From the NCBI RefSeq assembly GCF_030384885.1, contig NZ_CP128613.1: 64,000 nt of DNA, one strand, 5' to 3'. Source of the DNA: Escherichia coli (GTDB lineage Bacteria > Pseudomonadota > Gammaproteobacteria > Enterobacterales > Enterobacteriaceae). This document shows, piece after piece, positions 1-64,000 of this stretch. The translations under genes were made by a program, and so were the position numbers. Within the stretch, counting starts at the first letter, position 1. The number at the start of each line of letters is the position of its first letter. The notes beneath the pieces are model-generated. The model saw nothing but the letters and a program-made list of their open reading frames with translations. It made no database searches and had not been told where the DNA came from.

Positions 1-174
1 CACTGCCGGGAACTTCCGCTGCTACTTAATAATTACAACAGATCTCGCATTCATTGCAACAATATATTCACTTATATTTAACTATAAAACACCATTTCAG
101 TGACATTAGTTTCTACTGGAAAGATGACAGAGTGATGACAGTGATGAAAAAAGCTGTGTGCTTTCAGCAGGATT

Positions 175-430
175 CGCATCAGGCATCAACGCACGAACGC
201 CGGATGCGGCGTGAACGCCTTATCCTGCCTACCGAACCCGCACCGATTGTAGGCATGATAAGACGCGCAAGCGTCGCATCAGGCATCAACGCACGAACGC
301 CGGATGCGGCGTGAAAGCCTTATCCAGCCTACCGAACCCGCACCGATTGTAGGCATGATAAGACGTGTAAGCGTCGCATCAGGCATCAGCGCACGAGCGC
401 CTGGTGCGGCGTAAACGCCTTATACGCCTA
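175..430. repeat. Tandem REP/BIME-type palindromic repeats, about 2.5 copies of a ~101 bp unit
   Basis: Near-identical blocks (gccggatgcggcgtgaacgcctta... / cgcatcaggcatcaacgcacgaacgcc...) recur with ~101 bp period; matches the REP consensus family. Confidence 0.7.
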
Positions 431-436
431 AAAACA

Positions 437-1708
437 TTAAACCCGCAATAATGCGCTTCCAAGATAATCGTTCGTGTCCTTCACACCCGGCAGCGCAAAG
501 AAATAGCCGCCACCGATGGGTTTAACGTATTCCTCCAGCGCCTCGCCATTCAACCTTTTTTGTACTGTCAGGAAGCCCTTTTCCAGATCGTGTTGGTAGC
601 AGACAAACAGCAACCCCATATCCAGTTGCCCGGAGTTGGTAACACCCAACGAATAACTGTAGCCACGACGCAGCATCAAACTAGACTCGCTCTCCGTCGT
701 GCGGGGATTCGCCAGCCGGATATGGCTGTCCAGCGCGATCACCTTCCCTTCCGGATCACTGGCGTAATCGGGAACATCATGCTCATGCTGCATTCCCAGC
801 GGCGCGCCGGTTTGTTTATCACGCCCAAATATCGTCTGCTGTTCTTTCAGCGGCGTTCTGTCCCAAAACTCCACCCGAAACTGAATCAACCGCACCGCCT
901 GGTAGCTGCCGCCGATAGCCCAGGCAGGCTCCTGCTGATCTGCCGTCACCCACACCACTTGTTGCATCAACTTATCATTCTGGCTATCGGGATTGGCAGT
1001 GCCGTCTTTGAAACCCAGCAAATTTATCGGCGTCTCTTTACCTTTACTACGCGCCGCGTGGTCGGAAATAAACCCTTCCCGCTTCCAACGCACGCTGAGC
1101 AAATCCGGCGTGTGTTTGATGATATCGCGCAGCGCATGGATCACCGTGTCCTGGGTGTTGGCGCAAATTTGTAGCAACACATCACCATGACATAACGCCG
1201 CATCCAGCGAGTCGTTGGGGAAACGCGTCATCTTCTGCAACTTTTTCGGCATCTGTGGCGCAAGACCAAACCGTTCATCAAACAACGAGTGACCAACTGA
1301 CAACGTGATGGTGAGATTATCGGGCGCAATGTAGCCGCCAAGAATGCCGGAATCGCGTGGTGGCAGGCGTGGATTTGGCGTTTCTGGTGCCGCTCCGCCC
1401 TGAGTCAGAAAAGCAAAACGCTGAGTCAACAAGCGAAACAATCGCTCAAGATCAGCTTTATCGCTGGCAAGCACATCAAACGCCACCAGCATCATTGCCG
1501 CCTGCTGCGGCGTCAGAATACCCGCCTGATGTTCGCCATAAAACGGCTGCGCTTCACTGCGCGCATCCGGTGAAAGCGTCCCCGGCGCACTTAGTGGTTT
1601 TTGCGCATGCGCTACCGGGCAACTTCCCGCCAGTGCCAGCGCGCCAATCCCTTTCAGTAAACGTCGGCGTGACGGTTTATTCACGCCGTTTTCATCTTCA
1701 TACTGCAT
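437..1708 (-). CDS. efeB: Dye-decolorizing peroxidase / deferrochelatase EfeB (Tat-exported)
   Basis: 423 aa ORF; N-terminal twin-arginine motif [10 protein letters not shown]; sequence recalled as EfeB/YcdB. Confidence 0.93.
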
Positions 1709-1713
1709 AACGC

Positions 1714-2841
1714 TTAATCCAGTCCCAGCACACCGCGAAGTTGCGCCAGATCTTCCGCTAGCGCAGTAATCGGCCCTTTCAGCGCATTACGATCGGCATC
1801 GGTCAATTTGTCGTAGGTTTCAAAACCGTCTTTGGTACGGTATTTCGCCAGAATGGTATCGACCTTTTTGAAGTTAGCATCGACTTTTGCCAGCAGTTCC
1901 GGGTTGGCTTTTTGTAGTTGTGGACGCAGCAGATCGACAATTTTCTGCGAGCCTTCAACGTTAGCCTGGAAGTCCCACAGATCGGTGTGGCTGTAGCGAT
2001 CTTCTTCACCGCTGATTTTGCTGGCTGCCACTTCCTCAATCAGTCCGGCTGCGCCGCCGACCACTTTTGAAGGTGGGAAAGCCAGTTCACTGATGCGTTT
2101 TTGCAAATCGACCACATCGGTATAAAGCTGGTCAGCATACTGATCCATTCCTTTGGTGGTATTGTCGCCAAACAATGCTTTTTCCAGACGGTGGAAACCG
2201 GTGAATTTCGGATCGGCGGCTTTTTGCTCGTAATCATCTTCACGGGCGTCAATGCTGCCATCCAGATCGGAGAAAAGTTCAGCAATCGGTTCGATGCGCT
2301 CATAGTGCTGGCGCGTCGGCGCATACAGTGCTTTCGCTTTTTCGATATCGCCTGCTTTAATAGCGTCGGTAAAGGCTTTGGTGTCGGTCACCAGTTGCGT
2401 GGTTTCCGCCATGACATACGCTTTATATGCAGTAATTGCACCACCAAGACTTAACAGCGCATCACTTTGCGCCGCATCCGCCGTTGCTTCACCTTTGACG
2501 ATCAACTTCCCTTTCGGGTTAGTCAGCAGACCGCAGGTCATATCGTATTCGCCAGGCTGTAAATTCGCCGTCATTTTCTGGCTAAAACCAGGGGCGATAT
2601 TTTCCCGCTCTTCCACCACCATCACGCCTTTGAGGATCTCCCACTCCAGCGCCTTCTGGCTATGGTTCTGAATAATGAACTGTGTTTTCCCGGCGTTAAC
2701 CGTAATGGTCATCGGTTCGCACTGCTTATCTGTCACAGTGACTTTGACCTGCGGAATATCAGCGGCGTTAGCCATAAAAGCAGAAGAGAACAGCGCAGCC
2801 ACGCTCAACTGCAATGCGTTACGGCGGAAGTTAATGGTCAT
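1714..2841 (-). CDS. efeO: Periplasmic iron-uptake protein EfeO
   Basis: 375 aa ORF with signal peptide; 6 bp upstream of efeB, operon order efeU-efeO-efeB. Confidence 0.93.
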
Positions 2842-2898
2842 GACGAGACTATCCCTTTAAAGTATGTTGTAACTAAGCAAGAGTTTGCGTCATTTTCG

Positions 2899-3729
2899 TT
2901 ACGCGGAGCGAGACGCTGTCGCCCCTGCGCGCGGCGGCAGAGCAAATGCCACCAGCGCCGGGATGAGATAAATAAACCAGACGGCGACTTCGCTGACGCT
3001 CGGCGCTTCCTGATAACCAAAGATACCTTCCATCAGCGTACCGAACAGCGAGTGAGTTGAGAGCACCGCGCTCATATCGAAGGCGATTTCCTGAAAGTGG
3101 TTCCACAGCCCGGCTTCATGAAACGCGCGAATAGCACCTGCCGCCAGCCCTGCGGCGACGAAGAGAATAAACAGGCTGGTCCATTTAAAAAACGCGCCAA
3201 GATTGAGGCGAATACCGCCCCAGTAGAGCAGGAAGCCGAGCACCACGGCTGTAGCAAGACCGAGCATTGCACCCAGCGGAGGCCAGATACCGACATCTTG
3301 TTGAAACGCCGCCAGCAGGAAAAAGACCGACTCCAGTCCTTCCCTTGCAACGGCAAAAAAGACCATCATCACCAGCGCCCAGCCATGATGATTCCCACGC
3401 TGCAATGCGCTATCGACTGCCTGTTCCAGTTGCACTTTGACGTTGCGCGACACTTTACGCATCCAGAAAACCATCCAGGTGAGGATCACCACGGCAATCA
3501 CCGCCACGATACCTTCGAACAATTCCTGCTCTTTTTGCGGAAATTCGCCGGTAGTTTCATTAATGAATATACCCAGCCCCAGGCACAACGCAGCGGCTAG
3601 CAACACGCCAATCCACATGACACCAATCCATCGACCTCGCTGGGTACGCTTAAGATAGCTGGCAATCAGGCTGACAATCAGCGCGGCTTCAAGTCCTTCG
3701 CGCAACATAATGAGAAACGGAACAAACAT
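2899..3729 (-). CDS. efeU: Ferrous iron permease EfeU (FTR1 family), apparently intact
   Basis: Continuous ORF; 276 aa from MFVPF; REGLE motifs (REGLEAAL, REGLESVF) typical of FTR1 permeases; no frameshift seen. Confidence 0.85.
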   Translation of the reverse strand: MFVPFLIMLREGLEAALIVSLIASYLKRTQRGRWIGVMWIGVLLAAALCLGLGIFINETTGEFPQKEQELFEGIVAVIAVVILTWMVFWMRKVSRNVKVQLEQAVDSALQRGNHHGWALVMMVFFAVAREGLESVFFLLAAFQQDVGIWPPLGAMLGLATAVVLGFLLYWGGIRLNLGAFFKWTSLFILFVAAGLAAGAIRAFHEAGLWNHFQEIAFDMSAVLSTHSLFGTLMEGIFGYQEAPSVSEVAVWFIYLIPALVAFALPPRAGATASRSA

Positions 3730-3948
3730 GCCACCCACCCTTAAACGTTTTTCTGAGTCAATCTATGCAAAGAAAAGTAAATCGCAGTGATAGCGATTAT
3801 CATTACGGTGAAGAAAAACACAAGCGGAATGTAGTGATAATGATGAGGAAATGTAAATTTTATTTGAGAGAAAATGCAGAGGGCAATCACTGATTGCCCT
3901 CTGCCTGCTTCTGATTATGGCGTGGAATTTTCGGTAAAACGCCTTCCC

Positions 3949-5457
<1,509 letters not shown>

Positions 5458-5645
5458 CTAAAGTCTCCAAAAAATTATTATCGGCAATGTCGAAACTTGC
5501 CGTTATATCTGCCACCGGAACGGGGTAGCAGAGTTTATGTTTTACCAGGGCGACCGTATCCTGCCGGAAGCGCTGGTTATTCACAATCGATTTAACACAC
5601 CATTTACATTAAATTTTAGTGCTCAGCGATACTATTTTTCATCAG

Positions 5646-5853
5646 GTTGCACTCCCTCACATTTTTTGTGGTTGCACCTTTCAAAAATGTTAACTGCCGC
5701 AGAGAAAAAGTCTGAGTTATTTTTTTAATCCCTGTCATATCGATTTCTTTTATTAACATTTCATTCATTTTTAAGCTTGCTACGCAGGTCACATTTAACA
5801 TAGTTGCACAAAGTTGCAACATCATGGATATTTCACGATAACGTTAAGTTGCA
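5646..5853. promoter_or_regulatory. put control region with five GTTGCA PutA operator motifs
   Basis: GTTGCA at 5646-5651, 5671-5676, 5803-5808, 5813-5818, 5848-5853 in the putP-putA divergent intergenic region. Confidence 0.6.
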
Positions 5854-5879
5854 CCTTTCAGAACAACAGGAGTAATGGC

Positions 5880-8800
5880 ATGGGAACCACCACCATGGGG
5901 GTTAAGCTGGACGACGCGACGCGTGAACGCATTAAGTCTGCCGCGACACGTATCGATCGCACACCGCACTGGTTAATTAAGCAGGCGATTTTTTCTTATC
6001 TTGAACAACTGGAAAACAGCGATACTCTGCCGGAGCTACCTGCGCTGCTTTCTGGCGCGGCCAATGAGAGCGATGAAGTACCGAATCCGGCAGAGGAACC
6101 ACACCAGCCATTCCTCGACTTTGCCGAGCAAATTTTGCCACAGTCGGTTTCCCGTGCGGCTATCACCGCCGCCTATCGCCGCCCGGAAACCGAAGCGGTT
6201 TCTATGCTGCTGGAACAAGCTCGCCTGCCGCAGCCGGTTGCTGAACAGGCGCATAAACTGGCGTATCAACTGGCCGATAAACTGCGTAATCAAAAAAATG
6301 CCAGTGGTCGCGCAGGCATGGTTCAGGGATTATTGCAGGAGTTTTCGCTGTCATCGCAGGAAGGCGTGGCGCTGATGTGTCTGGCGGAAGCACTATTGCG
6401 TATTCCCGACAAAGCCACCCGTGATGCGTTAATACGCGACAAAATCAGCAACGGTAACTGGCAGTCACATATTGGTCGTAGCCCGTCGCTGTTTGTTAAT
6501 GCCGCCACCTGGGGGCTTCTCTTTACCGGCAAACTGGTTTCTACCCATAACGAAGCCAGCCTCTCCCGTTCGCTGAATCGCATTATCGGTAAGAGTGGCG
6601 AACCGCTAATCCGCAAAGGTGTGGATATGGCGATGCGTCTGATGGGCGAGCAGTTCGTCACTGGTGAAACCATCGCGGAAGCGTTAGCCAATGCCCGCAA
6701 GCTGGAAGAGAAAGGTTTCCGTTACTCCTACGATATGCTGGGCGAAGCCGCACTGACCGCAGCGGACGCGCAGGCATATATGGTTTCCTATCAGCAGGCG
6801 ATTCACGCTATTGGTAAAGCCTCCAATGGTCGTGGCATCTATGAAGGTCCAGGCATTTCAATCAAGCTGTCGGCGCTGCATCCGCGCTACAGCCGCGCCC
6901 AGTACGATCGGTTAATGGAAGAGCTTTACCCGCGTCTGAAATCATTAACCTTGCTGGCGCGTCAGTACGATATTGGTATTAACATTGATGCCGAAGAGGC
7001 CGATCGTCTGGAGATCTCCCTCGATCTGTTGGAAAAGCTTTGTTTCGAGCCTGAACTGGCAGGCTGGAACGGCATCGGTTTTGTTATTCAGGCTTATCAA
7101 AAACGCTGCCCGCTGGTGATCGATTACCTGATTGATCTCGCCACCCGCAGCCGTCGTCGTCTGATGATTCGCCTGGTGAAAGGCGCGTACTGGGATAGTG
7201 AAATCAAACGTGCGCAAATGGACGGCCTTGAAGGTTATCCGGTTTATACCCGCAAGGTGTATACCGATGTTTCTTATCTCGCTTGTGCGAAAAAGCTGCT
7301 GGCGGTGCCAAATCTCATTTACCCGCAGTTTGCAACGCACAACGCCCACACGCTGGCGGCGATTTATCAACTGGCAGGTCAAAACTACTATCCGGGTCAG
7401 TACGAGTTCCAGTGCCTGCATGGTATGGGCGAGCCACTGTATGAGCAGGTCACCGGGAAAGTTGCCGACGGCAAACTTAACCGTCCGTGTCGTATTTATG
7501 CTCCGGTCGGTACCCATGAAACACTGCTGGCATATCTGGTGCGTCGCCTGCTGGAAAACGGTGCTAACACCTCGTTTGTTAACCGTATTGCTGATACCTC
7601 TTTGCCACTGGATGAACTGGTTGCCGATCCAGTCACTGCAGTAGAAAAACTGGCGCAACAGGAAGGGCAAACTGGATTACCCCATCCGAAAATTCCCCTG
7701 CCGCGCGATCTTTACGGTCACGGGCGCGACAACTCGGCAGGGCTGGATCTCGCCAATGAACACCGACTGGCCTCGCTCTCCTCAGCCCTGCTCAACAGTG
7801 CACTGCAAAAATGGCAGGCCTTGCCAATGCTGGAACAACCGGTCGCGGCTGGTGAAATGTCACCCGTTATCAACCCGGCGGAACCGAAAGATATTGTGGG
7901 CTATGTGCGTGAAGCCACGCCACGTGAAGTAGAACAGGCGCTGGAAAGTGCAGTTAATAACGCGCCAATCTGGTTTGCCACGCCTCCGGCCGAACGCGCG
8001 GCGATTTTGCATCGCGCTGCCGTACTGATGGAAAGTCAGATGCAGCAACTGATTGGTATTCTGGTACGTGAGGCCGGAAAAACCTTCAGTAACGCCATTG
8101 CCGAAGTGCGTGAAGCCGTCGATTTTCTCCACTACTACGCGGGACAGGTGCGGGATGATTTCGCTAACGAAACCCACCGTCCATTAGGGCCTGTGGTGTG
8201 TATCAGCCCGTGGAATTTCCCGCTGGCGATTTTCACCGGGCAAATCGCTGCCGCACTGGCGGCAGGTAACAGCGTACTGGCAAAACCGGCAGAACAAACG
8301 CCGCTGATTGCCGCACAAGGGATTGCCATTTTGCTGGAAGCGGGTGTACCGCCAGGCGTGGTGCAGTTGTTGCCCGGTCAGGGTGAAACCGTAGGCGCGC
8401 AACTGACGGGTGATGATCGCGTGCGCGGGGTGATGTTTACCGGATCAACCGAAGTCGCTACGTTACTGCAACGCAATATCGCCAGCCGCCTGGACGCTCA
8501 GGGTCGCCCAATTCCACTCATTGCGGAAACCGGCGGCATGAACGCGATGATTGTCGATTCTTCAGCACTGACCGAACAAGTCGTAATAGATGTGCTGGCC
8601 TCGGCCTTCGACAGTGCGGGTCAGCGTTGTTCGGCACTGCGCGTGCTGTGCCTGCAAGATGAGATTGCCGACCACACGTTGAAAATGCTGCGCGGCGCAA
8701 TGGCCGAATGCCGGATGGGTAATCCGGGTCGCCTGACCACCGATATCGGTCCGGTGATTGATGGCGAAGCGAAAGCCAATATCGAGCGCCATATTCAGAC

Positions 8801-9842
8801 TATGCGTAGTAAAGGCCGTCCGGTGTTCCAGGCGGTGCGGGAAAACAGTGAAGATGCCCGTGAGTGGCAAAGTGGCACCTTTGTCGCCCCGACGCTGATC
8901 GAACTGGATGATTTTGCCGAATTGCAAAAAGAGGTATTTGGTCCGGTGCTGCATGTGGTGCGTTACAACCGTAACCAGTTGCCGGAACTGATCGAACAGA
9001 TTAACGCTTCCGGTTATGGTCTGACGCTTGGCGTCCATACGCGCATTGATGAAACCATTGCCCAGGTCACTGGCTCGGCCCATGTCGGTAATCTGTATGT
9101 TAACCGTAATATGGTGGGCGCAGTGGTTGGGGTGCAACCATTCGGCGGCGAAGGGTTGTCCGGCACCGGGCCGAAAGCAGGCGGCCCGCTCTATCTCTAC
9201 CGTCTGCTGGCGAATCGCCCGGAAAGTGCGCTGGCGGTGACACTGGCGCGTCAGGATGCAGAGTATCCGGTCGATGCACAATTGAAATCCGCATTGATCC
9301 AGCCGCTAAATGCACTGCGTGAATGGTCGGCAAACCGTCCAGAATTGCAGGCGTTATGTACGCAATATAGCGAGCTGGCGCAGGCAGGAACACAACGATT
9401 GCTGCCAGGGCCGACGGGTGAACGCAACACCTGGACGCTGCTGCCGCGTGAGCGCGTGTTGTGTATTGCGGATGATGAACAGGATGCGCTGACTCAGCTC
9501 GCCGCCGTGCTGGCGGTGGGCAGCCAGGTGCTGTGGCCGGATGACGCTCTGCATCGTCAGTTAGTGAAGGCATTGCCATCGGCAGTCAGCGAACGTATTC
9601 AACTGGCGAAAGTGGAAAATATTACCGCTCAACCGTTTAATGCGGTGATCTTCCACGGGGATTCGGATCAGCTTCGTGCATTGTGTGAAGCGGTTGCCGC
9701 GCGGGATGGCGCAATTGTTTCGGTGCAGGGTTTTGCCCGTGGCGAAAGCAATATCCTGCTGGAACGGTTGTATATCGAGCGTTCGCTGAGCGTGAATACC
9801 GCTGCCGCTGGCGGTAACGCCAGTTTAATGACGATTGGTTAA
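5880..9842 (+). CDS. putA: Bifunctional proline dehydrogenase / P5C dehydrogenase and repressor PutA
   Basis: 1320 aa from ATG at 5880 (MGTTTMGVKLDD...); the track ORF starts upstream at a TTG in frame. Confidence 0.95.
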   Translation: MGTTTMGVKLDDATRERIKSAATRIDRTPHWLIKQAIFSYLEQLENSDTLPELPALLSGAANESDEVPNPAEEPHQPFLDFAEQILPQSVSRAAITAAYRRPETEAVSMLLEQARLPQPVAEQAHKLAYQLADKLRNQKNASGRAGMVQGLLQEFSLSSQEGVALMCLAEALLRIPDKATRDALIRDKISNGNWQSHIGRSPSLFVNAATWGLLFTGKLVSTHNEASLSRSLNRIIGKSGEPLIRKGVDMAMRLMGEQFVTGETIAEALANARKLEEKGFRYSYDMLGEAALTAADAQAYMVSYQQAIHAIGKASNGRGIYEGPGISIKLSALHPRYSRAQYDRLMEELYPRLKSLTLLARQYDIGINIDAEEADRLEISLDLLEKLCFEPELAGWNGIGFVIQAYQKRCPLVIDYLIDLATRSRRRLMIRLVKGAYWDSEIKRAQMDGLEGYPVYTRKVYTDVSYLACAKKLLAVPNLIYPQFATHNAHTLAAIYQLAGQNYYPGQYEFQCLHGMGEPLYEQVTGKVADGKLNRPCRIYAPVGTHETLLAYLVRRLLENGANTSFVNRIADTSLPLDELVADPVTAVEKLAQQEGQTGLPHPKIPLPRDLYGHGRDNSAGLDLANEHRLASLSSALLNSALQKWQALPMLEQPVAAGEMSPVINPAEPKDIVGYVREATPREVEQALESAVNNAPIWFATPPAERAAILHRAAVLMESQMQQLIGILVREAGKTFSNAIAEVREAVDFLHYYAGQVRDDFANETHRPLGPVVCISPWNFPLAIFTGQIAAALAAGNSVLAKPAEQTPLIAAQGIAILLEAGVPPGVVQLLPGQGETVGAQLTGDDRVRGVMFTGSTEVATLLQRNIASRLDAQGRPIPLIAETGGMNAMIVDSSALTEQVVIDVLASAFDSAGQRCSALRVLCLQDEIADHTLKMLRGAMAECRMGNPGRLTTDIGPVIDGEAKANIERHIQTMRSKGRPVFQAVRENSEDAREWQSGTFVAPTLIELDDFAELQKEVFGPVLHVVRYNRNQLPELIEQINASGYGLTLGVHTRIDETIAQVTGSAHVGNLYVNRNMVGAVVGVQPFGGEGLSGTGPKAGGPLYLYRLLANRPESALAVTLARQDAEYPVDAQLKSALIQPLNALREWSANRPELQALCTQYSELAQAGTQRLLPGPTGERNTWTLLPRERVLCIADDEQDALTQLAAVLAVGSQVLWPDDALHRQLVKALPSAVSERIQLAKVENITAQPFNAVIFHGDSDQLRALCEAVAARDGAIVSVQGFARGESNILLERLYIERSLSVNTAAAGGNASLMTIG

Positions 9843-9881
9843 GCAGGTTGCCGGAGGATGCTATAACCTCCTCCGGCATCA

Positions 9882-10520
9882 TTAACGTGGTCGAATCCCC
9901 TCAAGAATAATCCGCTGCACGTTTTCAACCGTTTGATTGAAAAACACTTCATCGCGCAACGTGGCACCTGTCACCGCCTCCACCTGAGGGGCGAAATCGG
10001 CGTAATGTTGAGTGGAAGCCCAGATCATAAAAATCAAATGCTGCGGATCAATCAGCGCGAGTTTGCCGCTTTTAACCCAACCGGCAATCAGCGCCGATTT
10101 CTCATCAATTAACGTTTTCAAATCGCCCGTTAGCTCATCCATTAATAACGGTGCGCCTGCCAACATCTCCATACAGAACAGGCGCGAAGCCTGCGGATAA
10201 TCGCGGGAGACTTCCAGCTTCAGACGGATGTACTCTTTAATCGCTGCCAGCGGGGCGAAATCTTCTCGAAACGCTTTTAACGGTGCCAGCCAGATATCGA
10301 GAATCTGCCGCAGTACGGCTATATACAGCGCCTCTTTTGACGGAAAGTAATACAGCAGATTGGTTTTTGAAACACCCGCCAACTCCGCGATCTGCTCCAG
10401 CCTTGTGCCGTGAAAACCGAATTGTGAAAAAGTGTCCAGTGCTGCGCTAAGAATCGCTTTTTTCTTCGCGCTCACTGCGCGCGAACGTTTACCCGTTGTT
10501 TTCACTGCGCCTTGCGTCAT
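9882..10520 (-). CDS. rutR: TetR-family pyrimidine utilization regulator RutR
   Basis: 212 aa from MTQGAVKTTGKR; TetR-type N-terminal HTH. Confidence 0.9.
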   Translation of the reverse strand: MTQGAVKTTGKRSRAVSAKKKAILSAALDTFSQFGFHGTRLEQIAELAGVSKTNLLYYFPSKEALYIAVLRQILDIWLAPLKAFREDFAPLAAIKEYIRLKLEVSRDYPQASRLFCMEMLAGAPLLMDELTGDLKTLIDEKSALIAGWVKSGKLALIDPQHLIFMIWASTQHYADFAPQVEAVTGATLRDEVFFNQTVENVQRIILEGIRPR

Positions 10521-10626
10521 GCGCTCTCCCCTCTTGTTGATTGGCAACAGGATAGCAAAACCCCCGCCCGGCCTCGACCTTCTGCACTCTCATCGCGCAC
10601 GAATGCATGTTTTATGTGCAATTGTT

Positions 10627-10642
10627 TTGACCGTTTAGTCCA
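10627..10642. promoter_or_regulatory. Candidate RutR operator (ttgaccgtttagtcca)
   Basis: 12/14 match to the recalled palindrome TTGACCAnnTGGTCAA, in the rutR-rutA intergenic region. Confidence 0.35.
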
Positions 10643-10706
10643 CTTTTTTCCAGGTATTTTAGATAACTTAACATTAACACATTAATAACATTCACTTTTT
10701 AAAAAC

Positions 10707-10722
10707 TGGCATCCGCTTTGCA
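10707..10722 (+). promoter_or_regulatory. Sigma54 (-24/-12) promoter upstream of rutA
   Basis: TGGCAT-N5-TTGCA fits the TGGCAC-N5-TTGCW consensus; the rut operon is known to be NtrC/sigma54 dependent. Confidence 0.6.
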
Positions 10723-10750
10723 AACAAACCATTACGCGGCTGAAAAGGAT

Positions 10751-12591
<1,841 letters not shown>

Positions 12592-12602
12592 GGAGTTTAA
12601 TG

Positions 12603-12989
12603 ATGCCGAAATCCGTAATTATTCCTGCTGGCAGCAGCGCACCGCTGGCCCCCTTCGTTCCCGGCACGATGGCTGATGGCGTGGTGTATGTCTCCGGCAC
12701 GCTGGCTTTTGATCAACATAATAACGTGCTGTTTGCCGATGACCCAAAGGCGCAAACCCGCCACGTTCTGGAGACCATCCGCAAGGTTATCGAGACGGCG
12801 GGTGGCACGATGGCGGACGTGACCTTCAACAGCATCTTTATTACCGACTGGAAAAATTACGCCGCGATTAACGAAATCTACGCCGAGTTTTTCCCTGATG
12901 ATAAACCGGCGCGATTCTGCATTCAGTGCGGACTGGTAAAACCTGACGCGCTGGTGGAAATCGCCACAATTGCGCATATCGCCAAGTGA
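12603..12989 (+). CDS. rutC: Aminoacrylate peracid reductase RutC (RidA/YjgF family)
   Basis: 128 aa from [10 protein letters not shown]; AAGGAG RBS upstream; in-frame ATG also at 12600. Confidence 0.9.
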
Positions 12990-12996
12990 GGCCGCG

Positions 12997-13797
12997 ATGA
13001 AACTTTCACTCTCACCTCCCCCTTATGCTGATGCGCCCGTAGTGGTGTTGATTTCGGGTCTTGGCGGTAGCGGCAGTTACTGGTTACCGCAACTGGCGGT
13101 GCTGGAGCAGGAGTATCAGATAGTCTGTTACGACCAGCGCGGCACAGGCAATAATCCCGACACGCTGGCAGAAGATTACAGTATCGCCCAGATGGCAACG
13201 GAACTGCATCAGGCGCTGGTAGCCGCAGGGATTGAGCATTACGCAGTGGTCGGCCATGCGCTCGGTGCGCTGGTGGGAATGCAGCTGGCGCTGGATTATC
13301 CCGCGTCGGTCACTGCACTGGTCAGCGTTAACGGCTGGCTACGAATAAACGCCCATACGCGCCGCTGTTTTCAGGTTCGCGAACGATTACTGCATAGCGG
13401 CGGCGCGCAGGCATGGGTGGAAGCGCAGCCGTTGTTCCTCTACCCCGCCGACTGGATGGCGGCCCGCGCCCCTCGCCTTGAGGCAGAAGACGCGCTGGCA
13501 CTGGCGCATTTTCAGGGCAAAAATAATTTACTGCGTCGACTTAACGCCCTCAAACGCGCTGACTTTAGTCGCCATGCGGATCGCATTCGCTGCCCGGTGC
13601 AAATCATCTGCGCCAGTGATGATCTGCTCGTGCCATCAGCATGTTCCAGTGAACTTCATGCCGCCCTGCCCGATAGCCAGAAAATGGTGATGCGCAATGG
13701 CGGACACGCCTGCAACGTGACCGATCCCGAAACGTTTAATGCTCTGTTACTCAACGGGCTTGCCAGCCTGTTACATCACCGTGAAGCCGCCCTGTAA
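12997..13797 (+). CDS. rutD: Alpha/beta hydrolase RutD
   Basis: 266 aa from [10 protein letters not shown]. Confidence 0.9.
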
Positions 13798-13806
13798 GGA
13801 ATTGCT

Positions 13807-14397
13807 ATGAACGAAGCCGTTAGCCCTGGTGCGCTTAGCACCCTGTTCACCGATGCCCGCACTCACAACGGCTGGCGAGAGACACCCGTCAGCGATGAGA
13901 CATTACGGGAGATTTATGCCCTGATGAAATGGGGGCCGACATCAGCTAACTGTTCTCCGGCACGGATCGTGTTTATCCGCACTGCAGAAGGAAAAGAACG
14001 TCTGCGCCCGGCGCTTTCCAGCGGCAATCTGCAAAAAACCCTGACCGCGCCCGTCACCGCGATCGTCGCCTGGGACAGTGAATTTTATGAACGGTTACCA
14101 CAGCTGTTTCCTCACGGCGATGCCCGCAGTTGGTTTACCTCCAGCCCACAACTTGCCGAAGAAACAGCGTTTCGCAACAGTTCCATGCAGGCAGCCTATC
14201 TAATCGTCGCCTGCCGTGCGCTGGGGCTGGATACCGGCCCGATGTCCGGCTTTGACCGTCAACACGTGGACGACGCCTTTTTTACGGGCAGCACGCTGAA
14301 GAGCAATCTGCTGATTAATATCGGCTATGGCGATAGCAGCAAGCTTTATGCGCGCCTGCCACGTCTGTCCTTTGAAGAAGCCTGCGGGCTGTTGTAA
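13807..14397 (+). CDS. rutE: Nitroreductase-family malonic semialdehyde reductase RutE
   Basis: 196 aa ORF. Confidence 0.9.
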
Positions 14398-14407
14398 GGA
14401 GCAAACT

Positions 14408-14902
14408 ATGAACATTGTCGATCAACAAACTTTTCGCGATGCGATGTCCTGCATGGGCGCGGCGGTCAATATCATCACCACGGACGGTCCAGCCGGGCGC
14501 GCCGGGTTCACCGCCAGCGCCGTCTGTAGCGTAACCGACACACCGCCCACATTACTGGTGTGCCTGAATCGTGGGGCATCCGTCTGGCCGGTATTTAATG
14601 AAAACCGAACGCTGTGTGTAAATACACTTAGCGCCGGGCAGGAGCCGCTTTCAAACCTTTTTGGCGGCAAAACGCCCATGGAACACCGCTTTGCCGCCGC
14701 CCGCTGGCAGACTGGTGTGACCGGATGCCCGCAACTGGAAGAAGCACTGGTTTCGTTTGACTGCCGTATCAGCCAGGTGGTGAGCGTCGGCACCCACGAC
14801 ATTCTGTTTTGCGCCATCGAAGCGATTCATCGTCACGCCACCCCCTACGGGCTGGTGTGGTTTGATCGCAGTTATCACGCGCTGATGCGCCCTGCTTGTT
14901 AA
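14408..14902 (+). CDS. rutF: Flavin reductase RutF
   Basis: 164 aa from MNIVDQQTF. Confidence 0.9.
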
Positions 14903-14922
14903 CCTCCTTAAGGAGACAGCTG

Positions 14923-16251
14923 ATGGCAATGTTCGGTTTTCCTCACTGGCAGTTAAAATCGACCTCTACAGAGAGCGGCGTGGTCGCGCCGAATGAACGA
15001 TTGCCGTTTGCTCAGACGGCAATAATGGGCGTTCAACACGCGGTGGCGATGTTTGGCGCGACGGTGTTAATGCCGATTCTGATGGGGCTGGATCCCAACC
15101 TTTCCATTTTAATGTCGGGGATCGGCACGTTACTGTTTTTCTTTATTACCGGCGGGCGCGTCCCCAGTTATCTCGGTTCCAGCGCGGCTTTTGTCGGCGT
15201 GGTGATCGCCGCGACGGGCTTTAATGGTCAGGGAATTAATCCGAATATCAGCATCGCGCTGGGCGGGATTATCGCCTGTGGGCTGGTTTATACCGTCATT
15301 GGCCTGGTGGTGATGAAAATCGGTACGCGCTGGATTGAACGACTAATGCCGCCGGTTGTGACGGGTGCGGTGGTGATGGCGATTGGCCTGAACTTAGCGC
15401 CTATCGCAGTGAAAAGTGTATCGGCTTCGGCCTTTGATAGTTGGATGGCGGTAATGACGGTGCTGTGTATTGGGCTGGTGGCGGTGTTTACCCGTGGCAT
15501 GATCCAGCGATTATTGATTCTCGTAGGATTAATTGTCGCCTGTCTGCTGTATGGCGTGATGACCAACGTTTTAGGGCTGGGAAAAGCCGTCGATTTTACT
15601 CTCGTCAGCCATGCTGCCTGGTTCGGTCTGCCACATTTTTCCACTCCTGCTTTTAATGGTCAGGCAATGATGCTGATTGCGCCCGTGGCGGTTATTCTGG
15701 TGGCGGAAAACTTAGGTCATCTGAAGGCGGTAGCCGGGATGACCGGACGCAATATGGACCCGTATATGGGGCGGGCATTCGTAGGCGATGGGCTGGCAAC
15801 AATGCTTTCGGGTTCTGTCGGCGGTAGCGGCGTGACCACCTATGCTGAAAATATCGGTGTGATGGCTGTGACAAAAGTCTATTCGACGCTGGTGTTTGTT
15901 GCTGCCGCCGTCATCGCCATGCTGTTGGGCTTTTCGCCGAAATTTGGCGCACTAATCCATACCATTCCGGCACCGGTGATTGGTGGTGCGTCAATTGTTG
16001 TGTTCGGGTTAATTGCCGTCGCAGGCGCGCGGATCTGGGTACAAAATCGTGTGGATTTAAGTCAGAACGGTAATTTGATTATGGTCGCAGTAACCTTAGT
16101 GCTGGGTGATGGTGATTTTGCTCTCACGCTGGGCGGTTTTACGTTGGGAGGGATCGGTACAGCAACCTTTGGCGCGATTTTACTCAATGCGTTGTTGAGC
16201 AGAAGGTTGGTTGACGTTCCTCCGCCAGAAGTTGTTCATCAGGAACCATAA
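14923..16251 (+). CDS. rutG: Pyrimidine permease RutG (NCS2 family)
   Basis: 442 aa from MAMFGFPHWQ; AGGAGA RBS; multi-pass membrane protein. Confidence 0.9.
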   Translation: MAMFGFPHWQLKSTSTESGVVAPNERLPFAQTAIMGVQHAVAMFGATVLMPILMGLDPNLSILMSGIGTLLFFFITGGRVPSYLGSSAAFVGVVIAATGFNGQGINPNISIALGGIIACGLVYTVIGLVVMKIGTRWIERLMPPVVTGAVVMAIGLNLAPIAVKSVSASAFDSWMAVMTVLCIGLVAVFTRGMIQRLLILVGLIVACLLYGVMTNVLGLGKAVDFTLVSHAAWFGLPHFSTPAFNGQAMMLIAPVAVILVAENLGHLKAVAGMTGRNMDPYMGRAFVGDGLATMLSGSVGGSGVTTYAENIGVMAVTKVYSTLVFVAAAVIAMLLGFSPKFGALIHTIPAPVIGGASIVVFGLIAVAGARIWVQNRVDLSQNGNLIMVAVTLVLGDGDFALTLGGFTLGGIGTATFGAILLNALLSRRLVDVPPPEVVHQEP

Positions 16252-16258
16252 ACAGAAA

Positions 16259-16290
16259 ACCGCCGGGGTAACCGGCGGTGATGGCTTTTT
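16259..16290 (+). terminator. Candidate intrinsic terminator after rutG
   Basis: 8 bp GC stem (accgccgg/ccggcggt) followed by a T-run. Confidence 0.4.
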
Positions 16291-16333
16291 GACGAGCTAC
16301 AGACAAAAATGCATTCGTCATTGATTAGCCCGG

Positions 16334-16507
16334 CTAGTTGTCGCTTTTGCCGTGACTGCTCTTGCCACCTTTTTTACCTGCTTCAGATGCGCGCTGCGGG
16401 TCATTTTTGAAATTACCCCCGCTGTGCTGTCCACCTTTTTTACCTGCTTCTGATGCTCTTTCGCGGTCTTCTGCAAAATTGCCGGAACCGCCTCGATGGT
16501 TTGCCAT
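16334..16507 (-). CDS. ymdF: Stress-induced KGG-repeat small protein YmdF
   Basis: 57 aa from MANHRGGSGNF; internal repeats ASEAGKKGG. Confidence 0.85.
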   Translation of the reverse strand: MANHRGGSGNFAEDRERASEAGKKGGQHSGGNFKNDPQRASEAGKKGGKSSHGKSDN

Positions 16508-16861
16508 TACTGACCTCCGTCTGGGTATAGACATCATATTGCATAGAATTAACGCGGCGTATGGCGGCTGCCATATTTTCGCTACGTGGGACTAAGCTTA
16601 GTGAACTGACGCGGGCAGACCCGCGTTTGGTAATATCCTGCAACAGCTTCTTAGCGAGAATAGATATCATCTCCAATAATTATCTATAAGCCGCTCTTAT
16701 GATTAAAAAAACGCGATGAGATAAAAATGTGTCATTTTGCGACAAAATTGCGTGCTTGTGAAAGTTGTTATAAATCAAATAAGTGGTTGTGAAATTTGCA
16801 CTCTGAAAAGGACGTCTTATCTTTAAATAAGTGGTAGCGAATCGCTACGGAATAGAGATAA

Positions 16862-17476
<615 letters not shown>

Positions 17477-17496
17477 TCTTCAACAGGAGGATACGC

Positions 17497-17724
17497 ATGC
17501 CAACTCAAGAAGCGAAAGCTCATCACGTCGGTGAATGGGCATCTCTGCGCAATACGTCGCCGGAAATAGCCGAGGCCATTTTCGAAGTCGCCGGGTACGA
17601 CGAAAAAATGGCGGAAAAGATTTGGGAAGAAGGTAGCGATGAAGTGTTAGTCAAAGCCTTTGCTAAGACCGATAAAGATTCGCTTTTTTGGGGCGAACAG
17701 ACCATCGAACGTAAAAACGTTTAA
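17497..17724 (+). CDS. yccJ: Small protein YccJ
   Basis: 75 aa ORF 20 bp downstream of wrbA. Confidence 0.9.
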
Positions 17725-17732
17725 TCCTGAAC

Positions 17733-17759
17733 CTCCCCCGTAGTGAACGGGGGAGTTTT
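17733..17759. terminator. Intrinsic terminator hairpin after yccJ
   Basis: ctcccccg-tagtgaa-cgggggag followed by TTTTC. Confidence 0.7.
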
Positions 17760-18259
17760 CGATTATTCATTGACCAACGTCTCATGTCCTGTTATTACTG
17801 TGAGATATTCAATCACGTTATCAAATAAAAAAATCGATATCATTGCGGTAAGCTTGTTATTGATTATAAATATGGGTAATAAGCGATATCCAGCATGAAT
17901 TTGATTGTACAGGGTATTTCCTATATAGCCATTGGTTAAATCTTGAAGATAAGATACCTCCGGCTGAAAAATCCATCCCGGCAATGAAGGATGTGATATT
18001 TTCGTAATTCTCTTGCAGAATAAACAACCCTGGATACGCTCTGAATACAAGGAAATTTTCCAATAAATTATTTATTCATCAATACTCCCCGGCGAGGATC
18101 ATCAAAATATCTCATTATCTTTTAAAACTGCCCAGCCCGTTATAACGGACGTTATCTGGCGCACGCTGAAGTGGGCATGATACTCACTTTCATTAAAATG
18201 CTCGACATGATTTGCTAATCGCTTAGCTAGATAATTGACGTTCAGTCTGTGCCAAATTT

Positions 18260-18619
18260 TTAGCGAAAAATAGCAAATTTAAGCCGGGAATTTATCAAAG
18301 CATCCTCATTTACTTCACCATGAACAATAAAGTCACGCATAAACTGCAGGTGTTTAATTAATAAAATCCATTCACTTTCAGTAAGATAGTTTTTCCCACG
18401 CAGATTATAATACAGAGATTTGATTAATGGGATCTTCTGCTTATGGCGCTTTGACCGCGCTGAGCACAATATTTGTTCTATCAGGCCAAGCGTCCCTTTC
18501 TGACGCAACCAGCACCGGAGTTCAGACTGCGCGCTAATGCCGCGAGCCACCGACAAATGTATTTGGGTAAGCAATGCGTATAAACCTAATAAAAACGCGT
18601 CGTGATAATACCGCTTCAT
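18260..18619 (-). CDS. Hypothetical basic protein, 119 aa, second gene of the inserted cassette
   Basis: ORF with GAGGTG RBS a few nt before the ATG, 12 bp after the upstream ORF stop; K+R-rich (net charge about +10); no family recognised. Confidence 0.55.
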   Translation of the reverse strand: MKRYYHDAFLLGLYALLTQIHLSVARGISAQSELRCWLRQKGTLGLIEQILCSARSKRHKQKIPLIKSLYYNLRGKNYLTESEWILLIKHLQFMRDFIVHGEVNEDALINSRLKFAIFR

Positions 18620-18631
18620 TACCCACCTCTG

Positions 18632-18970
18632 TTATCGTAATTTTTTAAACAAATAATCATATAAAATTTCGGCAATGAATTCTGCATGTTCACGTCGCAC
18701 AATGACATTCATAACGTAATATTGCGCAGCAATTTCATTGATAAAATGTTCAGGCAGTATGAATACGCGTGCATAAGCCGAGTATATTTCCAGTATTTCA
18801 TTTGAGATGTTTTCAAGATCAACGCAATAATTTGTCACATCATAAAAAAGATTAGCGTATTTTTTATTAATTATGCTAAGGCATATAAATGGGGCATTTA
18901 ATTTTTCACACAATTGCCAGTGCGTTCTTTCATTTTCTCCCTTCCATGTATACTTCATTTTGTCAGCCAT
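18632..18970 (-). CDS. Hypothetical protein, first gene of the inserted cassette (112 aa from ATG 18970; 108 aa from ATG 18958; 122 aa from GTG 19000)
   Basis: ORF in roughly 30-35% GC DNA; start codon ambiguous; no family recognised. Confidence 0.5.
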   Translation of the reverse strand: MADKMKYTWKGENERTHWQLCEKLNAPFICLSIINKKYANLFYDVTNYCVDLENISNEILEIYSAYARVFILPEHFINEIAAQYYVMNVIVRREHAEFIAEILYDYLFKKLR

Positions 18971-19105
18971 CCTTTGATTTACGCGTCTGAAGTTTACCAC
19001 TGTGTCTGGGGTAAACCATGCGTTCTATGGTAAAAATTATACGAGATGTGGCGCTGCGTAATATTCTGCTCCCTCAATATATTTCTGGTGAATATGTTCC
19101 AGGTT

Positions 19106-19138
19106 AATTGGGAAGATCTGCATGTGATCTTCCCAATT
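19106..19138. repeat. Perfect 13 bp inverted repeat with 7 nt loop
   Basis: aattgggaagatc-tgcatgt-gatcttcccaatt, between agp and the cassette. Confidence 0.6.
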
Positions 19139-19167
19139 TTATGACTACAAAATGTCAATAGCCGGGT

Positions 19168-20409
19168 TTATTTCACCGCTTCATTCAACACGCTATCAAA
19201 CTTATCCATTGGGCAGAAACCATCAGCGTCTATCGGGCAGCCGGTTAATTCCAGCGTCACGCGCTGAGCCGGAGCCTGCAACGTTAACGCATCAGCATTA
19301 CGCAACTGTTCCGCACTCTGGTACACATATTCAATTTTCATCAAATCGCGATTAGCTTTGCTGTTATGCCAACGCTGGAAAACGATTTTGCCGCCAATCG
19401 GCGTGCGTTCGTTCTGGTCATGCAACTGATACGGTTTGAAATCCAGTGCCGTTAACAGAGAGGCAATGTTTGAGTCGTGCCCCACCAGCACCGTGATTTT
19501 CGGTGCACTGGCGCGATCTGTCACCAGCGCTTTGTCGATATAACTGACCAGTGGTTTCGCAACATTGCGCGCCACTTCCGGTGAGGTAAACAGGCTATCC
19601 TGGTAACCGTTTTTCAGCTTCGACAACACTTTCCACTGTTGGTCAGATTTGATTTCTCCCCACGCCACCTGATCCATCGGGAAACCTTCGTAGTATTGCA
19701 AAGTAAACGCATCTACCAGCGAGTTGCCGACTTTCAGCGGCCCGGAAACGCCCGGTTCTTGTTGATACTTCGCGCTAAAGGTGTTTTTGCCATCTACAAG
19801 CGAACACTGTTGCTTCTCTTTACAGGCAGGAGAATCTTTATAGTTAACGATTTTTTCCAGTAGCTTGTAGCTGTCGGTAAGCTGGAGTTTGCCGAGCTCT
19901 TTCTCCATTGCCGCCACCGCCTGTTCACTGAATGCGGCGGAATCATCGGTGATCACCGGGTTAAAGGTTGGGTCCATGGTGCCCATTTTTTCCTGGTGGT
20001 GGACTGGAATGTCACACCCAGGGAATGCGCCAGTAATAAAGAACTGCGCGGTTGCGACGGTACGTTGCAGGCTGTTGGCATAGGCATAAACGGTGTCCGG
20101 CGGCGGGCATTCCCCCGAATTCACCATCCCCTGCTCTGCCAGCCACTCACGCATATAGTGGCCCATATACACTTCCAGCACACCGCCTTTGGTGGTGAGC
20201 TGCCCACCGGGGACGTCCCATTCTGGCCATTTATTCGGTGTGGATTGTTCCAGCACACTGCCATTGTTCGCCAGCGGCGCACGTAAGTTATGGCGGCTCA
20301 TTATGAGCACTTGCTGCAACTGATAGCCTTCCGGTACGGTTTGTGCCTGAGCATTTGAAGCGAGTAAAACTATCCCTGCCACAGCTGCGGCGATTAGCGT
20401 TTTGTTCAT
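19168..20409 (-). CDS. agp: Periplasmic glucose-1-phosphatase Agp
   Basis: 413 aa from [10 protein letters not shown]; histidine acid phosphatase motif RHNLRAP. Confidence 0.95.
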
Positions 20410-20703
20410 TCCTGGCACCTCTTTTGTTATCAATCACCAAAGAGTGTGACAGAAATATGACATTTTTCCGGGAACAGGTTCGCAAAATGGCTTGTTGAGT
20501 GCCTGTTTTTCTATATTTGTCATTAAAAAAAGGCAAGATTTGACGCAACCTATGCATGATTAGCCCCTGCCTCGTGTACGCCGTTGATGATTTCACCATG
20601 GGCTAGACAGAATATCACCGACGTTATCGATACAGGGGCAATATTTACTAGTAAAAAGAGAATGTGAGACTAATAAAAACTATTTTAGCACATGTCTTTA
20701 TCA

Positions 20704-21957
20704 TTAGATGGCATAACGATTTAAATAGTCCAGTTGCGCTTTCATTTCCTTATGGTTTAACTGGTATGACTGAGCAAAAAGTTCAGTAGGGAGGTAAACG
20801 TCATAATGATTGCCAGTATTTATTAAATAACCATACTCAAGATCTTCATCCGTTGAAAAGGATTCACTTCCCAAGGAGATTGATCCCACATTACAGGCAA
20901 CAATAAACAATGAACAAATGCTATCTGAAAGCACAGCAAGGAAATTCTTCACCGCTTTAACCTTTTCCGGAGAGTCGGTATTTAAAACAAGCGAACCCTT
21001 GTTATCATTAAATATAAACTCGGGTAAATGCAATATGCATCTTTCGTCATTCAAGCAACTACCAATGAATTCTTTTTTAAACTTAATAAAATTCGACGCT
21101 AAAGAATTACCCATATCCTGAATTTGGTTGTCAGAATGCAGATCAACGCCAAATAATGTCTTAATATCTTCCCTGAGATTAAAGAATGCTGCATCAACAA
21201 AAGACTCAATCACTTGTTTATCAACAATTTTAATAAATTCGTCGTATACTTCTTTTTGCGTCTTTTGACTGCCAAGCGCCCATGAATAATCAACGTGTTT
21301 TATAACCAGGATGGCTCTTAACAGACAATATCCATCGCCATCTACAGGCGCGTATTTTAATTTATGTGCTTGATTAACTTCACTCTGAATAAAAGATATA
21401 CCAGACAAATCAATACCAGTAGCTGAATCATATATTCCCGGCGCATTTATCCGTTTTGGCTGGACATTCGTAATTTCATCATCATCAAAGCAATACTCAG
21501 AAAAAACATCATTACACTCATTTAAGATATCAACATATGCTATAAATTTATACCAACAGCTACTTTTAAAGCCTGCAATAGCCTGTGAAAACATACCCGG
21601 CAAGGATATATTAACAAGCTCTCTTTCTTGAAAATATTGTATAGTATAGGTAATGCCTCCTGAATCCCCTGAATAAGTGTTTGTATCATGAGTACGTAAT
21701 GTTTTCATAAATGAAGATAAATCATTATCATTTTGCATTTCCTCTAATTCTGTTTCTAGTGATTCACACACCAGGCATGAAATATTTTCTTCTTTCCGCA
21801 TGATTTCATTGTACAACCGCATAAAACACTCTAGTTTTTGTTCAAAAAGCGTGATTGAACATTTTTGATTTTCTTCGCGCCTGGTTTTTATATCGGCCCA
21901 GGCTGTTTTCAAATAATTATTAGCACTGCAACTTACTCCATGTATATTACTACCCAT
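20704..21957 (-). CDS. yccE: Uncharacterized protein YccE
   Basis: 417 aa ORF in AT-rich DNA; recalled as YccE. Confidence 0.8.
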   Translation of the reverse strand: MGSNIHGVSCSANNYLKTAWADIKTRREENQKCSITLFEQKLECFMRLYNEIMRKEENISCLVCESLETELEEMQNDNDLSSFMKTLRTHDTNTYSGDSGGITYTIQYFQERELVNISLPGMFSQAIAGFKSSCWYKFIAYVDILNECNDVFSEYCFDDDEITNVQPKRINAPGIYDSATGIDLSGISFIQSEVNQAHKLKYAPVDGDGYCLLRAILVIKHVDYSWALGSQKTQKEVYDEFIKIVDKQVIESFVDAAFFNLREDIKTLFGVDLHSDNQIQDMGNSLASNFIKFKKEFIGSCLNDERCILHLPEFIFNDNKGSLVLNTDSPEKVKAVKNFLAVLSDSICSLFIVACNVGSISLGSESFSTDEDLEYGYLINTGNHYDVYLPTELFAQSYQLNHKEMKAQLDYLNRYAI

Positions 21958-22214
21958 ATATAGCGCCTATAAAATTTAATAAATAATGACGTCCTAGTTA
22001 AGCTTAAAGTGCCTGATTTAACTATCAAAAATCGCTCACCCTTTTACCTGTTTAAACTATGCTCAGCAATCCATCTTGACGCCACCTCCTCTCCACGATG
22101 ATTTCAATAACATATTCTGTGTTGGCATATGAAATTTTGAGGATTACCCTACACTTATAGGAGTTACCTTACAGGGGTTCCTTCAATTTGTGTTGATTTA
22201 CGCGAGATAACGCT

Positions 22215-23135
22215 ATGGAACTAAAGGATTATTACGCCATCATGGGCGTGAAACCGACGGACGATCTCAAGACAATCAAGACCGCCTATCGTCGACTGGC
22301 CCGCAAATACCATCCTGATGTCAGCAAAGAACCGGATGCCGAAGCCCGCTTCAAAGAGGTCGCTGAAGCCTGGGAAGTGTTGAGTGATGAACAACGTCGC
22401 GCTGAGTATGATCAGATGTGGCAACATCGCAACGATCCGCAATTTAACCGTCAATTCCATCATGGCGACGGTCAGAGTTTTAACGCCGAAGATTTTGACG
22501 ATATCTTCTCGTCAATTTTCGGTCAGCATGCCCGCCAGAGCCGTCAACGCCCCGCCACCCGCGGCCACGATATTGAAATCGAAGTGGCGGTATTCCTGGA
22601 AGAAACGCTTACTGAGCACAAGCGTACCATCAGCTATAACCTGCCGGTTTATAACGCCTTTGGCATGATCGAACAGGAAATCCCGAAAACGCTGAATGTG
22701 AAGATCCCGGCGGGCGTCGGCAATGGTCAACGCATCCGCCTGAAAGGCCAGGGAACGCCGGGCGAAAATGGCGGCCCAAATGGCGATTTGTGGCTGGTGA
22801 TTCATATTGCGCCGCATCCATTGTTTGATATTGTCGGCCAGGATCTGGAAATAGTGGTGCCGGTTAGCCCGTGGGAAGCGGCGCTGGGTGCTAAAGTCAC
22901 CGTTCCAACACTGAAAGAAAGCATTTTGCTAACTATCCCGCCGGGCAGTCAGGCCGGGCAACGATTACGCGTTAAAGGCAAAGGCCTGGTGAGCAAAAAA
23001 CAGACCGGCGATCTGTATGCGGTACTGAAAATCGTGATGCCGCCGAAACCGGATGAAAATACGGCCGCGCTGTGGCAGCAACTGGCAGACGCCCAGTCGT
23101 CTTTTGATCCACGTAAAGATTGGGGGAAAGCATGA
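22215..23135 (+). CDS. cbpA: Curved-DNA-binding DnaJ-like protein CbpA
   Basis: 306 aa; J-domain with HPD motif (YHPDVSK). Confidence 0.95.
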
Positions 23136-23440
23136 TGGCTAATGTTACGGTGACTTTTACTATTACCGAATTTTGCCTACATACCGGCATCTCTGAAGAG
23201 GAATTGAATGAAATTGTCGGTTTGGGGGTGGTTGAACCGCGGGAGCGCCTGGAAACAACCTGGGTATTTGACGACCATGCCGCCATTGTGGTGCAACGTG
23301 CGGTACGTCTGCGTCATGAACTGGCACTGGACTGGCCGGGGATCGCGGTGGCGCTAACATTAATGGATGATATTGCGCACCTGAAGCAGGAAAACCGCCT
23401 GCTGCGCCAGCGGCTTTCCCGATTTGTGGCTCATCCGTGA
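23135..23440 (+). CDS. cbpM: CbpA modulator CbpM
   Basis: 101 aa from MANVTVTF; start overlaps the cbpA stop. Confidence 0.9.
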
Positions 23441-23447
23441 GTTTGTT

Positions 23448-23590
23448 GCCTGATGCGACGCTTAACGCGTCTTATCAGGCCTACAAAGCGCACTGTCCCC
23501 GTAGGCCGGATAAGGTTCATGCCGCATCCGGCGGATCTACCTTAATGTCTAATGCGACGCTCAACGCGTCTTATCTGGCCTACAAACGGC
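23448..23590. repeat. REP/BIME palindromic elements
   Basis: gcctgatgcgacgcttaacgcgtcttatcaggcctac and related copies between cbpM and torD. Confidence 0.7.
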
Positions 23591-23591
23591 A

Positions 23592-24191
23592 TTATCTGTT
23601 TTGGTTGTCGCACTCCACTAACGCCAGCAATAACTGGCTTAGTGCCGCGTAAAAACCAAAGCTATCATACTGATGGCAACGCGCCGCAAACTCCGGTAAC
23701 CATTGCCGCAGCGCCATCAGTGTTTTTTGCCGCAAACTGTCGATTCTTCGCGCAGGGATAGTTTCCTCACCCAGCGAAAAATACAGATGACTGAGCAATT
23801 CGAGATAGATCGCCAGATGATCTGCCGGTTCGTTGAAATTGCCGCTGGTTTCCATCCCTGCCTCAACTAACAAGCGTTTAATCTCTTGCTCGTCCTGTTT
23901 GTAGGCCGATGCATACGGCAGCGCCGCTTGTTTGTCGGTCATCAGAAACAGGCCGCAAAAGTCAGCGGCCAGTTCCAGACGGGCGTCGTCACGCACTGTC
24001 AGAGCGGCAATTTTAGTTTCCAGCTCGTTTACCGCCGCAGTGAGCGGCGGTTCGCTTTTTAGCAACGAAAACCATTCAGCCATCTGCGCACTGGCGATTT
24101 GCGTTAGTTGTTCATCGTCCAGCTCACGGGAGAACAACTGCGCCAGCCAGGCGTAGACACAGGCAATCTGTTGTGCTGTCAGCGTGGTCAT
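23592..24191 (-). CDS. torD: TorA-specific chaperone TorD
   Basis: 199 aa from [10 protein letters not shown]; 4 bp overlap with torA. Confidence 0.93.
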
Positions 24192-26734
24192 GATTTCACC
24201 TGCGACGCGGGAACATATTCGCACTGCGCCACCATCTCAACGGGGCCGTTAAACGCCGTCACTTGTTCCACTGTTCCGTTGTACTTCTCAATTTCCACCA
24301 GCGTGGTATGTGCACTGGTCGCCTGCGCCAGCTGCGAAGTACCGATGTCGATGGTCAACACGTTGGGGTTACCGTATTTACACAGTGCACCAGGCTCGCC
24401 GCCTTTATCTGGATCGTACCATGCCCCTTCGTGAATTCGTGCCACGCCGGGTGCATAGCGGTCAGAAACCACTGCTCCAGCCAACACCTGACCACGAGCG
24501 TTAAAGACGCGCACCACATCACCGTTACGAATACCGCGCGCACTGGCATCCTGCGGGCTAATAAATACTGGCTCTTTACCCGCAACCGTATATTGCTGAC
24601 GCAAAGTTTCCGACTCACATAACTGCGAGTGAAGTCGGAAATCCGGATGCACAGATTGCAGATGCAACGGATACTTCTGCGAGCCGGGCCCGCCGTGGGA
24701 GCGTTCGATTTTCTCGAACCACATCGGATGCCCCTGACAATCGTCGTAGTTCATATCGGCGATGGTTTTTGAGTAGATCTCAATCAGGCCACTCGGCGTG
24801 CCCAGCGGTTCGAGATCCGGATCTTCGCGGAATGCCTGGTGGCGAACAAACATCTGCGGATGGTCAAACTCGACGTACTCTTTCTTATTCCAGAAGTCAT
24901 CAAACGCTGGCAGATGAACGCCGCGTCCTTTGCCCTGTTGTACACCTTCCTGCCAGATGCGTTTCAGCCAGCCCATTTCGTCCAGCCCTTCGGTAAAGGC
25001 TTCTTCGCGATTAAAGCGGCGGCACAGCTCGCGGAAAATATCAAAGTCGTTGCGCGCCTCGAACTGCGGCGGCACGACCTGTTTCATGGCGATAATGCCA
25101 CGGTTGGAGTGGTTGCCATACTGGTCGAGATCGTTACGCTCAAACTGCGTGGTCGCAGGCAGCACGATATCGGCAAAGCGGCAGGTTGAGGTCCACTGGT
25201 TATCTATGGCGATAACCGTTTCCAGCTTGCGCCAGCCTTCAATAATGCGGTTGATCTGCTGATGGCGATGGAACGGGTTCGTTCCGGCAAAAATACACAT
25301 TTTCAGCGGCGGCAGTTTTACCGATTTACCGTTCCAGTTGATCACTTTCCCCGGTTCGAGGATCGCATCGACAAAACGGGCAATCGGAATAGTGCTGCTA
25401 TAGCCTTTGTAGTCGCTGTTGTCGTGAACAGGTGGAATCGACGTAGAGCCGGAGAAACCACTCAGAATAACGCCTTTACGCCCCGGCGTGCCTGCGCCGT
25501 TATAGTGCCAGCCAAAACCGAAGCCACCACCCGGCAGGCCAATTTGCCCCAGCATCGCCGCCAGAACCACAATCATCCACGCCCACTGTTCACCGTGCTG
25601 CATACGCTGTACGCACCAACCAGCAATAATCTGCGTTCTGTTCGCCGCCATCTGCCGCGCCAGTCCACGAATGGTTTCGGCATCAATGCCAGTCAGTTTT
25701 TCAGCCCATGCGGAATCTTTCGGCTGACCGTCTTTCTCGCCCAGCAGATAGGGCAGAAACTGCTCAAAGCCCACGCAGTAGTTAGCGAGGAAGTTTTTGT
25801 CGTACAGGTTTTCGCTGTACAACGTATGCGCCAGCGCCAGTTGCAGCGGCACGTCAGTTTGCGGGTTAACCGCAATGTGCTTCACATGCTCGCGTCCCAG
25901 ATACTCATGAGTGGATGTAACAACCGGATCGATGCTGATGACCTGAATTTCACCGGCGGCGACTTTCGCTTTCAACTGCGCGTAATATTCATAAACATCG
26001 TGATCCGGGCACCACCAGTTCGCTTGCTGGTTTTTCAGCAAATCGGAGCCCCACAGCACAATGGTTTTGCTGTTCTGCAATACCAGCGGCCAGGAGGTTT
26101 GCTGTTCATACACTTCCATTGAGCCAACTACACGCGGCAGGATCACCTGCGCAGCACCGGTGGAGTAATCCCCACCCGTACCAACGCTATTACCATGTAA
26201 GGCAATCGCTTTCGCCAACATCCCCGACGCGTTATGGAACATCCCCGTCGACTGCCAACCACTGGCGGTCAGCAAGGCACTCGGCCCGTGCGTTTTCTGC
26301 ACACGTTCCAGCTCTTCATAGAACATGTCGAGGGCTTCATCCCAGCTCACGCGCACAAATCGGTTATCGCCACGCTGAGATGTGTCGCTCAGATGGCGCT
26401 TACGTAGCCAGTCCACGCGTACCATCGGATAACGAATACGCGCCGCGTTGTGTACGTGATCCGGCAATCCGGCGATCATTTTCGACGGATATTTATCCAG
26501 TTCGAACGGTTTTGCCGCCACAAAGCGACCATCCTTCACCGTCGCGCGGATAGCCCCCCAGTGCGACCCGGTAAGAATGCCCTCTTTCGAGATGACAGCC
26601 TCAGTCGCCGCTTGCGCCGCGGTCGCACGGCGCGGCGTTAACAATGACGGCCCCAGCATCCCGGCGACGGTTAAGCCACCGAGTTGTGCCAGAAAACGCC
26701 GACGTGATGCCTGAAAGAGATCGTTATTGCTCAT
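24188..26734 (-). CDS. torA: Trimethylamine-N-oxide reductase TorA (molybdoenzyme, Tat signal)
   Basis: 848 aa; twin-arginine leader [11 protein letters not shown]. Confidence 0.95.
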
Positions 26735-27906
26735 TATTTTTCTTCCTTCTTATCGCCGTGAGCCTTACCTGCGGTGTCAGACGCATTCATTTGGAGATAT
26801 TTCAACAAGGTGCGTTCTTCACGTTTATCGAGGCTGGTAAAGCCAATCATGCCGTTGAGCGTGCCGATCCAACCGTTAGCGTCAAAGTGAGAGATTTCCG
26901 GTGCGCCGTGGCATTGATTACAGGTGCCGTTGTACAGCGAATCCGCATAAGCCCAGATCGGTTTGATATCGTTCACCATGTCGCCTTTCTTCATCCACGC
27001 GGTGGCCTGCAATTTGCTCCACTCGGTATTGGTGTCGGCTACGGTGGTTTTCTCCAGCGTTTTCACCTGCTGCTGAACATCGCCACGAATCGAGGCAACA
27101 AAGATGCGTTTGCCAGGGAACTGGGTGAGTACACGCTGACGTCCTGCGCTTTCCGTCCAGCCAGTGATTTCAATTTGCAGCCAGTCGCCGTCACGTTTAA
27201 GGACTTTCACTTCCGAAGCAGGCAGCAGAGAACCAGACGCTTCTTTATCGCCTTTCGCCGCATAAATTGGCTTAATATCAATGGAGTACAGCGTATCACC
27301 ACTATCATTTGCACTGGCGCGCAGCTCATCGAATTGCTTACGGAAGCCGCTACTCATATCCGGCAACTGGTGGGCAATACCTTTATGACAGTCGATGCAG
27401 GATTGATTATCTTTCGCTGCCACCTTCATCTGACGTGCCGCTTCAGGATGTTGCTTCGCATGATCCATCGCGTCGTAGTTATGGCAGGAGCGGCAGGTTG
27501 CCGAGTTGTTTTCTTTCATTCGCGCCCATTCACGCTCGGCAAGTTCCGCGCGTTTGGCTTCGAATTTCTCAGGTGTATCAATGGAGTGGGCAATAAAGGT
27601 CTGGTAGATGTCGTTGCTCGCTTCCAGTTTACGCTTCACCATGCCTGGAATATCCGGCGGGATATGGCAGTCATGGCATTCAGCTCGCACGCCGGAGGCG
27701 TTCTGGAAATGCACCGACTGTTTATATTCTTCATACACCGGTTGCATACTGTGGCAACTGACACAAAATTCGGTTGTGCTGGTGACTTTGATCCCCACGT
27801 GAGGTAACACAATCAGCGCAATGCCAATCACAATCCCAATAGCGACCAGCGCCAGTACCGACCAACGAGCACTGGGTCGGCGTAACGCGTTCCAGAGTTT
27901 CCGCAT
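26734..27906 (-). CDS. torC: Pentaheme c-type cytochrome TorC
   Basis: 390 aa from MRKLWNAL; five CxxCH motifs. Confidence 0.93.
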   Translation of the reverse strand: MRKLWNALRRPSARWSVLALVAIGIVIGIALIVLPHVGIKVTSTTEFCVSCHSMQPVYEEYKQSVHFQNASGVRAECHDCHIPPDIPGMVKRKLEASNDIYQTFIAHSIDTPEKFEAKRAELAEREWARMKENNSATCRSCHNYDAMDHAKQHPEAARQMKVAAKDNQSCIDCHKGIAHQLPDMSSGFRKQFDELRASANDSGDTLYSIDIKPIYAAKGDKEASGSLLPASEVKVLKRDGDWLQIEITGWTESAGRQRVLTQFPGKRIFVASIRGDVQQQVKTLEKTTVADTNTEWSKLQATAWMKKGDMVNDIKPIWAYADSLYNGTCNQCHGAPEISHFDANGWIGTLNGMIGFTSLDKREERTLLKYLQMNASDTAGKAHGDKKEEK

Positions 27907-27954
27907 AATAGCCCCTGTAAAATTATGGTTTAGTGAAGCGATCTTAATGAGCAA

Positions 27955-28017
27955 ATATGAACAGCGGCACTGGTCAGGATGAACGGCTTACGGCAGAATA
28001 TGAACAGATATGAACAG
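27955..28017 (-). promoter_or_regulatory. tor boxes (TorR binding decamers) in the torC-torR intergenic region
   Basis: ATATGAACAG (reverse complement of CTGTTCATAT) at 27955-27964, 27998-28007, 28008-28017, plus a degenerate copy at 27977-27986. Confidence 0.75.
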
Positions 28018-28035
28018 AATGAGTAAAACTCTCTG

Positions 28036-28728
28036 ATGCCACATCACATTGTTATTGTTGAAGATGAGCCGGTTACCCAGGCGCGATTACAAACCTACTT
28101 CACTCAGGAGGGGTATACGGTTTCCGTTACGGCGAGCGGTGCCGGGCTGCGTGAAATTATGCAAAACCAGCCAGTGGATTTAATTCTGCTGGATATCAAT
28201 TTGCCCGATGAAAATGGCCTGATGTTAACCCGCGCCCTGCGGGAACGTTCGACGGTGGGTATTATTCTGGTTACCGGACGCAGCGATCGGATTGACCGTA
28301 TTGTTGGGCTGGAAATGGGCGCAGACGATTACGTTACCAAACCGCTGGAACTGCGCGAACTGGTGGTACGGGTGAAAAATCTGCTCTGGCGAATCGACCT
28401 CGCGCGACAAGCTCAACCGCTCACTCAGGACAACTGCTATCGCTTTGCCGGTTATTGCCTGAATGTGTCGCGCCATACGCTGGAGATTGATGGCGAACCG
28501 ATTAAACTAACCCGCGCAGAGTATGAAATGTTGGTGGCATTTGTGACCAATCCGGGCGAAATTCTCAGCCGTGAACGTCTGCTGCGTATGCTTTCTGCGC
28601 GCCGGGTGGAAAACCCCGACCTGCGCACCGTCGATGTGTTAATTCGTCGTTTACGTCATAAACTCAGCGCGGATTTACTGGTGACACAACATGGCGAAGG
28701 TTATTTCTTAGCCGCTGATGTGTGCTGA
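28036..28728 (+). CDS. torR: Response regulator TorR (OmpR family)
   Basis: 230 aa; receiver domain plus winged helix. Confidence 0.95.
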   Translation: MPHHIVIVEDEPVTQARLQTYFTQEGYTVSVTASGAGLREIMQNQPVDLILLDINLPDENGLMLTRALRERSTVGIILVTGRSDRIDRIVGLEMGADDYVTKPLELRELVVRVKNLLWRIDLARQAQPLTQDNCYRFAGYCLNVSRHTLEIDGEPIKLTRAEYEMLVAFVTNPGEILSRERLLRMLSARRVENPDLRTVDVLIRRLRHKLSADLLVTQHGEGYFLAADVC

Positions 28729-29729
28729 TAAAAATAGACCGGACGAAATCCCCCTGGCGACAGCGAGCGGCGGATATGTTCGCGGTCGGCATTTTTCGGC
28801 GTCAGGACTAAAATCGGTGGGCTGACATTATCAGACACCGATTGTCCCTGTAATTGCCTGATCGCTTGCTCAACCGCCAGTTCCCCCTGCCAGACCATTT
28901 GATCGCTGGCAGCCATGATCACTCTTCCCCGCTTCAACCCGCGATACACCTGATGTGAAAGATAAAACGACACCACGGTAAGCGGCGTTTTCAGGTTACG
29001 CCCTTCACCCATTGCCGCCTCTGCCGCAATCGCCGTTCCGGCCACAACGTCGATTTCTGGATGGCGCTCCAACATCTCCTGCAACAGGTTACGCTGGATT
29101 TCAATATCGTTGTCGCCGAGCGCAATATCGACAATACGCACCGGGCTTCCGGCAATGGCGGCGCGGAAACCCTCTACCATCTCCTTACTGCCCCCGGCGT
29201 TATCGGGGCCGGGCATCAACAGCACGTTCAGTGGTTTTCCGTGACTCCATTGCACCAGATATCGCCCTGGTTGATAGCCCATCTGAAACCACGGCACACC
29301 AACGCGGCTTTTCACCTGGGGAGCATCAATAGCATTTACCAGTTCGATCACCGGCAGACTTGCTACCTGCTTTTGCAGGTCGGGAAATGACGTCGTGCTA
29401 CTACCGAGCAAAATGGCCTCTGCACCCCACTGTTTGCACTGGTCGATTTGTGCTTGCTGGGTAGCCAACTGGCTGTAGCCGCCTGCCTCCAGCACTTTTA
29501 AATCCACACCGTAGCGGCGAGCAGCCTCCTGCATACCATAGTTCAACGATAACCAATATGAATCTTTCAGGCTGGGATAAAGCGCGCACAGTTTCCATGA
29601 ACGTTTGGCTTTAAGCGGTGTAGAGGGTTGCACCGAGAAATGCTGCGCATCATGCCAGCGCAACAAGTTATCAGCCGAAAATCCAGGCAACATGAAAAGG
29701 GAAAGAAGTAACAATAGCAGTACGCGCAT
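28701..29729 (-). CDS. torT: Periplasmic TMAO-binding protein TorT
   Basis: 342 aa with signal peptide. Confidence 0.93.
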
Positions 29730-29811
29730 GATAGCCTCATCAATAATAAGGCTTTATGCTAGATGCATTCCGCTTTGCGACTCAACCTTTTTCACCTTAA
29801 GTACACTGACC

Positions 29812-32556
29812 GTGAATTTAACCCTGACCCGAAGACTCTGGATGGGCTTTGCCCTGATGGCGCTGTTAACCCTGACCAGTACCCTGGTGGGATGGTACAA
29901 CCTGCGCTTTATCAGCCAGGTGGAAAAAGACAATACTCAGGCATTGATTCCTACCATGAATATGGCGCGCCAGTTGAGCGAAGCCAGCGCCTGGGAACTT
30001 TTCGCCGCACAGAACCTGACCAGTGCCGATAACGAAAAGATGTGGCAGGCGCAGGGGCGAATGCTCACCGCACAAAGCCTGAAGATTAACGCATTGCTGC
30101 AAGCGTTACGGGAACAAGGGTTTGACACTACCGCTATTGAACAACAGGAGCAGGAGATCTCCCGTTCGTTACGTCAACAAGGGGAACTGGTGGGGCAGCG
30201 TTTGCAACTGCGCCAGCAACAACAGCAACTCAGCCAGCAGATAGTCGCCGCCGCCGATGAGATCGCACGCCTGGCACAAGGTCAGGCGAATAATGCGGCG
30301 ACCTCTGCCGGAGCGACCCAGGCCGGGATTTACGATTTGATCGAACAACATCAGCGTCAGGCCGCAGAAAACGCACTTGATCGGCTGATTGATATCGATC
30401 TTGAGTACGTTAACCAGATGAATGAACTGCGCCTTAGCGCCCTGCGGGTGCAGCAAATGGTGATGAATCTGGGGCTGAAACAGATCCAGAAAAATGCGCC
30501 AACGCTGGAAAAGCAGCTCAATAATGCGGTGAAAATTCTGCAACGTCGGCAAATACGCATTGAAGATCCCGGTGTTCGTGCACAGGTCGCGACAACGTTA
30601 ACTACCGTTAGCCAATATAGCGATTTGCTGGCGCTGTATCAGCAGGACAGTGAAATCAGCAATCACCTGCAAACTCTCGCCCAAAATAACATCGCCCAGT
30701 TCGCGCAGTTTAGTAGCGAAGTCAGTCAACTGGTCGACACTATTGAGCTGCGTAATCAGCATGGCCTGGCGCATCTGGAAAAAGCCAGTGCACGCGGGCA
30801 ATACAGCCTGTTATTGCTGGGGATAGTTTCTCTTTGCGCACTGATTCTGATCCTCTGGCGCGTGGTTTATCGCTCAGTCACGCGTCCCCTTGCCGAACAA
30901 ACGCAGGCGCTGCAACGACTGCTGGACGGTGATATCAACTCCCCTTTCCCGGAAACCGCTGGCGTGCGGGAGCTGGACACCATCGGGCGGCTGATGGATG
31001 CGTTTCGCAGCAATGTTCATGCGCTTAATCGCCACCGCGAACAGCTGGCGGCGCAGGTAAAAGCGCGCACAGCCGAATTGCAGGAATTGGTGGTCGAACA
31101 TCGACAGGCACGGGCGGAAGCAGAAAAAGCCAGCCAGGCAAAATCGGCGTTTCTGGCGGCAATGAGCCATGAGATCCGCACACCGCTGTACGGTATTCTC
31201 GGCACCGCGCAACTGCTGGCAGATAACCCCGCACTTAATGCCCAGCGTGATGATTTGCGGGCAATTACTGACTCTGGTGAATCGTTGCTGACCATCCTCA
31301 ACGATATTCTCGATTATTCGGCTATCGAAGCAGGCGGCAAGAATGTTTCGGTCAGCGATGAGCCCTTTGAACCGCGCCCGCTGCTGGAAAGTACCCTGCA
31401 ATTAATGAGCGGACGGGTGAAAGGTCGTCCGATTCGCCTAGTAACTGAAATTGCCGACGATGTACCGACTGCGTTAATGGGCGATCCGCGGCGTATTCGT
31501 CAGGTTATAACCAACCTGTTGAGCAACGCCCTGCGTTTCACCGACGAAGGGCACATTATCCTGCGTAGTCGCACTGATGGCGAACAATGGCTGGTCGAAG
31601 TGGAAGACAGCGGCTGCGGTATTGATCCCTCGAAACTGGCTGAAATCTTCCAGCCATTTGTTCAGGTTAGCGGCAAACGCGGCGGCACCGGGCTGGGGCT
31701 GACTATCAGTAGCCGTCTGGCCCAGGCGATGGGCGGCGAACTCAGCGCCACCAGCACGCCGGAGGTTGGAAGCTGTTTTTGTTTACGCTTGCCGTTACGT
31801 ATTGCCACGGCACCCGTGCCAAAAACAGTCAATCAGGCGGTGCATCTGGACGGTTTACGTTTGCTGTTAATTGAAGATAACCCGCTAACCCAGCGAATTA
31901 CCATTGAGATGCTGAACAACAGTGGTGCGCAGTTCGTTGCTGTTGGCAATGCCGCTCACGCGATAGAGACGTTGCAAAATAGCGAACCGTTTGCTGCCGC
32001 ACTGGTGGATTTTGATCTGCCGGATATCGACGGTATTACCCTTGCCCGACAACTGGTACAGCAATATCCGTCACTGGTTTTGATTGGCTTTAGCGCCCAT
32101 GTCATCGACGAAACACTGCGTCAGCGTACCAGTTCACTATTTCGCGGGATTATCCCTAAACCGGTGCCGCGTGAAGTGCTCGGTCAGTTACTGGCGCACT
32201 ATCTCCAACTGCAAACCAGTAACGATCAACCGTTGGATATATCGCAACTCAATGAAGATGCTCAGTTAATGGGAACAAAGAAGATCCACGAATGGCTGGC
32301 ATTATTTAAACAACATGCCCTGCCGCTTCTCGATGACATCGACATTGCCCGCGCCAGTCAGGAAAGCGAGAAAATAAAGCGTGCCGCGCATCAGCTAAAA
32401 AGCAGTTGCTCGAGTCTGGGAATGCGTAGCGCCAGCCAGCTATGCGCACAACTGGAGCAGCAGCCATTATCTGCCCCCCTTCCACACGAAGAAATTACAC
32501 GCAGTGTTGCCGCTCTGGAAGCATGGTTGAATAAGAAAGACCTGAACGCGATTTGA
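29812..32556 (+). CDS. torS: Hybrid sensor kinase TorS
   Basis: 914 aa from GTG at 29812 ([10 protein letters not shown]); HisKA, HATPase, receiver and Hpt regions recognisable. Confidence 0.9.
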
Positions 32557-32627
32557 ATCAATATCAGCCAGTTAGGAACAACTAGAATAGTGGCATTTGG
32601 TATGCAACTTAACGGACTGGCAAAATC

Positions 32628-33701
32628 ATGGCAGAGAAAAGAAGAACCCGCTGGCAGCGGCGGCCAGGCACGACGGGCGGCAAATTACCGTGGAATGACT
32701 GGCGCAATGCCACGACCTGGCGTAAAGCGACGCAATTATTACTGTTGGCAATTAATATTTATATTGCCATCACGTTCTGGTATTGGGTGCGCTATTACGA
32801 AACGGCAGGTAGTACGACATTTGTCGCCAGGCCAGGAGGCATCGAAGGCTGGCTACCGATTGCCGGTCTGATGAATCTGAAATATAGCCTTGCAACAGGC
32901 CAGTTACCGTCCGTCCACGCCGCCGCGATGCTGTTATTGGTCGCTTTTATCGTCATCAGTCTATTACTAAAAAAGGCCTTTTGTTCATGGTTATGCCCGG
33001 TTGGTACGCTTTCTGAATTAATCGGCGATCTCGGTAACAAACTGTTTGGTCGGCAATTTGTCCTTCCCCGCTGTCTGGATATTCCTCTGCGCGGCGTGAA
33101 GTATTTGCTGTTGAGTTTTTTTCTCTATATCGCGTTATTGATGCCCGCTCAGGCTATTCACTATTTTATGTTGTCGCCCTACAGCGTGGTGATGGACGTT
33201 AAAATGCTCGATTTCTTTCGTCATATGGGGACCGCGACATTAATCAGCGTGACCGTTTTGCTGATTGTCAGCCTGTTTATTCGCCATGCCTGGTGTCGTT
33301 ATCTTTGCCCATATGGCGCGCTGATGGGCTTGGTTTCGCTATTGTCGCCGTTTAAGATTCGTCGCAATGCCGAAAGTTGTATCGACTGTGGCAAATGCGC
33401 AAAAAATTGCCCATCGCGGATCCCGGTCGATAAATTAATTCAGGTACGAACCGTGGAATGTACCGGTTGTATGACTTGCGTAGAGTCATGTCCGGTAGCC
33501 TCAACATTGACCTTTTCACTGCAAAAACCTGCAGCAAATAAAAAAGCCTTTGCGTTGTCTGGGTGGTTAATGACGCTACTGGTTCTGGGGATTATGTTTG
33601 CGGTAATTGGTTACGCAATTTATGTAGGCGTATGGCAAAGCCCGGTGCCGGAGGAATTGTATCGACGCTTAATTCCACAAGCGCCAATGATTGGTCACTA
33701 A
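32628..33701 (+). CDS. yccM: 4Fe-4S membrane protein YccM
   Basis: 357 aa; cysteine clusters CxxCxxCxxxCP. Confidence 0.9.
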   Translation: MAEKRRTRWQRRPGTTGGKLPWNDWRNATTWRKATQLLLLAINIYIAITFWYWVRYYETAGSTTFVARPGGIEGWLPIAGLMNLKYSLATGQLPSVHAAAMLLLVAFIVISLLLKKAFCSWLCPVGTLSELIGDLGNKLFGRQFVLPRCLDIPLRGVKYLLLSFFLYIALLMPAQAIHYFMLSPYSVVMDVKMLDFFRHMGTATLISVTVLLIVSLFIRHAWCRYLCPYGALMGLVSLLSPFKIRRNAESCIDCGKCAKNCPSRIPVDKLIQVRTVECTGCMTCVESCPVASTLTFSLQKPAANKKAFALSGWLMTLLVLGIMFAVIGYAIYVGVWQSPVPEELYRRLIPQAPMIGH

Positions 33702-33749
33702 ATTAGCAACAAGCGGAACATCACCTCGCACGGGGTGATGTTCACAAAA

Positions 33750-33923
33750 TCACATTATTTTGATTTTGACATCATAGCTTTCAAGCCCAGTCATTTTTTC
33801 TCGTGCGGTGAAGCGAATTTCAGAGACTTCTTTCCCTGTATTCTTGTTCAACTCGGCGATTTTTTGCGCGATAAAGTCGGCGATTTCCGTTTCGGCTTGT
33901 TTTTTTAACTCTTCAATATTCAC
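33750..33923 (-). CDS. gnsA: GnsA (secG null mutant suppressor), 57 aa
   Basis: Manual translation gives (V/M)NIEELKKQAETEIADFIAQKIAELNKNTGKEVSEIRFTAREKMTGLESYDVKIKIM with GTG start and AAGAGG RBS. Confidence 0.8.
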   Translation of the reverse strand: MNIEELKKQAETEIADFIAQKIAELNKNTGKEVSEIRFTAREKMTGLESYDVKIKIM

Positions 33924-34014
33924 TGTTAACCTCTTCTGGTCTTAAAAGACAGCAACACGCCAGTAAGGTGTTGGTTCCCGGTACCCTGGTCAGGTAAGAA
34001 ATGTTATAAGCCAT
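33913..34014 (-). pseudogene. ymcE-like small ORF, apparently lacking the N-terminal part and an ATG start
   Basis: Frame reads ...SWSLFYICLIFFNAVCIVSDNLLIIESLGEMAYNISYLTRVPGTNTLLACCCLLRPEEVNSEY after an in-frame stop at 34117-34119; only ATG is at 34014 (34 aa). Confidence 0.25.
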
Positions 34015-34086
34015 CTCCCCTAAAGATTCAATAATCAACAGGTTATCGCTTACTATACATACAGCGTTGAAGAAAATAAGGCAGAT

Positions 34087-34112
34087 ATAAAAAAGGCTCC
34101 ACGAGGGAGCCT
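34087..34112 (-). terminator. Intrinsic terminator downstream of cspG
   Basis: Hairpin ggctcc-acgag-ggagcc followed by a T-run on the minus strand. Confidence 0.65.
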
Positions 34113-34315
34113 GATCTTATTTTGTGAAATCCAGCGGCGCATGGTCAGTGCGTATTTGCAGCGCGACGTTATCAAAGGTGATCATCGTCGATTTACAAAA
34201 AATACACTTTGCCCCTAAAGGATTTCGCTCCGTCACATCGAATGCCGATGTGCGGTACTGTGAACCATGACAACATGGACAGCGGAAATGGAGATGTTGA
34301 GTAATAACGGCAACC

Positions 34316-34528
34316 TTAGAGCGTAACAACGTTCGCTGCCGCGGGACCACGTTGCCCCTGCTCAATAGAAAATTCAACTTTCTGATTTTCGTTCAGCGTG
34401 CGGAATTCATTGCTCTGGATGGCGGTGAAATGGACGAAAACGTCTTTGCTGCCATCATCAGGAGTGATAAAGCCAAAACCTTTATCTGCGTTAAACCATT
34501 TTACTAAACCAGTCATTTTATTAGACAT
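34316..34528 (-). CDS. cspG: Cold shock protein CspG
   Basis: 70 aa; [12 protein letters not shown] cold-shock domain. Confidence 0.95.
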
Positions 34529-34813
34529 ATTTTACTTCCTTCATTTTGAGCCTTTCGGCAAACAGGGCTTTAATACAGAAACTACTTAGTGTTCAGGAGA
34601 GAGACTCAAAAGAAGGGGATAATGCCTGATAATGAGAACTGCTTTAGTAAACTACTTTGTATGCTGTCTGTCTTTCAAACCGACTCAGCTATTAACGCAT
34701 GATAATTGAGATTAAGCAATTTTTATTTTAGCCGTCCGGCGGTCTTAAATATCGCTGGCTTTATTTTATTAACCCCGTATAGTGCAGCGCAGTATTTTCA
34801 GTAAGGAATTTGT

Positions 34814-35026
34814 TTGCCCCGTAAAATGACAGGAATTGTCAAAACCTTTGATCGCAAAAGCGGCAAAGGATTCATTATCCCCTCCGACGGTCGTAAAGAA
34901 GTCCAGGTCCATATTTCCGCATTCACTCCCCGCGACGCAGAAGTACTTATACCAGGATTACGCGTGGAATTTTGCCGCGTAAATGGCCTACGCGGACCAA
35001 CAGCGGCAAATGTTTATCTCTCTTAA
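34814..35026 (+). CDS. cspH: Cold shock-like protein CspH
   Basis: 70 aa CSD protein divergent from cspG. Confidence 0.9.
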
Positions 35027-35467
35027 GATGACGCAGCTTGTTTAAAGCTGGCTGTTTTTATTAAAAAAGCTCAATAGTCAATATCGCACATTATAACAAA
35101 AGTTACTTTCACCCCAGAAAACAAATCCATTTGGCCGAATATCTCTGCACCTAATAGTTATAAATGCTACTTAACAGTCAATCATAGTACCGCTTGAAAC
35201 TATATCACCAACAATAGTTAATAGCTTTCTTAACAATTTTCTTATCTTTAATTTATATTTTTCTAAGATTTATCTTGTGCTCACAAGTCGTATTTCCAGA
35301 GGGGAATAGTTAACAATCTTATATTTCCCTCTGCGCGCCTTCCCCACCCGCAGTATATAGTGCTAGCGGTATGCGGAAAGGGAGATTTCACAAGGATGTT
35401 ATACTCAAAGTAGACAATCCTGATCTCAAGCGTACGTATTGTCCATGCGATGAATAAAGGAAAAGTT

Positions 35468-35773
35468 ATGAAACACAAGCTTTCTGCAATCCTTATGGCC
35501 TTCATGTTGACGACGCCAGCTGCGTTTGCTGCACCAGAAGCAGCAAACGGGACCGAGGCAACGACGGGTACTACTGGCACCACAACGACCACTACTGGTG
35601 CCACTACGACTGCTGCTACCACCGGTGGCGTAGCTGCTGGCGCTGTCGGCACGGCGACGGTTGTCGGTGTGGCAACGGCTGTTGGTGTGGCGACTTTGGC
35701 AGTAGTTGCAGCAAATGACAGTGGCGATGGCGGTTCTCATAACACCTCAACCACCACGTCCACTACGCGCTAA
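35468..35773 (+). CDS. gfcA: Threonine-rich inner membrane protein GfcA (group 4 capsule operon)
   Basis: 101 aa from MKHKLSAILM; long T/G/A low-complexity tract. Confidence 0.85.
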   Translation: MKHKLSAILMAFMLTTPAAFAAPEAANGTEATTGTTGTTTTTTGATTTAATTGGVAAGAVGTATVVGVATAVGVATLAVVAANDSGDGGSHNTSTTTSTTR

Positions 35774-35879
35774 TACTGCTTTAACGCGTCAAAATTAAAG
35801 TTAAATGATACCCGGTTGCGATATTCGTACCGGGCTTTAGAGATTTGCATTTTTTTAATTAACCTTTCAAGGATTAAAG

Positions 35880-36524
35880 GTGCGCCCTCTTATTTTATCG
35901 ATTTTCGCACTATTTCTTGCGGGATGTACGCACAGCCAGCAAAGTATGGTCGATACATTTCGCTCCAGCCTTTTCGATAATCAGGATATCACCGTAGCGG
36001 ATCAGCAGATACAGGCGTTGCCTTATTCCTCGATGTATTTACGCCTTAATGAAGGGCAACGAATCTTTGTGGTACTGGGATATATAGAACAAGAACAAAG
36101 CAAATGGTTATCCCAGGATAACGCCATGCTGGTTACCCACAATGGACGTCTTTTAAAAACCGTCAAACTTAATAATAATCTGCTGGAAGTGACAAATTCC
36201 GGGCAGGACCCTCTGCGTAACGCGCTGGCAATAAAAGACGGCAGCCGCTGGACGCGCGATATTCTCTGGAGTGAAGACAATCATTTTCGCTCTGCGACCC
36301 TGAGTTCCACTTTTTCCTTTGCTGGATTAGAGACGCTGAATATTGCGGGTCGCGATGTGCTGTGTAATGTCTGGCAGGAAGAGGTGACTTCCACGCTGCC
36401 AGAAAAACAGTGGCAAAACACATTCTGGGTCGATTCGGCTACTGGCCAGGTTCGTCAAAGTCGGCAAATGTTAGGCGCAGGGGTTATTCCCGTAGAAATG
36501 ACGTTTCTTAAACCCGCACCATGA
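35880..36524 (+). CDS. gfcB: Lipoprotein GfcB
   Basis: 214 aa; lipobox LAGC. Confidence 0.9.
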   Translation: MRPLILSIFALFLAGCTHSQQSMVDTFRSSLFDNQDITVADQQIQALPYSSMYLRLNEGQRIFVVLGYIEQEQSKWLSQDNAMLVTHNGRLLKTVKLNNNLLEVTNSGQDPLRNALAIKDGSRWTRDILWSEDNHFRSATLSSTFSFAGLETLNIAGRDVLCNVWQEEVTSTLPEKQWQNTFWVDSATGQVRQSRQMLGAGVIPVEMTFLKPAP

Positions 36525-37267
36525 ATAAATTACAGTCGTATTTCATTGCCAGCGTACTTTACGTAATGACACCCCATGCCTTTGCGCAAGGAACGGTGAC
36601 TATTTATCTGCCTGGCGAACAACAGCCCCTTTCCGTTGGCCCCGTGGAGAATGTTGTCCAGTTGGTGACACAACCGCAACTGCGCGATCGCCTCTGGTGG
36701 CCTGGAGTCTTGCTGACCGACTCCGCGGCGAAAGCTAAAGCGCTTAAAGACTACCAACATGTCATGGCACAGCTTGCTTCCTGGGAAGCAGAAGCTGACG
36801 ACGATGTGGCGGCAACGATTAAATCCGTGCGCCAGCAGTTACTCAATCTCAATATCACTGGTCGCTTACCGGTCAAACTGGACCCTGATTTTGTACGAAT
36901 GGATGAGAACAGCAATCCCCCGCTGGTCGGGGACTATACGCTCTATACCGTACAGCGCCCAGTGACTATTACTCTGCTGGGTGCGGTTTCTGGGGCTGGG
37001 CAATTGCCCTGGCAGGCAGGCCGTAGCGTTACCGATTATCTGCAAGATACCCCCCGTCTTGCAGGCGCGGACAAGAATAACGTTATGGTGATTACGCCTG
37101 AGGGTGAGACTGTCGTCGCCCCTGTTGCCCTGTGGAATAAAAGACATGTGGAACCACCGCCTGGCAGCCAGCTTTGGTTGGGCTTTTCTGCGCATGTACT
37201 GCCCGAAAAATATGCTGATTTAAATGACCAGATTGTGTCTGTTTTAACGCAACGTGTTCCTGACTGA
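36521..37267 (+). CDS. gfcC: GfcC (group 4 capsule)
   Basis: 248 aa with signal peptide; 4 bp overlap with gfcB. Confidence 0.9.
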
Positions 37268-39363
37268 TGAAGAAGAACTCTTATCTTTTAAGCTGCCTGG
37301 CCATTGCCGTCTCCAGTGCCTGTCATGCTGAAGTATTCACCTACCCGGATCCGCTGGGGTCGTCGCAATCAGACTTTGGCGGCACAGGATTGTTGCAGAT
37401 GCCAAATGCGCGCATCGCACCGGAAGGTGAATTCAGCGTCAACTACCGGGATAACGATCAATACCGTTTCTACTCCACGTCCGTGGCGCTGTTCCCATGG
37501 CTGGAAGGCACCATTCGTTATACGGATGTGCGCACACGCAAATATAGCCAGTGGGAAGATTTCAGCGGCGATCAGGCATACAAAGACAAATCTTTCGATT
37601 TTAAACTTCGCCTGTGGGAAGAAGGTTACTGGCTACCGCAAGTGGCGTTTGGTAAACGTGATATTGCTGGTACGGGTCTGTTTGACGGTGAATATCTGGT
37701 GGCCAGCAAGCAAGCGGGGCCATTTGATTTCACCCTCGGGATGGCGTGGGGCTACGCCGGTAATGCGGGCAATATTACCAACCCGTTTTGCCGGGTGAGC
37801 GATAAATATTGTCATCGTGCAGAGTCTCACGATGCGGGAGATATCAGCTTTAGCGATATCTTTCGTGGTCCGGCGTCCATCTTTGGCGGCATTGAGTATC
37901 AAACGCCGTGGAATCCTCTGCGTCTGAAACTCGAATACGACGGCAACAATTACCAGAATGATTTTGCGGGCAAATTGCCGCAGGCAAGTCATTTCAATTT
38001 CGGTGCTGTGTATCGTGCTGCCAGCTGGGCAGATCTTAACCTTAGCTACGAGCGCGGTAACACATTGATGTTTGGCTTCACATTACGGACCAATTTCAAC
38101 GATCTGCGCCCTGCCCTGCGCGATACGCCAAAACCGGCGTATCAACCTGCGCCGGAATCTGAAGGATTGCAGTACACCACAGTAGCGAACCAACTTACCG
38201 CGTTGAAGTATAACGCGGGCTTTGACGCGCCAGAAATTCAGCTGCGCGATAAGACGCTATATATGTCTGGTCAGCAATACAAATACCGTGACTCTCGTGA
38301 AGCGGTCGATCGTGCCAACCGGATTCTGGTGAATAACCTGCCGCAAGGCGTTGAGAAGATTAGCGTGACGCAAAAGCGCGAGCATATGACGATGGTGACT
38401 ACCGAAACCGACGTAGCCAGCCTGCGCAAACAGCTGGCCGGTACAGCGCCAGGTCAATCAGAGCCACTGCAACAACAACGTGTTGAAGCTGAAGATCTTT
38501 CTGCCTTTGGTCGGGGCTACCGTATTCGTGAAGATCGCTTTAGCTACTCTTTCAACCCAACACTTTCACAGTCGCTGGGCGGCCCGGAAGATTTCTATAT
38601 GTTCCAGTTGGGGCTGATGTCCAGCGCCCGCTACTGGTTTACCGATCACCTGCTGCTTGATGGCGGTATTTTCACCAATATTTACAACAACTACGACAAG
38701 TTTAAGTCTTCGCTGTTACCCGCGGACTCTACCCTCCCCCGCGTGCGCACGCATATCCGTGACTACGTTCGCAATGACGTTTATCTCAACAACTTGCAGG
38801 CGAACTATTTTGCCGACTTAGGCAATGGTTTCTATGGCCAGGTGTACGGCGGTTATCTGGAAACGATGTATGCCGGTGTTGGTTCCGAGCTGCTTTATCG
38901 CCCGCTCGATGCCAGCTGGGCGCTGGGGGTGGACGTTAACTACGTGAAGCAGCGTGACTGGGACAACATGATGCGCTTCACCGATTATTCCACGCCAACA
39001 GGTTTCGTGACGGCTTACTGGAACCCGCCGACGCTCAACGGCGTACTGATGAAACTCAGCGTTGGGCAATATCTGGCAAAAGATAAAGGGGCAACCATCG
39101 ACGTCGCCAAACGCTTTGACAGCGGCGTGGCGGTAGGGGTATGGGCGGCAATCAGTAACGTATCTAAAGATGACTACGGCGAAGGCGGCTTTAGTAAAGG
39201 TTTTTATATCTCGATTCCGTTCGACTTGATGACCATTGGACCTAACCGCAACCGCGCGGTGGTTTCGTGGACACCATTGACGCGTGATGGTGGACAAATG
39301 CTGTCACGTAAATACCAGCTCTATCCAATGACGGCAGAGCGAGAAGTACCGGTTGGACAATAA
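37267..39363 (+). CDS. gfcD: Outer membrane protein GfcD
   Basis: 698 aa with signal peptide. Confidence 0.9.
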
Positions 39364-39408
39364 CCTGACGTAATTCATAACATTACATTGACTGATAAAT
39401 ATAAACCA

Positions 39409-40548
39409 ATGAAAAAGAACATTTTTAAGTTTTCGGTACTGACATTGGCTGTTCTGTCTTTGACAGCATGTACCCTTGTTCCTGGTCAGAATTTATCGAC
39501 CAGTAACAAGGATGTCATTGAACTACCTGACAATCAGTATGACCTGGACAAAATGGTCAATATCTATCCCGTCACGCCAGGATTGATTGATCAGCTGCGC
39601 GCCAAACCGATTATGTCGCAGGCTAACCCGGAGCTGGAGCAGCAAATCGCGAACTATGAATATCGTATCGGCATTGGTGATGTGTTGATGGTGACGGTCT
39701 GGGATCACCCGGAACTAACCACACCCGCAGGGCAATATCGTAGCGCCAGTGATACTGGCAACTGGGTTAACGCTGATGGTGCAATTTTCTACCCTTATAT
39801 TGGTCGCCTGAAAGTGGCCGGGAAAACGCTTACCCAAGTACGCAACGAGATTACAGCGCGTCTGGACTCAGTCATTGAAAGCCCACAAGTCGATGTCAGC
39901 GTCGCGGCGTTCCGATCGCAAAAAGCGTACGTCACCGGCGAAGTCAGCAAATCGGGTCAGCAGCCGATTACCAATATTCCTCTGACCATCATGGATGCGA
40001 TTAACGCCGCGGGCGGTCTGACCGCAGATGCAGACTGGCGCAACGTGGTGCTCACCCAGAATGGCGTAAAGACCAAAGTGAACCTCTATGCGCTGATGCA
40101 GCGTGGCGACTTGCGCCAGAACAAACTGCTGCACCCGGGCGATATTTTATTTATTCCGCGCAACGATGATCTGAAAGTCTTCGTGATGGGTGAAGTGGGT
40201 AAACAGAGCACGTTGAAAATGGACCGCAGCGGTATGACCCTGGCGGAAGCACTGGGTAACGCTGAGGGTATGAATCAGGATGTCGCTGATGCGACGGGGA
40301 TTTTTGTTATTCGTGCAACGCAAAACAAGCAGAATGGCAAAATCGCCAATATTTATCAGCTGAATGCGAAGGACGCATCGGCAATGATACTCGGAACGGA
40401 ATTCCAGCTTGAACCTTACGACATTGTTTATGTCACTACCGCGCCGCTGGCTCGTTGGAACCGTGTGATTTCTCTGCTGGTACCGACGATTTCCGGGGTG
40501 CATGACCTGACAGAGACTTCACGGTGGATTCAAACATGGCCCAACTAA
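39409..40548 (+). CDS. gfcE: Wza-like outer membrane polysaccharide export lipoprotein GfcE
   Basis: 379 aa from [21 protein letters not shown]. Confidence 0.9.
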
Positions 40549-40982
40549 AATTTAACTCAATCCTGGTGGTTTGTACCGGCAACATTTGCCGTTCGCCCAT
40601 TGGCGAGCGCTTGCTGCGTAAACGTCTGCCAGGCGTAAAAGTCAAATCGGCAGGTGTTCATGGTCTGGTAAAGCACCCTGCAGATGCGACAGCGGCAGAT
40701 GTTGCCGCTAATCATGGCGTATCTCTTGAAGGACATGCCGGACGTAAGCTAACGGCTGAGATGGCACGAAATTACGATCTGATTCTGGCAATGGAGTCAG
40801 AGCATATTGCTCAGGTTACAGCAATCGCTCCCGAGGTCCGCGGGAAGACAATGCTGTTTGGGCAATGGCTGGAACAGAAAGAGATTCCGGATCCCTATCG
40901 TAAAAGTCAGGACGCATTTGAGCATGTCTACGGTATGTTGGAGCGCGCCAGTCAGGAATGGACGAAGCGCCTCAGCCGGTAA
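40536..40982 (+). CDS. etp: Low-molecular-weight phosphotyrosine phosphatase Etp
   Basis: 148 aa; CTGNICRS P-loop. Confidence 0.93.
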
Positions 40983-41001
40983 TTTGAGTTTATAAAATAC
41001 G

Positions 41002-43182
41002 ATGACAACTAAAAATATGAATACGCCACCAGGCAGCACTCAGGAAAATGAGATCGATCTGCTTCGTCTGGTCGGCGAGTTATGGGATCACCGTAAGTTT
41101 ATTATCAGCGTAACCGCGTTGTTCACGCTGATCGCTGTCGCTTACTCGCTGTTAAGCACGCCAATTTATCAGGCAGATACGCTGGTCCAGGTTGAGCAGA
41201 AACAGGGCAACGCCATTCTCAGCGGCCTGAGCGATATGATCCCTAACTCATCGCCCGAGTCAGCACCGGAGATCCAACTGCTGCAATCGCGCATGATTCT
41301 CGGTAAAACCATTGCTGAACTGAATCTGCGCGACATGGTTGAGCAGAAGTATTTTCCGATTGTGGGTCGCGGCTGGGCGAGATTAACCAAAGAGAAACCA
41401 GGTGAGCTGGCGATCAGCTGGATGCACATCCCACAACTGAATGGTCAGGATCAGCAACTTACACTCACAGTTGGGGAAAACGGCCACTATACGCTGGAAG
41501 GTGAAGGGTTCACCGTCAATGGTATGGTCGGCCAGCGTCTGGAAAAAGACGGCGTTGCGTTGACTATCGCGGACATTAAGGCCAAACCAGGAACGCAGTT
41601 TGTCCTGAGCCAGCGTACCGAACTGGAAGCGATTAACGCGTTGCAGGAAACCTTTACCGTTAGCGAACGCAGTAAAGAAAGCGGGATGCTGGAACTTACC
41701 ATGACCGGTGATGATCCCCAGTTGATTACTCGTATTCTGAACAGCATCGCTAACAACTATTTGCAACAGAATATCGCTCGCCAGGCGGCGCAGGATTCAC
41801 AAAGCCTTGAATTCTTACAGCGCCAGTTGCCAGAAGTGCGCAGCGAGCTGGACCAGGCGGAAGAAAAACTCAACGTTTATCGCCAGCAGCGCGATTCGGT
41901 TGACCTTAACCTGGAAGCCAAAGCCGTTCTTGAGCAGATTGTTAACGTTGATAATCAACTCAATGAGCTGACCTTCCGCGAGGCCGAGATCTCCCAGCTG
42001 TATAAGAAAGATCACCCAACTTATCGTGCGCTGCTGGAAAAACGCCAGACGCTGGAGCAAGAACGCAAACGCCTGAATAAGCGGGTATCGGCAATGCCTT
42101 CCACTCAACAGGAAGTATTGCGTTTAAGCCGTGACGTAGAAGCGGGCCGTGCGGTATATCTGCAATTACTTAACCGCCAGCAGGAGTTGAGTATTTCGAA
42201 ATCCAGTGCGATTGGTAACGTGCGGATTATCGACCCGGCAGTCACTCAGCCGCAGCCAGTGAAACCGAAAAAAGCGTTGAATGTGGTGCTTGGTTTTATT
42301 CTTGGCCTGTTTATTTCGGTGGGTGCCGTGCTGGCGCGTGCGATGTTGCGTCGTGGTGTAGAAGCACCGGAACAACTGGAAGAGCACGGCATCAGCGTTT
42401 ATGCCACTATCCCGATGTCCGAGTGGCTGGATAAGCGTACCCGTCTGCGTAAGAAAAATTTATTTTCTAATCAGCAGCGCCATCGTACTAAAAATATCCC
42501 CTTCCTGGCGGTGGATAACCCGGCGGATTCTGCTGTGGAAGCCGTACGTGCGCTACGAACCAGTCTGCATTTCGCTATGATGGAGACTGAGAATAATATT
42601 CTGATGATCACGGGTGCGACGCCAGACAGTGGTAAAACGTTCGTCAGTTCAACTCTGGCAGCGGTGATCGCCCAGTCCGATCAAAAAGTGTTATTTATTG
42701 ATGCCGACTTACGCCGTGGTTATTCGCATAACCTGTTTACCGTGAGTAATGAACATGGCTTGTCGGAATATCTGGCAGGGAAAGATGAGCTCAACAAAGT
42801 GATCCAGCATTTTGGCAAAGGAGGCTTTGATGTGATTACTTGCGGTCAGGTGCCACCTAACCCGTCTGAACTGCTGATGCGCGATCGGATGCGTCAATTA
42901 CTGGAATGGGCGAACGACCATTACGATCTGGTGATTGTCGATACGCCGCCGATGCTGGCAGTGAGCGATGCTGCGGTCGTGGGACGCTCTGTCGGCACCA
43001 GCCTGCTGGTTGCGCGTTTTGGCTTGAACACCGCCAAAGAGGTGAGCTTGTCAATGCAGCGTCTGGAACAGGCTGGCGTTAATATTAAAGGCGCAATCCT
43101 CAATGGTGTGATTAAACGCGCCAGCACCGCTTACAGTTATGGCTATAACTATTATGGTTATAGTTACTCCGAGAAAGAGTAA
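41002..43182 (+). CDS. etk: BY-kinase (tyrosine autokinase) Etk
   Basis: 726 aa; Walker A GATPDSGKT; C-terminal tyrosine cluster YSYGYNYYGYSY. Confidence 0.95.
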   Translation: MTTKNMNTPPGSTQENEIDLLRLVGELWDHRKFIISVTALFTLIAVAYSLLSTPIYQADTLVQVEQKQGNAILSGLSDMIPNSSPESAPEIQLLQSRMILGKTIAELNLRDMVEQKYFPIVGRGWARLTKEKPGELAISWMHIPQLNGQDQQLTLTVGENGHYTLEGEGFTVNGMVGQRLEKDGVALTIADIKAKPGTQFVLSQRTELEAINALQETFTVSERSKESGMLELTMTGDDPQLITRILNSIANNYLQQNIARQAAQDSQSLEFLQRQLPEVRSELDQAEEKLNVYRQQRDSVDLNLEAKAVLEQIVNVDNQLNELTFREAEISQLYKKDHPTYRALLEKRQTLEQERKRLNKRVSAMPSTQQEVLRLSRDVEAGRAVYLQLLNRQQELSISKSSAIGNVRIIDPAVTQPQPVKPKKALNVVLGFILGLFISVGAVLARAMLRRGVEAPEQLEEHGISVYATIPMSEWLDKRTRLRKKNLFSNQQRHRTKNIPFLAVDNPADSAVEAVRALRTSLHFAMMETENNILMITGATPDSGKTFVSSTLAAVIAQSDQKVLFIDADLRRGYSHNLFTVSNEHGLSEYLAGKDELNKVIQHFGKGGFDVITCGQVPPNPSELLMRDRMRQLLEWANDHYDLVIVDTPPMLAVSDAAVVGRSVGTSLLVARFGLNTAKEVSLSMQRLEQAGVNIKGAILNGVIKRASTAYSYGYNYYGYSYSEKE

Positions 43183-43195
43183 AACTGAAGGTAAT

Positions 43196-43235
43196 GTGGC
43201 CGGATGCGGCGTGAACGCCTTTTCCGGCCTACGCA
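43196..43235. repeat. REP element
   Basis: gccggatgcggcgtgaacgccttttccggcctacg. Confidence 0.7.
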
Positions 43236-43302
43236 TCAGACAGTTCTTCGTTTGTCATCAGCTTCAGAGCATTCAGGTAACTGAATGCTCTTTTTTTATG
43301 CA

Positions 43303-44601
43303 TTACAAACTGCACGCCGGTATGCGTGCTTCATTCACGATTTGCGTAAAACCGGTCAACGAACACATGCCCTGCGCGTTTCGCTCTTCACATCCTGCCA
43401 GGGTCAGTTTCACCTCTCCGGGCGGCGTATTTAATGATAGCGGCGTTTTATCACGCATCTGCTGTAAAGTCTGGAAGACCAGCGAAACCTGAATCCAATG
43501 GCTGTTATCGCTTAGCCTACGCCAGCGTTCAAACACCAGTTCACCACCTGGCGGTGTGTTATCCGGCTGACCTGGAAGCGTCCAGTTGAGCTCCAGTGCG
43601 CCGCCGAGATTTGCCAGATTAGTATCGTGTCCGGCGATAAACAGCACTGAAGTGGGTAATGTCACACCATACACCTGTTTTTGCGGTGGATGGGGCATCA
43701 ACGCTGTCATGATCAAATCCAACAACGGGGTGGCACGACTGCGGGCAACCTCTGGCGTGCGTTGTAGCAAATAAAACTGCGCGTTATGCAGGCTTAGCAA
43801 GGTGTTCCACTGGTGTGAATCGGTGATCCTTCCCCACCCCGGCTCCGGCATTCCCTGTGCTTGTTGCAGGAGAAATATCTCCGTCAGCATTGACGCCAGG
43901 CTTACCGCACCGGTTAATGAGACATTGTCGGCGCTCACCTTGAGTTCCGATGGTAATACCTGCGTTAATGAACAGCTTTCGTCCTGTTTCTCACGGTTAA
44001 GGCACAAGTTTGATTGTGGGAAATTAAGCACCTGTTCCAGTTCGCGAAACGCCGTTTGCCGATGCCCGGTAAAGTCAGCAATTGACCCTCCTGCCCTGCT
44101 GAGGATCGCGTCAGTCACGTTCGCGTTATCCAGTTGGCAAATGCCAGTTTTTAGAGGATTAAATAACGGATCGGGACTGGACGTATCTGCCTGGGTATGT
44201 ACGGTTATTGCGCAGTCAGGTGCCAGCCCGGCGGCGAAGGCTTCGCCTGTTTTACGGGTACGCTCGTCGACATCAGCAATAATCGCGACCTGACCAGGCT
44301 GCGGGCAGCCCTTTTTCGCCAGCAATCCGTCAGCCACCAGACGCTGGCGTTGGTAATGTCCGAGATAAGCGATTAGCTCACCACCGCGCGGTGTCAGCCA
44401 CCCCAGTTTTACCGGCCATGTTGGCCATGCGTCTGGGGTGACATCCTGCATCAGTTGCGTGGCCTTGGTTGGGGCACGCACACCATGACGACTGACAATC
44501 ACCACACTTTCCAGCTTCAGCTCCGGCTCACTCTGAGCGAATGCAGATTGCGGGGTGAACGGAATCAGAAGAGATAAGAATGGGATCAAGATCGCTTTCA
44601 T
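43303..44601 (-). CDS. appA: Periplasmic phytase / acid phosphatase AppA
   Basis: 432 aa from MKAILIPFLS; RHGVRAP histidine acid phosphatase motif. Confidence 0.95.
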   Translation of the reverse strand: MKAILIPFLSLLIPFTPQSAFAQSEPELKLESVVIVSRHGVRAPTKATQLMQDVTPDAWPTWPVKLGWLTPRGGELIAYLGHYQRQRLVADGLLAKKGCPQPGQVAIIADVDERTRKTGEAFAAGLAPDCAITVHTQADTSSPDPLFNPLKTGICQLDNANVTDAILSRAGGSIADFTGHRQTAFRELEQVLNFPQSNLCLNREKQDESCSLTQVLPSELKVSADNVSLTGAVSLASMLTEIFLLQQAQGMPEPGWGRITDSHQWNTLLSLHNAQFYLLQRTPEVARSRATPLLDLIMTALMPHPPQKQVYGVTLPTSVLFIAGHDTNLANLGGALELNWTLPGQPDNTPPGGELVFERWRRLSDNSHWIQVSLVFQTLQQMRDKTPLSLNTPPGEVKLTLAGCEERNAQGMCSLTGFTQIVNEARIPACSL

Positions 44602-44639
44602 CGATATGTTTCCGCTTTTCATATCCGACATTATTGATT

Positions 44640-44672
44640 GCCTGATGCGACGCTAATGCGCCTCATCAGGCT
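44640..44672. repeat. REP-like palindrome
   Basis: cctgatgcgacgctaatgcgcctcatcagg. Confidence 0.6.
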
Positions 44673-44680
44673 TACGTTCG

Positions 44681-44773
44681 TTAACTTTTCAGACGCGGGT
44701 CCAGCCATACCAACACAAGGGTGGAGAGCGAACACATCAACAAAATGCCGACGAACCAAAGTAAATACCACAT
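44681..44773 (-). CDS. appX: Small membrane protein AppX (cytochrome bd-II accessory), 30 aa
   Basis: Manual translation MWYLLWFVGILLMCSLSTLVLVWLDPRLKS, immediately downstream of appB. Confidence 0.8.
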   Translation of the reverse strand: MWYLLWFVGILLMCSLSTLVLVWLDPRLKS

Positions 44774-44785
44774 TGTTCCTGCTCC

Positions 44786-45922
44786 TTAGTACAGCTCGTT
44801 TTCGTTACGGCGGAGAGTTTCTGTCGTCATGCGCCCCCACATTTTGTAGTAGCTCCAGAGAGTGTAGAGCAACACAATGGGCAAAAATATCAGCACGATT
44901 ACCAACATAATGCTCAGCGTCAACTGGCTGGAAGTGCTGTCCCACAACGTCAGGCTGGAGATCGGACTCACGCTTGACGGCATGACGAAGGGGAACAGCG
45001 TGATGCCTGCCGTGAAAATCACGCCAAATTGCATCAATGACACCATCAAAAATCCCCACCCCGGGCGACCACGATAAATCGCCATCACCGTCAGCAATGG
45101 GCAGAAGAACCCCAGCAGCGGGAAGATCCACAGAACGGGCGATTCGACGAAATTATTCATCCAGGCACCAGGTAGCACTGCCACCAGTTTCATTAACGGA
45201 TTGGAAGGACCGTTAGCATCCTGGGCGAGCAGTACAAAGCCATCAATACCGACCCACAGCCAGTAACCCGCCAGCAAAAAGCACAGCATCACCAGCAGTG
45301 CGGCGCGTTTGGTCGCCAGCTGTGAACGCAGATGAATCACACCAACAGTTTTTAGTTGTAACCAGACGCCACCTTGCAAAATCACCATCCCAAGGCTGAG
45401 CAATCCGCACAATAAAGGGAATGGCGTCAGCAGTTGCCAGAAGGTGCCGAGATACTCCACGCGTAATTGCGGTGTGAAGGCAAACGGCACGCCGAGCAAC
45501 AAGTTGCCGAAGGCGATACCGAAGACTACCGGCGGCACCAGGCTGCCGATGACCAGACCGGCATCCCACATTTTACGCCAGCGTGCATCGGCGATTTTTC
45601 CGCGATAATCAAAGGCCAGCGGGCGGAAGAACAGTGAGCACAGCACCAGGATCATCGCCACATAAAAGCCGGAAAACGCCGCTGCATACACTCTGGGCCA
45701 GGCGGCAAATAATGCCCCACCTGCGAGGATTAACCAGACCTGATTGCCTTCCCAGTGCGCGCCAACGCTGTTTATCACTATCCGGCGTTCATCATCATTA
45801 CGCGCCACCAGCGGCAGCAGACAGCCGATCCCCATGTCAAATCCATCGGAGATCATAAAGACCACCAGGATCACGCCAATCAGCAGCCACCAGATGAAGC
45901 GCAATGTTTCATAATCAAACAT
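44786..45922 (-). CDS. appB: Cytochrome bd-II oxidase subunit II AppB
   Basis: 378 aa membrane ORF. Confidence 0.95.
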
Positions 45923-45933
45923 GATTTTCTCCT

Positions 45934-47478
45934 TTACCCCTGTTGCTGCGTCGGTTGTTCACTCTGCATCGCACTCGGCCCCAGACGGGCATATTTCTGC
46001 ATCAGGTAGACTTCGGCGATTAAGAACAGGGTGTAAAGCCCTACGATCATGATCAGTGAGAAAGCCAGTTGTCCTGTGGTTAAAGCGGAGTGCGCGGAGT
46101 ATGTCGGTAAGATGTCCTGTATCGCCCACGGCTGCCGACCAAACTCGGTCATAAACCACCCGGCTTCAATCGCAATCCACGGCAACGGCAAACTCCAGAG
46201 CGCCATTTTCAGTACCCAGCGATGCTGGTCGATTTTGCCACGCAGCGTCTGGACAAGCGCAATCAGCATCACCAGTAGCAGCAGAGAACCACAGCCCACC
46301 ATGATGCGGAAACTCCAGAATACCGGCGCAACCTGAGGTATCGCGCCACGCATCGCCGCCTGGTACTGTGCAGCTGTGACATGGTTCATATCCGGCGCAT
46401 AGCGGGAGAGCAACATGCCGTAACCAAGGTCGCCTTCCAGCTCCCGGAATGCCTGCAACACATGCGGCTCACGATTGCCTTGCGATATTTCCTGCATTAA
46501 CAGCCAGGCCATACGTCCGCGTTGCAAGCGTGGGTAGGTTTCAGCCATCAAATTCTTCAGACCCGGCACGGGTTTATCTAATGAGTGAGTGGCGAGGATC
46601 CCTAGCAGCGCAGGAATTTTGATGGCAAAGGCGTTACGCTCTTGATCCTGTTCCGGCCAGGCAACTACATGGAACGGTGCAGGTGCAGGTTCCGTTTGCC
46701 ACTCCCCTTCCATTGCCGCCAGTTTTACCGGTTGTACTTGCGCGACTTCATACGCAGAACTGTCTCCGAGTTGCAGCGTACCGATAATCGCCAGAGTACC
46801 GAAGACGGAACCGATGGCAAACGAGCGTAATGCAACATCGCGCTCCCGTCCGCGCAGTAAATACCAGGCGCTGATCGCCATAATAAACATGGCCCCGGTC
46901 ACGTAGCCCGCCATTACGGTGTGCACAAATTTCACCTGGCTGACCGGGTTAAAGACCAGCTCGCTGAAGCTGGTCATTTCCATACGAAGGGTGTCGATAT
47001 CAAAATGCGCACCGGTCGGGTATTGCATCCAACCGTTGGCATTCAATATCCACAACGCAGAGAGATTTGAACCGAACGCCACCAGCCACGTCACCAGCAG
47101 GTGCTGGTATTTATTCAGCCGTTGCCAGCCGAAGAAGAACAGCCCGACAAAGGTGGATTCGAGGAAGAAGGCCATTAATGCTTCCATCGCCAGCGGTGCG
47201 CCAAAAATATCGCCCACATAGTTGGAATAGAATGACCAGTTAGTACCAAACTGAAACTCCATGGTCAGGCCGGTAGCCACGCCAAGAGCAAAGTTGATAC
47301 CGAAGAGCTTACCCCAGAAGCGCGTCATATCGCGGTAGATTGTTTTGCCGGTGACCACGTAAATGGTTTCCATGATAGCCAGCAAAAAAATCAGCCCCAG
47401 GGTAAGGGGTACAAATAAAAAGTGATACAGCGCGGTCAGAGCAAACTGCCAGCGCGATAAATCAATGACATCCCACAT
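45934..47478 (-). CDS. appC: Cytochrome bd-II oxidase subunit I AppC
   Basis: 514 aa from [10 protein letters not shown]. Confidence 0.95.
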
Positions 47479-47611
47479 GCGCACTCCTGTAGGCGAAGAG
47501 AGAAAAATAACCCGATAATGGTAGATCTCCCTCTTTATCCTGAAACTCTACGACCAGAGGTATTCGCCGATTGCGATATTCATAAGACTGAAAGCGATAC
47601 TTACCGTCTTT

Positions 47612-48469
47612 TTACGTCGGTGCACCTTCCGCCAGCCACTGACATACCTCGCTAAGCCGCTGCGCAGAGTCGACCAAATCTTCTGGCGCTGCCAGCACCA
47701 CTTCCGGTATCGGGCAGATTTCATAACTTTCCAGTAACGGGCCTTTTAAGGTGTCCGTACAGCGTAAATGCCAGACATGGCGTAACCCCGTGGCGTTGAT
47801 ATAGCTCTCGCCGTAGCCAATGGTGCGAATCTGAATATTTCCCGGCCCACAGAGACGTGAGAGAAAAAGCCGATCAGCCTCGCTGATAGGTAATTGCGTC
47901 AGATTAATGCTGTGCGGCTGCGCGTCAGGATTACGTACATGTGCTAGTAATTCATGAGCCAACGGTAGGCCATTCATCAGGCCATCAATGGGCGGCGGTA
48001 ACAGCGAATCTGTCGGCAAGACGTTTTGCGTTGCCGCCTGCCACAACGCGAGCGGCACGCAGCCAGCCTCCAGTTTGTCCTCCAGCAACTGTTCGCCGCA
48101 ACGTCTGCGCACCCGCCATAATCCGCAGAAGATCGCCTCCTGTATTTCACTTTCACTGTCGTCAGCCTGCTGAATGCGCACTGACACTTCCCCTTCCCCG
48201 AGAAGCGTATTGATAAAGTGACGATCGTCGGCGTTGAGATTTAACAGATCGACTGCCAGCACCTCGCCCAGCGGCGGCTGGCGCTCGCTTAGTTGATGTT
48301 GTAACTCGTTTAATAGCGCAATCACCTGCGGGCTGTGAGCACATTGCTCCAGGGCCGCCATACTCGGTTCATCATTCACCTGACAGGTGATCGGCAGTGG
48401 ATTCATGCTGAAACTGTCATCGTTCGGTTGCGTTCCTGGCCCCAGCAGATGGAAAAAAGTTTCGCTCAT
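47612..48469 (-). CDS. hyaF: Hydrogenase-1 operon protein HyaF
   Basis: 285 aa from [10 protein letters not shown]. Confidence 0.9.
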
Positions 48470-48864
48470 GAGGCACGCTCCTGTTGCGGTTCGACAAGCC
48501 CGCGCATCAGGTTTATCAGTTCCGCCCACGGGTGAATACCATTCAGCACGCCGCGATAGCTACCACCGGTAAACACCAGTGTGGCGGGAAAACGAAATAC
48601 GCCAAAACGATCGCCGATGGCTTCGCTTTGCTCAAGGTCGGCAATCGCTACCTGCCATGTATAATCAGGAAACTCGCGCAGTAATTCGCCAATCATTACC
48701 GGATTATCGCTGACCTCTGGCGTGCGTTTCGGGTCACTGCTTAATAACACCACACCGTCTGGCGCTTGCGTAAGCCAGTCGTCAAGACGGGATTCACTGA
48801 TCGGCGTCCAGCCGCGCGCCAGCATACGTTGCCACAACGCATCAAATGGCGTGTCGTTGCTCAT
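48466..48864 (-). CDS. hyaE: Hydrogenase-1 operon protein HyaE
   Basis: 132 aa; 4 bp overlaps with neighbours. Confidence 0.9.
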
Positions 48865-49448
48865 TCCTGCTCCTCCAGCATCATCCGGTACTGGCGCAAG
48901 CGAACGCCTTCGTAGTTTTCCATCGACAGACAGTCATAATTGAGACAGCGCGATTCATTAGCCGGTTGCGGCTCAATTCCCCACGCAGCCAGTTGCGCCA
49001 GCGCCCCCTGTTCCGCGGCGGGCAGTTGCTCCAGAGCCAGTTCGCTCAGGCTACCGCCGTAGTCGTCGAGCATCGCGGGTTGCAGGCCGACGAGGGCAAT
49101 ATGTGCTGGCAGATTTCCGCGGATATCTGCCAGCGCCAGTACTTCGGAGAAACTGTTCTGGTGCAGGCTCATTTTCTTCGCGCTGAGATAGGCCGGAATG
49201 CGTTCTCCGGCATACGTTCGTAGCGTTCCGGGTTCCAGCCCGTAATCAATGGCATCGAGAATCAACAGATGGCTGGCGCTTTCGACATAGCCCAGCAAGT
49301 TCAGTCCCTGAGTACCGCCATCGACAATTTCCACTTCCTCGGGCCAGTAGTAATGGGCATACAACCGTTCCGCCACCCGCACGCCGAAGCCTTCATCGGC
49401 CCACAGCAGATTGCCCAGCCCCATTACCACCACGCGTTGCTCGCTCAT
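48861..49448 (-). CDS. hyaD: Hydrogenase-1 maturation endopeptidase HyaD
   Basis: 195 aa. Confidence 0.93.
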
Positions 49449-50152
49449 GAACGCTCCTTGTTACTTATTTTGCCAAATTTGTGGCTACGGTAGCCGTTGA
49501 CCATGGTGGAGATCACTGTGTCGTCGGACATGATGTCTTCACGCAGCGCCATGTAGACATGACCGATCACAAACGCGCCAATCAGCCACATCCCCAGCCG
49601 ATGCCAGCTGTGAATGTCCATTGAGTTGCCGCCCGTCCAGTAGAAAAATTCCACCACATAACGGAACGGCGCAAAAATAGCGTACTGACTATGTTCGCTG
49701 TACAGCGCAAAGCCGGTGACGATCATAAATACCGACATCAGGAAATAGCCGAACATCGCCGCCTGGGCGATGGGGTTATGACCTATATCGGCACTCGGAC
49801 GTTTTGCCAGAAACAGATACCAGCGGATTTCATACCACACGCCCTGCCACCAGCTTTTACGCCATACCGGCACGATAAACAGCTCGCGTGAGTAGCGATT
49901 GCCGACAAAAGCCCAGTAGATCCGCATCAGCAAGACCACAGTAAAAACCATCCCGGCGCTGAAGTGAATTAACCTGATGTAGCCCATATAAAACAGATAC
50001 GTCGCCTCACCGCTGACCGAAGGCAGCGGCTTGCCGATAAAGTAACCGGTGACCATCAACACCGCCATGCATAACACCGTCAGCCAGTGCCATATCCGCA
50101 CGGGTGCTTCAAAGACATAGTGACTGACAACGTTGTCGCTTTTCTGTTGCAT
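49445..50152 (-). CDS. hyaC: Hydrogenase-1 b-type cytochrome HyaC
   Basis: 235 aa membrane protein. Confidence 0.93.
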
Positions 50153-50170
50153 GATGATTCTCCTTCGCTG

Positions 50171-51964
50171 TTAACGCACCTGCACGGAGATCAGCTCGCT
50201 ACCGTCGTCGCCCAGCACGTGTGTTGAACAGGCGAGGCACGGGTCAAAGCTGTGCAGAGTACGCAGGATCTCCAGCGGTTGCTCGGGGATCGCCATTTTG
50301 GTGTTCATCAGCGCGGCTTCATAAGCGCCAATTTGCCCTTTGGGGTCGCGCGGGCTGGCGTTCCAGGTGGTCGGCACCACACACTGGTAGAGATCAATCT
50401 TGCCGTCACGAATGGCAGCCCAGTGGCCTAGCGCTCCACGCGGCGCTTCGGTAAAACCGACACCACGGCACTCTGTCGGCCAGGTTGCAGGTTCCCATTT
50501 TTCAGTGGACGCGGTGGCGAGATTGCCGTTTTTAAGGTTGGTCATCAACTTGTCGAAGAAGTATTGCAACTTACCTGCGGCCCACTGCGCTTCGTGCGCG
50601 CGGCACAAAATGCGGCCCAACGTTGACTGGATGCCGGAAAGCGGCAGGTTCAACGCCGACATCATGCGATCGACCGACTCAACGGTCGCAGCATCGCCTT
50701 TGTGATAAGCGATCAATGTGCGTGCCAGCGGCCCCACTTCCATCGCGTTACCGCGCCAGCGTGGCGCTTTGATCCACGAGTAGCGTTCCTGTTCATTCAG
50801 CTGCTGAATGTTGGTATCGCTGCCTTTGACATCGCCGGGGTTGTACCACGGGTCGGTAATACCATCGAAGGGATGACGCCCGACCTGATCGTTGGGATAA
50901 CGATACCAGGCGTGATCGACAAATTCCTGCACTTGTTGCGGATCGACTAAATCCACTGGCAGCACATTGTTGAAGTCGCCGTTGATCACCGCGCCGCCAG
51001 GCATTAGCAGACTTTTCTCGCCAAAGTCGTTGGCAATATCCGGGAACGCCCCGTAACTAAGGACACATTTATCAGAAAGACCAGTGCCGATTTCGCTCCA
51101 CGGTTTGTTGAACTGACCGATGGCTAAAGCGTCGGGGATCATCACGTTATTAATGAAATCCGCCGTGCGGGTAATGATCGACTGCACCAGATTCAGGCGC
51201 TCCATATTGACCGCCCCGACCGCGCCACTTTCGTCAATGTTGATAGCGCACGGCATCCCGCCAACAATCCAGTTTGGATGTGGGTTTTTACCACCAAAGA
51301 CCGCGTGGATTTTGACAATTTCACGCTGGAAATCGAGAGCTTCGAGATAGTGAGCAAAGCCCATCAGGTTGGCTTCTGGCGGCAGTTTGTACTGCGGGTG
51401 CCCCCAGTAGCCATTGCGGAAGATCCCCAACTGGCCGCCTTCAACGAATTTCTTCAGGCGGTTTTGCACATCGAAGAAATAGCCAGGTGATGATTTCGGC
51501 CATGAGGAGAGGCTTTGCGCCAGTTCGGAGGTTTTCCGCGGATCGGCTTTCAGCGCATCTAACACATCGATCCAGTCCATCCCGGCAAGCTGATAAAAGT
51601 GCACCAGATGGTCATGGCACCAGAGCGTCGCCAGCATAATGTTGCGAATGATATTAGCGTTGTCCGGCACTTTAATGTCGATAGCATCTTCGATGGCATA
51701 GACCGAAGCCAGAGCGTGTACGCCGGTACAGACGCCGCAAATACGTTCCACGAACGCCCACGCATCGCGCGGGTCGCGCCCTTGCAGAATGATCTCCAGC
51801 CCGCGAAACATGGTGCCGCAGGAGACGGCATTGGTGATCACATTCTGATCGTTAATATTCACTTCACAGCGCATGTGGCCTTCAATGCGCGTAATCGGGT
51901 CGACCACCAGGCGGCGTCCGGCATTGTTGATGGTGTATCCCTGAGTTTCGTACTGAGTGCTCAT
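50171..51964 (-). CDS. hyaB: [NiFe] hydrogenase-1 large subunit HyaB
   Basis: 597 aa; N-terminal RICGVC and C-terminal DPCLACSTH nickel-binding motifs. Confidence 0.95.
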
Positions 51965-53079
51965 GCCTGTTTATCCTCATTGCCTGGCTGTTGTTCGGTT
52001 TCTGTAGGTTGCTGGTTATGACGTCTGCGCTGATCAACGGCGCTGGCGACCGCATGTACACCAACAGCCGCAGCCACCACGCCAAGCGCGGTTAAGCCGA
52101 CGGTATCAGCGGTGGAATGGGTACCCATTTGTGGAATATCGACTACGCGACTGTAGAACGAACCGCGATCCCAGAAACCATTTTCCGCACAGCCCAGGCA
52201 GCCGTGACCAGACTGGATTGGGAAAGAAACGCCATCATTCCAGCGTGTGGAGGAACAGGCGTTATAGGTGGTAGGCCCTTTGCAGCCCATTTTGTACAGG
52301 CAGTAACCTTTGCGGGCAGCGTCATCATCCCAACTCTGGACGAACTCTCCGGCGTCAAAGTGAGCGCGGCGATAACATTTATCGTGAATACGCTGACCAT
52401 AGAACATCAATGGACGGCCCATTCTGTCGACATCCGGCAGACGATCAAACGTCACCATGTAAGTAATGATGGCGCTCATCACATCCGGGATCGGCGGGCA
52501 GCCAGGTACTTTGATAATGGGTTTGTCGGTGATCACTTTGTCGATTGGTGTGGCCTGCGTCGGATTGGGCCGCGCGGCCTGCACGCATCCCCAGGAAGCA
52601 CAGGTTCCCCAGGCGATAATCGCACTGGCTCCGGCGGCGGCGCGTTTGAGTTTTTCAATAAACGGTCGACCACTGCTGATACAGAACATCCCCTGCTCGC
52701 CCAGCGGCGGATTACCTTCTACTGCGAGGATATATTTGCCATTATATTGCGTGATGATGTCTTCAAAGACTTCTTCTGCCTGGGTTCCGGCGGCAGCCAT
52801 CAGGGTATCGTCGTAATCGAGGGAAATCAGGGAAAGGATGACGTCCTTCGCCAGTGGGTGAGCGGAGCGGATAAAAGATTCGGTACAGCAGGTGCATTCA
52901 AGACCGTGGATCCACACCACAGGAATGCGCGGTTTGTTCTCCAGCGCCCAGGCAATCTTCGGAGCCATTCCCGCGCCTAATCCCAGCGAGGTGGCAGCCA
53001 GACTGCAATATTTGAGAAAGCTGCGCCGGGTAACGCCCTGACGCCGCATGGCCTGGTAAAATGTTTCCTCGTTATTCAT
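51961..53079 (-). CDS. hyaA: [NiFe] hydrogenase-1 small subunit HyaA (Tat signal)
   Basis: 372 aa from [10 protein letters not shown]; RRxFLK twin-arginine motif. Confidence 0.93.
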
Positions 53080-53505
53080 ATCGCACGTCTCTTCTCCTTG
53101 CGACACCGGCAGGACACCGGGCGCTTATGGTCGGCAAGCGACGTCCCTGTAGCAAGGCAAACCATCGCTTCACGTGAGATGCTGAAAACGAAAGCTCATC
53201 CTTCTGCACTGGCGCACGTCGCCAGATAGTATTGTTAATAAAGCGTAGTGAAACTTTTGCACAAAACAATACAAACTGTGTGGATTTATCTTTTAGCGAT
53301 AAAAATGGACCTATTTTTCTTTTTGCCGGGCGGTGGGGATGTTTAGCCGGTTGCTAAACGAGTAAAAGAGAAGGAATTCATGGTGATGAAATGATCAATC
53401 TGCTGTTATTTCACGCTATCAATGCACTTTTGGCTGTTTTTCAGTCAAACAAACAAATTAGGGGTTTACACGCCGCATCGGGATGTTTATAGTGCGCGTC
53501 ATTCC

Positions 53506-53593
53506 GGAAGTGTGGCCGAGCGGTTGAAGGCACCGGTCTTGAAAACCGGCGACCCGAAAGGGTTCCAGAGTTCGAATCTCTGCGCTTCCGCCA
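53506..53593 (+). tRNA. serT: tRNA-Ser (anticodon UGA)
   Basis: GGAAGTGTGGCCGAGCGGTTGAAGGCACCGGTCTTGAAAACCGG...GCTTCCGCCA; long variable arm; anticodon loop cTTGAaa; 3' CCA encoded. Confidence 0.93.
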
Positions 53594-53799
53594 AATAAGA
53601 TAAGGGGTTAGCTAAATGCTAACCCCTTTTTCTTTTGCCTGTCGAAATTCTCAGGGCGTTATATTTGCTTAATGACCTGATAATCCGCTGTTAAACCTGT
53701 TCCAGATCAAATGCGTAAAGATGGGTAAAACTTCTGGGTGCCCTTACGCATTATCATTATGCTGCTTAATTAATTACATCTGTCATAGAGAGTGACTCA

Positions 53800-54459
53800 A
53801 TGGATCGTATTGTTAGTTCTTCACATGACCGTACATCGCTGCTTAGCACTCATAAGGTGCTGCGTAATACCTATTTTCTGCTGAGCCTGACGCTGGCCTT
53901 TTCGGCGATTACCGCAACTGCCAGTACGGTGCTGATGCTGCCATCTCCGGGTCTGATTCTGACGCTAGTGGGTATGTATGGTTTGATGTTCCTGACCTAT
54001 AAAACGGCGAATAAGCCGACCGGGATTATCTCCGCATTCGCCTTTACCGGTTTTCTGGGTTATATCCTCGGACCAATTCTCAACACCTATCTGTCTGCCG
54101 GAATGGGCGATGTGATTGGTATGGCGCTGGGCGGAACGGCATTGGTGTTCTTCTGCTGCTCTGCGTATGTGCTGACCACCCGCAAAGATATGTCGTTCCT
54201 TGGCGGTATGCTGATGGCGGGTATTGTGGTGGTGCTGATTGGTATGGTTGCTAATATCTTCCTGCAGCTGCCTGCCCTGCATCTGGCGATCAGCGCGGTC
54301 TTCATTCTGATCTCCTCTGGCGCTATCTTGTTTGAAACCAGCAACATCATTCATGGCGGTGAAACGAACTATATTCGTGCCACGGTTAGCCTGTATGTTT
54401 CGCTGTACAACATCTTCGTCAGCCTGCTGAGCATTCTGGGCTTCGCCAGCCGCGATTAA
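53800..54459 (+). CDS. yccA: BI-1 family membrane protein YccA (FtsH modulator)
   Basis: 219 aa seven-TM ORF. Confidence 0.93.
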
Positions 54460-54549
54460 TCTCACCCGCTAACACTTTCATAGCCTCGCTTTATGCGGGG
54501 CTTTATTTTTTGTTACACTGCCGCCAGTCTGATTAAGGTAGTAATAATT

Positions 54550-54879
54550 ATGCTGATCTTCGAAGGTAAAGAGATAGAAACGGATACCGAAGGCTATCTC
54601 AAAGAAAGCAGCCAGTGGAGTGAGCCGCTGGCAGTGGTGATTGCAGAGAACGAAGGGATTACGCTGTCACCAGAACACTGGGAAGTGGTGCGTTTTGTGC
54701 GTGATTTCTATCTGGAATTCAATACTTCTCCGGCGATTCGTATGCTGGTAAAAGCGATGGCGAATAAATTTGGCGAAGAAAAAGGTAACAGCCGCTATCT
54801 ATACCGACTGTTTCCGAAAGGTCCGGCTAAGCAAGCCACCAAAATTGCTGGCCTGCCAAAACCGGTAAAATGTATCTAA
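54550..54879 (+). CDS. tusE: Sulfurtransferase TusE (DsrC-like)
   Basis: 109 aa from [10 protein letters not shown]; C-terminal PKPVKCI. Confidence 0.9.
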
Positions 54880-55154
54880 CGAATACGAAAATCGGTTAAT
54901 TCCCCCGAGGGATGATGCGGCTCGCTGAGCACCCGTTCCACACGTGCAGAACGCGGGCCGCCACTCTTTAACCACTGCATTAATTTTTCCACCTGCCCTT
55001 CTTCACCGCAGGCAACCACTTCCACGCTGCCATCGTCAAGATTTTTGGCGTAGCCGCTTAACCCGAGTTTTTTCGCTTCGTACTGCGTGGTATAGCGAAA
55101 TCCTACGCCCTGAACTCGCCCGTAAACCCAGGCAATTATGCAGACTTTCGACAT
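54876..55154 (-). CDS. yccX: Acylphosphatase YccX
   Basis: 92 aa from [20 protein letters not shown]. Confidence 0.9.
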
Positions 55155-55248
55155 TGCTGCTCTCCTTATCCTTAATGGACGCGTTGCAAATCCATGGAAA
55201 ACTCCGGACAATGACGCCCATTTCTTTGCATCGACAGAAAAGTAAATT

Positions 55249-56439
55249 ATGAGTATACGTTTAGTGTTAGCCAAAGGGCGCGAAAAATCATTACTTCGTC
55301 GCCATCCGTGGGTCTTTTCCGGGGCCGTTGCCCGCATGGAAGGTAAAGCCAACCTCGGTGAAACCATCGATATTGTTGATCATCAGGGAAAATGGTTAGC
55401 ACGCGGCGCTTATTCGCCAGCTTCGCAAATCCGGGCGCGCGTCTGGACGTTTGACCCCTCTGAATCCATTGACATTGCTTTTTTTACCCGCCGTTTGCAA
55501 CAAGCACAAAAATGGCGTGACTGGCTGGCGCAAAAAGATGGCCTCGACAGCTATCGTTTAATCGCCGGAGAATCTGATGGCCTGCCGGGTATTACTATCG
55601 ATCGTTTCGGTAATTTTCTGGTACTGCAACTGCTGAGTGCTGGGGCAGAATATCAGCGCGCAGCATTAATTAGTGCCCTGCAAACGCTGTACCCGGAATG
55701 TGCAATTTACGATCGCAGCGACGTTGCGGTACGTAAAAAAGAAGGGATGGAGCTGACCCAGGGCCCCGTTACCGGAGAGCTACCGCCTGCCCTGCTGCCG
55801 ATTGAAGAACACGGCATGAAGCTGCTGGTGGACATACAGCACGGGCACAAAACGGGCTACTACCTGGACCAGCGTGACAGCCGCCTGGCTACCCGCCGCT
55901 ACGTTGAAAATAAACGCGTACTGAACTGTTTTTCCTATACCGGTGGTTTCGCCGTATCGGCATTGATGGGCGGTTGCAGCCAGGTTGTCAGCGTTGATAC
56001 CTCCCAGGAAGCGCTGGATATTGCACGGCAGAATGTTGAGCTGAACAAACTGGATCTGAGCAAGGCTGAGTTTGTCCGTGATGATGTCTTTAAATTGCTG
56101 CGTACTTATCGCGATCGCGGTGAAAAATTTGACGTTATCGTGATGGACCCGCCGAAGTTTGTTGAGAATAAAAGCCAGTTGATGGGCGCGTGTCGTGGCT
56201 ATAAAGACATCAACATGCTGGCGATTCAGTTGCTGAATGAAGGCGGAGTTCTCCTGACTTTCTCCTGTTCCGGTCTGATGACCAGCGATTTATTTCAGAA
56301 AATCATCGCGGATGCCGCAATTGATGCCGGTCGTGATGTACAATTTATAGAGCAGTTCCGTCAGGCAGCCGATCATCCGGTGATCGCTACCTACCCGGAA
56401 GGGCTATATCTGAAAGGGTTTGCCTGTCGCGTCATGTAA
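55249..56439 (+). CDS. rlmI: 23S rRNA m5C1962 methyltransferase RlmI
   Basis: 396 aa; PUA plus SAM-methyltransferase. Confidence 0.93.
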
Positions 56440-56814
<375 letters not shown>

Positions 56815-56825
56815 TCCCTGAACAA

Positions 56826-56858
56826 ATCCCCGGAAGGTTTTGGCCTTCCGGGGATTTT
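56826..56858. terminator. Bidirectional intrinsic terminator between hspQ and yccU
   Basis: atccccggaagg-tttt-ggccttccgggg followed by TTTTTT. Confidence 0.65.
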
Positions 56859-57272
56859 TTATTTGGCCAGGCCCAGGCGAGGGATCTCAATAGCCGGGCA
56901 GCGATCCATCACCACATTTAACCCGGCATCCCGTGCCAGTACTGCCGCTTGCTCATTAATCACCCCCAGTTGCATCCAGAGGGTTTTCGCGCCAATGGCG
57001 ATCGCTTCCTGCGCCACGCCCCACGCCGCTTCTGAATTACGGAAAACATCGACCATATCGACTTTTTCCGGAACTTCTGCCAGCGTGCCATACCCCTGCT
57101 GGCCCAGCAGCGTTTTGCCGGCAACTTTTGGTGAAACCGGAATGACGTGATACCCCTGGTCGAGTAGATATTTCATCACGCGATAGCTGGGACGATCGGG
57201 TTTGTCGCTTGCCCCCACCAGCGCAATGGTGTGAGTGGACGTTAAAATGCCTGCAATATCGGTTTCTTTCAT
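56859..57272 (-). CDS. yccU: CoA-binding protein YccU
   Basis: 137 aa from [10 protein letters not shown]. Confidence 0.9.
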
Positions 57273-57444
57273 TATTTCCTCCAGACTGTTTAACAAAGTG
57301 TACGACAAAGCCGACATGCCAACCATGCAGCTAATACGAATGAATGAGAGCAAAAGCGGGAATTATGTCTATATGTTAGTAAGTATGATTAAAGAAAAAT
57401 TTTGACACATTATTATTCGGGCGGTCTTTTGACAGGAGCTACCT

Positions 57445-58107
57445 ATGAAAACCGGCATCGTGACCACCTTGATTGCATTATGTTTGCCGGTATCCGTTTT
57501 TGCCACCACGCTGCGGCTTTCAACCGATGTCGATCTTCTGGTACTCGACGGCAAGAAGGTTTCCAGCTCTCTGCTGCGCGGTGCGGACAGCATTGAACTG
57601 GATAATGGACCACATCAGTTAGTGTTTCGCGTTGAGAAGACGATTCATCTTTCCAATAGTGAAGAACGGCTGTATATCTCCCCACCACTAGTGGTCATTT
57701 TTAATACCCAGCTCATCAACCAGGTCAATTTTCGCCTGCCTCGCCTGGAGAATGAGCGGGAAGCTAACCATTTTGATGCCGCGCCGCGCCTTGAATTGTT
57801 GGATGGCGATGCGACGCCGATTCCGGTAAAGCTGGATATTCTCGCCATTACCTCAACGGCAAAAACGATTGATTATGAGGTCGAGGTTGAACGTTATAAC
57901 AAATCCGCGAAACGCGCTTCACTACCGCAATTTGCCACGATGATGGCAGATGACAGTACGCTGCTTTCGGGTGTTTCCGAGCTGGATGCTATTCCACCGC
58001 AGTCTCAGGTGCTCACAGAACAACGGCTGAAGTATTGGTTTAAACTGGCTGACCCACAAACGCGAAATACTTTTCTGCAATGGGCGGAAAAACAACCATC
58101 TTCCTGA
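57445..58107 (+). CDS. yccT: Periplasmic protein YccT (UPF0319)
   Basis: 220 aa with signal peptide. Confidence 0.9.
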
Positions 58108-58202
58108 GATTTTTGTGCCTGTGCGCAGGCTTTTTCGGTCTTTCTCTTGCAGCGATAAGTGCTTACAGTAATCTGTAGGAAAGTTAACTACGGATGTACA
58201 TT

Positions 58203-58661
58203 ATGGAACTGACGACACGTACTTTACCTGCGCGGAAACATATTGCGCTGGTGGCACACGATCACTGCAAACAAATGCTGATGAGCTGGGTGGAACGGCA
58301 TCAACCGTTACTGGAACAACACGTACTGTATGCAACAGGCACTACCGGTAACTTGATTTCCCGTGCAACCGGCATGAACGTCAACGCGATGTTGAGTGGC
58401 CCAATGGGGGGTGACCAGCAGGTTGGCGCATTGATCTCAGAAGGGAAAATTGATGTATTGATTTTCTTCTGGGACCCACTAAATGCCGTGCCGCACGATC
58501 CTGACGTGAAAGCCTTGCTGCGTCTGGCGACGGTATGGAACATTCCGGTTGCCACCAACGTGGCAACGGCAGACTTCATTATCCAGTCACCGCATTTCAA
58601 CGACGCGGTCGATATTCTGATCCCCGATTATCAGCGTTATCTCGCGGACCGTCTGAAGTAA
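58203..58661 (+). CDS. mgsA: Methylglyoxal synthase MgsA
   Basis: 152 aa from [10 protein letters not shown]. Confidence 0.93.
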
Positions 58662-58692
58662 TATTACACAGGTGGCAAACGCCACCTGTTTC

Positions 58693-60747
58693 CTACGGTT
58701 TTCTCGCCACCGGCACATCCAGATTTTTCAGTATTTCGACAAAGGGAGAGGGATTCTCTTTGTTAAACAATGCCCATACCCGATGGCGTGCCCGGGTCAG
58801 CGCCACGTACATTAACCGCCGTTCTTCAGCGTCCGGAAAATCCTCAACCGGGGGTAGTAGCGCCTCTTCCATAATCGACTCCCGCGCCGCAGCCGGAAAA
58901 CCATCACTCCCCTCCTGCAAGCCAACGATGATGACGTAATCCGCCTGTTGCCCTTTGCTGGCATGAATGGTCATAAAGTCGATTTGCAACTTCGGCCAGC
59001 GTGTTGCCGCTTTTTCCAGGCTGGCAGGCCTCATGTGATGGTAACGCGCCAGGATCAGAATGCGCTCTTCCGGTTTGGCATAACCAGAGAGCTTATCCAG
59101 CAAAGCATCAAGTTGACTCTCATCCAATAACGTGACGGCTTTTTTGTCTCCATTGGTTAAGCTGTTTAGCGGCTTTTTCAGCTGGCCAGGGTTCTGCTGA
59201 ATAAAACGGTTTGCCACCTCACCGATACGACTGTTAAAACGGTAAGTCGTGTCTAAATCACAGCGATCGCCTTCACCAAAGTTTTCATGGAAAGCGGTGG
59301 TGAGCGACATTTGCGCACCGCTGAAACGGTAAATCGCCTGCCAGTCATCGCCAACGGCGAACAACGTCGTTTGACTGTTTTGCTTGCGTAATGCCGCTAA
59401 CAACGCTGCACGCTGCGGCGAGATATCCTGAAATTCATCAACCAGAATATGCTTCCACGGGCTGATAAAGCGACCTTTCTCCAGAATCACAATCGCCTGG
59501 TGAATAAGGCCGGAAAAATCGACAGCGTTTTCTGCCTTCAGCGCACCTTTCCAGGCTTTTAATAACGGGGCCATCAACTTGATACGTTTACTGAACAAGT
59601 CGCGAATCTCTTCAGGTGCATTGGCAATCATTTCTGCCTGTGCACCGCCGTGCATTCGCATCAGACTTACCCAGCGATCGAGGCGAGAAGCAAGACGACG
59701 CTGTAATTTCTCATCATCCCAGAAGTTACCTTCTGGCACTGACCACTGCATTTCTTCCGTCAGCCATTGCCGCCAGCCCTTCGCCTGCGCTTTCTTTTCG
59801 CTGCATTGCTTACGCCACTCAGCAATAAAGAGTTCATGACGGGCAGCGGTATCATTTTCTAGTTTGCTGACTGTCGGCACTTTTTTGCTACCCTGCTGAA
59901 TAATATGCAGCGCCAACGAGTGAAACGTGCGCGCGGTAATGTCTTCGGTATGTAGTCGTTCTCGGATACGCTCGTCCATCTCTTCAGCTGCTTTGCGACC
60001 AAACGCCAGCAATAAAATTTGCTCAGGGGACGCTTCACCACGCGCCAGCAACCAGCCTGCACGGGCCACCAGCACCGACGTTTTTCCGCTTCCTGCACCG
60101 GCCAGCACTAACAGAGAATGCTCGCCGTTAACGACTGCCCGGGCCTGTGCCGGATTCAGCGGTGAAGACTCAACCTGACGGAAAAAATCCGCATACTCGG
60201 TAAGCATAGCTTCGGTATACGCCTGATTATGCTGCAACCGAGCGCCTTCAATATCTTTTAACCAGGCCTGACATTTACGCCACGCCTCACGGCAGTTATC
60301 GAATTCTTCCAGTCGGTTGACCGGCAACGGCAACGCCAACAAAGCCTGGCGGATTTGTTGCTGCACGCCAGAAGTTTGCTCACGCGTCAGCCATTTATTT
60401 TCTCCGGTGCGCGTGGCAATCAAATCCAGTTGCTGCTGTAAAACACCTGCCGCAATTTCGCTCATCTCCGCACTCCACCGCCGCCAGTGAGCATCAAGAT
60501 GATGGTAAAAACGCTGCGTCTCGCCCCATTCGGTGCCGTGCAGACGCACCACTTTTTCGTCCGGCAGTACAAATTCCAGCTCGCCCCATACCAGACCGCG
60601 CTTACAGTGAATTGCCAGTAATTGATTGAAAGGAATAAGGTATTCGTGGCGATCGCCGGAGACTTTAATCCCGGCATTGAGGATCACCGCCCGATCGTAA
60701 GGGTGCTGTGCCAGACGTTTTCCAAGCGTTGTCGCTTTCAGTTCCAT
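58693..60747 (-). CDS. helD: DNA helicase IV HelD (UvrD-like)
   Basis: 684 aa from MELKATTLGK; Walker A GAGSGKT. Confidence 0.93.
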   Translation of the reverse strand: MELKATTLGKRLAQHPYDRAVILNAGIKVSGDRHEYLIPFNQLLAIHCKRGLVWGELEFVLPDEKVVRLHGTEWGETQRFYHHLDAHWRRWSAEMSEIAAGVLQQQLDLIATRTGENKWLTREQTSGVQQQIRQALLALPLPVNRLEEFDNCREAWRKCQAWLKDIEGARLQHNQAYTEAMLTEYADFFRQVESSPLNPAQARAVVNGEHSLLVLAGAGSGKTSVLVARAGWLLARGEASPEQILLLAFGRKAAEEMDERIRERLHTEDITARTFHSLALHIIQQGSKKVPTVSKLENDTAARHELFIAEWRKQCSEKKAQAKGWRQWLTEEMQWSVPEGNFWDDEKLQRRLASRLDRWVSLMRMHGGAQAEMIANAPEEIRDLFSKRIKLMAPLLKAWKGALKAENAVDFSGLIHQAIVILEKGRFISPWKHILVDEFQDISPQRAALLAALRKQNSQTTLFAVGDDWQAIYRFSGAQMSLTTAFHENFGEGDRCDLDTTYRFNSRIGEVANRFIQQNPGQLKKPLNSLTNGDKKAVTLLDESQLDALLDKLSGYAKPEERILILARYHHMRPASLEKAATRWPKLQIDFMTIHASKGQQADYVIIVGLQEGSDGFPAAARESIMEEALLPPVEDFPDAEERRLMYVALTRARHRVWALFNKENPSPFVEILKNLDVPVARKP

Positions 60748-60869
60748 GACTCTGTAGATCCACACGAAATTATTTCTTATCAGTGTAACCGTCAGAGAAA
60801 ACGTGCTCCAGCCCAAAAAAACGTTACAATTGCCGCCCATTACTGAAAACCACAGTAAAGCGAGGTTTT

Positions 60870-61316
60870 ATGCGTACCGTTTTGAACATTCTGAACTTTG
60901 TGCTTGGCGGATTTGCCACCACTCTGGGCTGGCTGTTGGCGACTCTGGTCAGTATTGTGCTGATTTTTACCTTACCGCTGACACGATCCTGCTGGGAGAT
61001 CACTAAACTGTCTCTGGTGCCTTATGGCAATGAAGCTATTCATGTCGATGAACTGAACCCGGCTGGCAAAAATGTGCTGCTGAATACTGGCGGTACGGTA
61101 TTGAATATTTTCTGGCTGATTTTCTTTGGCTGGTGGTTATGCCTGATGCACATTGCAACGGGCATCGCACAATGTATTTCCATCATTGGCATTCCTGTCG
61201 GCATTGCGAACTTTAAAATTGCCGCTATTGCACTATGGCCGGTCGGTCGTCGCGTGGTATCGGTAGAAACAGCGCAAGCTGCGCGTGAAGCCAATGCACG
61301 TCGTCGTTTTGAATAA
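60870..61316 (+). CDS. yccF: Inner membrane protein YccF
   Basis: 148 aa. Confidence 0.9.
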   Translation: MRTVLNILNFVLGGFATTLGWLLATLVSIVLIFTLPLTRSCWEITKLSLVPYGNEAIHVDELNPAGKNVLLNTGGTVLNIFWLIFFGWWLCLMHIATGIAQCISIIGIPVGIANFKIAAIALWPVGRRVVSVETAQAAREANARRRFE

Positions 61317-61334
61317 TCCACTAATATGGCCTTT

Positions 61335-63488
61335 ATGCTAAGTCCTTTGCTCAAACGCTATACCTGGAACAGCGCCTGGCTGTATTACGCGCGTATTTTT
61401 ATTGCGCTTTGTGGAACCACAGCGTTTCCGTGGTGGCTGGGTGATGTAAAACTGACGATTCCGCTGACGCTGGGGATGGTGGCAGCGGCGCTGACCGATC
61501 TCGATGACCGGCTGGCGGGACGTTTGCGTAACCTCATCATTACGCTGTTCTGCTTTTTTATCGCCTCGGCCTCAGTAGAATTGCTGTTTCCCTGGCCCTG
61601 GCTATTTGCAATTGGTTTAACGCTCTCTACCAGCGGCTTCATTTTGCTCGGCGGTCTGGGTCAACGCTATGCAACAATTGCCTTCGGTGCGTTACTGATC
61701 GCCATTTACACTATGTTGGGGACGTCACTGTATGAGCACTGGTATCAGCAGCCGATGTATCTGCTGGCCGGTGCCGTCTGGTACAACGTCCTGACACTTA
61801 TTGGTCATCTACTGTTCCCGGTCCGCCCGCTGCAGGACAACCTGGCGCGTTGCTATGAACAACTGGCGCGTTACCTTGAGCTCAAGTCACGCATGTTTGA
61901 TCCTGATATTGAAGATGAAAGCCAGGCACCGCTGTACGATTTGGCTCTCGCCAACGGTCAGCTGATGGCGACATTGAATCAGACGAAACTCTCGCTGCTG
62001 ACCCGCTTACGTGGCGATCGTGGTCAACGGGGAACGCGTCGCACGCTGCATTATTACTTTGTCGCGCAGGATATTCACGAGCGTGCCAGCTCTTCTCATA
62101 TTCAGTATCAAACATTGCGTGAACATTTTCGCCACAGCGACGTGCTGTTCCGTTTTCAGCGACTGATGTCGATGCAGGGCCAGGCGTGCCAGCAACTGTC
62201 ACGCTGTATTTTGCTGCGTCAGCCTTATCAACATGATCCGCATTTTGAGCGCGCTTTTACGCATATTGATGCTGCGCTGGAGCGGATGCGCGATAACGGC
62301 GCGCCTGCCGATTTACTCAAAACACTGGGATTTTTGCTGAACAATTTACGCGCTATTGATGCCCAACTGGCAACAATTGAATCAGAACAGGCCCAGGCAC
62401 TGCCCCATAATAATGACGAAAATGAGCTCGCTGATGACAGCCCGCACGGATTGAGTGATATCTGGCTGCGTCTTAGCCGTCACTTCACACCGGAATCCGC
62501 CCTCTTCCGTCATGCGGTAAGAATGTCGCTGGTGTTGTGCTTCGGCTACGCCATCATTCAGATAACCGGAATGCATCACGGGTATTGGATCTTGCTGACA
62601 AGTTTGTTTGTCTGCCAGCCAAACTATAACGCCACGCGCCACCGCCTGAAGTTAAGGATTATTGGTACGCTGGTAGGTATCGCCATTGGCATTCCTGTGC
62701 TGTGGTTTGTGCCGTCACTGGAAGGGCAGCTGGTGTTGCTGGTTATTACCGGCGTGCTCTTTTTTGCCTTCCGTAACGTGCAATATGCCCATGCAACGAT
62801 GTTCATCACACTTTTGGTGCTACTTTGTTTTAACTTGCTGGGTGAAGGTTTTGAAGTGGCGTTACCTCGCGTAATCGATACGCTGATTGGTTGTGCCATT
62901 GCGTGGGCGGCGGTGAGCTACATCTGGCCTGACTGGAAGTTTCGCAATCTGCCGCGCATGCTCGAACGTGCCACCGAGGCCAACTGTCGCTATCTCGATG
63001 CCATACTGGAGCAATACCATCAAGGGCGTGATAACCGTCTGGCGTATCGTATTGCCCGCCGCGATGCACACAACCGTGATGCTGAACTGGCGTCGGTGGT
63101 GTCAAATATGTCCAGCGAGCCGAACGTTACCCCGCAAATTCGCGAGGCTGCGTTTCGGTTGCTGTGCCTTAACCATACGTTTACCAGCTATATCTCAGCC
63201 CTCGGTGCTCACCGGGAGCAGTTAACTAATCCTGAAATTCTGGCGTTTCTTGATGACGCAGTTTGCTATGTTGATGACGCGCTACATCATCAACCTGCTG
63301 ATGAAGAACGCGTCAATCAGGCATTAGCTGACCTGAAACAGCGGATGCAGCAACTTGAACCACGGGCAGACAGCAAAGAACCTCTGGTCGTACAACAAGT
63401 CGGGTTATTGATTGCATTACTGCCAGAGATTGGTCGTCTGCAACGCCAGATTACTCAAGTTCCGCAGGAAACTCCTGTTTCGGCGTAA
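61335..63488 (+). CDS. yccS: Inner membrane protein YccS (YccS/YhfK family)
   Basis: 717 aa from MLSPLLKRYT. Confidence 0.9.
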   Translation: MLSPLLKRYTWNSAWLYYARIFIALCGTTAFPWWLGDVKLTIPLTLGMVAAALTDLDDRLAGRLRNLIITLFCFFIASASVELLFPWPWLFAIGLTLSTSGFILLGGLGQRYATIAFGALLIAIYTMLGTSLYEHWYQQPMYLLAGAVWYNVLTLIGHLLFPVRPLQDNLARCYEQLARYLELKSRMFDPDIEDESQAPLYDLALANGQLMATLNQTKLSLLTRLRGDRGQRGTRRTLHYYFVAQDIHERASSSHIQYQTLREHFRHSDVLFRFQRLMSMQGQACQQLSRCILLRQPYQHDPHFERAFTHIDAALERMRDNGAPADLLKTLGFLLNNLRAIDAQLATIESEQAQALPHNNDENELADDSPHGLSDIWLRLSRHFTPESALFRHAVRMSLVLCFGYAIIQITGMHHGYWILLTSLFVCQPNYNATRHRLKLRIIGTLVGIAIGIPVLWFVPSLEGQLVLLVITGVLFFAFRNVQYAHATMFITLLVLLCFNLLGEGFEVALPRVIDTLIGCAIAWAAVSYIWPDWKFRNLPRMLERATEANCRYLDAILEQYHQGRDNRLAYRIARRDAHNRDAELASVVSNMSSEPNVTPQIREAAFRLLCLNHTFTSYISALGAHREQLTNPEILAFLDDAVCYVDDALHHQPADEERVNQALADLKQRMQQLEPRADSKEPLVVQQVGLLIALLPEIGRLQRQITQVPQETPVSA

Positions 63489-64000
63489 GAGAGTCAGCCC
63501 ATTCTGCAAGCTCCTGGCGGCGTGCCACCGGGAGCGCAGCTTCATGAATGCCGATAATGGCCCCTTCAAGCATAAACAGAATCTTTTCTGTCACCAGACT
63601 GTTTTGCTGCCGCAGTCGCAACCAACACATTTTTGCCCCAAGTATACGTAACGCCCGTACATCCTTAATCCCCACCTCCCCGAGTATCGCTTCCAGATGA
63701 AAAGACATATTGGGCAAATCTTTCAGTCTTTCCCGGGTATTGCGCGTGCTTTTCTCTTTCAGCGCTGCATCGAGAGAATATTTCGACAGACGCACCAGCT
63801 TCAGTTGATTTCGCCATAGACTTTCATCAACCCGATAGTAATTGAGGGTAACGGATCGGCCACACTTTTTATATGTCAGCCAGACAGGCGGATGTTTTAC
63901 ACAGTACTGTGCACTTTGCTCACAAGCCCGAAGATACAACTCACCATCAGAAACCATCGCAAACACCGTGTCGTCAACGGTCAGGCTGTAACTACCAAAC
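63451..64000 (-). CDS. sxy: Competence regulator Sxy/TfoX, 3' portion (N-terminus lies beyond the window end)
   Basis: Frame matches the TfoX C-terminal region ...FAMVSDGELYLRACEQSAQYCV...PKQEFPAELE; runs to the window edge without a start. Confidence 0.85.
   Translation of the reverse strand, partial: FGSYSLTVDDTVFAMVSDGELYLRACEQSAQYCVKHPPVWLTYKKCGRSVTLNYYRVDESLWRNQLKLVRLSKYSLDAALKEKSTRNTRERLKDLPNMSFHLEAILGEVGIKDVRALRILGAKMCWLRLRQQNSLVTEKILFMLEGAIIGIHEAALPVARRQELAEWADSLTPKQEFPAELE

Follow-up and report, generated by a model that had tools for sequence, protein, structure and literature searches.

The closest described counterparts of the locus studied here are the EfeUOB systems of other Escherichia coli strains and, at a greater distance, the iron permease Ftr1p of Saccharomyces cerevisiae. 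In the accounts of Cao et al. (2007) and of Grosse et al. (2006), as cited in the reviewed papers, EfeUOB (YcdNOB) is described as a Fur-repressed, acid-induced and CpxAR-regulated Fe2+ uptake system, made up of the Ftr1p-like permease EfeU, the Tat-exported haem peroxidase EfeB and the periplasmic cupredoxin-M75 protein EfeO. The reviewed papers present EfeU as an inner-membrane permease with seven helices, belonging to the Ftr1p/OFeT family. The yeast member of this family, Ftr1p, works with the multicopper ferroxidase Fet3p, whereas the partners of EfeU are EfeO (cupredoxin and M75) and EfeB (DyP peroxidase); oxidase-coupled iron permeation is common to both according to the literature, and the similarity between the two permeases is distant, about 25% (PMC3577903). 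The EfeUOB system of E. coli O157:H7 is reported to be functional (PMC3577903). The MG1655 transporter is non-functional, which has been blamed on a frameshift in efeU (PMC2808357), and the underlying deletion in codon 36 of K-12 is experimentally documented (PMC2808357, PMC3577903). Authors disagree on whether Fe2+ or haem iron is the physiological substrate of EfeUOB.

In the 64,000-nucleotide stretch of DNA analysed here (the window), efeU is very probably wild type and heads an intact efeU-efeO-efeB operon. The list of open reading frames gives an unbroken minus-strand frame at 2899-3738, which counts 279 aa from a GTG codon (MGGMFVPF...). The ATG at 3729 yields the 276-aa EfeU with the N-terminus MFVPF, and the same start is used in RefSeq for a near-identical record (efeU 2899-3729). 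The three additional residues, MGG, are probably not translated, the extension overlapping the Shine-Dalgarno-like sequence GGGTGGGTGG. A first-pass annotation of this DNA had described a continuous efeU of 276 aa from MFVPF with both REGLE motifs, a description borne out by the list of reading frames and by the positions of the motifs. Its coordinates fit the 279-aa GTG frame and its text the 276-aa ATG protein, a harmless mismatch, and it gave no strand for the gene.

Profile searches placed the product in the FTR1 family over its full length. The Pfam FTR1 profile (PF03239) matched residues 1-275 along profile positions 1-283 of 284 (E = 1.8e-89; 300 bits, cutoff 25.3), the NCBIfam EfeU equivalog scored 331 bits for a cutoff of 255, and TIGR00145 scored 351.7 bits for a cutoff of 303.8. 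Judged by these Pfam and NCBIfam matches, a chance origin of the reading frame is excluded. Kyte-Doolittle analysis revealed seven hydrophobic segments, at about residues 1-24, 32-61, 68-94, 118-141, 146-175, 175-204 and 242-268. A pair of REXXE motifs, one in helix 1 and the other in helix 4, is taken to form the iron path in the Ftr1p/OFeT family, and the two motifs of EfeU fall in the corresponding segments of this predicted layout, as expected of a member. A PDB sequence search with EfeU gave no match at E<=0.01, so the geometry of helices and motifs is read from hydropathy alone. The full-length profile match and the two REXXE motifs, taken together, assign the predicted protein to the FTR1/OFeT family (PF03239). 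Ftr1p of S. cerevisiae likewise carries the Pfam FTR1 domain, seven hydrophobic segments, and REXXE in the first and fourth of them.

The two partner genes are also complete. EfeO matched its NCBIfam model at 774 bits and EfeB the TIGR01412 tat_substr_1 equivalog at 613 bits, both above the equivalog cutoffs; the NCBIfam name for the EfeB family is "deferrochelatase/peroxidase subunit". The domain composition is that of EfeUOB, with an N-terminal cupredoxin and a C-terminal M75 domain in EfeO, while EfeB combines DyP peroxidase domains and a Tat signal, the twin-arginine motif SRRRLLKG lying close to the EfeB N-terminus. Compared with K-12, EfeO differs at 2 amino acids and EfeB at 13. Gene order follows that of the described system as well, efeU, efeO and efeB being adjacent and uninterrupted on one strand (minus) and separated by 57 and 5 nt. 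Elsewhere in the collection, the match in NZ_CM128604.1 (strain E200139) stops early and the features beneath it are efeU and efeB without efeO, so that this strain may have lost efeO. The features of the locus and of the surrounding window are collected in the table.

Table. Features located in the window and, by region, nucleotide identity to E. coli MG1655.
Feature	Position	Strand	Evidence	Identity to MG1655
efeU CDS, 276 aa + stop, FTR1/OFeT-family inner-membrane iron permease	2899..3729	-	ORF, Pfam, NCBIfam, RefSeq, UniProt	
5' extension of the mechanical efeU ORF to an in-frame GTG (+MGG)	3730..3738	-	ORF list	
REXXE motif 1 (REGLE, residues 10-14), hydrophobic segment 1	3688..3702	-	motif + hydropathy	
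REXXE motif 2 (REGLE, residues 129-133), hydrophobic segment 4	3331..3345	-	motif + hydropathy	
GG of codon 36 (GGT, Gly36), K-12 frameshift site; both G kept here	3623..3624	-	alignment, literature	
efeO, periplasmic cupredoxin + M75/imelysin protein, 375 aa, intact	1714..2841	-	Pfam Cupredoxin_1, Peptidase_M75	
efeB, Tat-exported DyP-type haem peroxidase/deferrochelatase, 423 aa, intact	437..1708	-	Pfam Dyp_perox_N, Dyp_perox_C	
Fur-box-like CGTAATGATAATCGCTATC, 15/19 to consensus, 60-78 nt upstream of ATG	3789..3807	-	best intergenic match	
13-bp hairpin then ATTTTCTCTC, just downstream of putP	3876..3904	-	hairpin search	
Hypothetical gene in yccJ-agp insert, 119 aa	18260-18619	-		
Hypothetical gene in yccJ-agp insert, 108 aa, adjoins the first	18632-18958	-		
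efeUOB region				94.2%
put-rut region				95.6%
wrbA-yccJ region				98.3%
agp to cspH region				94.5%
gfc to sxy region, 28.6 kb				97.4%

The K-12 gene (ycdN, b4490) is the orthologous locus, with shared neighbours and a near-identical proximal promoter. In MG1655 it is annotated as a pseudogene of 830 bp (1081356-1082185), and in the K-12-like strain JB41 the efeU annotation carries the note "frameshifted". Global alignment of the 831-nt efeU of the window with the 830-nt MG1655 sequence revealed 39 mismatches and exactly one gap. Of the two G residues at nucleotides 106-107 of the reading frame, MG1655 retains a single one, reading ATT-GTGTG where the window reads ATTGGTGTC, and beyond the deletion its frame continues as WIV to a stop at codon 37, leaving a protein truncated at 36 residues. 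The single-G deletion that defines the K-12-type cryptic allele is absent from the window, which carries GGT. The first-pass annotation had stated that K-12 efeU is frameshifted and non-functional, and had allowed that the K-12 sequence might turn out to be the same as that of the window. The gap at codon 36 located by this alignment, the pseudogene annotation and the published work (PMC2808357) support this statement; the two sequences are not the same.

Once the frame of K-12 efeU is restored, the 39 substitutions are without exception synonymous (dS 0.22, dN 0) and the 276 codons specify unchanged residues. The frame-restored pseudogene would encode the same 276 residues as the gene of the window and as EfeU of O157:H7. 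No secondary decay is visible in the K-12 pseudogene, so the lesion looks recent. For efeO, efeB and putP, comparison with K-12 gave dN/dS values of 0.02-0.05; together with the dN of 0 in efeU, these values indicate strong purifying selection on the operon in the lineage of the window. The encoded EfeU is 100% identical over all 276 residues to UniProt EFEU_ECO57 from O157:H7, where the gene order efeU-efeO-efeB is the same and the partners are intact, and this exact protein sequence occurs on at least 1,000 contigs.

The distribution of the two alleles was examined among complete E. coli genomes, 5,417 of 5,426 of which contain the efeU locus. Megablast with the K-12 59-mer across the deletion returned nearly all genomes, the gapped extension bridging the 1-bp indel, and the alleles were separated by spans of 59 or 60 bp. 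An exact match to the 59-mer was found in 368 of the 5,417 matching records, and all other full-length sampled matches span 60 bp and therefore contain the extra base. Every one of the 64 deletion-allele records listed has a K-12 name, a laboratory source or a K-12-like chromosome size; among them are MG1655, DH5alpha, C600, J53, NCM3722 and ER1709, and only WCHEC035053S1G0 and "strain 19213" have no explicit K-12 label. The mutation that breaks efeU appears private to K-12, an intact copy being the norm of the species. This agrees with the earlier suggestion that non-K-12 E. coli such as O157 have an intact efeUOB, as does the identity to EFEU_ECO57. About 93% of complete E. coli genomes are without the K-12 deletion, a figure that covers this deletion alone and is not a count of genes proven intact, and an intact efeU is for that reason weak evidence of genetic background when taken by itself.

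Stronger evidence of background comes from the window as a whole. It is colinear with positions 1545700-1609699 of NZ_CP027579.1 (E. coli 2013C-4282, human stool, USA), with 8 substitutions and no indels over 64 kb; the substitutions lie at window positions 16109, 17787, 25714, 31440, 32121, 36030, 37576 and 42841, none of them in efeUOB. Over the first 16 kb, 100% identity was found to NZ_CP027579.1 only, the next complete genome reaching 97.8%. Strain 2013C-4282 is listed as a completely sequenced member of Escherichia cryptic clade I (PMC10100065). By identity over the 64-kb window to a genome placed in clade I by core-genome phylogeny, the DNA can be assigned to a cryptic clade I strain near-identical to 2013C-4282. 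Membership of clade I is also judged by a clade-specific marker gene and by genome-wide average nucleotide identity (over 98.3% within the clade). Producers of Shiga toxin and enterotoxin are reported to be emerging from this clade, which gives context to the other findings in the window. Against most E. coli genomes of the collection, the DNA of the region shows about 94-95% identity, and identity of at least 99% across efeU was reached in only 14 of the 5,417 genomes, which the clade I source explains. With respect to O157:H7 EfeU, the protein does not differ and the distinguishing feature is this cryptic clade I origin.

Comparison with K-12 over the whole window leads in the same direction. 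The window aligns colinearly, in reverse orientation, with MG1655 1021218-1084965, and its identity ranges from 94.2 to 98.3% according to the region, an uneven divergence that suggests a mosaic formed by recombination of clade I with E. coli sensu stricto. The first-pass annotation had proposed a non-K-12 background; the proposal holds and was understated, given the near-identity to 2013C-4282. Three structural differences from K-12 were found: the putP-efeU spacer, an insertion between yccJ and agp, and the missing IS1D upstream of gfcA. The latter two had been noticed from the letters of the window, and both could be confirmed. K-12 IS1D (1049778-1050545) has no counterpart at window position ~35435-35443; at this 768-bp IS1D site the flanks are directly joined with an 8-9 bp overlap of the BLAST segments, which would fit an IS1 target duplication in K-12. 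The additional yccJ-agp DNA measures 1.4 kb (window 17767-19168), has no K-12 counterpart and is present in only 5 of the 5,426 complete E. coli genomes; a Pfam search with its two hypothetical reading frames gave no match. The annotation of the source record gives ymcE (33913-34142) as a frameshifted pseudogene. At window 276-301, overlapping BLAST segments against K-12 (1084665-1084690 and 1084765-1084790) imply roughly 100 additional bp in the efeB-phoH interval of K-12, bordered by a short repeat.

Upstream of the efeU ATG, a stretch of about 105 bp hardly differs from K-12. The Fur-like box CGTAATGATAATCGCTATC lies in this conserved part and is a candidate Fur site by its match to the consensus; a scan of the whole window for the Fur consensus with at most 3 mismatches returned no site. 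A sigma-70 scan gave 2 sites for 2.8 expected from shuffled sequence, that is, no promoter above chance. The strong hairpin followed by ATTTTCTCTC is likely the putP terminator and would bound the efeU control region on its upstream side. The putP-efeU spacer measures 219 bp against 542 bp in K-12 and diverges past the proximal ~105 bp (window 3857-3945); an extra ~340 bp of K-12 is absent from it, including the TRIP1b repeat that the literature places 41 bp downstream of putP in K-12. With a distal upstream region unlike that of K-12, and lacking these ~340 bp, the regulation of efeU could differ. The altered spacer and the lack of a promoter above chance count in favour of a frame that is intact in a system nevertheless silent or non-functional in this strain, through its distal upstream region or through a defect elsewhere, for example in Tat export or in EfeB with its 13 residue changes. 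Such a failure is very improbable: the proximal promoter, the Fur-like box and the ribosome-binding region are almost entirely those of K-12, all three genes are under strong purifying selection and pass their equivalog cutoffs, and for some other E. coli genomes the alignment covers the full query, spacer included, at about 94% identity.

An error of sequencing or assembly in one of the two sequences would also produce a difference of one base, and no assembly error is more frequent than the single-base indel. The affected position lies in a GG dinucleotide and not in a long homopolymer, the identical deletion recurs in hundreds of records while all other full-length sampled matches carry the extra base, and the K-12 lesion is documented, so that the probability of such an error is negligible; the 59-mer census and the megablast spans rule out the intact frame as an assembly artefact. 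Another possibility concerns the substrate rather than the gene: the intact operon might mainly extract iron from periplasmic haem, with EfeB as deferrochelatase acting together with EfeO and EfeU importing the iron, free Fe2+ being secondary. The O157:H7 EfeUOB system is reported to free iron from periplasmic haem and to move it to the cytoplasm without haem uptake, for which a complete EfeU is needed (PMC3577903), and the NCBIfam name of EfeB points the same way. Cao et al. 2007, as cited in the reviewed papers, instead describe a transporter of Fe2+ at low pH. These roles are compatible and inseparable by sequence, and EfeU is the iron permease in either; a mainly haem-directed function is conceivable and rather unlikely. 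The preferred reading remains that of a wild-type efeU at the head of an intact efeUOB operon.

For this wild-type operon, a mode of action can be proposed from the literature on identical or orthologous proteins. Periplasmic Fe2+ would be oxidised with the help of EfeB and/or EfeO, and the oxidised iron would be passed to EfeU and then imported. Expression would be repressed by Fur-Fe, induced by low pH and controlled by CpxAR, as we infer from the same literature. The iron transport activity of EfeU in this strain is likewise deduced from its identity to EFEU_ECO57 and the published work. The lack of any EfeU residue change at dS 0.22 could mean an unusually strict constraint and, separately, the distal region could alter the level or pattern of efeUOB expression; neither is indicated, and we regard these as doubtful, with a small chance of being correct.

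An intact efeU and the K-12 defect are textbook and database knowledge, and in this respect the finding is correct and ordinary. Beyond this, the analysis contributes only the exact mapping of the K-12 lesion to window coordinates, the allele census and the cryptic clade I source. K-12 efeU differs from that of the window by the lost G of codon 36 with its early stop, by ~340 bp more upstream and by synonymous changes; since K-12 carries this private single-base defect, what is concluded about iron uptake in K-12 does not carry over. By analogy with the described systems, a working EfeUOB system for iron uptake is to be expected in this strain, as in nearly all E. coli.

Follow-up and report, generated by a model that had tools for sequence, protein, structure and literature searches.

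Start codon of Escherichia coli rutA and a conserved candidate RNA motif in its leader

Results

The rutA locus and its reading frames

The window, a 64,000-nucleotide stretch of Escherichia coli DNA, carries putA, rutR (on the opposite strand), rutA and rutB in this order. Over positions 10500-11000 it shares 100% identity with strain 2013C-4282, and this segment finds matches in 5,421 of the 5,426 complete E. coli genomes. The rut context is present, with rutB (isochorismatase family) downstream and the TetR-family rutR adjoining, according to the annotation of a strain that is identical over the compared region. At distant rutA loci, a TetR-family gene lies upstream in three out of four cases and an isochorismatase-family gene downstream, again in three out of four.

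All features described below lie on the plus strand unless stated otherwise. As the original prediction had described, the longest rutA reading frame (10718..11899, TTG start, 393 aa) opens inside a sigma54 element at 10707-10722. Translation from the ATG at 10751 gives 382 aa, which is the K-12 MG1655 reference annotation NP_415532.3, and an in-frame pair of ATG codons at 10805-10810 gives 364- and 363-aa forms, the shorter (MKIGVF...) running from 10808 to 11899 including the stop codon. In K-12, position 10751 corresponds to 1074011 and positions 10805/10808 to 1073957/1073954. The protein encoded by rutA, a gene of pyrimidine degradation, scores 726 bits against the NCBIfam model TIGR03612 (RutA equivalog, pyrimidine monooxygenase), above the curated cutoff of 498.3.

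A sigma54 promoter precedes rutA

The sigma54 (-24/-12) promoter TGGCATCCGCTTTGCA (10707..10722) is the sole match to TGGCAY-N5-TTGCW within the 64-kb window, a count that is not above chance (0.41 expected; at least one match in 33 of 100 shuffles). We accept the site as real not from this motif count, but because the identical K-12 sequence appears as the sigma54 ChIP-seq peak OS10 in PMC4591121, because the same K-12 sequence was recovered as a genomic-SELEX site (PMC8743547), and because the motif precedes rutA in each of the 79 full-length orthologous loci from Enterobacterales, 56-185 nt upstream of the ATG. With GG placed at -25/-24 and GC at -13/-12, transcription is predicted to start at 10733 (± 2 nt; K-12 1074029). 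Starts are predicted likewise in PMC4591121 (Bonocora et al.), 19 bp downstream of the motif centre, and the rutA entry given there has 18 nt between the predicted start and the gene start, as here; this agrees with the earlier claim that the 382-aa start at 10751 follows the expected transcription start by about 18 nt.

The TTG that opens the 393-aa frame (10718..10720) belongs to the -12 element TTGCA and precedes the predicted transcription start by about 15 nt, and its duplex with the anti-Shine-Dalgarno sequence reaches only -1.5 kcal/mol. It is not a start codon, and would be promoter DNA left untranscribed by this promoter. Our literature search, outside the primary rut papers, turned up no experimental N-terminus, mapped transcription start or ribosome profiling for nitrogen-limited rutA. 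The in vivo start codon and the exact transcription start given here are inferred.

Further upstream lie two adjoining NtrC-like sites, TGCACTCTCATCGCGCA (10583-10599) and TGCATGTTTTATGTGCA (10604-10620), which together span 10583..10620 and are not assigned to a strand. Each has three mismatches to TGCACC-N5-GGTGCA, and such matches in the window are not above chance. From the usual arrangement of NtrC enhancers, this adjoining pair, which precedes the sigma54 promoter by about 90-125 bp, is presumed to serve as its enhancer. Between the pair and the promoter, a RutR-box-like sequence TTGACCGTTTAGTCCA (10627..10642, likewise without strand) has three mismatches to TTGACCANNTGGTCAA. Boxes resembling the RutR box, GACCAnnTGGTCC, are also found upstream of rutA in the Pseudomonas, Variovorax and Methylobacterium loci, and RutR binding to the rutA-rutR region has been published (PMC2952853).

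The conserved start of RutA is the ATG at 10808

Both family models place the beginning of RutA at the second ATG of the pair: positions 1-354 of the 355 in TIGR03612 align to residues 31-384 of the 393-aa ORF, residue 31 being the methionine encoded at 10808, and position 1 of PF00296 falls on the same residue 31. This ATG, together with a Shine-Dalgarno sequence of the GAGG/AAGG/GGGG type, is kept in 79 of the 79 full-length Enterobacterales orthologous loci. Among diverse RutA cluster representatives, 26 of 29 begin at the methionine aligned to 10808, and the three that are longer have unrelated extensions; cluster lengths among the top matches are mostly 360-371 aa. The four distant orthologs also begin at the 10808-aligned position, which is a methionine in three of them (Stutzerimonas, Pseudomonas and Variovorax). 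The PGAP annotation agrees, with 363 aa (e.g., WP_001353302.1) in every E. coli record examined, and the 363-aa form is carried by at least 1000 contigs, compared to nine for the 382-aa form.

The spacing of the ribosome-binding sequences points to the same codon. The Shine-Dalgarno sequence AGAGAGG (10795..10801, core GAGG at 10798-10801) forms a duplex of -8.6 kcal/mol with the 3′ end of the 16S rRNA and leaves a 4-nt gap to the ATG at 10808, while the duplex before the ATG at 10751..10753 reaches -5.4 kcal/mol with no gap. The original prediction held that 10751 lacks a clear Shine-Dalgarno sequence, and in functional terms this is right, as an AAGGA (10745-10749) is present but 1 nt from the ATG, and the longer match AAGGAU ends 0-1 nt before it. 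Its preference for the ATG pair behind AGAGAGG is now borne out by comparative, model-based and population evidence, and can be narrowed to the second ATG.

A ribosome positioned by the GAGG would meet the first ATG of the pair (10805..10807) before the second, and a 364-aa construct is found in the structures 6SGL, 6TEF and 6TEG, so that the main start could be this first ATG, giving a 364-aa MMKIGVF protein. We consider this unlikely. The ATG at 10805 lies only 3 nt past the GAGG, which ends 6 nt before the ATG at 10808, and both TIGR03612 and PF00296 begin at the second methionine. The codon aligned to 10805 is ATG only in the window and in two other loci, GTG in 20 loci and a non-start codon in the rest, i.e. 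in most relatives; hence, 10808 is the conserved start of the pair. In addition, a collection of 15 billion proteins lacks the exact 364-aa sequence, whereas it has the 363-aa form on at least 1000 contigs. It is possible that 10805 is co-used as a minor start, in E. coli only. In summary, rutA almost certainly starts at the ATG at 10808, the start that most databases already give, as supported by the PGAP protein WP_001353302.1, both family models and the conservation of the codon.

The K-12 extension is probably a longest-ORF artefact

The 57 nt upstream of the conserved ATG contain an in-frame stop codon in 39 of the 79 orthologous loci. Within the species, a CGA to TGA change interrupts the would-be extension (after MQDAVPRRTFTL) in 15 complete E. 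coli genomes, such as EC596, and rutA is annotated as intact in the TGA-bearing records examined. In some species, for example in four Enterobacter and two Buttiauxella loci, no more than 56-61 nt separate the beginning of the promoter motif from the ATG, and this leaves no room for an extension like that of the 382-aa form, whose start would fall within the promoter or upstream of it. When the 382-aa form is modelled with AlphaFold2, residues 1-17 have a pLDDT below 50 and lack secondary structure, the first barrel strand starting from residue 21; this low pLDDT is in part due to the absence of alignment coverage over the extension.

The evidence on the other side is that most E. coli have no stop codon in the frame from 10751, and that the stretch is highly conserved within the species. 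The K-12 reference retains the 10751 start and the 382-aa protein has been crystallised (5WAN, compared to 363 aa in 6SGG and 364 aa in 6SGL), which means that the long RutA can at least fold. These observations would be compatible with dual initiation in E. coli, where a 382-aa isoform with an Escherichia-specific extension is made next to the 363/364-aa isoform. We regard such a second isoform as very improbable, as the AAGGA abuts the ATG at 10751 and the leader before it would be merely 18 nt long, the extension is interrupted by a stop codon in the 15 genomes mentioned above and altered by a non-synonymous change in about 299 genomes (O157:H7 among those sampled), the extension is predicted to be disordered, and its conservation tracks nucleotides and not a reading frame. 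Hence, the most likely start remains 10808, and the ATG at 10751 is most likely not a start of RutA. The 393- and 382-aa readings would be longest-ORF artefacts, possible only because the frame in E. coli is by chance not interrupted over these 19 codons, and we infer that the conservation of the extension within the species is due to an RNA motif.

The leader block is not coding

The predicted transcription start and the conserved start codon together define a 5′ untranslated leader of about 75 nt in the rutA mRNA (10733..10807). The leader includes a strongly conserved block, and the ATG at 10751 is the AUG inside the core AUGCAGGAUGCA of this block. Relative to the rutA ATG, the core occurs in all three frames (32, 15 and 11 loci). 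In 17 of the 58 leaders, the codon aligned to 10751 is none of the start codons ATG, GTG and TTG, and at the codon-5 position, the third base is conserved and the first two are variable, the opposite of a coding pattern. This spread over three frames, the missing start codons and the third-base conservation together imply that the block is not coding.

A second, out-of-frame ATG opens a mini-ORF at 10758..10775 (ATG CAG CGC CCC GTC TGA, encoding MQRPV), with an AAGGA 8 nt upstream, which is a possible, though unproven, uORF. An ATG aligned to 10758 is present in 39 of the 58 leaders and yields 5-codon peptides in many of them (MQRHV, MHRSA and MQCSA, each followed by a stop codon), and nothing in the 19 leaders where it is missing. 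The leader might hence encode a regulatory uORF that controls rutA, either the MQDAAPR... frame from 10751 or the 5-codon MQRPV. In most Enterobacteriaceae leaders an ATG does stand at the 10751 position and opens peptides starting with MQDA[AT]PR, some changes look synonymous (GAT/GAC, CGT/CGC and CCA/CCG/CCC), and in 14 leaders the end of the upstream ORF overlaps the rutA ATG; for the mini-ORF, the 5-codon frames of two bacterial families have their ends in one and the same column of the alignment. However, one frame in three will overlap with ATGA at its end in any case, the conservation ends after about seven codons, and the GCAGGA is kept whatever the frame. Eight leaders have neither of the two starts, and an ATG one codon upstream could rescue four of these, with three left without an evident start; two leaders have TAG at the first position. 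Since neither a conserved start codon nor a conserved reading frame is seen, as would be expected for a regulatory leader peptide, and since the base pattern at codon 5 is that of a non-coding sequence, we find control by a uORF improbable, and we favour a non-coding leader.

A conserved motif at the 5′ end of the leader

The conservation was examined in an alignment of 56 distinct leaders from promoter to ATG, where the conserved block begins at the predicted transcription start. The block can be drawn as a 5′-terminal stem-loop of about 38 nt (10734..10771), in which an outer stem pairs ACGCGGC (10734-10740) with GCCCCGU (10765-10771), with one C.C mismatch, and encloses an upstream GGA (10747-10749) and an inner hairpin GC-AGGAU-GC (within 10753-10761; core GCAGGAUGCA, 10753-10762). 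The information per column is 1.62 bits in the core hairpin and 1.2-1.4 in the stem arms, compared to 0.3-0.5 in the flanks and 1.46 in the sigma54 promoter. The core GCAGGA(U/A/C)GCA is more than 90% conserved across the 56 leaders, 55 of them have another GGA that precedes the core GGA by 9-11 nt, and the stem begins 26-29 nt after the start of the promoter motif in 54, i.e. at about +1 to +3.

In the promoter-to-ATG alignment, RNAalifold called no leader structure, only promoter letters and two pairs; in the MAFFT alignment, the 5′ arm is offset by one column between clades. As no structure was called, a hand-named structure was tested on the alignment of 56 leaders, and 83.7% of its cells are paired, with one covarying pair (A-U/G-C) that probably reflects a single evolutionary event. 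The inner hairpin has no support from covariation because its stem letters are invariant. Minimum free energy (MFE) folds show the outer stem and a hairpin presenting a GGA, and in eight of the nine single-sequence MFE folds, a hairpin of 2-4 bp (UGCA-GGA-UGCA or GC-AGGAN-GC) has the core GGA in its loop, the ninth leader showing it in the centroid fold only. The leaders of E. coli and eight others fold no better than shuffled sequences (z-scores from -1.0 to +1.5), which makes a stable aptamer-like fold unlikely.

Two other modes of action were considered and rejected. A riboswitch-like or ymdA-like release of the Shine-Dalgarno sequence did not fit as a general explanation, as the mean unpaired probability of this sequence was 0.33 compared to 0.38 in shuffled controls (long leaders) and the masking was inconsistent. 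As for pairing of UhpU with the leader, the duplexes that RNAduplex returned for long sequences ran over the full length and were meaningless, and shuffled sequences gave stronger ones.

The motif is kept across Enterobacteriaceae, Erwiniaceae and Serratia, and is absent from lineages with short leaders. The leaders of Stutzerimonas, Variovorax and Methylobacterium lack it too, and in one Pseudomonas leader another hairpin carries a GGA in a hexaloop. Within E. coli genomes, the 50-nt element is single-copy, and the core GGA is changed to GAA in about 299 complete genomes, O157:H7 among those sampled. A scan of 10500-10950 with Rfam 15 (E≤10) returned as its sole match a chance Bacteroides sRNA on the other strand, and our literature search for regulation of the rutA leader or UTR, or for rutA together with CsrA, found nothing relevant.

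The block could also act as DNA, as an operator or as a promoter-proximal element for a repressor or the sigma54 RNA polymerase. Its first base coincides with the predicted start of transcription to within a few nucleotides, its inverted repeats (TGCA-N3-TGCA and GCGNNGC...GCNNCGC) could be used by a dimeric DNA-binding protein, and both the single covarying pair and the fold energies are weak marks of an RNA stem. However, the spacing of about 30 bp between the outer half-sites would be unusual in an operator, several G-U pairs keep the pairing on the sense strand only, and the most conserved feature, the pair of GGAs found in 55 of the 56 leaders, fits the motif of an RNA-binding protein and not the known rut regulators RutR and NtrC. 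A role as DNA thus seems quite improbable to us, and an RNA motif is the reading that we prefer. In summary, the 57 nt that are translated in the K-12 reference are almost certainly untranslated leader, and they probably carry a conserved RNA motif that is apparently undescribed.

Discussion

Taken together, our account is that the NtrC-dependent sigma54 promoter (10707-10722) would drive transcription of rutA from about 10733, and that translation would begin at the ATG at 10808, directed by AGAGAGG (10795-10801), to give the 363-aa RutA (MKIGVF). The ATG at 10751 would then lie within the 5′ leader, and the conservation of 10734-10771 would reflect a 5′-terminal leader stem-loop with two GGA motifs and not a protein-coding sequence. 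We give this account as a whole, including the 393- and 382-aa forms as artefacts and the non-coding leader stem-loop, a probability of roughly 0.85. Compared to the original prediction, two refinements are suggested by the sequence comparisons: only the second ATG of the pair is conserved, and the high conservation of the extension can be traced to a probable motif in the leader RNA.

That rutA starts at 10808 is an ordinary point and is already known, as RefSeq PGAP uses the 363-aa form. The ambiguity in the start is real, yet settled in practice, and the K-12 reference is the outlier. Correcting the start codon is hence of modest practical value, since it is already the RefSeq standard and says nothing new on RutA itself. 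Nevertheless, 19 residues of the K-12 record are probably never made, and the long start affects residue numbering (5WAN compared to 6SGG), construct design, proteomics databases and leader reads that are labelled 'CDS'; for instance, a RIL-seq table labels as 'CDS' a rutA fragment that reaches K-12 1073988 (window 10774). The protein-database entry matching NP_415532.3 also has 382 aa. In all the sampled RefSeq E. coli records listed, including the PGAP-reannotated K-12 derivatives, 10731-10780 carries no annotated feature.

Once the false extension is set aside, a strongly conserved element of the leader comes into view, which is apparently undescribed. This motif, for which the evidence is sequence conservation, may be the only part of the present account that is new. 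As to what it does, we put forward as a tentative possibility that the 57 nt are part of an undescribed cis-regulatory RNA, a stem-loop of about 38 nt at the sigma54 start that displays two GGAs. If this is a real regulatory RNA, it would add a post-transcriptional layer to the textbook NtrC/RutR-controlled operon, and it would explain why the extension appears to be conserved. In our preferred reading, the leader stem-loop would be a candidate binding site for a protein of the CsrA type, which may act on the stability or on the translation of the mRNA. Judged from its motif, binding of CsrA to the rutA leader is plausible. If CsrA does bind, a nitrogen-scavenging operon with toxic intermediates, controlled by NtrC/sigma54, would also be under the post-transcriptional control of the Csr system, and the GGA to GAA variant of the O157:H7 type, found in about 299 complete genomes, would be an allele in which the site has been lost naturally. 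A CsrA CLIP-seq supplement contains rutG and not rutA; the experiment probably did not include the nitrogen limitation that induces the operon, and hence the absence of rutA from it is uninformative.

Compared to the existing annotations, the start at 10808 and the 363 aa supported here are the same as in the RefSeq/PGAP model and in TIGR03612, 'pyrimidine utilization protein A'. The protein is thus no different from the RefSeq/PGAP annotation, which is silent on the leader. NP_415532.3 in K-12 and the 5WAN protein are of the same gene and frame and near-identical downstream of residue 20, whereas the K-12 record starts 57 nt further upstream, at the equivalent of 10751, without a usable Shine-Dalgarno spacing and with a start and a frame that are not conserved.

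The promoter resembles other E. coli sigma54 promoters (glnK, glnH, astC, pspA, ddpX and potF) which, according to PMC4591121, have like rutA a consensus -24/-12 element, sigma54 ChIP-seq signal and a nitrogen-scavenging function. In the rows examined of Table 1 of that paper, the ordinary distance between the predicted transcription start and the gene start is 34-62 nt, compared to 18 nt for the 382-aa start, which would be the shortest leader among them. The 363-aa start lengthens the leader derived from the promoter from 18 to about 75 nt.

The closest likeness of the leader element is to CsrA targets. Its core GCAGGA(U/A/C)GCA contains the CsrB repeat CAGGA(U/A/C)G (PMC7652899), and K-12 csrB itself contains GCAGGACGC and GCAGGAAGC. 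As in CsrA sites, a GGA is predicted to lie in the loop of a short hairpin, with a second GGA 9-11 nt upstream (55 of 56 leaders), although the two rutA GGAs are closer together than typical bridged CsrA pairs. The leader does not look like a classical repression site, as the Shine-Dalgarno sequence in E. coli is GAAGAGAGG, which holds no GGA, and the start codon follows the GGAs at a distance of about 50-60 nt. Modes of CsrA action away from the Shine-Dalgarno sequence do exist in flhDC, pgaA and ymdA (PMC7652899). In glgC, one CsrA site is in a hairpin and another at the Shine-Dalgarno sequence, and the rutA GGAs differ in overlapping no Shine-Dalgarno sequence, which brings the mode closer to that of flhDC, where two sites near the 5′ end stabilise the mRNA; the rutA element likewise sits at the 5′ extremity of the predicted mRNA. 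Hence, if CsrA is bound, it would probably act at the 5′ end, as in flhDC, and not by occlusion of the Shine-Dalgarno sequence.

Natural variants of the rutA leader

We examined natural variation across the 57 nt that would extend RutA at its N-terminus and that we read as untranslated leader. A natural CGA to TGA change places a nonsense codon within the would-be extension of 15 complete E. coli genomes. One of these is EC596 (NZ_CP156718.1, positions 1299-1337 of the extracted locus, equivalent to window 10751-10789), where rutA is an intact 363-aa CDS. The match to this variant still lies under a rutA gene in the 13 records with annotation that were examined.

A second variant, found in about 299 complete genomes (O157:H7 being among those sampled), changes the core GGA of the leader motif to GAA at the equivalent of window 10757; one example is O157:H7 Xuzhou21. 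The rutA region of this type is the most diverged among E. coli (~94% identity), and the GAA core may represent a natural loss-of-site allele of the motif. Separately, E. coli KFu015 carries an IS1B insertion in the rutA leader, the junction corresponding to window ~10752. The insertion takes the place of both the sigma54 promoter and the motif's 5′ half, and rutA is still annotated in this strain. The rutR-rutA region was also found on plasmid-labelled records, at seven places in complete E. coli assemblies (for example, on plasmid pE300082_261).

The leader motif and its surroundings

The motif is a conserved, 5′-terminal stem-loop with two GGA motifs (10734-10771), the core of which, GCAGGAUGCA, is the CsrB repeat sequence. 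Rfam gave no match for this stem-loop, and no mention of it was found in the searchable literature. On the minus strand, a terminator scan in which the number of hairpins was that expected by chance picked out a weak terminator-like hairpin and T-rich tail at 10754-10770, formed by the motif's reverse complement.

Published RIL-seq data from nitrogen-starved E. coli contain rutA:::uhpU chimeras, which were observed solely under nitrogen starvation. The rutA fragment (10774-11252, corresponding to K-12 1073510-1073988) is labelled 'CDS', and its 5′ end extends into the actual leader. At rutB, a longest-ORF issue like that of rutA was observed (11857-11899), the longest ORF beginning at a GTG (11857), whereas PGAP places the start at 11899, which shares one base with the stop codon of rutA.

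Upstream of the promoter lie a pair of neighbouring NtrC-like sites and a sequence resembling a RutR box (10583-10642); in Pseudomonas, Variovorax and Methylobacterium, rutA is preceded by clearer boxes of the RutR type (GACCAnnTGGTCC). The Pseudomonas rutA leader (L090, a comparison locus) has a different hairpin, GCGCA-UCUGGA-UGCGC, with GGA in the hexaloop (~652-668 of L090), and a GGGAG within the Shine-Dalgarno sequence. The Pseudomonas hairpin and the enterobacterial leader share a theme, whereas their sequences are unrelated.

Follow-up and report, generated by a model that had tools for sequence, protein, structure and literature searches.

The short reading frame between rutG and wrbA in the 64,000-nucleotide stretch of Escherichia coli DNA analysed here (the window) raises the question of which of the overlapping frames is the gene, to which family its product belongs and what such a small repetitive protein does in the cell. 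The coding sequence occupies positions 16334-16507 on the minus strand and consists of 57 codons followed by a TAG stop, yielding the 57-residue product MANHRGGSGNFAEDRERASEAGKKGGQHSGGNFKNDPQRASEAGKKGGKSSHGKSDN. Bases 16200-16900 of the window are 100% identical to E. coli strain 2013C-4282, and in a strain that is 100% identical over this locus RefSeq annotates the coding sequence of ymdF (WP_001273658.1) at exactly equivalent coordinates, under the product name "general stress protein" or, in some records, "con-10 family general stress protein". The same gene is present at a syntenic position in E. coli K-12 (b4518), where it encodes a protein without any difference from the one described here. 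The annotated gene order is rutG-ymdF-wrbA-yccJ, with ymdF divergent from wrbA and convergent with rutG, and the locus (bases 16200-16900) was found in 5417 of 5426 complete E. coli genomes. It is very likely that the locus is ymdF and that its product belongs to the KGG/con-10/GsiB family. The gene is a monocistronic member of the E. coli core genome, and its expression signals, namely a ribosome-binding site, a conserved promoter block and an intrinsic terminator, are its own. The gene, its family, the repeat, the regulation and the stress and biofilm phenotypes have all been published and were already known. As a discovery the locus is of little weight, and the window offers no new handle on the molecular role of the KGG repeat; the analysis mainly serves annotation, since it fixes the start codon at 16507, dismisses an antisense reading frame and a 67-residue form with an N-terminal extension, reassigns a hairpin to ymdF and indicates that a Walker-A-like match in the protein is very probably accidental.

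The reading frame was evaluated by aligning the window with the orthologous loci of Salmonella, Klebsiella, Citrobacter, Enterobacter and Pluralibacter, giving a comparison of six enterobacterial genera. Over the first 52 codons of ymdF the numbers of variable columns at codon positions 1, 2 and 3 are 5, 4 and 33, respectively, and this alignment indicates that YmdF is under purifying selection. A Shine-Dalgarno sequence, GGAGG, is read from the sequence at 16514-16518 (minus strand), 6 nt before the ATG at 16507, and the hexamer GGAGGT ahead of this ATG is invariant in the six genera. The program-made list of open reading frames contained a longer, 67-residue form starting at the ATG at 16537. 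This candidate was rejected: the upstream ATGs at 16537 and 16534 are in-frame here, but in four of the five other genera they are followed by in-frame stops or lie out of frame. Judged from the comparison, the 57-residue form starting at ATG 16507 represents the correct start of ymdF.

The sequence-only reading had described a protein of 57 residues with two near-identical segments, and the translation indeed contains RASEAGKKGGQHSGGNF (residues 17-33) and RASEAGKKGGKSSHG (residues 39-53), with the repeat extending beyond the two segments that were quoted. YmdF matches itself best when shifted by 22 residues, with 17 identical positions, a value reached in none of 20,000 composition-preserving shuffles of the protein (mean best 8.5, maximum 16). 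At the DNA level this corresponds to a 62-nt direct repeat at 16356-16417 and 16422-16483, the copies of which are 73% identical and spaced by 66 nt or 22 codons. On the minus strand, the first unit (16422-16483) covers about residues 9-29 (GNFAEDRERASEAGKKGG...) and the second unit (16356-16417) about residues 31-51 (GNFKNDPQRASEAGKKGG...). Between the copies, 20, 23 and 15 of 35 nucleotides are identical at codon positions 1, 2 and 3, respectively. The third codon positions are thus the most diverged, which argues for an old duplication that has been maintained by selection on the protein. The layout of YmdF can be written as MANH-RGG, S-GNFAEDRERASEAGK-KGG, QHSGGNFKNDPQRASEAGK-KGG and KSSHGKSDN, that is, two full units with a partial one at each end. 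A full unit consists of 22 residues (GNF-x6-RASEAG-KKGG), and [KR]GG motifs occur at residues 5, 24 and 46 with spacings of 19 and 22 residues.

The same sequence-only reading had placed the product in the KGG family and had named the lack of a KGG match as what would refute this. A Pfam scan instead supports the placement with a match to PF10685 (KGG) of 67 bits against a cut-off of 20.4 (E=1.6e-18), made up of two stretches, the best of which aligns residues 32-52 with positions 1-22 of the 22-position profile. PF10685 is the "stress-induced bacterial acidophilic repeat motif". No NCBIfam model scored over threshold for YmdF, a result that carries no weight against the Pfam assignment. An exhaustive HMMER search (E up to 0.001) yielded 639 family representatives at 50% identity. 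Among the best 150 of these representatives, the 147 that were newly retrieved contain 1-5 [KR]GG motifs per protein, and the dominant spacings are those also found in YmdF, with 114 cases of 22 residues and 65 cases of 19 residues. When 40 diverse members are aligned, the YmdF positions G9, N10, F11, A18, A21, G22, K24, G25 and G26 are near-invariant, and conservation is just as high at the matching positions of the second repeat, whereas the tails vary freely. Within the 64-kb window no other KGG gene was found.

A competing frame of 77 residues with a TTG start runs antisense to ymdF at 16362-16595 on the plus strand. That this frame is the real or an additional gene, or that the 66-nt repeat is a non-coding DNA repeat, is so improbable that it can practically be set aside. 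The antisense frame exceeds ymdF in length and has no stop in E. coli or, inside the overlap with the coding sequence, in Citrobacter, but it contains internal stops in Salmonella, Klebsiella, Enterobacter and Pluralibacter, that is, in four of the five other genera, it has no Pfam or NCBIfam match and no Shine-Dalgarno sequence was noted ahead of its TTG. Since both frames share the third codon position, the codon-position statistic alone is unable to dismiss the antisense frame. The divergence of the repeat copies at the third codon positions of ymdF speaks against a non-coding repeat, and the ymdF product itself has been observed by mass spectrometry in Salmonella (PMC5437024). A stop can arise in the antisense frame only where a Tyr, His or Gln codon follows the right base, and the frame is open mainly because of the amino-acid composition of YmdF: when the protein is recoded at random with synonymous codons, this frame stays open over at least 49 codons in 47% of the trials, and some antisense frame is open in 75%. 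The frame had earlier been called an artefact of the repeat. Its status as an artefact rather than a gene holds, but its cause is mainly composition, and the internal PPFLPASDA repeat of the antisense product merely mirrors the KGG repeat.

Downstream of ymdF, a hairpin at 16279-16259 on the minus strand has an 8-bp stem with seven GC pairs and is directly followed by the T-run TTTTCTGTTT (16258-16249), so that the whole element spans 16249-16279. This arrangement of a GC-rich hairpin with a U-run directly behind it on the ymdF strand is that of a predicted intrinsic terminator. The terminator scan gave hits on both strands, and in each strand the minimum-free-energy fold includes the hairpin. 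The element also resembles a terminator for rutG on the plus strand, although there the T-run begins 6 nt past the stem and the match is weaker than on the ymdF strand. According to the sequence-only reading, ymdF sits directly after the terminator of the rut operon. This label is acceptable but incomplete: the hairpin does lie 8 nt past the rutG stop codon, but it is better regarded as the terminator of ymdF itself. Across the six genera, agp-yccJ-wrbA divergent to ymdF forms the constant part of the neighbourhood, while the gene downstream of ymdF is rutG in E. coli only, an EamA-family transporter gene in Klebsiella, Citrobacter, Enterobacter and Pluralibacter, and a TetR-family gene in Salmonella. 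Nevertheless, CCGCCGG...CCGGCGGTTTT is invariant in the six genera whatever gene lies downstream, and all of them carry CCGCCGG...CCGGCGG with a T-run behind it on the ymdF strand. The retention of hairpin and T-run in the five genera in which rutG is not adjacent indicates that the hairpin is the gene's own terminator. In the window strain it probably serves both convergent transcripts, ymdF and rutG. Over 15800-17200, an Rfam search with E up to 1 returned only a sub-threshold match to sroD that covers the terminator and the 3' UTR (22 bits against a gathering score of 50, E=0.15), which was treated as a chance likeness between hairpins.

Upstream of ymdF, the block ATGCAATATGATGTCTA, located 20-40 nt before the ATG, is kept in five of the six genera and contains the candidate -10 hexamer TATGAT (16533-16538, minus strand), the only TAnnnT hexamer within 60 nt upstream of the ATG. 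The ATGCAATATGATG block, GGAGGT and the terminator hairpin with its T-run are conserved across the six genera while the downstream neighbour changes. No recognisable -35 element was found upstream of the candidate -10 hexamer. Promoters of sigma-S commonly lack a recognisable -35 element. We infer that TATGAT is the -10 element of the ymdF promoter, with conservation as the sole basis for assigning this putative promoter to sigma-S. Another candidate, TGTCTATACC just upstream of the Shine-Dalgarno sequence, was considered as a sigma-S-type -10 element (CTATAC) and rejected, as the other genera read CTAATC there whereas TATGAT is conserved.

Several studies describe the regulation of ymdF and its relatives. 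In Salmonella, YciG, YmdF and STM14_1829 are sigma-S regulated and the ymdF mRNA is lowered in a delta-rpoS strain, while the KGG motif was called functionally uncharacterised (PMC7161692). YmdF was also listed among the sigma-S-dependent small ORFs of Salmonella of which the protein was detected (PMC5437024). Furthermore, the three Salmonella KGG genes are acid-induced, and double and triple mutants grow slightly worse at pH 4.5; single mutants have no acid phenotype and that of the triple mutant is modest (bioRxiv 10.64898/2026.04.09.717482). YmdF appears on a list of stationary-phase proteins (PMC6904343), and ymdF is up-regulated as persisters appear, with over-expression having opposite effects on persisters with different antibiotics (bioRxiv 10.1101/310961). 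The gene is also induced in biofilms, and the biofilm of an E. coli delta-ymdF strain does not go beyond a patchy monolayer; its sensitivity to peroxide is about 100-fold higher, and that to tobramycin and ciprofloxacin is raised as well (PMC9262955).

The closest relatives of YmdF share its general features and differ in context. The Salmonella orthologue STM14_1275 has 55 residues and departs from E. coli YmdF at G22S, K23R and in the C-terminal tail. YciG, the paralogue encoded in the yciGFE operon of E. coli and Salmonella, and STM14_1829/SEN1538 are, like YmdF, members of the KGG family with two to three repeats and are likewise sigma-S dependent, functionally redundant and reportedly disordered. 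YciG-like representatives align with YmdF over the whole length. However, yciG is the first gene of an operon and its product ends in QQSGGNKSGKS, whereas ymdF is monocistronic and its product ends in KSSHGKSDN. PA2146 of Pseudomonas aeruginosa is a small, strongly biofilm-induced KGG protein from another genus and another genomic context, yet PA2146 and E. coli ymdF complement each other and are interchangeable in both directions for biofilm architecture and tolerance (PMC9262955).

More distant parallels are GsiB of Bacillus subtilis and con-10 of Neurospora, which are members of PF10685 with tandem hydrophilic KGG repeats of 20-22 residues and with induction under general stress or starvation, and, as a functional class, the hydrophilins and LEA proteins. 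GsiB has more repeats than YmdF and is controlled by sigma-B. LEA proteins are unrelated to YmdF in sequence, and the likeness to hydrophilins is functional and compositional rather than a matter of homology.

The composition of YmdF is extreme, with 21% glycine, a GRAVY of -1.71 (mean Kyte-Doolittle) and no aliphatic residue besides the initiator Met, and the protein is basic (11 K/R against 7 D/E). The hydrophilin criteria of Garay-Arroyo et al. 2000 reportedly ask for glycine above 6% and a hydrophilicity index above 1, and with these values for glycine and hydropathy YmdF falls within the class. Its paralogue YciG has been cited as a hydrophilin (PMC5437024). An AlphaFold2 model of YmdF built on a 40-sequence alignment has a pLDDT of 59.7, a pTM of 0.26 and no residue at or above 90, and contains just two weak helices, at residues 15-24 and 37-46, which correspond to the RASEAGKK part of each repeat. 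A sequence search of the PDB returned no homologue of YmdF. The predicted model is consistent with disorder, and a study of the Salmonella orthologues YciG, YmdF and STM14_1829 reportedly found them to lack structure in solution (Oguri et al. 2019, cited in PMC7161692).

We know of no KGG protein with a demonstrated biochemical activity. The most likely mechanism, to which we would assign about an even chance of being correct, is that YmdF is a hydrophilin or LEA-like protectant that acts redundantly with YciG. Under acidification, dehydration or another stress of the cytoplasm, an abundant, disordered and highly hydrated YmdF would protect proteins and membranes. Helix formation at the conserved RASEAGKK segment of each repeat would be conditional, and the paralogue YciG would share the task. 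Several observations count against such a shield. The single Salmonella mutants are without acid phenotype and even the triple mutant shows a modest one, the motility phenotypes differ by strain, and over-expression affects persisters in opposite ways. In addition, the near-invariant residues of the motif are conserved beyond the needs of a purely compositional shield, which hints at specific binding. A separate reading has YmdF bind nucleotides through a Walker A motif (P-loop), as the Pfam family description suggests for YciG. Residues 48-55 of YmdF, GKSSHGKS (16343-16366), literally match GxxxxGK[ST], contrary to a published comparison in which YmdF and PA2146 were described as being without a Walker-like motif (PMC9262955). 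However, the pattern turns up in 3.4% of composition-preserving shuffles of YmdF and is missing from the orthologues of Salmonella, Klebsiella, Citrobacter, Enterobacter and Pluralibacter. With two residues left between the pattern and the C-terminus, there cannot be the helix that comes after a true P-loop, and the low-confidence model contains no strand-loop-helix, nor does the sequence match any solved P-loop protein. On these grounds the Walker-A-like match is very probably accidental and nucleotide binding by this route very improbable.

The main rival reading takes YmdF as a specific regulatory or adaptor protein in which each KGG repeat would be a short linear motif recognised by a defined partner, such as a component that controls flagellar synthesis or the biofilm and drug-tolerance pathway, so that the phenotypes would arise via signalling and not via bulk protection. 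This is possible, though on balance unlikely. It would account for the near-invariance of the motif residues, next to freely varying tails, in the 40 diverse members aligned. E. coli ymdF rescues the biofilm architecture and tobramycin tolerance of the P. aeruginosa delta-PA2146 and delta-sagS strains, which puts the KGG family at a point downstream of SagS, a sensor (PMC9262955). Effects of the Salmonella paralogues on flagellum-dependent motility have been reported (PMC7161692; bioRxiv 10.64898/2026.04.09.717482), and one study treats the wrbA/ymdF region as a target of CsgD, a regulator of biofilms (PMC10002515). Yet no binding partner of YmdF is known, the motility effects were not reproduced in S. 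Enteritidis (PMC7161692), and cross-complementation between Pseudomonas, Klebsiella and E. coli, together with the redundancy of the paralogues, fits a generic activity at least equally well. The presence of 1 to 5 repeats per family member also suggests the dosage of a generic unit. A more speculative variant, which we consider rather doubtful, is that the GNF...RA.EAG.KGG unit might be a conditionally folding short linear motif that docks on one conserved target, such as the ribosome, RNA polymerase or a membrane component, with the number of repeats setting the valency. If true, this would explain why the KGG proteins of E. coli, Klebsiella and Pseudomonas can replace one another in biofilm drug tolerance. 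The shielding role as a hydrophilin or LEA-like protectant, shared with YciG, remains the mechanism that we favour.

Several further observations concern the DNA on both sides of ymdF. Among complete E. coli assemblies, 7 of 5422 matches to the rutG-ymdF-wrbA segment sit on plasmid-labelled records. The junction between rutG and ymdF (16249-16300 here) is polymorphic within the species. The window has the short, one-hairpin form, and 3631 of 5426 genomes cover at least 80% of the junction query. The long form, seen in about 1730 genomes including a K-12-derived strain, carries a second copy of the hairpin and a pair of REP sequences (BIME), adding 175 bp, and retains the T-run on the ymdF strand solely at the rutG-proximal copy of the hairpin. 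The 3' end of ymdF may differ between strains with the short and the long junction. In strain R32_14_1F a duplicated 351-nt fragment of the rutG 3' end lies between the two hairpin copies.

The region between wrbA and ymdF contains blocks that are common to the six genera, namely the perfect palindrome ACTAAGCTTAGT as well as TGTTGCAGGATATTAC, TTGTCGCAAAATGACACATTTTT and TTTGATTTATAACAA, at 16591-16602, 16630-16645, 16723-16745 and 16765-16779. These blocks are probably binding sites of regulators. The CsgD box AAAAGNGNNNAAAWW is found in this region only when two mismatches are allowed (16709-16723), which is uninformative. About 100 nt upstream of the ymdF start, a GC-rich inverted repeat, ACGCGGGTCTGCCCGCGT on the minus strand (16609-16628), is present in E. 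coli and is not conserved in the other genera aligned. On the wrbA side, a hairpin GTAGCGAATCGCTAC (16834-16848, plus strand) follows 5-6 nt after the conserved TATCTTTAAA, which is likely the -10 region of wrbA; the two together lie within 16818-16848. No Rfam family corresponds to this hairpin, which the terminator scan flagged on the minus strand. Its pairing is kept by compensatory changes across the six genera (GTAGCG/CGCTAC, CCAGC/GCTGG and GCAGC/GCTGC). The hairpin would lie right at the 5' end of the wrbA mRNA, which it may stabilise.

Follow-up and report, generated by a model that had tools for sequence, protein, structure and literature searches.

The AT-rich islet lying between yccJ and agp in the 64,000-nucleotide stretch of Escherichia coli DNA analyzed here (the window) is probably, with a chance of roughly three in four, a tandem array of three orphan genes for immunity to Rhs/T6SS polymorphic toxins, with no toxin gene of its own, placed downstream of agp at a core-genome junction. 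This reading follows from the position of the homologues of two of its genes, A and B, which were found directly after Rhs C-terminal toxin domains. Each of the small cytoplasmic proteins would bind and neutralize one family of such domains injected by a T6SS-armed neighbor, protecting the cell without a toxin of its own: the A protein would counter an unclassified 94-aa Rhs toxin domain, and the B protein a Tox-ART-HYD1-like domain. Since gene A alone is intact, at most one immunity specificity is left in the window.

The initial annotation described an additional AT-rich segment of about 1.4 kb between yccJ and agp, and this description was accurate (Table 1). The yccJ-agp interval was 1,443 bp, compared to 37 bp in K-12 W3110 and two other E. 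coli, and a gap of about 36 bp had been given in the initial annotation; the 37-bp spacer of K-12 W3110 consists of the terminator hairpin alone. The GC content of the islet was far below the 51.4% of the whole window and the approximately 52% of wrbA-yccJ and agp, with the lowest values of 31.5–35% (200-nt windows) over gene A. By annotation, the islet neighbors are agp and yccJ. The terminator hairpin, already placed beside yccJ from the sequence and confirmed by a terminator scan as a G + C-rich stem-loop (17733–17755) followed by TTTTC, marks the left islet boundary, and the islet-free E. coli keep this hairpin with a different loop. On the opposite side, the islet begins with a 200-bp non-coding stretch, which includes a perfect inverted repeat located 30 nt downstream of the agp stop and kept in all islet haplotypes whose 3′ ends were compared. 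It may serve as the hairpin at the end of the agp transcript; a T-run was absent after the repeat on the agp strand. An Rfam scan of 17400–19400 gave zero matches, and no convincing promoter of the cassette was found, the promoter scan having produced fewer matches than shuffled sequence. AT-rich DNA of this kind is often silenced by H-NS. A literature search for an island at agp/yccJ/wrbA found no paper.

Table 1. Features of the yccJ-agp junction in the window, with coordinates counted from its first nucleotide.
Feature	Position	Strand	Basis
yccJ	17497–17724	+	
yccJ-side terminator hairpin (CTCCCCCG-loop-CGGGGGAG + TTTTC)	17733–17760		Terminator scan, spacer comparison
AT-rich islet, 1,407 bp, 37.3% GC	17761–19167	-	Three tandem small genes, co-oriented with agp
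Gene C, pseudogene	17764–18079	-	Comparison with intact alleles
Gene B, pseudogene	18102–18619	-	Frameshift relative to intact alleles
Gene A, 108 aa, WP_000878101.1, intact	18632–18958	-	Annotation, homologues, toxin-adjacent position
Perfect 13-bp inverted repeat (AATTGGGAAGATC / GATCTTCCCAATT), 7-nt loop	19106–19138		Repeat search
agp	19168–20409	-	

Two of the three islet genes are broken in the window, which had escaped the initial annotation, while gene A was intact in every haplotype examined. The gene B ORF encodes 119 aa here (18260–18619): a single 1-bp deletion after position 18280, relative to all intact alleles (172–177 aa, among them those of MFDS1022581 and E. fergusonii), has thrown the C-terminal part out of frame up to the original stop (18102–18104), and the frameshifted product is devoid of the conserved C-terminal third with its ADxVEHFNQS motif. 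Gene C, with the original ATG at 18077–18079 and the stop at 17764–17766, has suffered a 2-bp deletion resulting in ATG AAT AAA TAA, a TAA nonsense codon at 17857–17859 and further indels; the only intact copies (100–105 aa) came from E. coli, namely strain N3 and the three assemblies L010–L012. The pairwise dN/dS values across haplotypes were 0.09–0.26 for gene A, 0.17–0.30 for gene B (informative distances) and, between intact alleles, 0.29–0.31 for gene C. With the overall range of 0.09–0.31, all three can be regarded as real genes that were once under purifying selection, and values of 0.1–0.3 point to a past function. Current selection must be weak, given the repeated independent inactivation of B (in the window and, by an independent frameshift, in strain N3) and C (in the window, N96, the MFDS strains and E. 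fergusonii). In a metagenomic haplotype (L030, 3617–4315; Logan SRR7799232), the gene order was agp, A, C, yccJ with a 57-bp gap between A and C and no B called, suggesting that single genes of the array were lost independently.

Homologues of the A protein occupied the position of an Rhs immunity protein. The A homologue of Kosakonia sp. S29 (L027) overlapped by 4 bp with an ORF for an orphan Rhs-CT starting with MNWIDPLGL. In E. coli JNE120442 (L028), VgrG was followed by a DcrB-related protein, a 1,531-aa Rhs protein (WP_286356113) and, 3 bp later, an A homologue (WP_083575851) with 52% identity to the window protein (E 2e-38), an arrangement also present in two other genomes. The Rhs protein of JNE120442 carries the same 94-aa toxin domain as the orphan Kosakonia Rhs-CT, and a metagenomic contig (L018) opens with the last nine residues of the toxin (HVTDYKIKD), directly followed by an A homologue, i.e., the A-linked toxin domains of these three loci are one common domain. 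This domain (RKCSSSRKP...HVTDYKIKD; L028, 2711–7306, and L027, 4119–4430) had no match in Pfam and appears to be an uncharacterized toxin domain. Judged from gene neighborhood, the A family is the putative cognate immunity partner of the Rhs toxin with this unclassified C-terminal domain. The window A protein shares only about 50% identity with the toxin-adjacent immunity proteins, and allele specificity is the rule in immunity; the toxin truly cognate to A would lie outside those sampled. A DNase_II match of A (E 0.08) was at chance level and was rejected, and its AF2 model (pLDDT 54) was too poor and was left out of the fold search. Downstream of the A homologues in L019 (~680–740) and L020 (~775–835), a sequence resembling the thi-box of the TPP riboswitch (CTGAGA...ACCTGATCTGGATAAT) was seen by eye.

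The B family included 13 relatives with 23–35% identity, recovered by a profile search against 1.84 billion representative proteins, and has two common motifs, LSIxRG near the N-terminus and the already mentioned ADxVEHFNQS near the C-terminus. For two of these relatives, P0016 (CP019986.1, L021) and P0017 (L024–L026), the gene begins at the stop codon of a full-length PAAR-DUF6531-RHS protein or overlaps it, and the DUF2169 protein encoded before the latter represents a T6SS context. A B homologue with 30% identity (E 2e-20) that was present in 24 E. coli genomes, such as CREC-544 (L029), overlapped the end of an orphan Rhs fragment by 4 bp. In all B-linked Rhs proteins, the PxxxxDPxGL boundary leads into a toxin domain of 115–125 aa with the pattern RHxTS...GVHVEVEPFGDP...YVEFD...NVGPRNTA; these domains are homologous to one another, and one of them weakly matched Pfam Tox-ART-HYD1 (i-E 5e-4, 21 bits) and, even more weakly, TreTu_C. 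For the B family, the candidate cognate toxins are thus Rhs proteins with a domain of the Tox-ART-HYD1-like (ADP-ribosyltransferase) type. The immunity family co-varied with the toxin-domain family, the three B-linked domains being homologous to each other and the three A-linked ones all being a single domain, and the A and B homologues were each found beside an Rhs toxin without the other. The AF2 model of B (pLDDT 79.5, pTM 0.79) was an all-alpha bundle, for which the fold search returned generic helical bundles alone; a model without a recognized enzyme fold fits a binding protein, being compatible with catalysis as well. In CP019986.1 (L021, 5676–8795), the Rhs/B-homologue pair is followed by a string of orphan modules, including an Rhs fragment with a Scabin-like/Pertussis-S1 ART domain, a Tox-HNH-EHHH fragment and several small unannotated ORFs, and ending in an integrase fragment.

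The layout of A and B, a small upstream gene with a larger one 12 bp later, is also that of a type II toxin–antitoxin (addiction) module, in which A would be the antitoxin and B the toxin, decaying via toxin loss. The inactivation of the larger gene with A always retained fits such a decay, and the B protein contains an RDFIVH string of the HEPN-like Rx4H type. However, the alignment of the B family shows this string in the Escherichia copies alone, without conservation elsewhere; an assignment of B as a HEPN RNase was rejected, no Pfam HEPN match having been obtained. Moreover, the A and B homologues occur apart, each in the immunity position behind an Rhs toxin, the L030 haplotype combines A with C, the B model had no nuclease-type match, and searches against Pfam, NCBIfam and PADLOC revealed no TA, HEPN or defence family. 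All this makes the addiction module highly improbable. The earlier suggestion of a defence or addiction cargo holds if defence is taken broadly, to include immunity to the toxins of other bacteria; it fails in its narrower versions, a TA module or a phage-defence system. Profile searches of the window ORFs and their intact homologues against Pfam, NCBIfam, PADLOC and PHROGs gave nothing beyond chance level, the PADLOC defence models had zero matches at E ≤ 1 for any of them, and PDB sequence searches with A, B and YccE were without significant results.

Gene C is taken as a third orphan immunity gene by inference from its position in the array, its size and its composition. No homologues of C were found outside the islet, its alignment being limited to close Escherichia sequences, and tblastn against plasmids had no match. 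The small ORFs in the Rhs loci L021–L027 were also searched and yielded no A or C homologues.

An orphan array might also be what remains of a full rhs/T6SS effector locus at agp-yccJ, with the toxin parts deleted and the genes for self-immunity left over. Rhs loci commonly bear strings of orphan CT/immunity modules (L021, L027, L029), the islet is decaying, and the non-coding 200 bp separating agp from A could be seen as a trace of such a locus. Against this, the segment 17761–19167 contained no Rhs core, CT or PxxxxDPxGL-containing ORF, a tblastn search with the A-linked toxin detected no remnant upstream of A, and none was detectable between the genes. The spacers in intact alleles are only 12 bp (A-B) and 6 bp (B-C), and this tight packing leaves no room for CT fragments; a toxin piece was retained in no haplotype across three species, and purifying selection lasted through species-level divergence. 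A relic of a former effector locus is, therefore, unlikely, and we prefer the array of immunity genes without toxins.

The islet was detected by blastn in 5 of the 5,426 complete E. coli genomes (at a sensitivity of roughly 65–70%), always between yccJ and agp and with 94.4–99.9% identity: 2013C-4282 (99.9%), MFDS1022581 and MFDS1019527 (both 99.7%), N96 (97.7%) and N3 (94.4%). Its absence from K-12 and 99.9% of the complete genomes agrees with the accessory status proposed before and speaks against ordinary core DNA shared by K-12 and most E. coli. The same junction, however, holds the islet in E. fergusonii (L003/L004), E. albertii (L007/L008) and the divergent E. coli assemblies L010–L012, and the polarity assumed in the initial annotation, an insertion, is probably wrong. 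In E. albertii, an IS3-family element (orfA/orfB, frameshift-type) was observed at the yccJ hairpin, in the place where C would be (L007/L008, intergenic ~1400–2900); this insertion is secondary, and the element was the sole IS seen.

At the species level, the islet genes had a synonymous divergence of the same order as wrbA, a core gene of the flank. For gene A, the dS of the window type was 0.17 to E. fergusonii, 0.24 to E. albertii and 0.38 to the E. coli assembly L010; the corresponding values for gene B, in which the N96 allele stood for the window type with its broken copy, were 0.02 (0.019 for N96 against E. fergusonii), 0.40 and 0.31. For wrbA of the window, they were 0.25, 0.52 and 0.03, respectively, with 0.035 to K-12. 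Parts of the islet were 99–100% identical to E. fergusonii. Most of the islet-bearing alleles, including the window, have TAG[T/C]GAA as the hairpin loop, whereas the three islet-free alleles examined all belong to a single 37-bp spacer type with the loop CTTC[T/A]CG, two of them carrying a window-like agp allele. A single islet-free spacer type favors an old, single deletion event with later spread of the shortened allele in E. coli over a recent insertion. The islet is probably an ancestral Escherichia segment that went through one deletion and is now missing from most E. coli, as judged from a comparison within the genus (E. coli, E. albertii and E. fergusonii). The deletion endpoints coincide with TTATTCA at the C stop and TTATTTCA at the agp stop, which we infer to be a possible microhomology.

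A recent horizontal insertion, in which an unknown mobile element brought in cargo for anti-phage defence or some other purpose, would account for the low GC content (37%), for the rarity of the islet among the E. coli genomes and for the lack of family annotation of A and B. It is, nevertheless, very unlikely, considering that the islet occupies the junction, with dS in the species-level range, in two further species (E. albertii and E. fergusonii) and in three divergent haplotypes of E. coli, that the islet-free alleles examined are of one spacer type, and that the PADLOC and PHROG searches were empty. Furthermore, no terminal inverted repeats, target-site duplication, integrase, transposase or IS ends were present at or within the islet boundaries, in line with what had been noted from the sequence.

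The wrbA and yccJ genes of the window are of the ordinary E. coli type (dS of 0.02–0.035 to K-12), and the divergence from K-12 begins at the yccJ stop and continues through the islet into agp, which had a dS of 0.28. An agp allele at least 95% identical to that of the window was present in 18 of 5,417 genomes. The agp-islet haplotype of the window would have been retained from ancient times or, alternatively, acquired from a divergent Escherichia lineage through homologous recombination. A tentative and rather speculative extension, which we consider less likely to be right than wrong by a wide measure, is a trans-species polymorphism, whereby an operon with immunity genes only and a linked, deeply divergent agp allele would have persisted at one junction since before the split of the Escherichia species, maintained in very few E. 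coli by the fluctuating selection of T6SS/Rhs warfare, with occasional exchange between this species and E. fergusonii. If this is true, A and B would stand for two immunity families that are new and lack annotation, the target of one being the uncharacterized 94-aa Rhs toxin. The agp-yccE segment stands out in E. coli for its deep polymorphism. The yccE gene itself (20704–21957, minus strand) was AT-rich (34.8% GC) and highly variable, with 80–83% nucleotide identity between islet-bearing E. coli; its product scored 708 bits against the NCBIfam YccE cutoff of 812 and contains PVDGDGYCLLRAI, by eye resembling an OTU-type cysteine-protease motif.

The position of a cognate immunity gene behind the Rhs toxin is the defining feature of rhsI in Enterobacteriaceae (Poole et al., 2011, PMC3150448). 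The A and B homologues share it, being small ORFs that start at or overlap the rhs stop, with the toxin domain located after PxxxxDPxGL. In contrast to rhsI, the window has neither an rhs gene nor a CT fragment, and its copies are 30–52% identical to the toxin-linked homologues and may differ in specificity from the rhsI pairs. A close parallel is the "orphan immunity" strategy described for the arrays of V. cholerae (PMC5361080), for Serratia Rhs (PMC10539506) and for gut Bacteroidales (PMC12247911), with which the islet has in common effector-less tandem AT-rich genes that some strains have and others lack and that are thought to protect against non-kin attackers. However, the known orphan arrays are usually situated beside T6SS/effector loci or on mobile elements, while the islet stands alone between two housekeeping genes, at a site common to three Escherichia species, and is nearly extinct in E. 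coli and partly pseudogenized. The toxin class of the B partner, by its weak matches to Tox-ART-HYD1 and TreTu_C, resembles the Tre-Tu/Tri-Tu system and the Rhs-Tox-ART-HYD1 effectors of Salmonella SPI-6, whose downstream immunity ORFs are listed without a known domain (PMC10469887); the likeness is at the toxin level. The partner listed for Tox-ART-HYD1, Imm-My6CBD, is an alpha + beta protein (Zhang et al., 2012, PMC3482391), unlike B, which is predicted to be all-alpha.

The islet does not reveal a new kind of system; it would represent a small and clean case of orphan immunity genes that are located in the core genome, far from secretion-system loci, and are being lost. A and B are two candidate immunity families without a Pfam or NCBIfam model, which gives a probable role to two families of "hypothetical proteins" (the WP_000878101 and WP_000833428 types), and, with each of them tied to a specific Rhs toxin domain, they form directly testable toxin/immunity pairs.

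Follow-up and report, generated by a model that had tools for sequence, protein, structure and literature searches.

We have analyzed a 64,000-nucleotide stretch of Escherichia coli DNA (the window), which contains an AT-rich arm at positions 17761-18259. The arm is very probably the decayed distal third of a minus-strand array of three genes, which we term A, B and C, that encode orphan immunity proteins of the Rhs type with no toxin beside them, and that are decaying singly. Positions 18102-18259 encode the last 53 residues of B, positions 17763-18079 are a pseudogene of C, and the two open reading frames of the arm that begin with TTG are fragments of C. The orphan-immunity identity of A, B and C we infer from the gene neighborhood of their homologues in other bacteria.

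The arm contains the tail of B and a pseudogene of C

The gene order in this part of the window is rutG, ymdF, wrbA (16880-17476), yccJ (17497-17724), an AT-rich block, agp (19168-20409, minus strand) and a yccE-like gene. The block (about 17760-19167) has a size of about 1.4 kb between the yccJ hairpin and the agp stop codon, and a GC content of 37% compared with 51% for the window. For the arm the corresponding values are 36.5% and 51.4%, so that the earlier note was right to call it AT-rich. A terminator scan places the intrinsic terminator of yccJ at 17733-17759 on the plus strand (hairpin 17733-17755 followed by a T-tract), and this forms the left edge of the block, which is absent in K-12. 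In a K-12-type strain the yccJ-agp intergenic region is just 37 bp, comprising essentially one homologous terminator hairpin followed directly by the agp stop codon. Within the block all the genes of the array lie on one strand, separated by gaps of 12 nt and 22 nt. Gene A (18632-18958, minus strand, 108 aa) is intact, as judged from the open reading frames and annotation and from comparison of loci. The region upstream of A as far as the agp stop (18959-19167, minus strand) is conserved across all the loci aligned, and presumably contains the promoter of the array. A promoter scan gave counts no higher than expected from shuffled sequences, and no promoter could be assigned to the array. This region also includes a perfect 13-nt inverted repeat, AATTGGGAAGATC / GATCTTCCCAATT, with a 7-nt loop (19106-19138). 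Located between the stop codon of agp and gene A and conserved in every carrier, it probably serves as the terminator of agp in the haplotype of the window; in K-12 a single hairpin serves yccJ and agp jointly.

In the window the open reading frame of B (18260-18619, minus strand, present in the ORF list and in RefSeq) encodes 119 aa and ends at a premature TAA (18262-18260). Alignment with five other loci shows that the truncation results from deletion of a single base, a G on the minus strand between 18281 and 18280. Beyond the premature stop the sequence continues in an open but displaced frame through 53 codons (codons 120-172) to a TGA at 18104-18102. This tail of 158 bp (18102-18259, minus strand) occupies about one third of the arm, and was overlooked in the earlier note. 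Repair of the deletion in silico restores a frame of 172 codons, and B is intact at 172 aa in strains N96 and MFDS1022581 and in E. coli GCA_024754905.1. A homologue in Proteus mirabilis aligns with residues 1-159 of B, extending beyond the point of the frameshift, and thus the 172-aa protein is the native form. The same deletion is found in strain 2013C-4282. Over the block MFDS1022581 and the window share 99.7% identity, and in the region from the arm to B they differ by four substitutions and the deleted base, which is the sole indel there. Since so close a relative retains the base, the lesion in B is evidently very recent. Strain N3 has a separate 1-bp deletion in B, 11 nt away, that leads to the same TAA and also to a 119-aa product. 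The occurrence of two independent deletions so close together (within 18269-18281 of the window) may be due to chance in a T/A-rich stretch, or may indicate a local mutational hot spot. RefSeq lists the 119-aa stump as an ordinary hypothetical protein (WP_000833428.1, strain 2013C-4282) and not as a pseudogene, while the pseudogene of C is unannotated.

The remainder of the arm is accounted for by C (17763-18079, minus strand), identified by alignment with the intact copies of 104-105 aa in N3 and in two further loci, L005 and that of GCA_024754905.1. According to the earlier note the arm contained no credible gene beginning with ATG. The ORF list confirms that none is intact, but there is an ATG at 18079-18077 with a good Shine-Dalgarno sequence, GGGGAG (18085-18090, minus strand), placed 5 nt before it. 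Reading from this ATG is stopped early by the first of three lesions, a 2-bp deletion in an A-run (AAAAA to AAA), so that the sequence at 18068-18079 on the minus strand is ATG AAT AAA TAA, i.e. M-N-K-stop after codon 3. At this site GCA_024754905.1, N3 and N96 read ATGAATAAAAATAAT. The second lesion is a CAA to TAA nonsense mutation in codon 75 (17857-17859, minus strand), common to N96 and the MFDS strain. The third is a run of seven T at 17827-17833 (minus strand) where the intact copies have six, and this +1 frameshift places the last 22 codons of C in the second of the TTG frames. Undoing both indels restores a frame of 105 codons that is broken solely by the nonsense codon 75 and ends at the natural stop TAA (17765-17763).

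The two overlapping minus-strand TTG frames noted previously (17763-18050 and 17857-18063) are indeed present. The frame at 17857-18063 corresponds to codons 7-74 of C and the end of the other to codons 84-105, and an HMM of the C family matches the window at 18075-17860 with E = 2.9e-24. A conserved, translated protein from one of these frames had been named as an outcome that would speak against the earlier proposal. The frames are conserved protein-coding sequence, but as fragments of a gene that starts with ATG. C is intact in N3 (annotated as WP_042004103.1), in L004 (the locus of GCA_024754905.1) and L005, and in L006, L007 and L009, whereas the MFDS strain has all three lesions of the window and N96 has the nonsense mutation in codon 75. 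The lesions in C are thus shared more widely than the deletion in B, indicating that C died first and B most recently. For both genes there are intact orthologues at the same locus in relatives, together with lesions that can be identified and repaired, as expected for pseudogenes. In this the arm shows no difference from ordinary pseudogenes, which likewise contain indels and nonsense mutations and have intact orthologues in close relatives, and whose lesions can be ordered by the strains that share them. Of the four lesions, three in C and one in B, all but one are indels, and two of these indels fall in A or T runs. With B frameshifted and C a pseudogene, what was earlier taken to be a two-gene cassette is itself damaged, and A is the only gene in the window that remains intact.

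C is a real gene. Among its intact copies dN/dS = 0.10-0.39, and a profile built from four C sequences and searched with HMMER against 1.84 billion representative proteins found 72 relatives at E ≤ 1e-3, nearly all of about 100 aa. The family conforms to the pattern F.xRPGMY..Y..v.aFI.GMD...g..L.GF..WL...W..LI...FLF..v.EFL. An AlphaFold2 model calculated from the family alignment is a five-helix bundle (pLDDT 90.8, pTM 0.83). Comparison of A, B and C with Pfam, NCBIfam, PADLOC, PHROGs and the PDB gave nothing significant, a Pfam scan of 48 members of the C family gave no match, and the sequence clusters of the family are named 'hypothetical protein' throughout. A tblastn search of plasmid and phage records with C gave no match. 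Word-indexed searches with A, B and C were too insensitive, returning just Escherichia proteins of at least 80% identity, and distant relatives were reached through the full HMMER scan and by tblastn against plasmid records.

A decayed third gene of a larger element was one of the possibilities raised in the earlier note, and this was correct, given the intact 104-105-aa versions in E. coli N3 and GCA_024754905.1. The check that it proposed, TBLASTX or BLASTN for intact homologues, was answered by homology searches and alignments that found both B and C intact in relatives. As to the origin of the arm, its other suggestions fit the data poorly. It is highly improbable that the arm contains a structured non-coding RNA. 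While the predicted fold of the minus strand is slightly more stable than those of shuffled sequences (z = −2.15), the plus strand gives z = −1.54, and the covariance search that had been suggested gave no match in Rfam at E ≤ 1. Furthermore the arm can be aligned by codons with protein genes that are under purifying selection, and its indels lie in homopolymer runs, as expected from the decay of coding sequence. AT-rich tracts of such a kind are typical targets of H-NS, and the GC content of the arm would suit a silencer or a pure spacer. Yet both halves of the arm are homologous to intact open reading frames of other strains, and an origin with no coding ancestry is hardly credible. H-NS may well bind to the arm, but this would follow from its composition and would not define what the sequence is. 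The TTG frames are open for 68 and 95 codons, and could be imagined to be translated as small proteins in their own right, one or both. We regard this as very unlikely, because they lack Shine-Dalgarno sequences and overlap each other, they jointly rebuild one 105-codon gene when three lesions are repaired, and the lesions determine their limits, which vary between strains. There is similarly little chance that programmed frameshifting or transcriptional slippage bypasses the lesion in B so that the full-length protein is made. The two independent deletions in the window and N3 lie near a T-run and the downstream frame is open, but we identified neither a slippery heptamer nor a stimulatory structure, the missing base is present in the 99.7%-identical MFDS strain, and an open downstream frame is what would be expected of a young mutation. 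The arm is best read as the remains of two protein-coding genes.

Decay and probable loss of the array in Escherichia

The 1.4-kb block was found by megablast in five of 5426 complete E. coli genomes. The agp-yccJ site of E. coli GCA_024754905.1 holds the full array with all three genes intact, A (108 aa), B (172 aa) and C (105 aa). In E. albertii (L010) this site has intact copies of A and B and a copy of C with two stop codons. One set of E. fergusonii-type loci (L012-L015) has A and B intact with C frameshifted, and another (L006/L007) has A and C intact with B deleted apart from its last ~30 nt. A is intact wherever the sequence examined covers the whole gene. B has been broken three times independently, by two frameshifts and one deletion, and at least three groups that diverged separately have a broken C. 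The window, 2013C-4282 and MFDS have the same lesions in C, N96 shares with them the nonsense mutation in codon 75, and the gene is also a pseudogene in E. albertii and one E. fergusonii-type group. The lineages therefore keep different subsets of the genes, i.e. A+C, A+B, A only or all three, and this matrix of states speaks for genes that work independently of one another and are subject to weak or episodic selection. The E. albertii locus L010 also carries an IS element (5928-7299; HTH and rve transposase, 457 aa) between the C pseudogene and yccJ. The same element is present in a second contig (L011), where the transposase is split.

The block had been described as an insertion. It is absent from the K-12-type strain, but an insertion is doubtful given that E. 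albertii and E. fergusonii have the same block in the same position, with divergence that tracks that of the flanking sequences. In comparison with E. albertii, identity amounts to 88-92% for the flanks, 92.5% for A, 83-89% for B and 79% for C, so that the divergence of A and B roughly follows that of their surroundings. At the block in the window we found no integrase, transposase or flanking repeats, such repeats as exist being short and at the level expected by chance. Taking together the shared site in three species, the divergence tracking the flanks and the lack of mobile features, it is more likely that the block is ancestral to Escherichia and was lost from most E. coli than that it was inserted recently.

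Two other features of the locus were observed. agp in the window is 94.1% identical to that of K-12, compared with 99.2-99.6% for wrbA and yccJ only ~1.5 kb away. The array is thus linked to a divergent agp haplotype, which hints at old recombination or introgression, and recombination may have contributed to the history of the block. In addition, the plus-strand sequence TTATT ends both gene C (17763-17767) and agp (19168-19172). Deletion between these microhomologies would generate almost exactly the empty site of K-12, which is a speculative mechanism for loss of the block.

Homologues of A, B and C adjacent to Rhs C-termini

Homologues of C outside Escherichia were found in seven genomic contexts. 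In five of these (L017/L018, L019/L020, L021/L022, L023 and L028, the exceptions being L016 and L026/L027) the gene upstream terminates 1-40 nt before the C homologue and ends in the same domain of ~90 aa. In Streptomyces roseofulvus the carrier of this domain is a protein of 1205 aa. The domain has the motif GC..[CV]A..I...GW..H.VVV..GRVYD..T...G....YK..W.....I.FGF, examples being L018 1-330 and L032 4944-5264.

The association was also examined in the reverse direction, by scanning one genome per species with the toxin domain alone. This gave 20 loci (L029-L048) from Streptomyces, Myxococcus, Cellvibrio, Roseateles, Rhodococcus, Planctomycetota and others. In 19 of the 20 the C-family HMM detects a gene directly after the domain in the same orientation, and one locus has two tandem pairs. 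In the species scanned the domain was found solely in Actinomycetota, Myxococcota, Planctomycetota, a few Proteobacteria and unassigned metagenomic contigs, with no occurrence in Enterobacteria. In six of the eight carriers tested it is located downstream of the Rhs-associated core TIGR03696, and it is therefore an Rhs C-terminal toxin domain. Since the C homologues directly follow this domain, the C family are candidate immunity proteins. Across 23 distinct copies of the domain the G-C, H, VVV, GRVYD and terminal F.F elements are at least 90% conserved. The conserved Cys, His and Asp suggest a cysteine hydrolase of Cys-His-Asp type. No match to the domain was found in Pfam, NCBIfam or the sequences of the PDB. 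In two of the Rhs proteins, from Rhodococcus (L033) and Streptomyces (L035), there are weak intein/HINT-like matches at residues ~1509-1655, between the core and the toxin domain, and this segment may be a pre-toxin autoproteolytic module.

A and B have homologues in comparable positions. A homologue of A with 54% identity is encoded on a plasmid of Phytobacter diazotrophicus, where it begins 3 nt past a 384-aa Rhs C-terminal fragment (RHS_core/TIGR03696), in an array that comprises an AHH toxin fragment, an Imm43 immunity gene and a TNT toxin fragment. The Proteus mirabilis homologue of B (29% identity, BLASTP E = 1e-12) directly follows the C-terminus of a PAAR/YD-repeat Rhs protein. The Rhs partners in Phytobacter and Proteus both carry TIGR03696 or RHS_core. 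A and B are thus putative immunity proteins by virtue of one genomic context each, with B related to its homologue by 29% identity. The Proteus sequence comes from NZ_OL790811.1 (L024, 7569-8480), a 4-Mb record that is filed in PLSDB as a 'plasmid' but is evidently a chromosome. In this record the Rhs C-terminus and the B-like gene form one open frame with no stop codon between them, and the body of the rhs gene is separated from this C-terminus. Errors of assembly may account for these features, or the fusion may be genuine.

The toxin-domain HMM gave no hit in the 64-kb window, nor at any of the Escherichia loci examined, and the array, whose neighbors are agp and yccJ, is therefore toxin-less.

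Proposed orphan immunity and related systems

If A, B and C are orphan immunity genes, each product would bind and neutralize one incoming toxin delivered by a competitor. With no toxin gene at the locus, each gene would be useful solely while the matching aggressor is met, and an unmatched gene would drift and decay independently of its neighbors. In the strain of the window A would be the sole gene still able to work, and for the purposes of annotation the cassette is a remnant with one working gene. An alternative is that A, B and C together form a cooperative toxin-antitoxin or anti-phage system that has been disabled in the window. The close spacing of the genes on one strand of an AT-rich island, with gaps of 12 nt and 22 nt, and the small size and unknown family of their products would be in keeping with such a system, but we consider it unlikely. 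There is no match in PADLOC, the lineages keep different subsets of the genes in a way that obligate partners would not, and the homologues of A, B and C occur apart from one another, each beside a different Rhs toxin C-terminus.

Cognate immunity genes occupy the slot immediately after an Rhs C-terminus, and orphan examples of such genes (RhsI/CdiI) are well documented, being known from E. coli EC93 and EC869 and from Dickeya dadantii (PMC3150448). Orphan modules usually consist of pairs of toxin C-terminal fragment and immunity gene located downstream of a full rhs or cdi locus (PMC3150448). The A-B-C array resembles these in that it encodes small proteins whose homologues are found just downstream of a variable toxin C-terminus that follows the Rhs core (PxxxxDPxGL; TIGR03696), that the copies lack a functional toxin partner, and that several unrelated immunity genes occur in one array. 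It differs in that the genes are not separated by toxin fragments and the locus has neither rhs nor cdi, and the array lies between two housekeeping genes in a position that is syntenic in three Escherichia species. A search of the literature on the yccJ-agp locus found no paper describing the island.

The 'acquired interbacterial defense' clusters of the Bacteroidales also contain several unrelated immunity genes without cognate toxins, presumably directed against attack by other bacteria; these immunity-only clusters are mobile and associated with recombinases. The A-B-C array similarly holds unrelated immunity-type genes together in the absence of toxins. Unlike the Bacteroidales clusters it has no integrase, transposase or flanking repeats, and its inheritance looks vertical with recurrent loss.

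These results supply names and a testable function for three orphan open reading frames of Escherichia, and reveal an unannotated Rhs C-terminal toxin domain that is tightly linked to an immunity family (19 of 20 loci). The copies in Escherichia exhibit stepwise, lineage-specific loss, of C and then B with A kept, and provide material for studying how orphan immunity genes are retained or lost. A more extended interpretation, which we put forward tentatively and which may well not hold, is that C and its partner are a previously unannotated Rhs toxin/immunity pair and that the array is an ancestral, vertically inherited 'shield' of Escherichia made up solely of immunity genes that is now being lost. 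Were this so, the locus would constitute a natural time series of the decay of immunity genes once the aggressor has disappeared, with the toxins now mainly in Actinomycetota and Myxococcota, and the toxin would be a Cys-His-Asp enzyme that has no relative in Pfam, NCBIfam or the PDB. Polymorphic-toxin families are numerous and orphan immunity genes well known. The C family and its Cys/His/Asp partner are absent from Pfam, NCBIfam, PADLOC and PHROGs, yet they are of a well-known kind, and specialists in polymorphic toxins will not be surprised by them.

In the AlphaFold database the structural neighbors of C are uncharacterized proteins of 100-140 aa, the closest being a Salmonella protein with 45% identity. 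A likeness to the CdiI-type domains of Pfam/InterPro comes through one of these neighbors, the Streptomyces protein A0A918FW20 (TM 0.71/0.63, 26% identity), which is named 'CdiI immunity protein domain-containing protein'.

Follow-up and report, generated by a model that had tools for sequence, protein, structure and literature searches.

The small genes at positions 18260-19000 of the window (the whole 64-kb stretch of Escherichia coli DNA analysed here) are best explained as belonging to an array of three orphan immunity genes directed against polymorphic, Rhs-type toxins, which occupies an AT-rich island at a fixed agp-yccJ site in Escherichia. Judged from comparison of sequences, this reading has a probability of about 75%. 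The gene neighbourhoods of relatives support the orphan immunity identity of the two genes called here A and B and, more weakly, that of the third gene, C. The array is a known kind of element and represents neither a new mechanism nor a new class of system. The island and its parts lie in the window as follows:

17733-17755, plus strand: yccJ terminator, a GC-rich hairpin followed by a T-run, kept at the island edge; an equivalent hairpin is present at empty sites.
17761-19167, minus strand: AT-rich insert of about 1.4 kb with 37% GC, the predicted orphan immunity island, with the yccJ terminator on one side and the agp stop codon on the other.
17763-18079, minus strand: gene C remnant, which reads into a stop after 3 codons because of a 2-bp deletion and is frameshifted once more close to its 3' end; unannotated.
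18102-18278, minus strand: out-of-frame C-terminal remnant of gene B, which translates to ICYFSLKIWHRLNVNYLAKRLANHVEHFNESEYHAHFSVRQITSVITGWAVLKDNEIF and then a stop; it matches the B-family profile with E 1.2e-16.
18260-18619, minus strand: gene B, truncated allele of 119 aa, made of 108 native and 11 out-of-frame residues; its family is paired with ART-type Rhs tips.
18632-18958, minus strand: gene A, 108 aa, intact, with the PGAP ATG start at 18958; predicted orphan immunity protein for the Rhs tip 'tip2'.
19106-19139, minus strand: perfect hairpin (AAATTGGGAAGATC...GATCTTCCCAATT) without a T-run, just past the agp stop; part of the insert, upstream of gene A.

In a 2-kb stretch that was compared, the window is 100% identical to the chromosome of E. 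coli strain 2013C-4282. The gene order around the insert is rutEFG, ymdF, wrbA, yccJ, island, agp, yccE and cbpAM. The AT-rich context that had been described from the letters alone was borne out, with 37% GC in the insert against 52-53% in the flanks. Short direct repeats mark the ends of the insert, TTATTCA at 17763 and TTATTTCA at 19168. Among 5,426 complete E. coli genomes the insert is carried by five, and in almost all others the site is empty, with a yccJ-agp distance of about 40 bp. The same site is also occupied by an A-B or A-B-C cassette in E. fergusonii, E. albertii and divergent Escherichia lineages. The island is thus located at a fixed housekeeping junction common to several Escherichia species, distant from any rhs or T6SS locus. 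No mobile-element gene, integrase, recombinase or Rhs core fragment is left in the Escherichia island, no RNA family was found there in an Rfam search, and no sigma-70-like promoter was called between the 19106-19139 hairpin and gene A.

The earlier note, made from the sequence alone, had described two minus-strand open reading frames. Both were found again, one of 119 aa at 18260-18619 and one at 18632-19000, where an alternative GTG start of gene A at 19000 gives 122 aa. The 12-bp spacer between them was confirmed as well, as was the GAGGTG ribosome-binding site ahead of the downstream ATG. The asymmetry of charge was likewise reproduced: the 119-aa product contains 19 K+R against 9 D+E and has a pI of 10.0, and the upstream protein is near-neutral, with a pI of 5.9 as 108 aa. 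No strongly hydrophobic 19-residue window occurs in either protein, in agreement with the description of both as having no clear transmembrane segment. The view of the locus as a two-gene cassette was correct only in part. On the evidence of dN/dS values of 0.1-0.3 across Escherichia lineages, and because identical copies of the two proteins turn up on hundreds of independent contigs, the ORFs are genuine coding genes and not products of chance. However, the cassette in its native form consists of three genes, so that gene C had been missed, and the 119-aa ORF is a frameshifted version of a 172-aa gene.

Homologues of gene B in E. fergusonii, E. albertii and other E. coli have 172-177 aa, and the intact 172-aa form is present in strains N96 and MFDS1022581; an intact island B of this length has the accession WP_000833427.1. 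Alignment of the DNA from the five E. coli carriers places the lesion of the window allele between positions 18281 and 18280, where one G is missing; the remaining 58 codons can be read in another frame down to 18102. The invariant residues of the B family are E83, R125, E140 and H141, of which the last three belong to the segment that the window allele has lost; R125, E140 and H141 (VEHF motif) fall within the out-of-frame remnant. A separate 1-bp deletion, 11 bp further on, interrupts gene B in strain N3. An assembly error as the source of the frameshift was rejected, because the exact 119-aa protein is found on 261 contigs from independent sources; the nearest intact allele occurs on 109 contigs. 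From these alignments and counts, the deletion in the window is real and lineage-fixed and has removed the conserved C-terminal third, and WP_000833428.1, the 119-aa protein that has been deposited many times, results from a frameshift.

Gene C is broken in at least four ways. Intact copies of about 100-105 aa are found in strain N3 and in divergent Escherichia (L014-L016). The window shares its 2-bp deletion and second frameshift with the MFDS strain, N96 carries a stop codon, E. fergusonii a frameshift, and E. albertii an insertion of the IS3 family. Gene A, in turn, is intact at every locus examined, and among the three genes in the window it was the only one with an intact coding sequence, B and C being disrupted. 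As B is truncated and C is disrupted, the island is, by its coding sequences, partly decayed in the window strain. Judged in the same way, only gene A can be functional here, since B has no conserved C-terminal third and C is a pseudogene.

The pairwise dN/dS between Escherichia lineages ranges from 0.09 to 0.26 in A and, in comparisons whose dS is 0.05 or more, from 0.12 to 0.35 in B; it is 0.18 in C, against 0.02-0.07 in agp. Values below 1 but above those of agp indicate that A, B and C are under long-term purifying selection which is weaker than that on the housekeeping gene. When E. fergusonii copies are compared with those of E. coli, synonymous divergence is very low in B (0.015-0.04) and higher in A (0.08-0.18), and the agp alleles of island carriers differ by a dS of up to 0.34. 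Because of this unequal divergence of A, B and agp, the region looks mosaic. Two origins are consistent with the distribution of the island, which may be ancestral to Escherichia and lost by deletion between the flanking short repeats, or may have spread by recombination.

The expectation that the proteins would fall into no recognisable family was confirmed by profile searches. A, both forms of B (119 and 172 aa) and C had no significant match in Pfam, NCBIfam, PADLOC or PHROGs; among the defence HMMs of PADLOC-DB v2, no family matched any of the four proteins even at E <= 1. Two sub-threshold matches were rejected as noise, DNase_II for A and PapB for B (i-E 0.075, 13.5 bits, partial). PDB searches by sequence and by profile, that of the B family included, matched no chain significantly; weak matches to thermoglobin and EspA were rejected. 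TriTu (PF24689) was not matched by B in the Pfam scans, and the PDB chains, including those of the TreTu-TriTu complex, gave no significant match. The structure models were of no help, with a pLDDT of 51 for A and a generic helical bundle for B, and searches with the B model gave no structural match that supports the PapB (PF03333) assignment. The possibility that A is a leftover ART toxin tip upstream of B was discarded, as there was no similarity in any frame, and A or C as a paralogue of B was discarded at an hhalign probability below 1%. A word-indexed protein search recovered only Escherichia relatives for all three genes; wider relatives were found by an exhaustive HMM search for B and by tblastn on plasmids for A and C. 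A scan of species-representative genomes with a B-family pattern added only Kluyvera and otherwise returned the known loci again.

It is the surroundings of these wider relatives that point to the role of the genes. The survey of genes flanking homologues, which had been proposed as a check, placed relatives of A and B in the immunity position next to Rhs tips, in line with orphan immunity genes, which had been listed only as an alternative. Relatives of B (profile E 5e-34 to 2e-4) occur in Superficieibacter, Citrobacter/Salmonella, Enterobacter, Proteus, Xenorhabdus and in clusters from metagenome and run assemblies, one of the clusters being Kluyvera-like. In Citrobacter werkmanii, VgrG and DUF2169 are followed by the gene for a 1,487-aa PAAR-Rhs protein, the last 4 bp of which overlap the B-family gene. 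In Enterobacter, it directly follows PAAR-Rhs and precedes two Imm15 genes. In a Salmonella-labelled assembly (L030) it comes after an Rhs fragment, and a TriTu gene is present in the same island. On a metagenome contig, an Rhs array contains an orphan toxin-tip ORF whose end overlaps the B-family gene. In 24 E. coli genomes, a B-family gene overlaps the end of Rhs by 4 bp, as in CREC-544, where the Rhs protein is WP_072652862.1 and the B-family protein WP_063117471.1; across Citrobacter, Enterobacter, the Salmonella-labelled assembly and E. coli CREC-544, the overlap is 0-4 bp. All toxin-linked B-family loci share one tip family (hmmsearch E 1e-59 to 1e-72, and 3e-33 for the most divergent locus). 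This tip matches Pfam Tox-ART-HYD1 (i-E 7.7e-4) and has weak similarity to TreTu_C and to PDB 7zhm/7zhl. The tips are 57% identical among themselves, whereas their immunity genes are 30-36% identical, and the window B is 30% identical to a toxin-linked E. coli copy. In Escherichia, Kluyvera, Superficieibacter, Proteus and Xenorhabdus, B-family genes occur without a toxin alongside. B is a basic protein (pI 9.5), as is the toxin-linked Citrobacter homologue (pI 8.9); such basicity is atypical of many immunity proteins.

For the A family, the toxin linkage comprises two loci that have one toxin type in common. On a Phytobacter plasmid, detected by tblastn, a homologue 54% identical to A begins 3 bp past an orphan Rhs fragment, the end of which consists of the DPxGL core motif and a tip of about 95 aa, named here tip2; the same orphan array also carries AHH with Imm43 and a TNT-type tip. 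In E. coli JNE120442, VgrG and a DcrB-related (chaperone-like) gene precede a full Rhs protein of 1,531 aa, WP_286356113.1, which carries tip2 at its end. The next gene begins 3 bp later and encodes an A homologue, WP_083575851.1, that is 52% identical to the window A (E 1.7e-38), and beyond it lie further Rhs, HNH and SMI1/KNR4 orphans. Tip2 had no match in Pfam, NCBIfam or PDB. The case for gene C is weaker. Recurrent weak tblastn matches led to six Streptomyces plasmids, and the comparison of C with this Streptomyces family by hhalign gave a probability of 96.6% with E 6.9e-10 over 90 columns. One Streptomyces relative lies 12 bp after a polymorphic-toxin protein with a HINT domain, and another adjoins an SMI1/KNR4 gene; the HINT neighbourhood is the one clear polymorphic-toxin case, and the remaining contexts besides SMI1/KNR4 are uninformative. 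On these neighbours, gene C is probably the third orphan immunity gene.

All fetched loci were searched in six frames for the A, B and C families and for both tips. The three families were found together only in Escherichia; outside this genus, A-family and B-family genes never occur together, and each stands behind its own type of Rhs tip. The ART tip never occurred apart from the B family, nor tip2 apart from the A family. A and C show no profile similarity to B. Accordingly, A, B and C are independent modules. Read in all frames, the 64-kb window and the Escherichia loci contain nothing that resembles either tip. The window strain was also not among the 24 E. coli carriers of the ART tip or the three carriers of tip2 in nucleotide searches, which can miss very divergent copies.

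By analogy with characterised Rhs and T6SS immunity proteins, each of these small cytoplasmic proteins would bind a single toxin domain delivered by an adjacent bacterium and so block its action. The predicted target of gene A is the approximately 95-aa tip2, that of the intact 172-aa gene B an ADP-ribosyltransferase-like tip related to Tox-ART-HYD1/TreTu, and that of gene C a third toxin. TreTu ADP-ribosylates EF-Tu, and its immunity protein TriTu acts as a lid that shuts the active site (Jurenas et al. 2022, PMC9825190); gene B would occlude the ART active site in a comparable manner. The tip linked to B is of the Tox-ART-HYD1 type and weakly TreTu-like, as seen against the TreTu-TriTu complex (PDB 7zhl/7zhm). 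However, B is not a member of the TriTu family and is about twice as long as the 86-aa TriTu-domain ORF in L030. Surveys of Salmonella list Rhs-Tox-ART-HYD1 candidate effectors followed by putative immunity ORFs with no recognised domain, and one of these effectors is 32% identical to TreTu, the group being noted as divergent TreTu relatives (PMC10469887). Gene anatomy, homology, conserved neighbourhoods, purifying selection and the lesions are shown directly by the comparisons; binding and neutralisation of toxins, as well as any present-day protection, are inferred from the conserved neighbourhoods and from characterised systems (PMC3150448, PMC3967940, PMC9825190). As no toxin is encoded with the island genes, protection would extend only to toxins fired by other strains. 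As a rule, immunity is highly specific, and the identities to the toxin-linked E. coli copies are low (52% for A and 30% for B), and cross-protection by the window A or B is therefore doubtful.

The closest known counterparts are the orphan Rhs/CDI toxin-immunity modules and orphan immunity genes (Poole et al. 2011, PMC3150448; Koskiniemi et al. 2014, PMC3967940). As in these modules, the island genes are small and form an AT-rich array on one strand, with several unrelated immunity genes side by side, and their relatives stand directly after Rhs C-terminal tips in VgrG-chaperone-Rhs loci and in orphan arrays. The Escherichia island differs from them in that it contains no Rhs core fragment, toxin tip or mobile-element gene, lies at a housekeeping junction distant from rhs and T6SS loci, and consists of three families that are all unannotated. 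Toxin-less clusters of immunity genes are also represented by the acquired interbacterial defence (AID) systems of Bacteroidales and by the immunity arrays of Vibrio. A poly-immunity cluster is likewise reported for Stenotrophomonas. Like such clusters, the island groups several immunity-type genes without a toxin and could, by analogy, protect against T6SS attack by non-kin. Unlike them, it is tiny, with only three genes, has no integrase or recombinase, is often pseudogenised and is rare in E. coli.

The decay described above raises the question of whether the island still serves any function. It may be a functionless relic, the last trace of an ancestral rhs locus or of an acquired island under erosion, in which A is merely the last ORF that has not been hit and no protection is given today; the evolutionary identity of the genes would be the same as under the preferred reading. 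The presence of the island in only 5 of the 5,426 complete genomes fits this explanation, as do the two independent 1-bp deletions that truncate B, the 2-bp deletion, stop, frameshift and IS3 insertion that break C across lineages, the short direct repeats at the insert ends, which are compatible with deletion, and the absence of a called promoter upstream of A. AT-rich DNA of this kind is typically silenced by H-NS, which would fit a relic as well. These arguments are opposed by the dN/dS of 0.1-0.3 that all three genes maintain between species-level lineages, by the integrity of A at all loci examined and by intact B alleles on more than 100 contigs, and a mere relic is considered unlikely, if still deserving of some weight. 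The absence from 99.9% of complete E. coli genomes and the frequent decay nevertheless suggest that the island has little present selective value in E. coli.

The remaining explanations treat A and B as partners. The earlier note preferred a toxin-antitoxin pair or a two-component defence module, and small ORFs on the same strand, tight spacing, unlike charge and the AT-rich island do recall a type II toxin-antitoxin system or a minimal two-gene defence module in which one protein is toxic and the other neutralises it. In addition, Rhs toxin-immunity pairs can themselves act like toxin-antitoxin modules (PMC7043789). This reading fails because A and B have no match to toxin-antitoxin or defence models in Pfam, NCBIfam and PADLOC, with no recognised toxin or antitoxin domain, and because their pairing is limited to one genus, the two families never being neighbours outside Escherichia. 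Both families stand beside Rhs in the position of the immunity gene and not of the toxin, and the basic partner that created the contrast in charge is a truncated allele. The commonest allele, on 261 contigs, has B truncated and A kept, which is hard to fit to an addictive pair unless B is the toxin. An addictive or defensive pair is thus highly improbable. Even less credence is given to a pair of regulators, also named as an alternative in the earlier note, with B as a small PapB-like DNA-binding protein and A as its partner. B is basic and predicted to be all-helical, and its residues 89-136 give the Pfam PapB match (i-E 0.075) on which the proposal depends; this match does not reach significance and did not reappear in the profile searches of PDB, and the conserved neighbours of the families are Rhs toxins rather than fimbrial or regulated operons.

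Within the preferred reading of the locus as an orphan immunity array, a broader proposal would make the agp-yccJ island an ancestral, toxin-less poly-immunity locus of Escherichia, cross-protective against Rhs toxins of other Enterobacteriaceae. The locus would have been retained at a single chromosomal position. This extension is possible but is regarded as rather doubtful. In one variant of it, the recurrent truncation of B at one spot, by two independent deletions 11 bp apart and with the truncated allele being the commonest, may have been selected rather than result from decay. If it is true, the island would be a small enterobacterial counterpart of the acquired interbacterial defence clusters, composed of three immunity families so far unannotated, of which A points to an undescribed Rhs toxin domain of about 95 aa.

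Summarizing, the analysis allows a testable role to be proposed for three families of "hypothetical proteins" that have carried no annotation. The B family is tied to ART-type Rhs effectors already catalogued in Salmonella with unnamed immunity ORFs, and an E. coli Rhs tip with no known domain is flagged together with its putative immunity gene. Annotation also gains from the recognition of WP_000833428.1 as the product of a frameshift and of gene C as a third, unannotated pseudogene. Orphan immunity genes shape survival in contact-dependent warfare in the gut, and the genes of the agp-yccJ island are predicted to belong to this group.

Gene B, which in the window is a frameshift allele of a 172-aa gene, has been shortened by two independent 1-bp deletions, one in the window and one in strain N3 (locus L002), located 11 bp apart (window 18275-18286). 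Both deletions lead to an identical product length of 119 aa, and the truncated allele of the window is the commonest gene B allele in public assemblies (261 contigs). The position occupied by gene C in other Escherichia is taken, in both E. albertii loci, by an IS3-family insertion.

L011 6928-8299 and L012 5643-7014: IS3-family element between gene B and yccJ, E. albertii

Further observations concern the agp side of the island.

Window 19168-20433: agp, alongside its alleles in L002, L003, L004 and L014 (a divergent Escherichia)
Window 20704-21957, minus strand: yccE, adjoining agp
Window 18994-19158 (minus strand) and 18959-19024: frame upstream of gene A and 54-aa ORF

The dS among the agp alleles of island carriers reached 0.34 (window vs. 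N3), and dN/dS in island-carrying strains was 0.02-0.07. A mosaic pattern was visible in the agp alignment at the 3' end, on the island side; together with the high dS, this suggests recombination or introgression at the agp-island junction. The neighboring yccE is strongly AT-rich as well (35% GC). It scored 708 bits against the NCBIfam YccE family, below the curated cut-off of 812 bits, and is therefore, judging by this score, a divergent allele. No match to yccE was found among PDB sequences. The protein contains the motif PVDGDGYCLLRAIL, which resembles the motif that holds the catalytic cysteine in OTU-like cysteine proteases. In every lineage examined, the gene A frame is open for about 22-26 codons 5' of its ATG, and a 54-aa ORF overlaps the agp-A spacer; neither showed similarity to any toxin tip.

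Other observations concern loci with relatives of genes A and B elsewhere.

L042 6840-7364: hypothetical 174-aa gene after the toxin-linked B-family gene, E. coli CREC-544
L024 786-6483: run of small ORFs, Proteus alimentorum
L043 1704-6299 (E. coli JNE120442) and L035 7844-8998 (Phytobacter plasmid): Rhs with A-linked tip

The CREC-544 protein, encoded in the Rhs array, carries a DGRHR motif that resembles ParB/sulfiredoxin-type domains. In Proteus, seven small uncharacterised co-directional ORFs, one of them DUF6707, form a run that ends with the B-family gene and may represent a larger orphan-immunity array; an integrase fragment adjoins it. The tip with which A-family genes are paired, at the Rhs C-terminus, comprises about 95 aa with the pattern RKCSSSRKP...HYMAKFDK.GRMTHVTDYKIKD. 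This tip has no match in Pfam, NCBIfam or PDB and is a candidate for an undescribed T6SS toxin domain.

What the first reader, a model, noticed from the sequence alone, without database searches (positions are those of the whole stretch)
19001..19167. Candidate control region of the cassette: perfect 13 bp inverted repeat and an isolated TATAAT
Between the agp stop and the cassette there is a perfect palindrome aattgggaagatc-N7-gatcttcccaatt (19106-19138). It is AT-rich and, in the direction of agp transcription, is not followed by a T-run, so it does not look like a standard intrinsic terminator; it could be a protein-binding operator (autoregulation is typical of addiction modules). On the minus strand a perfect TATAAT lies at 19036-19041 about 40-80 nt upstream of the candidate starts, with no convincing -35. 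Expression may depend on an extended or alternative promoter, or on read-through from agp.
Basis: seen in the sequence. Interest (0 to 1): 0.4.

Follow-up and report, generated by a model that had tools for sequence, protein, structure and literature searches.

The report
Terminator-like hairpin after agp, not an operator
The perfect 13-bp palindrome and the TATAAT are really there, but the palindrome looks like an ordinary terminator-type hairpin at the junction between agp and a rare, decaying three-gene insert, not a repressor-binding site of a toxin-antitoxin module.

Summary
A perfect 13-bp inverted repeat (19106-19118 / 19126-19138, 7-nt loop) and a minus-strand TATAAT (19041-19036) with no -35 are present. 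The palindrome is far beyond chance.

The context changes the reading. The window is E. coli wrbA-yccJ / agp. A 1.4-kb AT-rich insert (17761-19167) lies exactly between the agp stop codon and the hairpin that RNA-seq in K-12 showed to be the terminator shared by agp and wrbA-yccJ. Only 5 of 5,426 complete E. coli genomes carry the insert. It holds three same-strand genes, A, B and C. Only A is intact here.

Distant homologues of B sit directly after Rhs toxin genes or beside T6SS genes, so B looks like an orphan immunity gene, not an addiction module.

The palindrome lies 29 nt after the agp stop and about 77-109 bp upstream of the putative transcription start. It is unique in all collections searched. 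Relatives keep a hairpin but break the DNA dyad symmetry. Its T-run is on the opposite strand, the same layout as the K-12 shared terminator.

Best reading: a leaky or bidirectional terminator-type hairpin, followed by a weak -35-less promoter, with read-through from agp. The operator idea is not supported. The finding is ordinary and of low interest.

The parts
19106..19138 (.). Perfect 13-bp inverted repeat with a 7-nt loop. It forms a stable hairpin in transcripts of either strand. It starts 29 nt downstream of the agp stop and contains two GATC sites 11 bp apart.
   Evidence: A hairpin core is retained in all 5-6 haplotypes from E. coli, E. albertii and a contig labelled E. fergusonii.
19137..19142 (+). 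TTTTAT run directly after (and partly within) the 3' arm on the + strand. This is the A-tract AUAAAA in front of the hairpin in the agp sense. It gives the hairpin canonical terminator polarity only for + strand transcription.
   Evidence: Sequence. The CATAAAA block is invariant in all haplotypes. The K-12 shared terminator has the same polarity.
19036..19041 (-). Perfect -10 hexamer TATAAT without a -35 or a TGn extension. It is a candidate weak promoter for gene A.
   Evidence: Kept in 5 of 6 haplotypes; E. albertii has TATGAT. Not called by the consensus scan.
18959..19035 (-). Putative 5' leader of gene A. It holds AAGGA at 18974-18970 and an invariant non-coding block at 18987-19009. Part of that block (18988-18997) can pair with the start-codon region 18948-18957.
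   Evidence: The fold is not better than shuffles (z +0.56), so a structural role is unproven.
18632..18958 (-). Gene A, 108 aa. It is the only intact cassette gene in this window. It is an Escherichia-only ORFan of unknown function.
   Evidence: PGAP CDS WP_000878101. Homologues only in Escherichia. dN/dS is about 0.2. No family hit. The AF2 model is poor, pLDDT 55.
18102..18619 (-). Gene B. It is a pseudogene here: a 1-nt deletion between 18280 and 18281 truncates the 172-aa protein to 119 aa. The family occupies the immunity-gene position after Rhs toxins.
17767..18079 (-). Gene C remnant. It is 100-104 aa when intact. Here a 2-bp deletion at 18070/18071 gives M-N-K-stop.
   Evidence: Intact in L019 and L007.
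17733..17755 (.). Ancestral yccJ/agp hairpin CTCCCCCG-N5-CGGGGGAG followed by TTTT on the + strand. It is the counterpart of K-12 terminator T-1066062, shared by agp and wrbA-yccJ. It now lies at the far end of the cassette.
17761..19167 (.). The 1,407-bp AT-rich insert, relative to K-12-type genomes. It is bounded by the imperfect direct repeat TGAA(A)TAA, formed by the stop-codon regions of agp and of C.

Best explanation
The palindrome is a terminator-class nucleic-acid hairpin, not a protein operator. It marks the boundary between agp and a rare three-gene insert.

In K-12-type genomes agp ends 7 nt before a single hairpin that terminates both agp and the converging wrbA-yccJ operon. In this strain 1.4 kb carrying genes A, B and C (same strand as agp) lies between the agp stop and that hairpin. 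The palindrome is now the first stable hairpin after agp, 29 nt from the stop.

Its layout matches the displaced terminator: an A-tract on the agp side, with a T-run only in the opposite sense. Inferred, not shown: it stops or stabilises part of the agp transcripts and lets the rest read through into the cassette. It would also efficiently stop antisense transcripts that arise in the AT-rich insert before they enter agp.

Gene A then gets its expression from that read-through plus a weak -35-less promoter at the TATAAT (19041-19036). The whole unit ends at the old shared terminator (17733-17755).

The cassette itself is most likely a set of orphan immunity-type genes that is decaying in this strain. 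No autoregulating repressor is expected.
For: Shown:
- The palindrome is non-random and strongly folding in both senses.
- It lies 29 nt after the agp stop, inside an insert that separates agp from its K-12 terminator.
- That K-12 hairpin was shown by RNA-seq to be used by both agp and wrbA-yccJ (PMC4161252). It has a T-run only on the yccJ side. So the missing T-run in the agp sense does not exclude termination of agp.
- The palindrome has comparable stability (-18.9/-20.6 against -20.4/-19.3 kcal/mol) and the same polarity of its T-run.
- Every relative keeps a hairpin. E. albertii replaces the lower stem by a shifted 6-bp stem with a bulge through three substitutions, at unchanged energy (-18.4). 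This fits selection on pairing rather than on a recognised sequence.
- The order stop codon, hairpin, 64 nt, -10, 77-nt leader, gene is the usual terminator-then-promoter order.
- The palindrome is not a repeated element and matches no RNA family.
- A Y. pestis locus with the same 9-bp core is a textbook terminator.
- The cassette shows no sign of a TA system or a DNA-binding protein, and B is immunity-like.
Against: - There is no transcript data for any cassette-bearing strain.
- In the agp sense the tail AACCUGGA has one U, so classical intrinsic termination should be inefficient.
- The consensus scan did not call the hairpin a terminator on either strand. It passes on the + strand only if the two outer A-T pairs are counted as tail.
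- There is no covariation: 0 double changes, and the structure is no better than column shuffles.
- The arms are not more conserved than neutral sites: 5 of 26 arm columns vary, against 8 of 31 four-fold sites of gene A.
- The hairpin is weakened in two lineages: L007 to -13.7, the fergusonii-type to -11.1 in the agp sense.
- The promoter rests on one hexamer in DNA that is rich in such hexamers.
Confidence: 0.5

Rival explanations
1. Relic without present function. The hairpin was a terminator or other structure in an earlier context of the cassette and now drifts neutrally. The TATAAT is one of many chance -10-like hexamers in AT-rich DNA.
For: - Variation in the arms (19%) and in the whole spacer (21%) is about that of four-fold sites in gene A (26%).
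- All changes in the arms weaken or merely tolerate pairing, and none is a classical compensatory pair.
- The hairpin drops to -11 to -14 kcal/mol in two lineages.
- B and C are pseudogenes here, and B is independently frameshifted in strain N3.
- Four of the window's seven TATAAT hexamers lie in the insert.
Against: - A perfect 13-bp palindrome is very unlikely to survive or arise by drift.
- The E. albertii version regains full stability in a new register.
- A, B and C evolve with dN/dS of about 0.2 where intact, so the unit has been maintained.
Confidence: 0.25
2. First reader's idea. The palindrome is an operator bound by a cassette protein that autoregulates an addiction (toxin-antitoxin) module.
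For: - The dyad is perfect, and the palindrome lies in the only non-coding stretch upstream of the first cassette gene.
- A and C have unknown folds, so a DNA-binding function cannot be excluded. The AF2 models are unusable, pLDDT 55 and 52.
Against: - The palindrome centre is about 93 bp upstream of the start implied by the TATAAT and does not overlap the promoter core.
- 13-bp arms with a 7-bp spacer are atypical for HTH or RHH operators.
- Dyad symmetry is broken asymmetrically in L007, E. albertii and the fergusonii-type.
- No TA or DNA-binding family hit for any protein.
- The B family sits after Rhs toxins as immunity genes do. The RxxxxH motif in B is not conserved, so it is not a HEPN domain.
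- In one metagenome contig an IS66 end lies 13 nt from the A start, and no spacer sequence lies between them.
Confidence: 0.07
3. The hairpin plus TTTTAT is the intrinsic terminator of a cis-antisense RNA. This RNA would start on the + strand inside gene A, cover the A start codon and leader, and control A translation or stability.
For: - Only the + sense has canonical terminator form.
- + strand promoter-like sites lie inside gene A: TTGAGA-18-AATAAT at 18802-18831, plus others in the top 0.1%.
- In the fergusonii-type the + sense hairpin is the better preserved, -17.9 against -11.1.
Against: - The best + strand -10 loses its final T in the N3 lineage (AATAAC).
- The other candidates lack the -11 A or lie in coding sequence, where conservation is uninformative.
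- Promoter-like sites here are no more frequent than in shuffles.
- No Rfam match.
Confidence: 0.08
4. The palindrome is a DNA-level site: a subterminal hairpin of a mobile element, a recombination site used to insert the cassette, or a pair of Dam/SeqA GATC sites acting as an epigenetic switch.
For: - It lies 29 bp from the right end of the insert.
- The insert is flanked by the imperfect direct repeat TGAA(A)TAA.
- The same spacer holds other insertions in other strains: a REP-like element in L003 and an IS in E. albertii.
- Two GATC sites lie 11 bp apart.
Against: - No matching hairpin at the left end, and no transposase or integrase in the insert.
- The cassette was found only at agp-yccJ. 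It was never found on plasmids or in phage or viral contigs.
- The palindrome occurs nowhere else in 5,426 E. coli genomes. The 28 core matches in 100,044 species genomes are unrelated.
- One GATC is lost in L007 and the other in the fergusonii-type.
Confidence: 0.05

Closest known systems
K-12 terminator T-1066062, the single hairpin shared by the converging agp and wrbA-yccJ operons (Conway et al. 2014, mBio, PMC4161252)
   Same: It is the first hairpin downstream of the agp stop. Its stability is similar, about -19 to -20 kcal/mol. It has an A-tract on the agp side and a T-run only on the opposite strand. It lies between converging or potentially converging transcription.
   Different: The sequence is unrelated: an AT-richer 13-bp stem with 5 G-C pairs, against a 9-bp stem with 7. 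It lies 29 nt from the stop rather than 7 nt. Here it faces a same-strand cassette rather than the end of a convergent gene. Its use as a terminator is untested.
Autoregulatory operators of type II toxin-antitoxin operons (for example relBE, mazEF, ccdAB; from general knowledge)
   Same: An inverted repeat upstream of a small multi-gene cassette.
   Different: Those operators overlap the -35/-10/start region, and an antitoxin with a recognisable RHH, HTH, AbrB or Phd domain binds them. Here the repeat is about 80-110 bp upstream of the putative start, no such domain is detectable, and dyad symmetry is not conserved.
Orphan Rhs/T6SS immunity genes and immunity-gene arrays (polymorphic toxin systems, Zhang et al. 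2012, PMC3482391; Salmonella Rhs TreTu/TriTu, PMC9825190)
   Same: Gene B is 28-37% identical to proteins encoded with a 4-nt overlap directly after full-length Rhs toxins in Citrobacter/Salmonella and Enterobacter. Those Rhs C-terminal tips are ART-like (Tox-ART-HYD1, E 4e-4). Another B homologue lies in a small-gene array beside T6SS vipA/vipB in Proteus. The cassette consists of small, AT-rich, lineage-restricted, decay-prone genes.
   Different: No toxin gene, rhs fragment or T6SS gene is near the Escherichia cassette. A and C have no detectable relatives. B is unrelated in sequence to the solved TriTu immunity protein. Immunity function is inferred from gene position only.

Membership tests
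Intrinsic (Rho-independent) terminator | Stable stem-loop shortly downstream of a stop codon | tested here: met
   13-bp stem, 7-nt loop, -18.9 / -20.6 kcal/mol, z about -4.5, 29 nt after the agp stop.
Intrinsic (Rho-independent) terminator | U-rich tract immediately 3' of the stem in the direction of transcription | tested here: inconclusive
   In the agp sense it is not met: the tail is AACCUGGA. In the + sense it is marginal: UUUUAU overlaps the last two A-U pairs. The consensus scan called neither. The proven K-12 agp terminator also lacks a U-tract in the agp sense.
Intrinsic (Rho-independent) terminator | Transcript 3' ends mapped at the site | not testable with these tools
   No transcriptome of a cassette-bearing strain is available.
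Conserved structured RNA element | Compensatory base-pair changes in relatives | tested here: not met
   0 pairs have changes on both sides and the score equals the shuffles. The only structure-preserving changes are one G-C to G.U and the re-registered lower stem of E. albertii.
TA-type autoregulatory operator | Inverted repeat overlapping the promoter core or transcription start | tested here: not met
   The repeat spans about -77 to -109 from the start implied by TATAAT at 19041-19036.
TA-type autoregulatory operator | Operon encodes a DNA-binding antitoxin and a toxin of a recognisable family | tested here: not met
   No hit in Pfam, NCBIfam, PADLOC, PHROGs or the PDB for A, B or C. B is immunity-like by context. 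The folds of A and C are unresolved.
TA-type autoregulatory operator | Dyad symmetry of half-sites conserved in orthologous loci | tested here: not met
   Asymmetric substitutions or an indel occur in 3 of 5 haplotypes.
Sigma-70 promoter | -10 hexamer | tested here: met
   TATAAT at 19041-19036 on the minus strand. Kept in 5 of 6 haplotypes.
Sigma-70 promoter | -35 hexamer at 16-18 bp, or a TGn extended -10 | tested here: not met
   The best -35 is ATATTA (2 of 6). The upstream triplet is TCG.
Sigma-70 promoter | Mapped transcription start | not testable with these tools
   No dRNA-seq or 5' RACE data.
Polymorphic-toxin (Rhs/T6SS) immunity gene, for gene B | Homologues encoded immediately 3' of the toxin gene | tested here: met
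   P0010 and P0012 overlap by 4 nt the ends of full-length Rhs genes with homologous ART-like tips. The Proteus homologue lies next to vipA/vipB.
Polymorphic-toxin (Rhs/T6SS) immunity gene, for gene B | Neutralises the cognate toxin | not testable with these tools
   Needs co-expression or competition assays.
Repeated or mobile palindromic element (REP/BIME, IS200/IS605-type end) | Multiple copies per genome, or an associated transposase | tested here: not met
   Single copy in each of the 5 E. coli genomes that have it. There is no transposase in the insert. Core matches elsewhere are unrelated.

The most novel reading that the evidence does not exclude
The hairpin and the -35-less promoter belong to a self-contained 'terminator, promoter, three genes' unit lodged between the stop codon of agp and its terminator. 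The unit is specific to Escherichia. It would be an orphan immunity island: gene B would protect against ART-type Rhs toxins of Citrobacter, Salmonella or Enterobacter, and A and C would be new immunity families. Expression would combine agp read-through with the unit's own weak promoter. The hairpin would act as a two-way insulator between host gene and island.
Probability: 0.25. Interest if true: 0.4.

Novelty: new member of a known kind. Interest (0 to 1): 0.15.

Why it matters
The finding matters little by itself. A hairpin and a -10 hexamer between two transcription units are routine. The useful outcome is the corrected context.

The 'cassette' is a rare insert, present in 5 of 5,426 complete E. 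coli genomes, and it is specific to Escherichia. It sits inside the agp transcription unit and looks like orphan Rhs/T6SS immunity genes, not a toxin-antitoxin module.

If confirmed, it would be a small example of foreign immunity genes being wired into a host operon between stop codon and terminator. It would also add a second U-tract-less hairpin after agp to the terminator that RNA-seq showed agp uses in K-12.

Tried and rejected
- **Family searches.** A, B and C were searched against NCBIfam, PADLOC, PHROGs, Pfam and PDB sequences. Nothing was found beyond noise.
- **HEPN idea for B.** The RDFIVH motif is not conserved in the family, so this was rejected.
- **AlphaFold models of A and C.** pLDDT was 55 and 52. 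That is too poor for fold searches, so none were run.
- **Gene A or the spacer as a remnant of the Rhs toxin tip.** No meaningful similarity was found. The one weak tblastn hit lies antisense to conserved agp coding sequence.
- **Rfam.** Only one noise hit.
- **Palindrome as a repeated element.** It is single-copy in E. coli genomes. The 28 core matches in species genomes are unrelated. The Y. pestis match is an ordinary terminator.
- **Cassette in another context.** None was found in plasmids, viral contigs or metagenomes. The two gut contigs that matched have the same agp context.
- **Alternative minus-strand promoters.** A perfect TTGACA at 19158-19153 has no -10 at a usable spacing. TTGATA-18-TGAAAT lies inside conserved agp coding sequence, so it is also present in K-12.
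- **Leader structure occluding the A start codon.** It appears in the consensus fold but has no variation to test and no energy excess.
- **Excess conservation of the spacer.** A first impression from pairwise dS values did not hold when variable columns were compared with four-fold sites.
- **First shuffle script.** It timed out and was rerun.

Full report
**What is there**

AATTGGGAAGATC (19106-19118) and GATCTTCCCAATT (19126-19138) form a perfect 13-bp inverted repeat around TGCATGT. ATTATA at 19036-19041 is TATAAT on the minus strand.

The palindrome is not a chance feature. Dinucleotide-preserving shuffles of the 64-kb window give 0.03 such repeats on average. Only 1 of 3,000 shuffles of the local AT-rich 1.4 kb contains one. 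As RNA it folds at -18.9 kcal/mol in the agp sense and -20.6 in the opposite sense, with z about -4.5 in both.

The TATAAT has no -35 (best ATATTA at 17 nt) and no TGn. The consensus scan called no promoter in 19001-19167. A position-weight scan of my own places it in the top 0.1% of the window on the strength of the -10 alone. However, four of the seven TATAAT hexamers of the whole window lie in this AT-rich stretch, so the hexamer is weak evidence by itself.

**Genomic context**

The window is E. coli: wrbA (16880-17476, +), yccJ (17497-17724, +), agp (19168-20433, -).

In K-12-type genomes yccJ and agp are separated by 37 bp. That spacer consists of one hairpin, CTCCCCCG...CGGGGGAG, followed by TTTT on the yccJ side. 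Strand-specific RNA-seq of K-12 showed this terminator (T-1066062) to be shared by the converging agp and wrbA-yccJ operons (Conway et al. 2014, PMC4161252).

In the window that hairpin is still next to yccJ (17733-17755). A 1,407-bp insert (17761-19167) now separates it from the agp stop. The insert has GC of 33-41%, against about 51% for the window.

The insert is present in only 5 of 5,426 complete E. coli genomes. It was absent from the plasmid collection and from the viral-contig and metagenome scans, apart from two gut contigs with the same context. Wherever it was found it lies between agp and yccJ. This holds for diverged E. coli lineages, E. albertii and a contig labelled E. fergusonii. 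The whole finding, including the 29 nt between the agp stop and the palindrome, belongs to the insert.

**The cassette**

When intact, the insert carries three tightly spaced genes on the agp strand: A (108 aa), B (172-177 aa) and C (100-104 aa). The C stop codon lies about 10 nt from the old terminator. Where intact, the genes evolve with dN/dS of about 0.2, so they are real genes.

In this window only A (18632-18958) is intact.
- B has lost one base between 18280 and 18281 and is cut to 119 aa.
- C has a 2-bp deletion that gives M-N-K-stop.
- B is independently frameshifted in strain N3.
- C is replaced by an IS in E. albertii.

None of the three proteins hits Pfam, NCBIfam, PADLOC, PHROGs or PDB sequences. 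A and C have homologues only in Escherichia. AlphaFold models of A and C were too poor to use.

An exhaustive HMMER search with intact B found relatives at 27-37% identity.
- In Citrobacter/Salmonella (P0010) and Enterobacter (P0012) these genes overlap by 4 nt the ends of full-length Rhs toxin genes (PAAR-like, DUF6531, RHS repeats, YD shell).
- The C-terminal tips of those Rhs proteins, after the DPxGL motif, are homologous to each other. They weakly match Tox-ART-HYD1 (E 4e-4) and TreTu_C.
- That is the position of Rhs immunity genes (PMC9825190; PMC3482391, listed).
- A Proteus homologue lies in an array of small genes beside T6SS vipA/vipB.

An RxxxxH motif in B that suggested a HEPN RNase is not conserved in the family. 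The cassette therefore looks like orphan immunity-type genes, not a toxin-antitoxin pair. This removes the main reason to expect an autoregulatory operator.

**The palindrome in relatives**

Six haplotypes of the agp-A spacer are available.
- The window type and the N3 type keep the perfect stem. N3 differs only in the loop.
- L007 has C to T at the top of the 5' arm (G.U in the agp sense) and A to T near the base.
- The fergusonii-type has a 1-nt deletion in one arm and T to C in the other.
- E. albertii has three substitutions. They abolish two pairs next to the GGG/CCC core but create a shifted 6-bp lower stem with one bulge, at unchanged stability (-18.4 kcal/mol).

The DNA dyad, and one or the other GATC site, is thus lost in three lineages, while a hairpin of -11 to -22 kcal/mol persists in each. 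This argues against a sequence-specific dimeric operator and fits a nucleic-acid hairpin.

The evidence for selection is nevertheless weak. No classical compensatory pair is seen. The arms vary about as much as four-fold sites of gene A, 5 of 26 against 8 of 31 columns.

The palindrome is single-copy in the E. coli genomes that have it and matches no Rfam family. Its 9-bp core with a 7-nt loop occurs in 28 unrelated genomes. One is a textbook Y. pestis terminator.

**How it most likely works**

The layout in the agp sense is: stop codon, 29 nt, hairpin, 64 nt, TATAAT, 77-nt leader with AAGGA, gene A. This is the ordinary terminator-then-promoter order.

The hairpin lacks a U-tract in the agp sense and has one (UUUUAU) in the opposite sense. 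The K-12 terminator that agp demonstrably uses has the same arrangement.

I therefore commit to the following, with confidence of about 0.5. The palindrome is a terminator-class hairpin. It partly stops or stabilises agp transcripts and blocks antisense transcription that arises in the AT-rich insert. Gene A is expressed from read-through plus a weak -35-less promoter. The unit ends at the old shared terminator.

Shown: the anatomy, its rarity, the conservation pattern and the K-12 precedent. Inferred: all transcriptional behaviour.

**Rivals**

- A drifting relic without present function (0.25).
It is disfavoured by position (about -77 to -109), asymmetric divergence, the lack of any DNA-binding or TA signature, and the immunity-like nature of B.
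- The terminator of a cis-antisense RNA over the A start (0.08). The best + strand promoter is not conserved in N3.
- A DNA-level recombination, mobile-element or Dam site (0.05). There is no second end, no transposase, no other copies, and the GATC sites are not conserved.

**Verdict**

The feature is a new instance of a known kind and of low interest. The somewhat more interesting by-product is the Escherichia-specific, decaying immunity-like cassette wedged between agp and its terminator.

Noticed in passing
L003 1246-1464 (E. coli STS63-2-E); same site as window 17725-19167: In this strain the yccJ-agp spacer holds a different 182-bp insertion made of REP-like sequences (gccggatgcggcg...cttatccggcctac). 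It is flanked by two copies of the CTCCCCCG...CGGGGGAG terminator hairpin. The spacer therefore has at least three states across E. coli: 37 bp, +182 bp REP, and +1.4 kb cassette.
   Followed up: partly
window 18280/18281 and 18070/18071; L004 (strain N3) about 2013-2020: Gene B is frameshifted in the window lineage by loss of a C. It is independently frameshifted in the N3 chromosome by loss of an A in an A-run. Gene C is knocked out by a 2-bp deletion in the window lineage. Other isolates of the same haplotypes keep intact copies (L006, L019). This is recurrent decay of B and C with A always intact.
   Followed up: partly
window 17762-17769 and 19168-19175: The insert is bounded by the imperfect direct repeat TGAATAAT / TGAAATAA (agp sense). 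These are the stop-codon regions of gene C and of agp. This is compatible with a target duplication or with deletion by microhomology. Which state is ancestral was not resolved.
   Followed up: no
window 18987-19009, with 18988-18997 pairing to 18948-18957: This is the least variable non-coding block of the spacer, with 23 nt invariant in all haplotypes. It contains GUAAACUUCA, which can pair 9 of 10 with UGAAGUAUAC at the start codon of gene A. That would occlude the start codon. There is no variation to test it, and the leader does not fold better than shuffles.
   Followed up: partly
L015 1-175 (metagenome contig): The end of an IS66-family transposase gene lies 51 bp upstream of gene A. 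The junction with cassette sequence is 13 nt from the ATG, so no spacer, hairpin or TATAAT lies between the IS and gene A there.
   Followed up: no
L010/L011 3928-5299 (E. albertii): An IS3-family element (HTH_Tnp_1 / rve) occupies the place of gene C between B and yccJ.
   Followed up: no
window 19115-19118 and 19126-19129: The palindrome carries two Dam sites (GATC) 11 bp apart, on the same helical face. The left-hand one is lost in the fergusonii-type haplotype and the right-hand one in L007.
   Followed up: partly
window 20450-22250: The gene on the other side of agp (20704-21957, minus strand, 417 aa, annotated as hypothetical) is also strongly AT-rich, with GC of 32-38%. agp is thus flanked on both sides by low-GC DNA.
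   Followed up: no
agp 19168-20409 compared with L019, L007 and L010: Between E. coli and E. albertii the synonymous divergence of cassette genes A and B (dS 0.24-0.42) is well below that of the adjacent agp (dS about 0.71). This hints that the cassette moved between species more recently than its flank.
   Followed up: no
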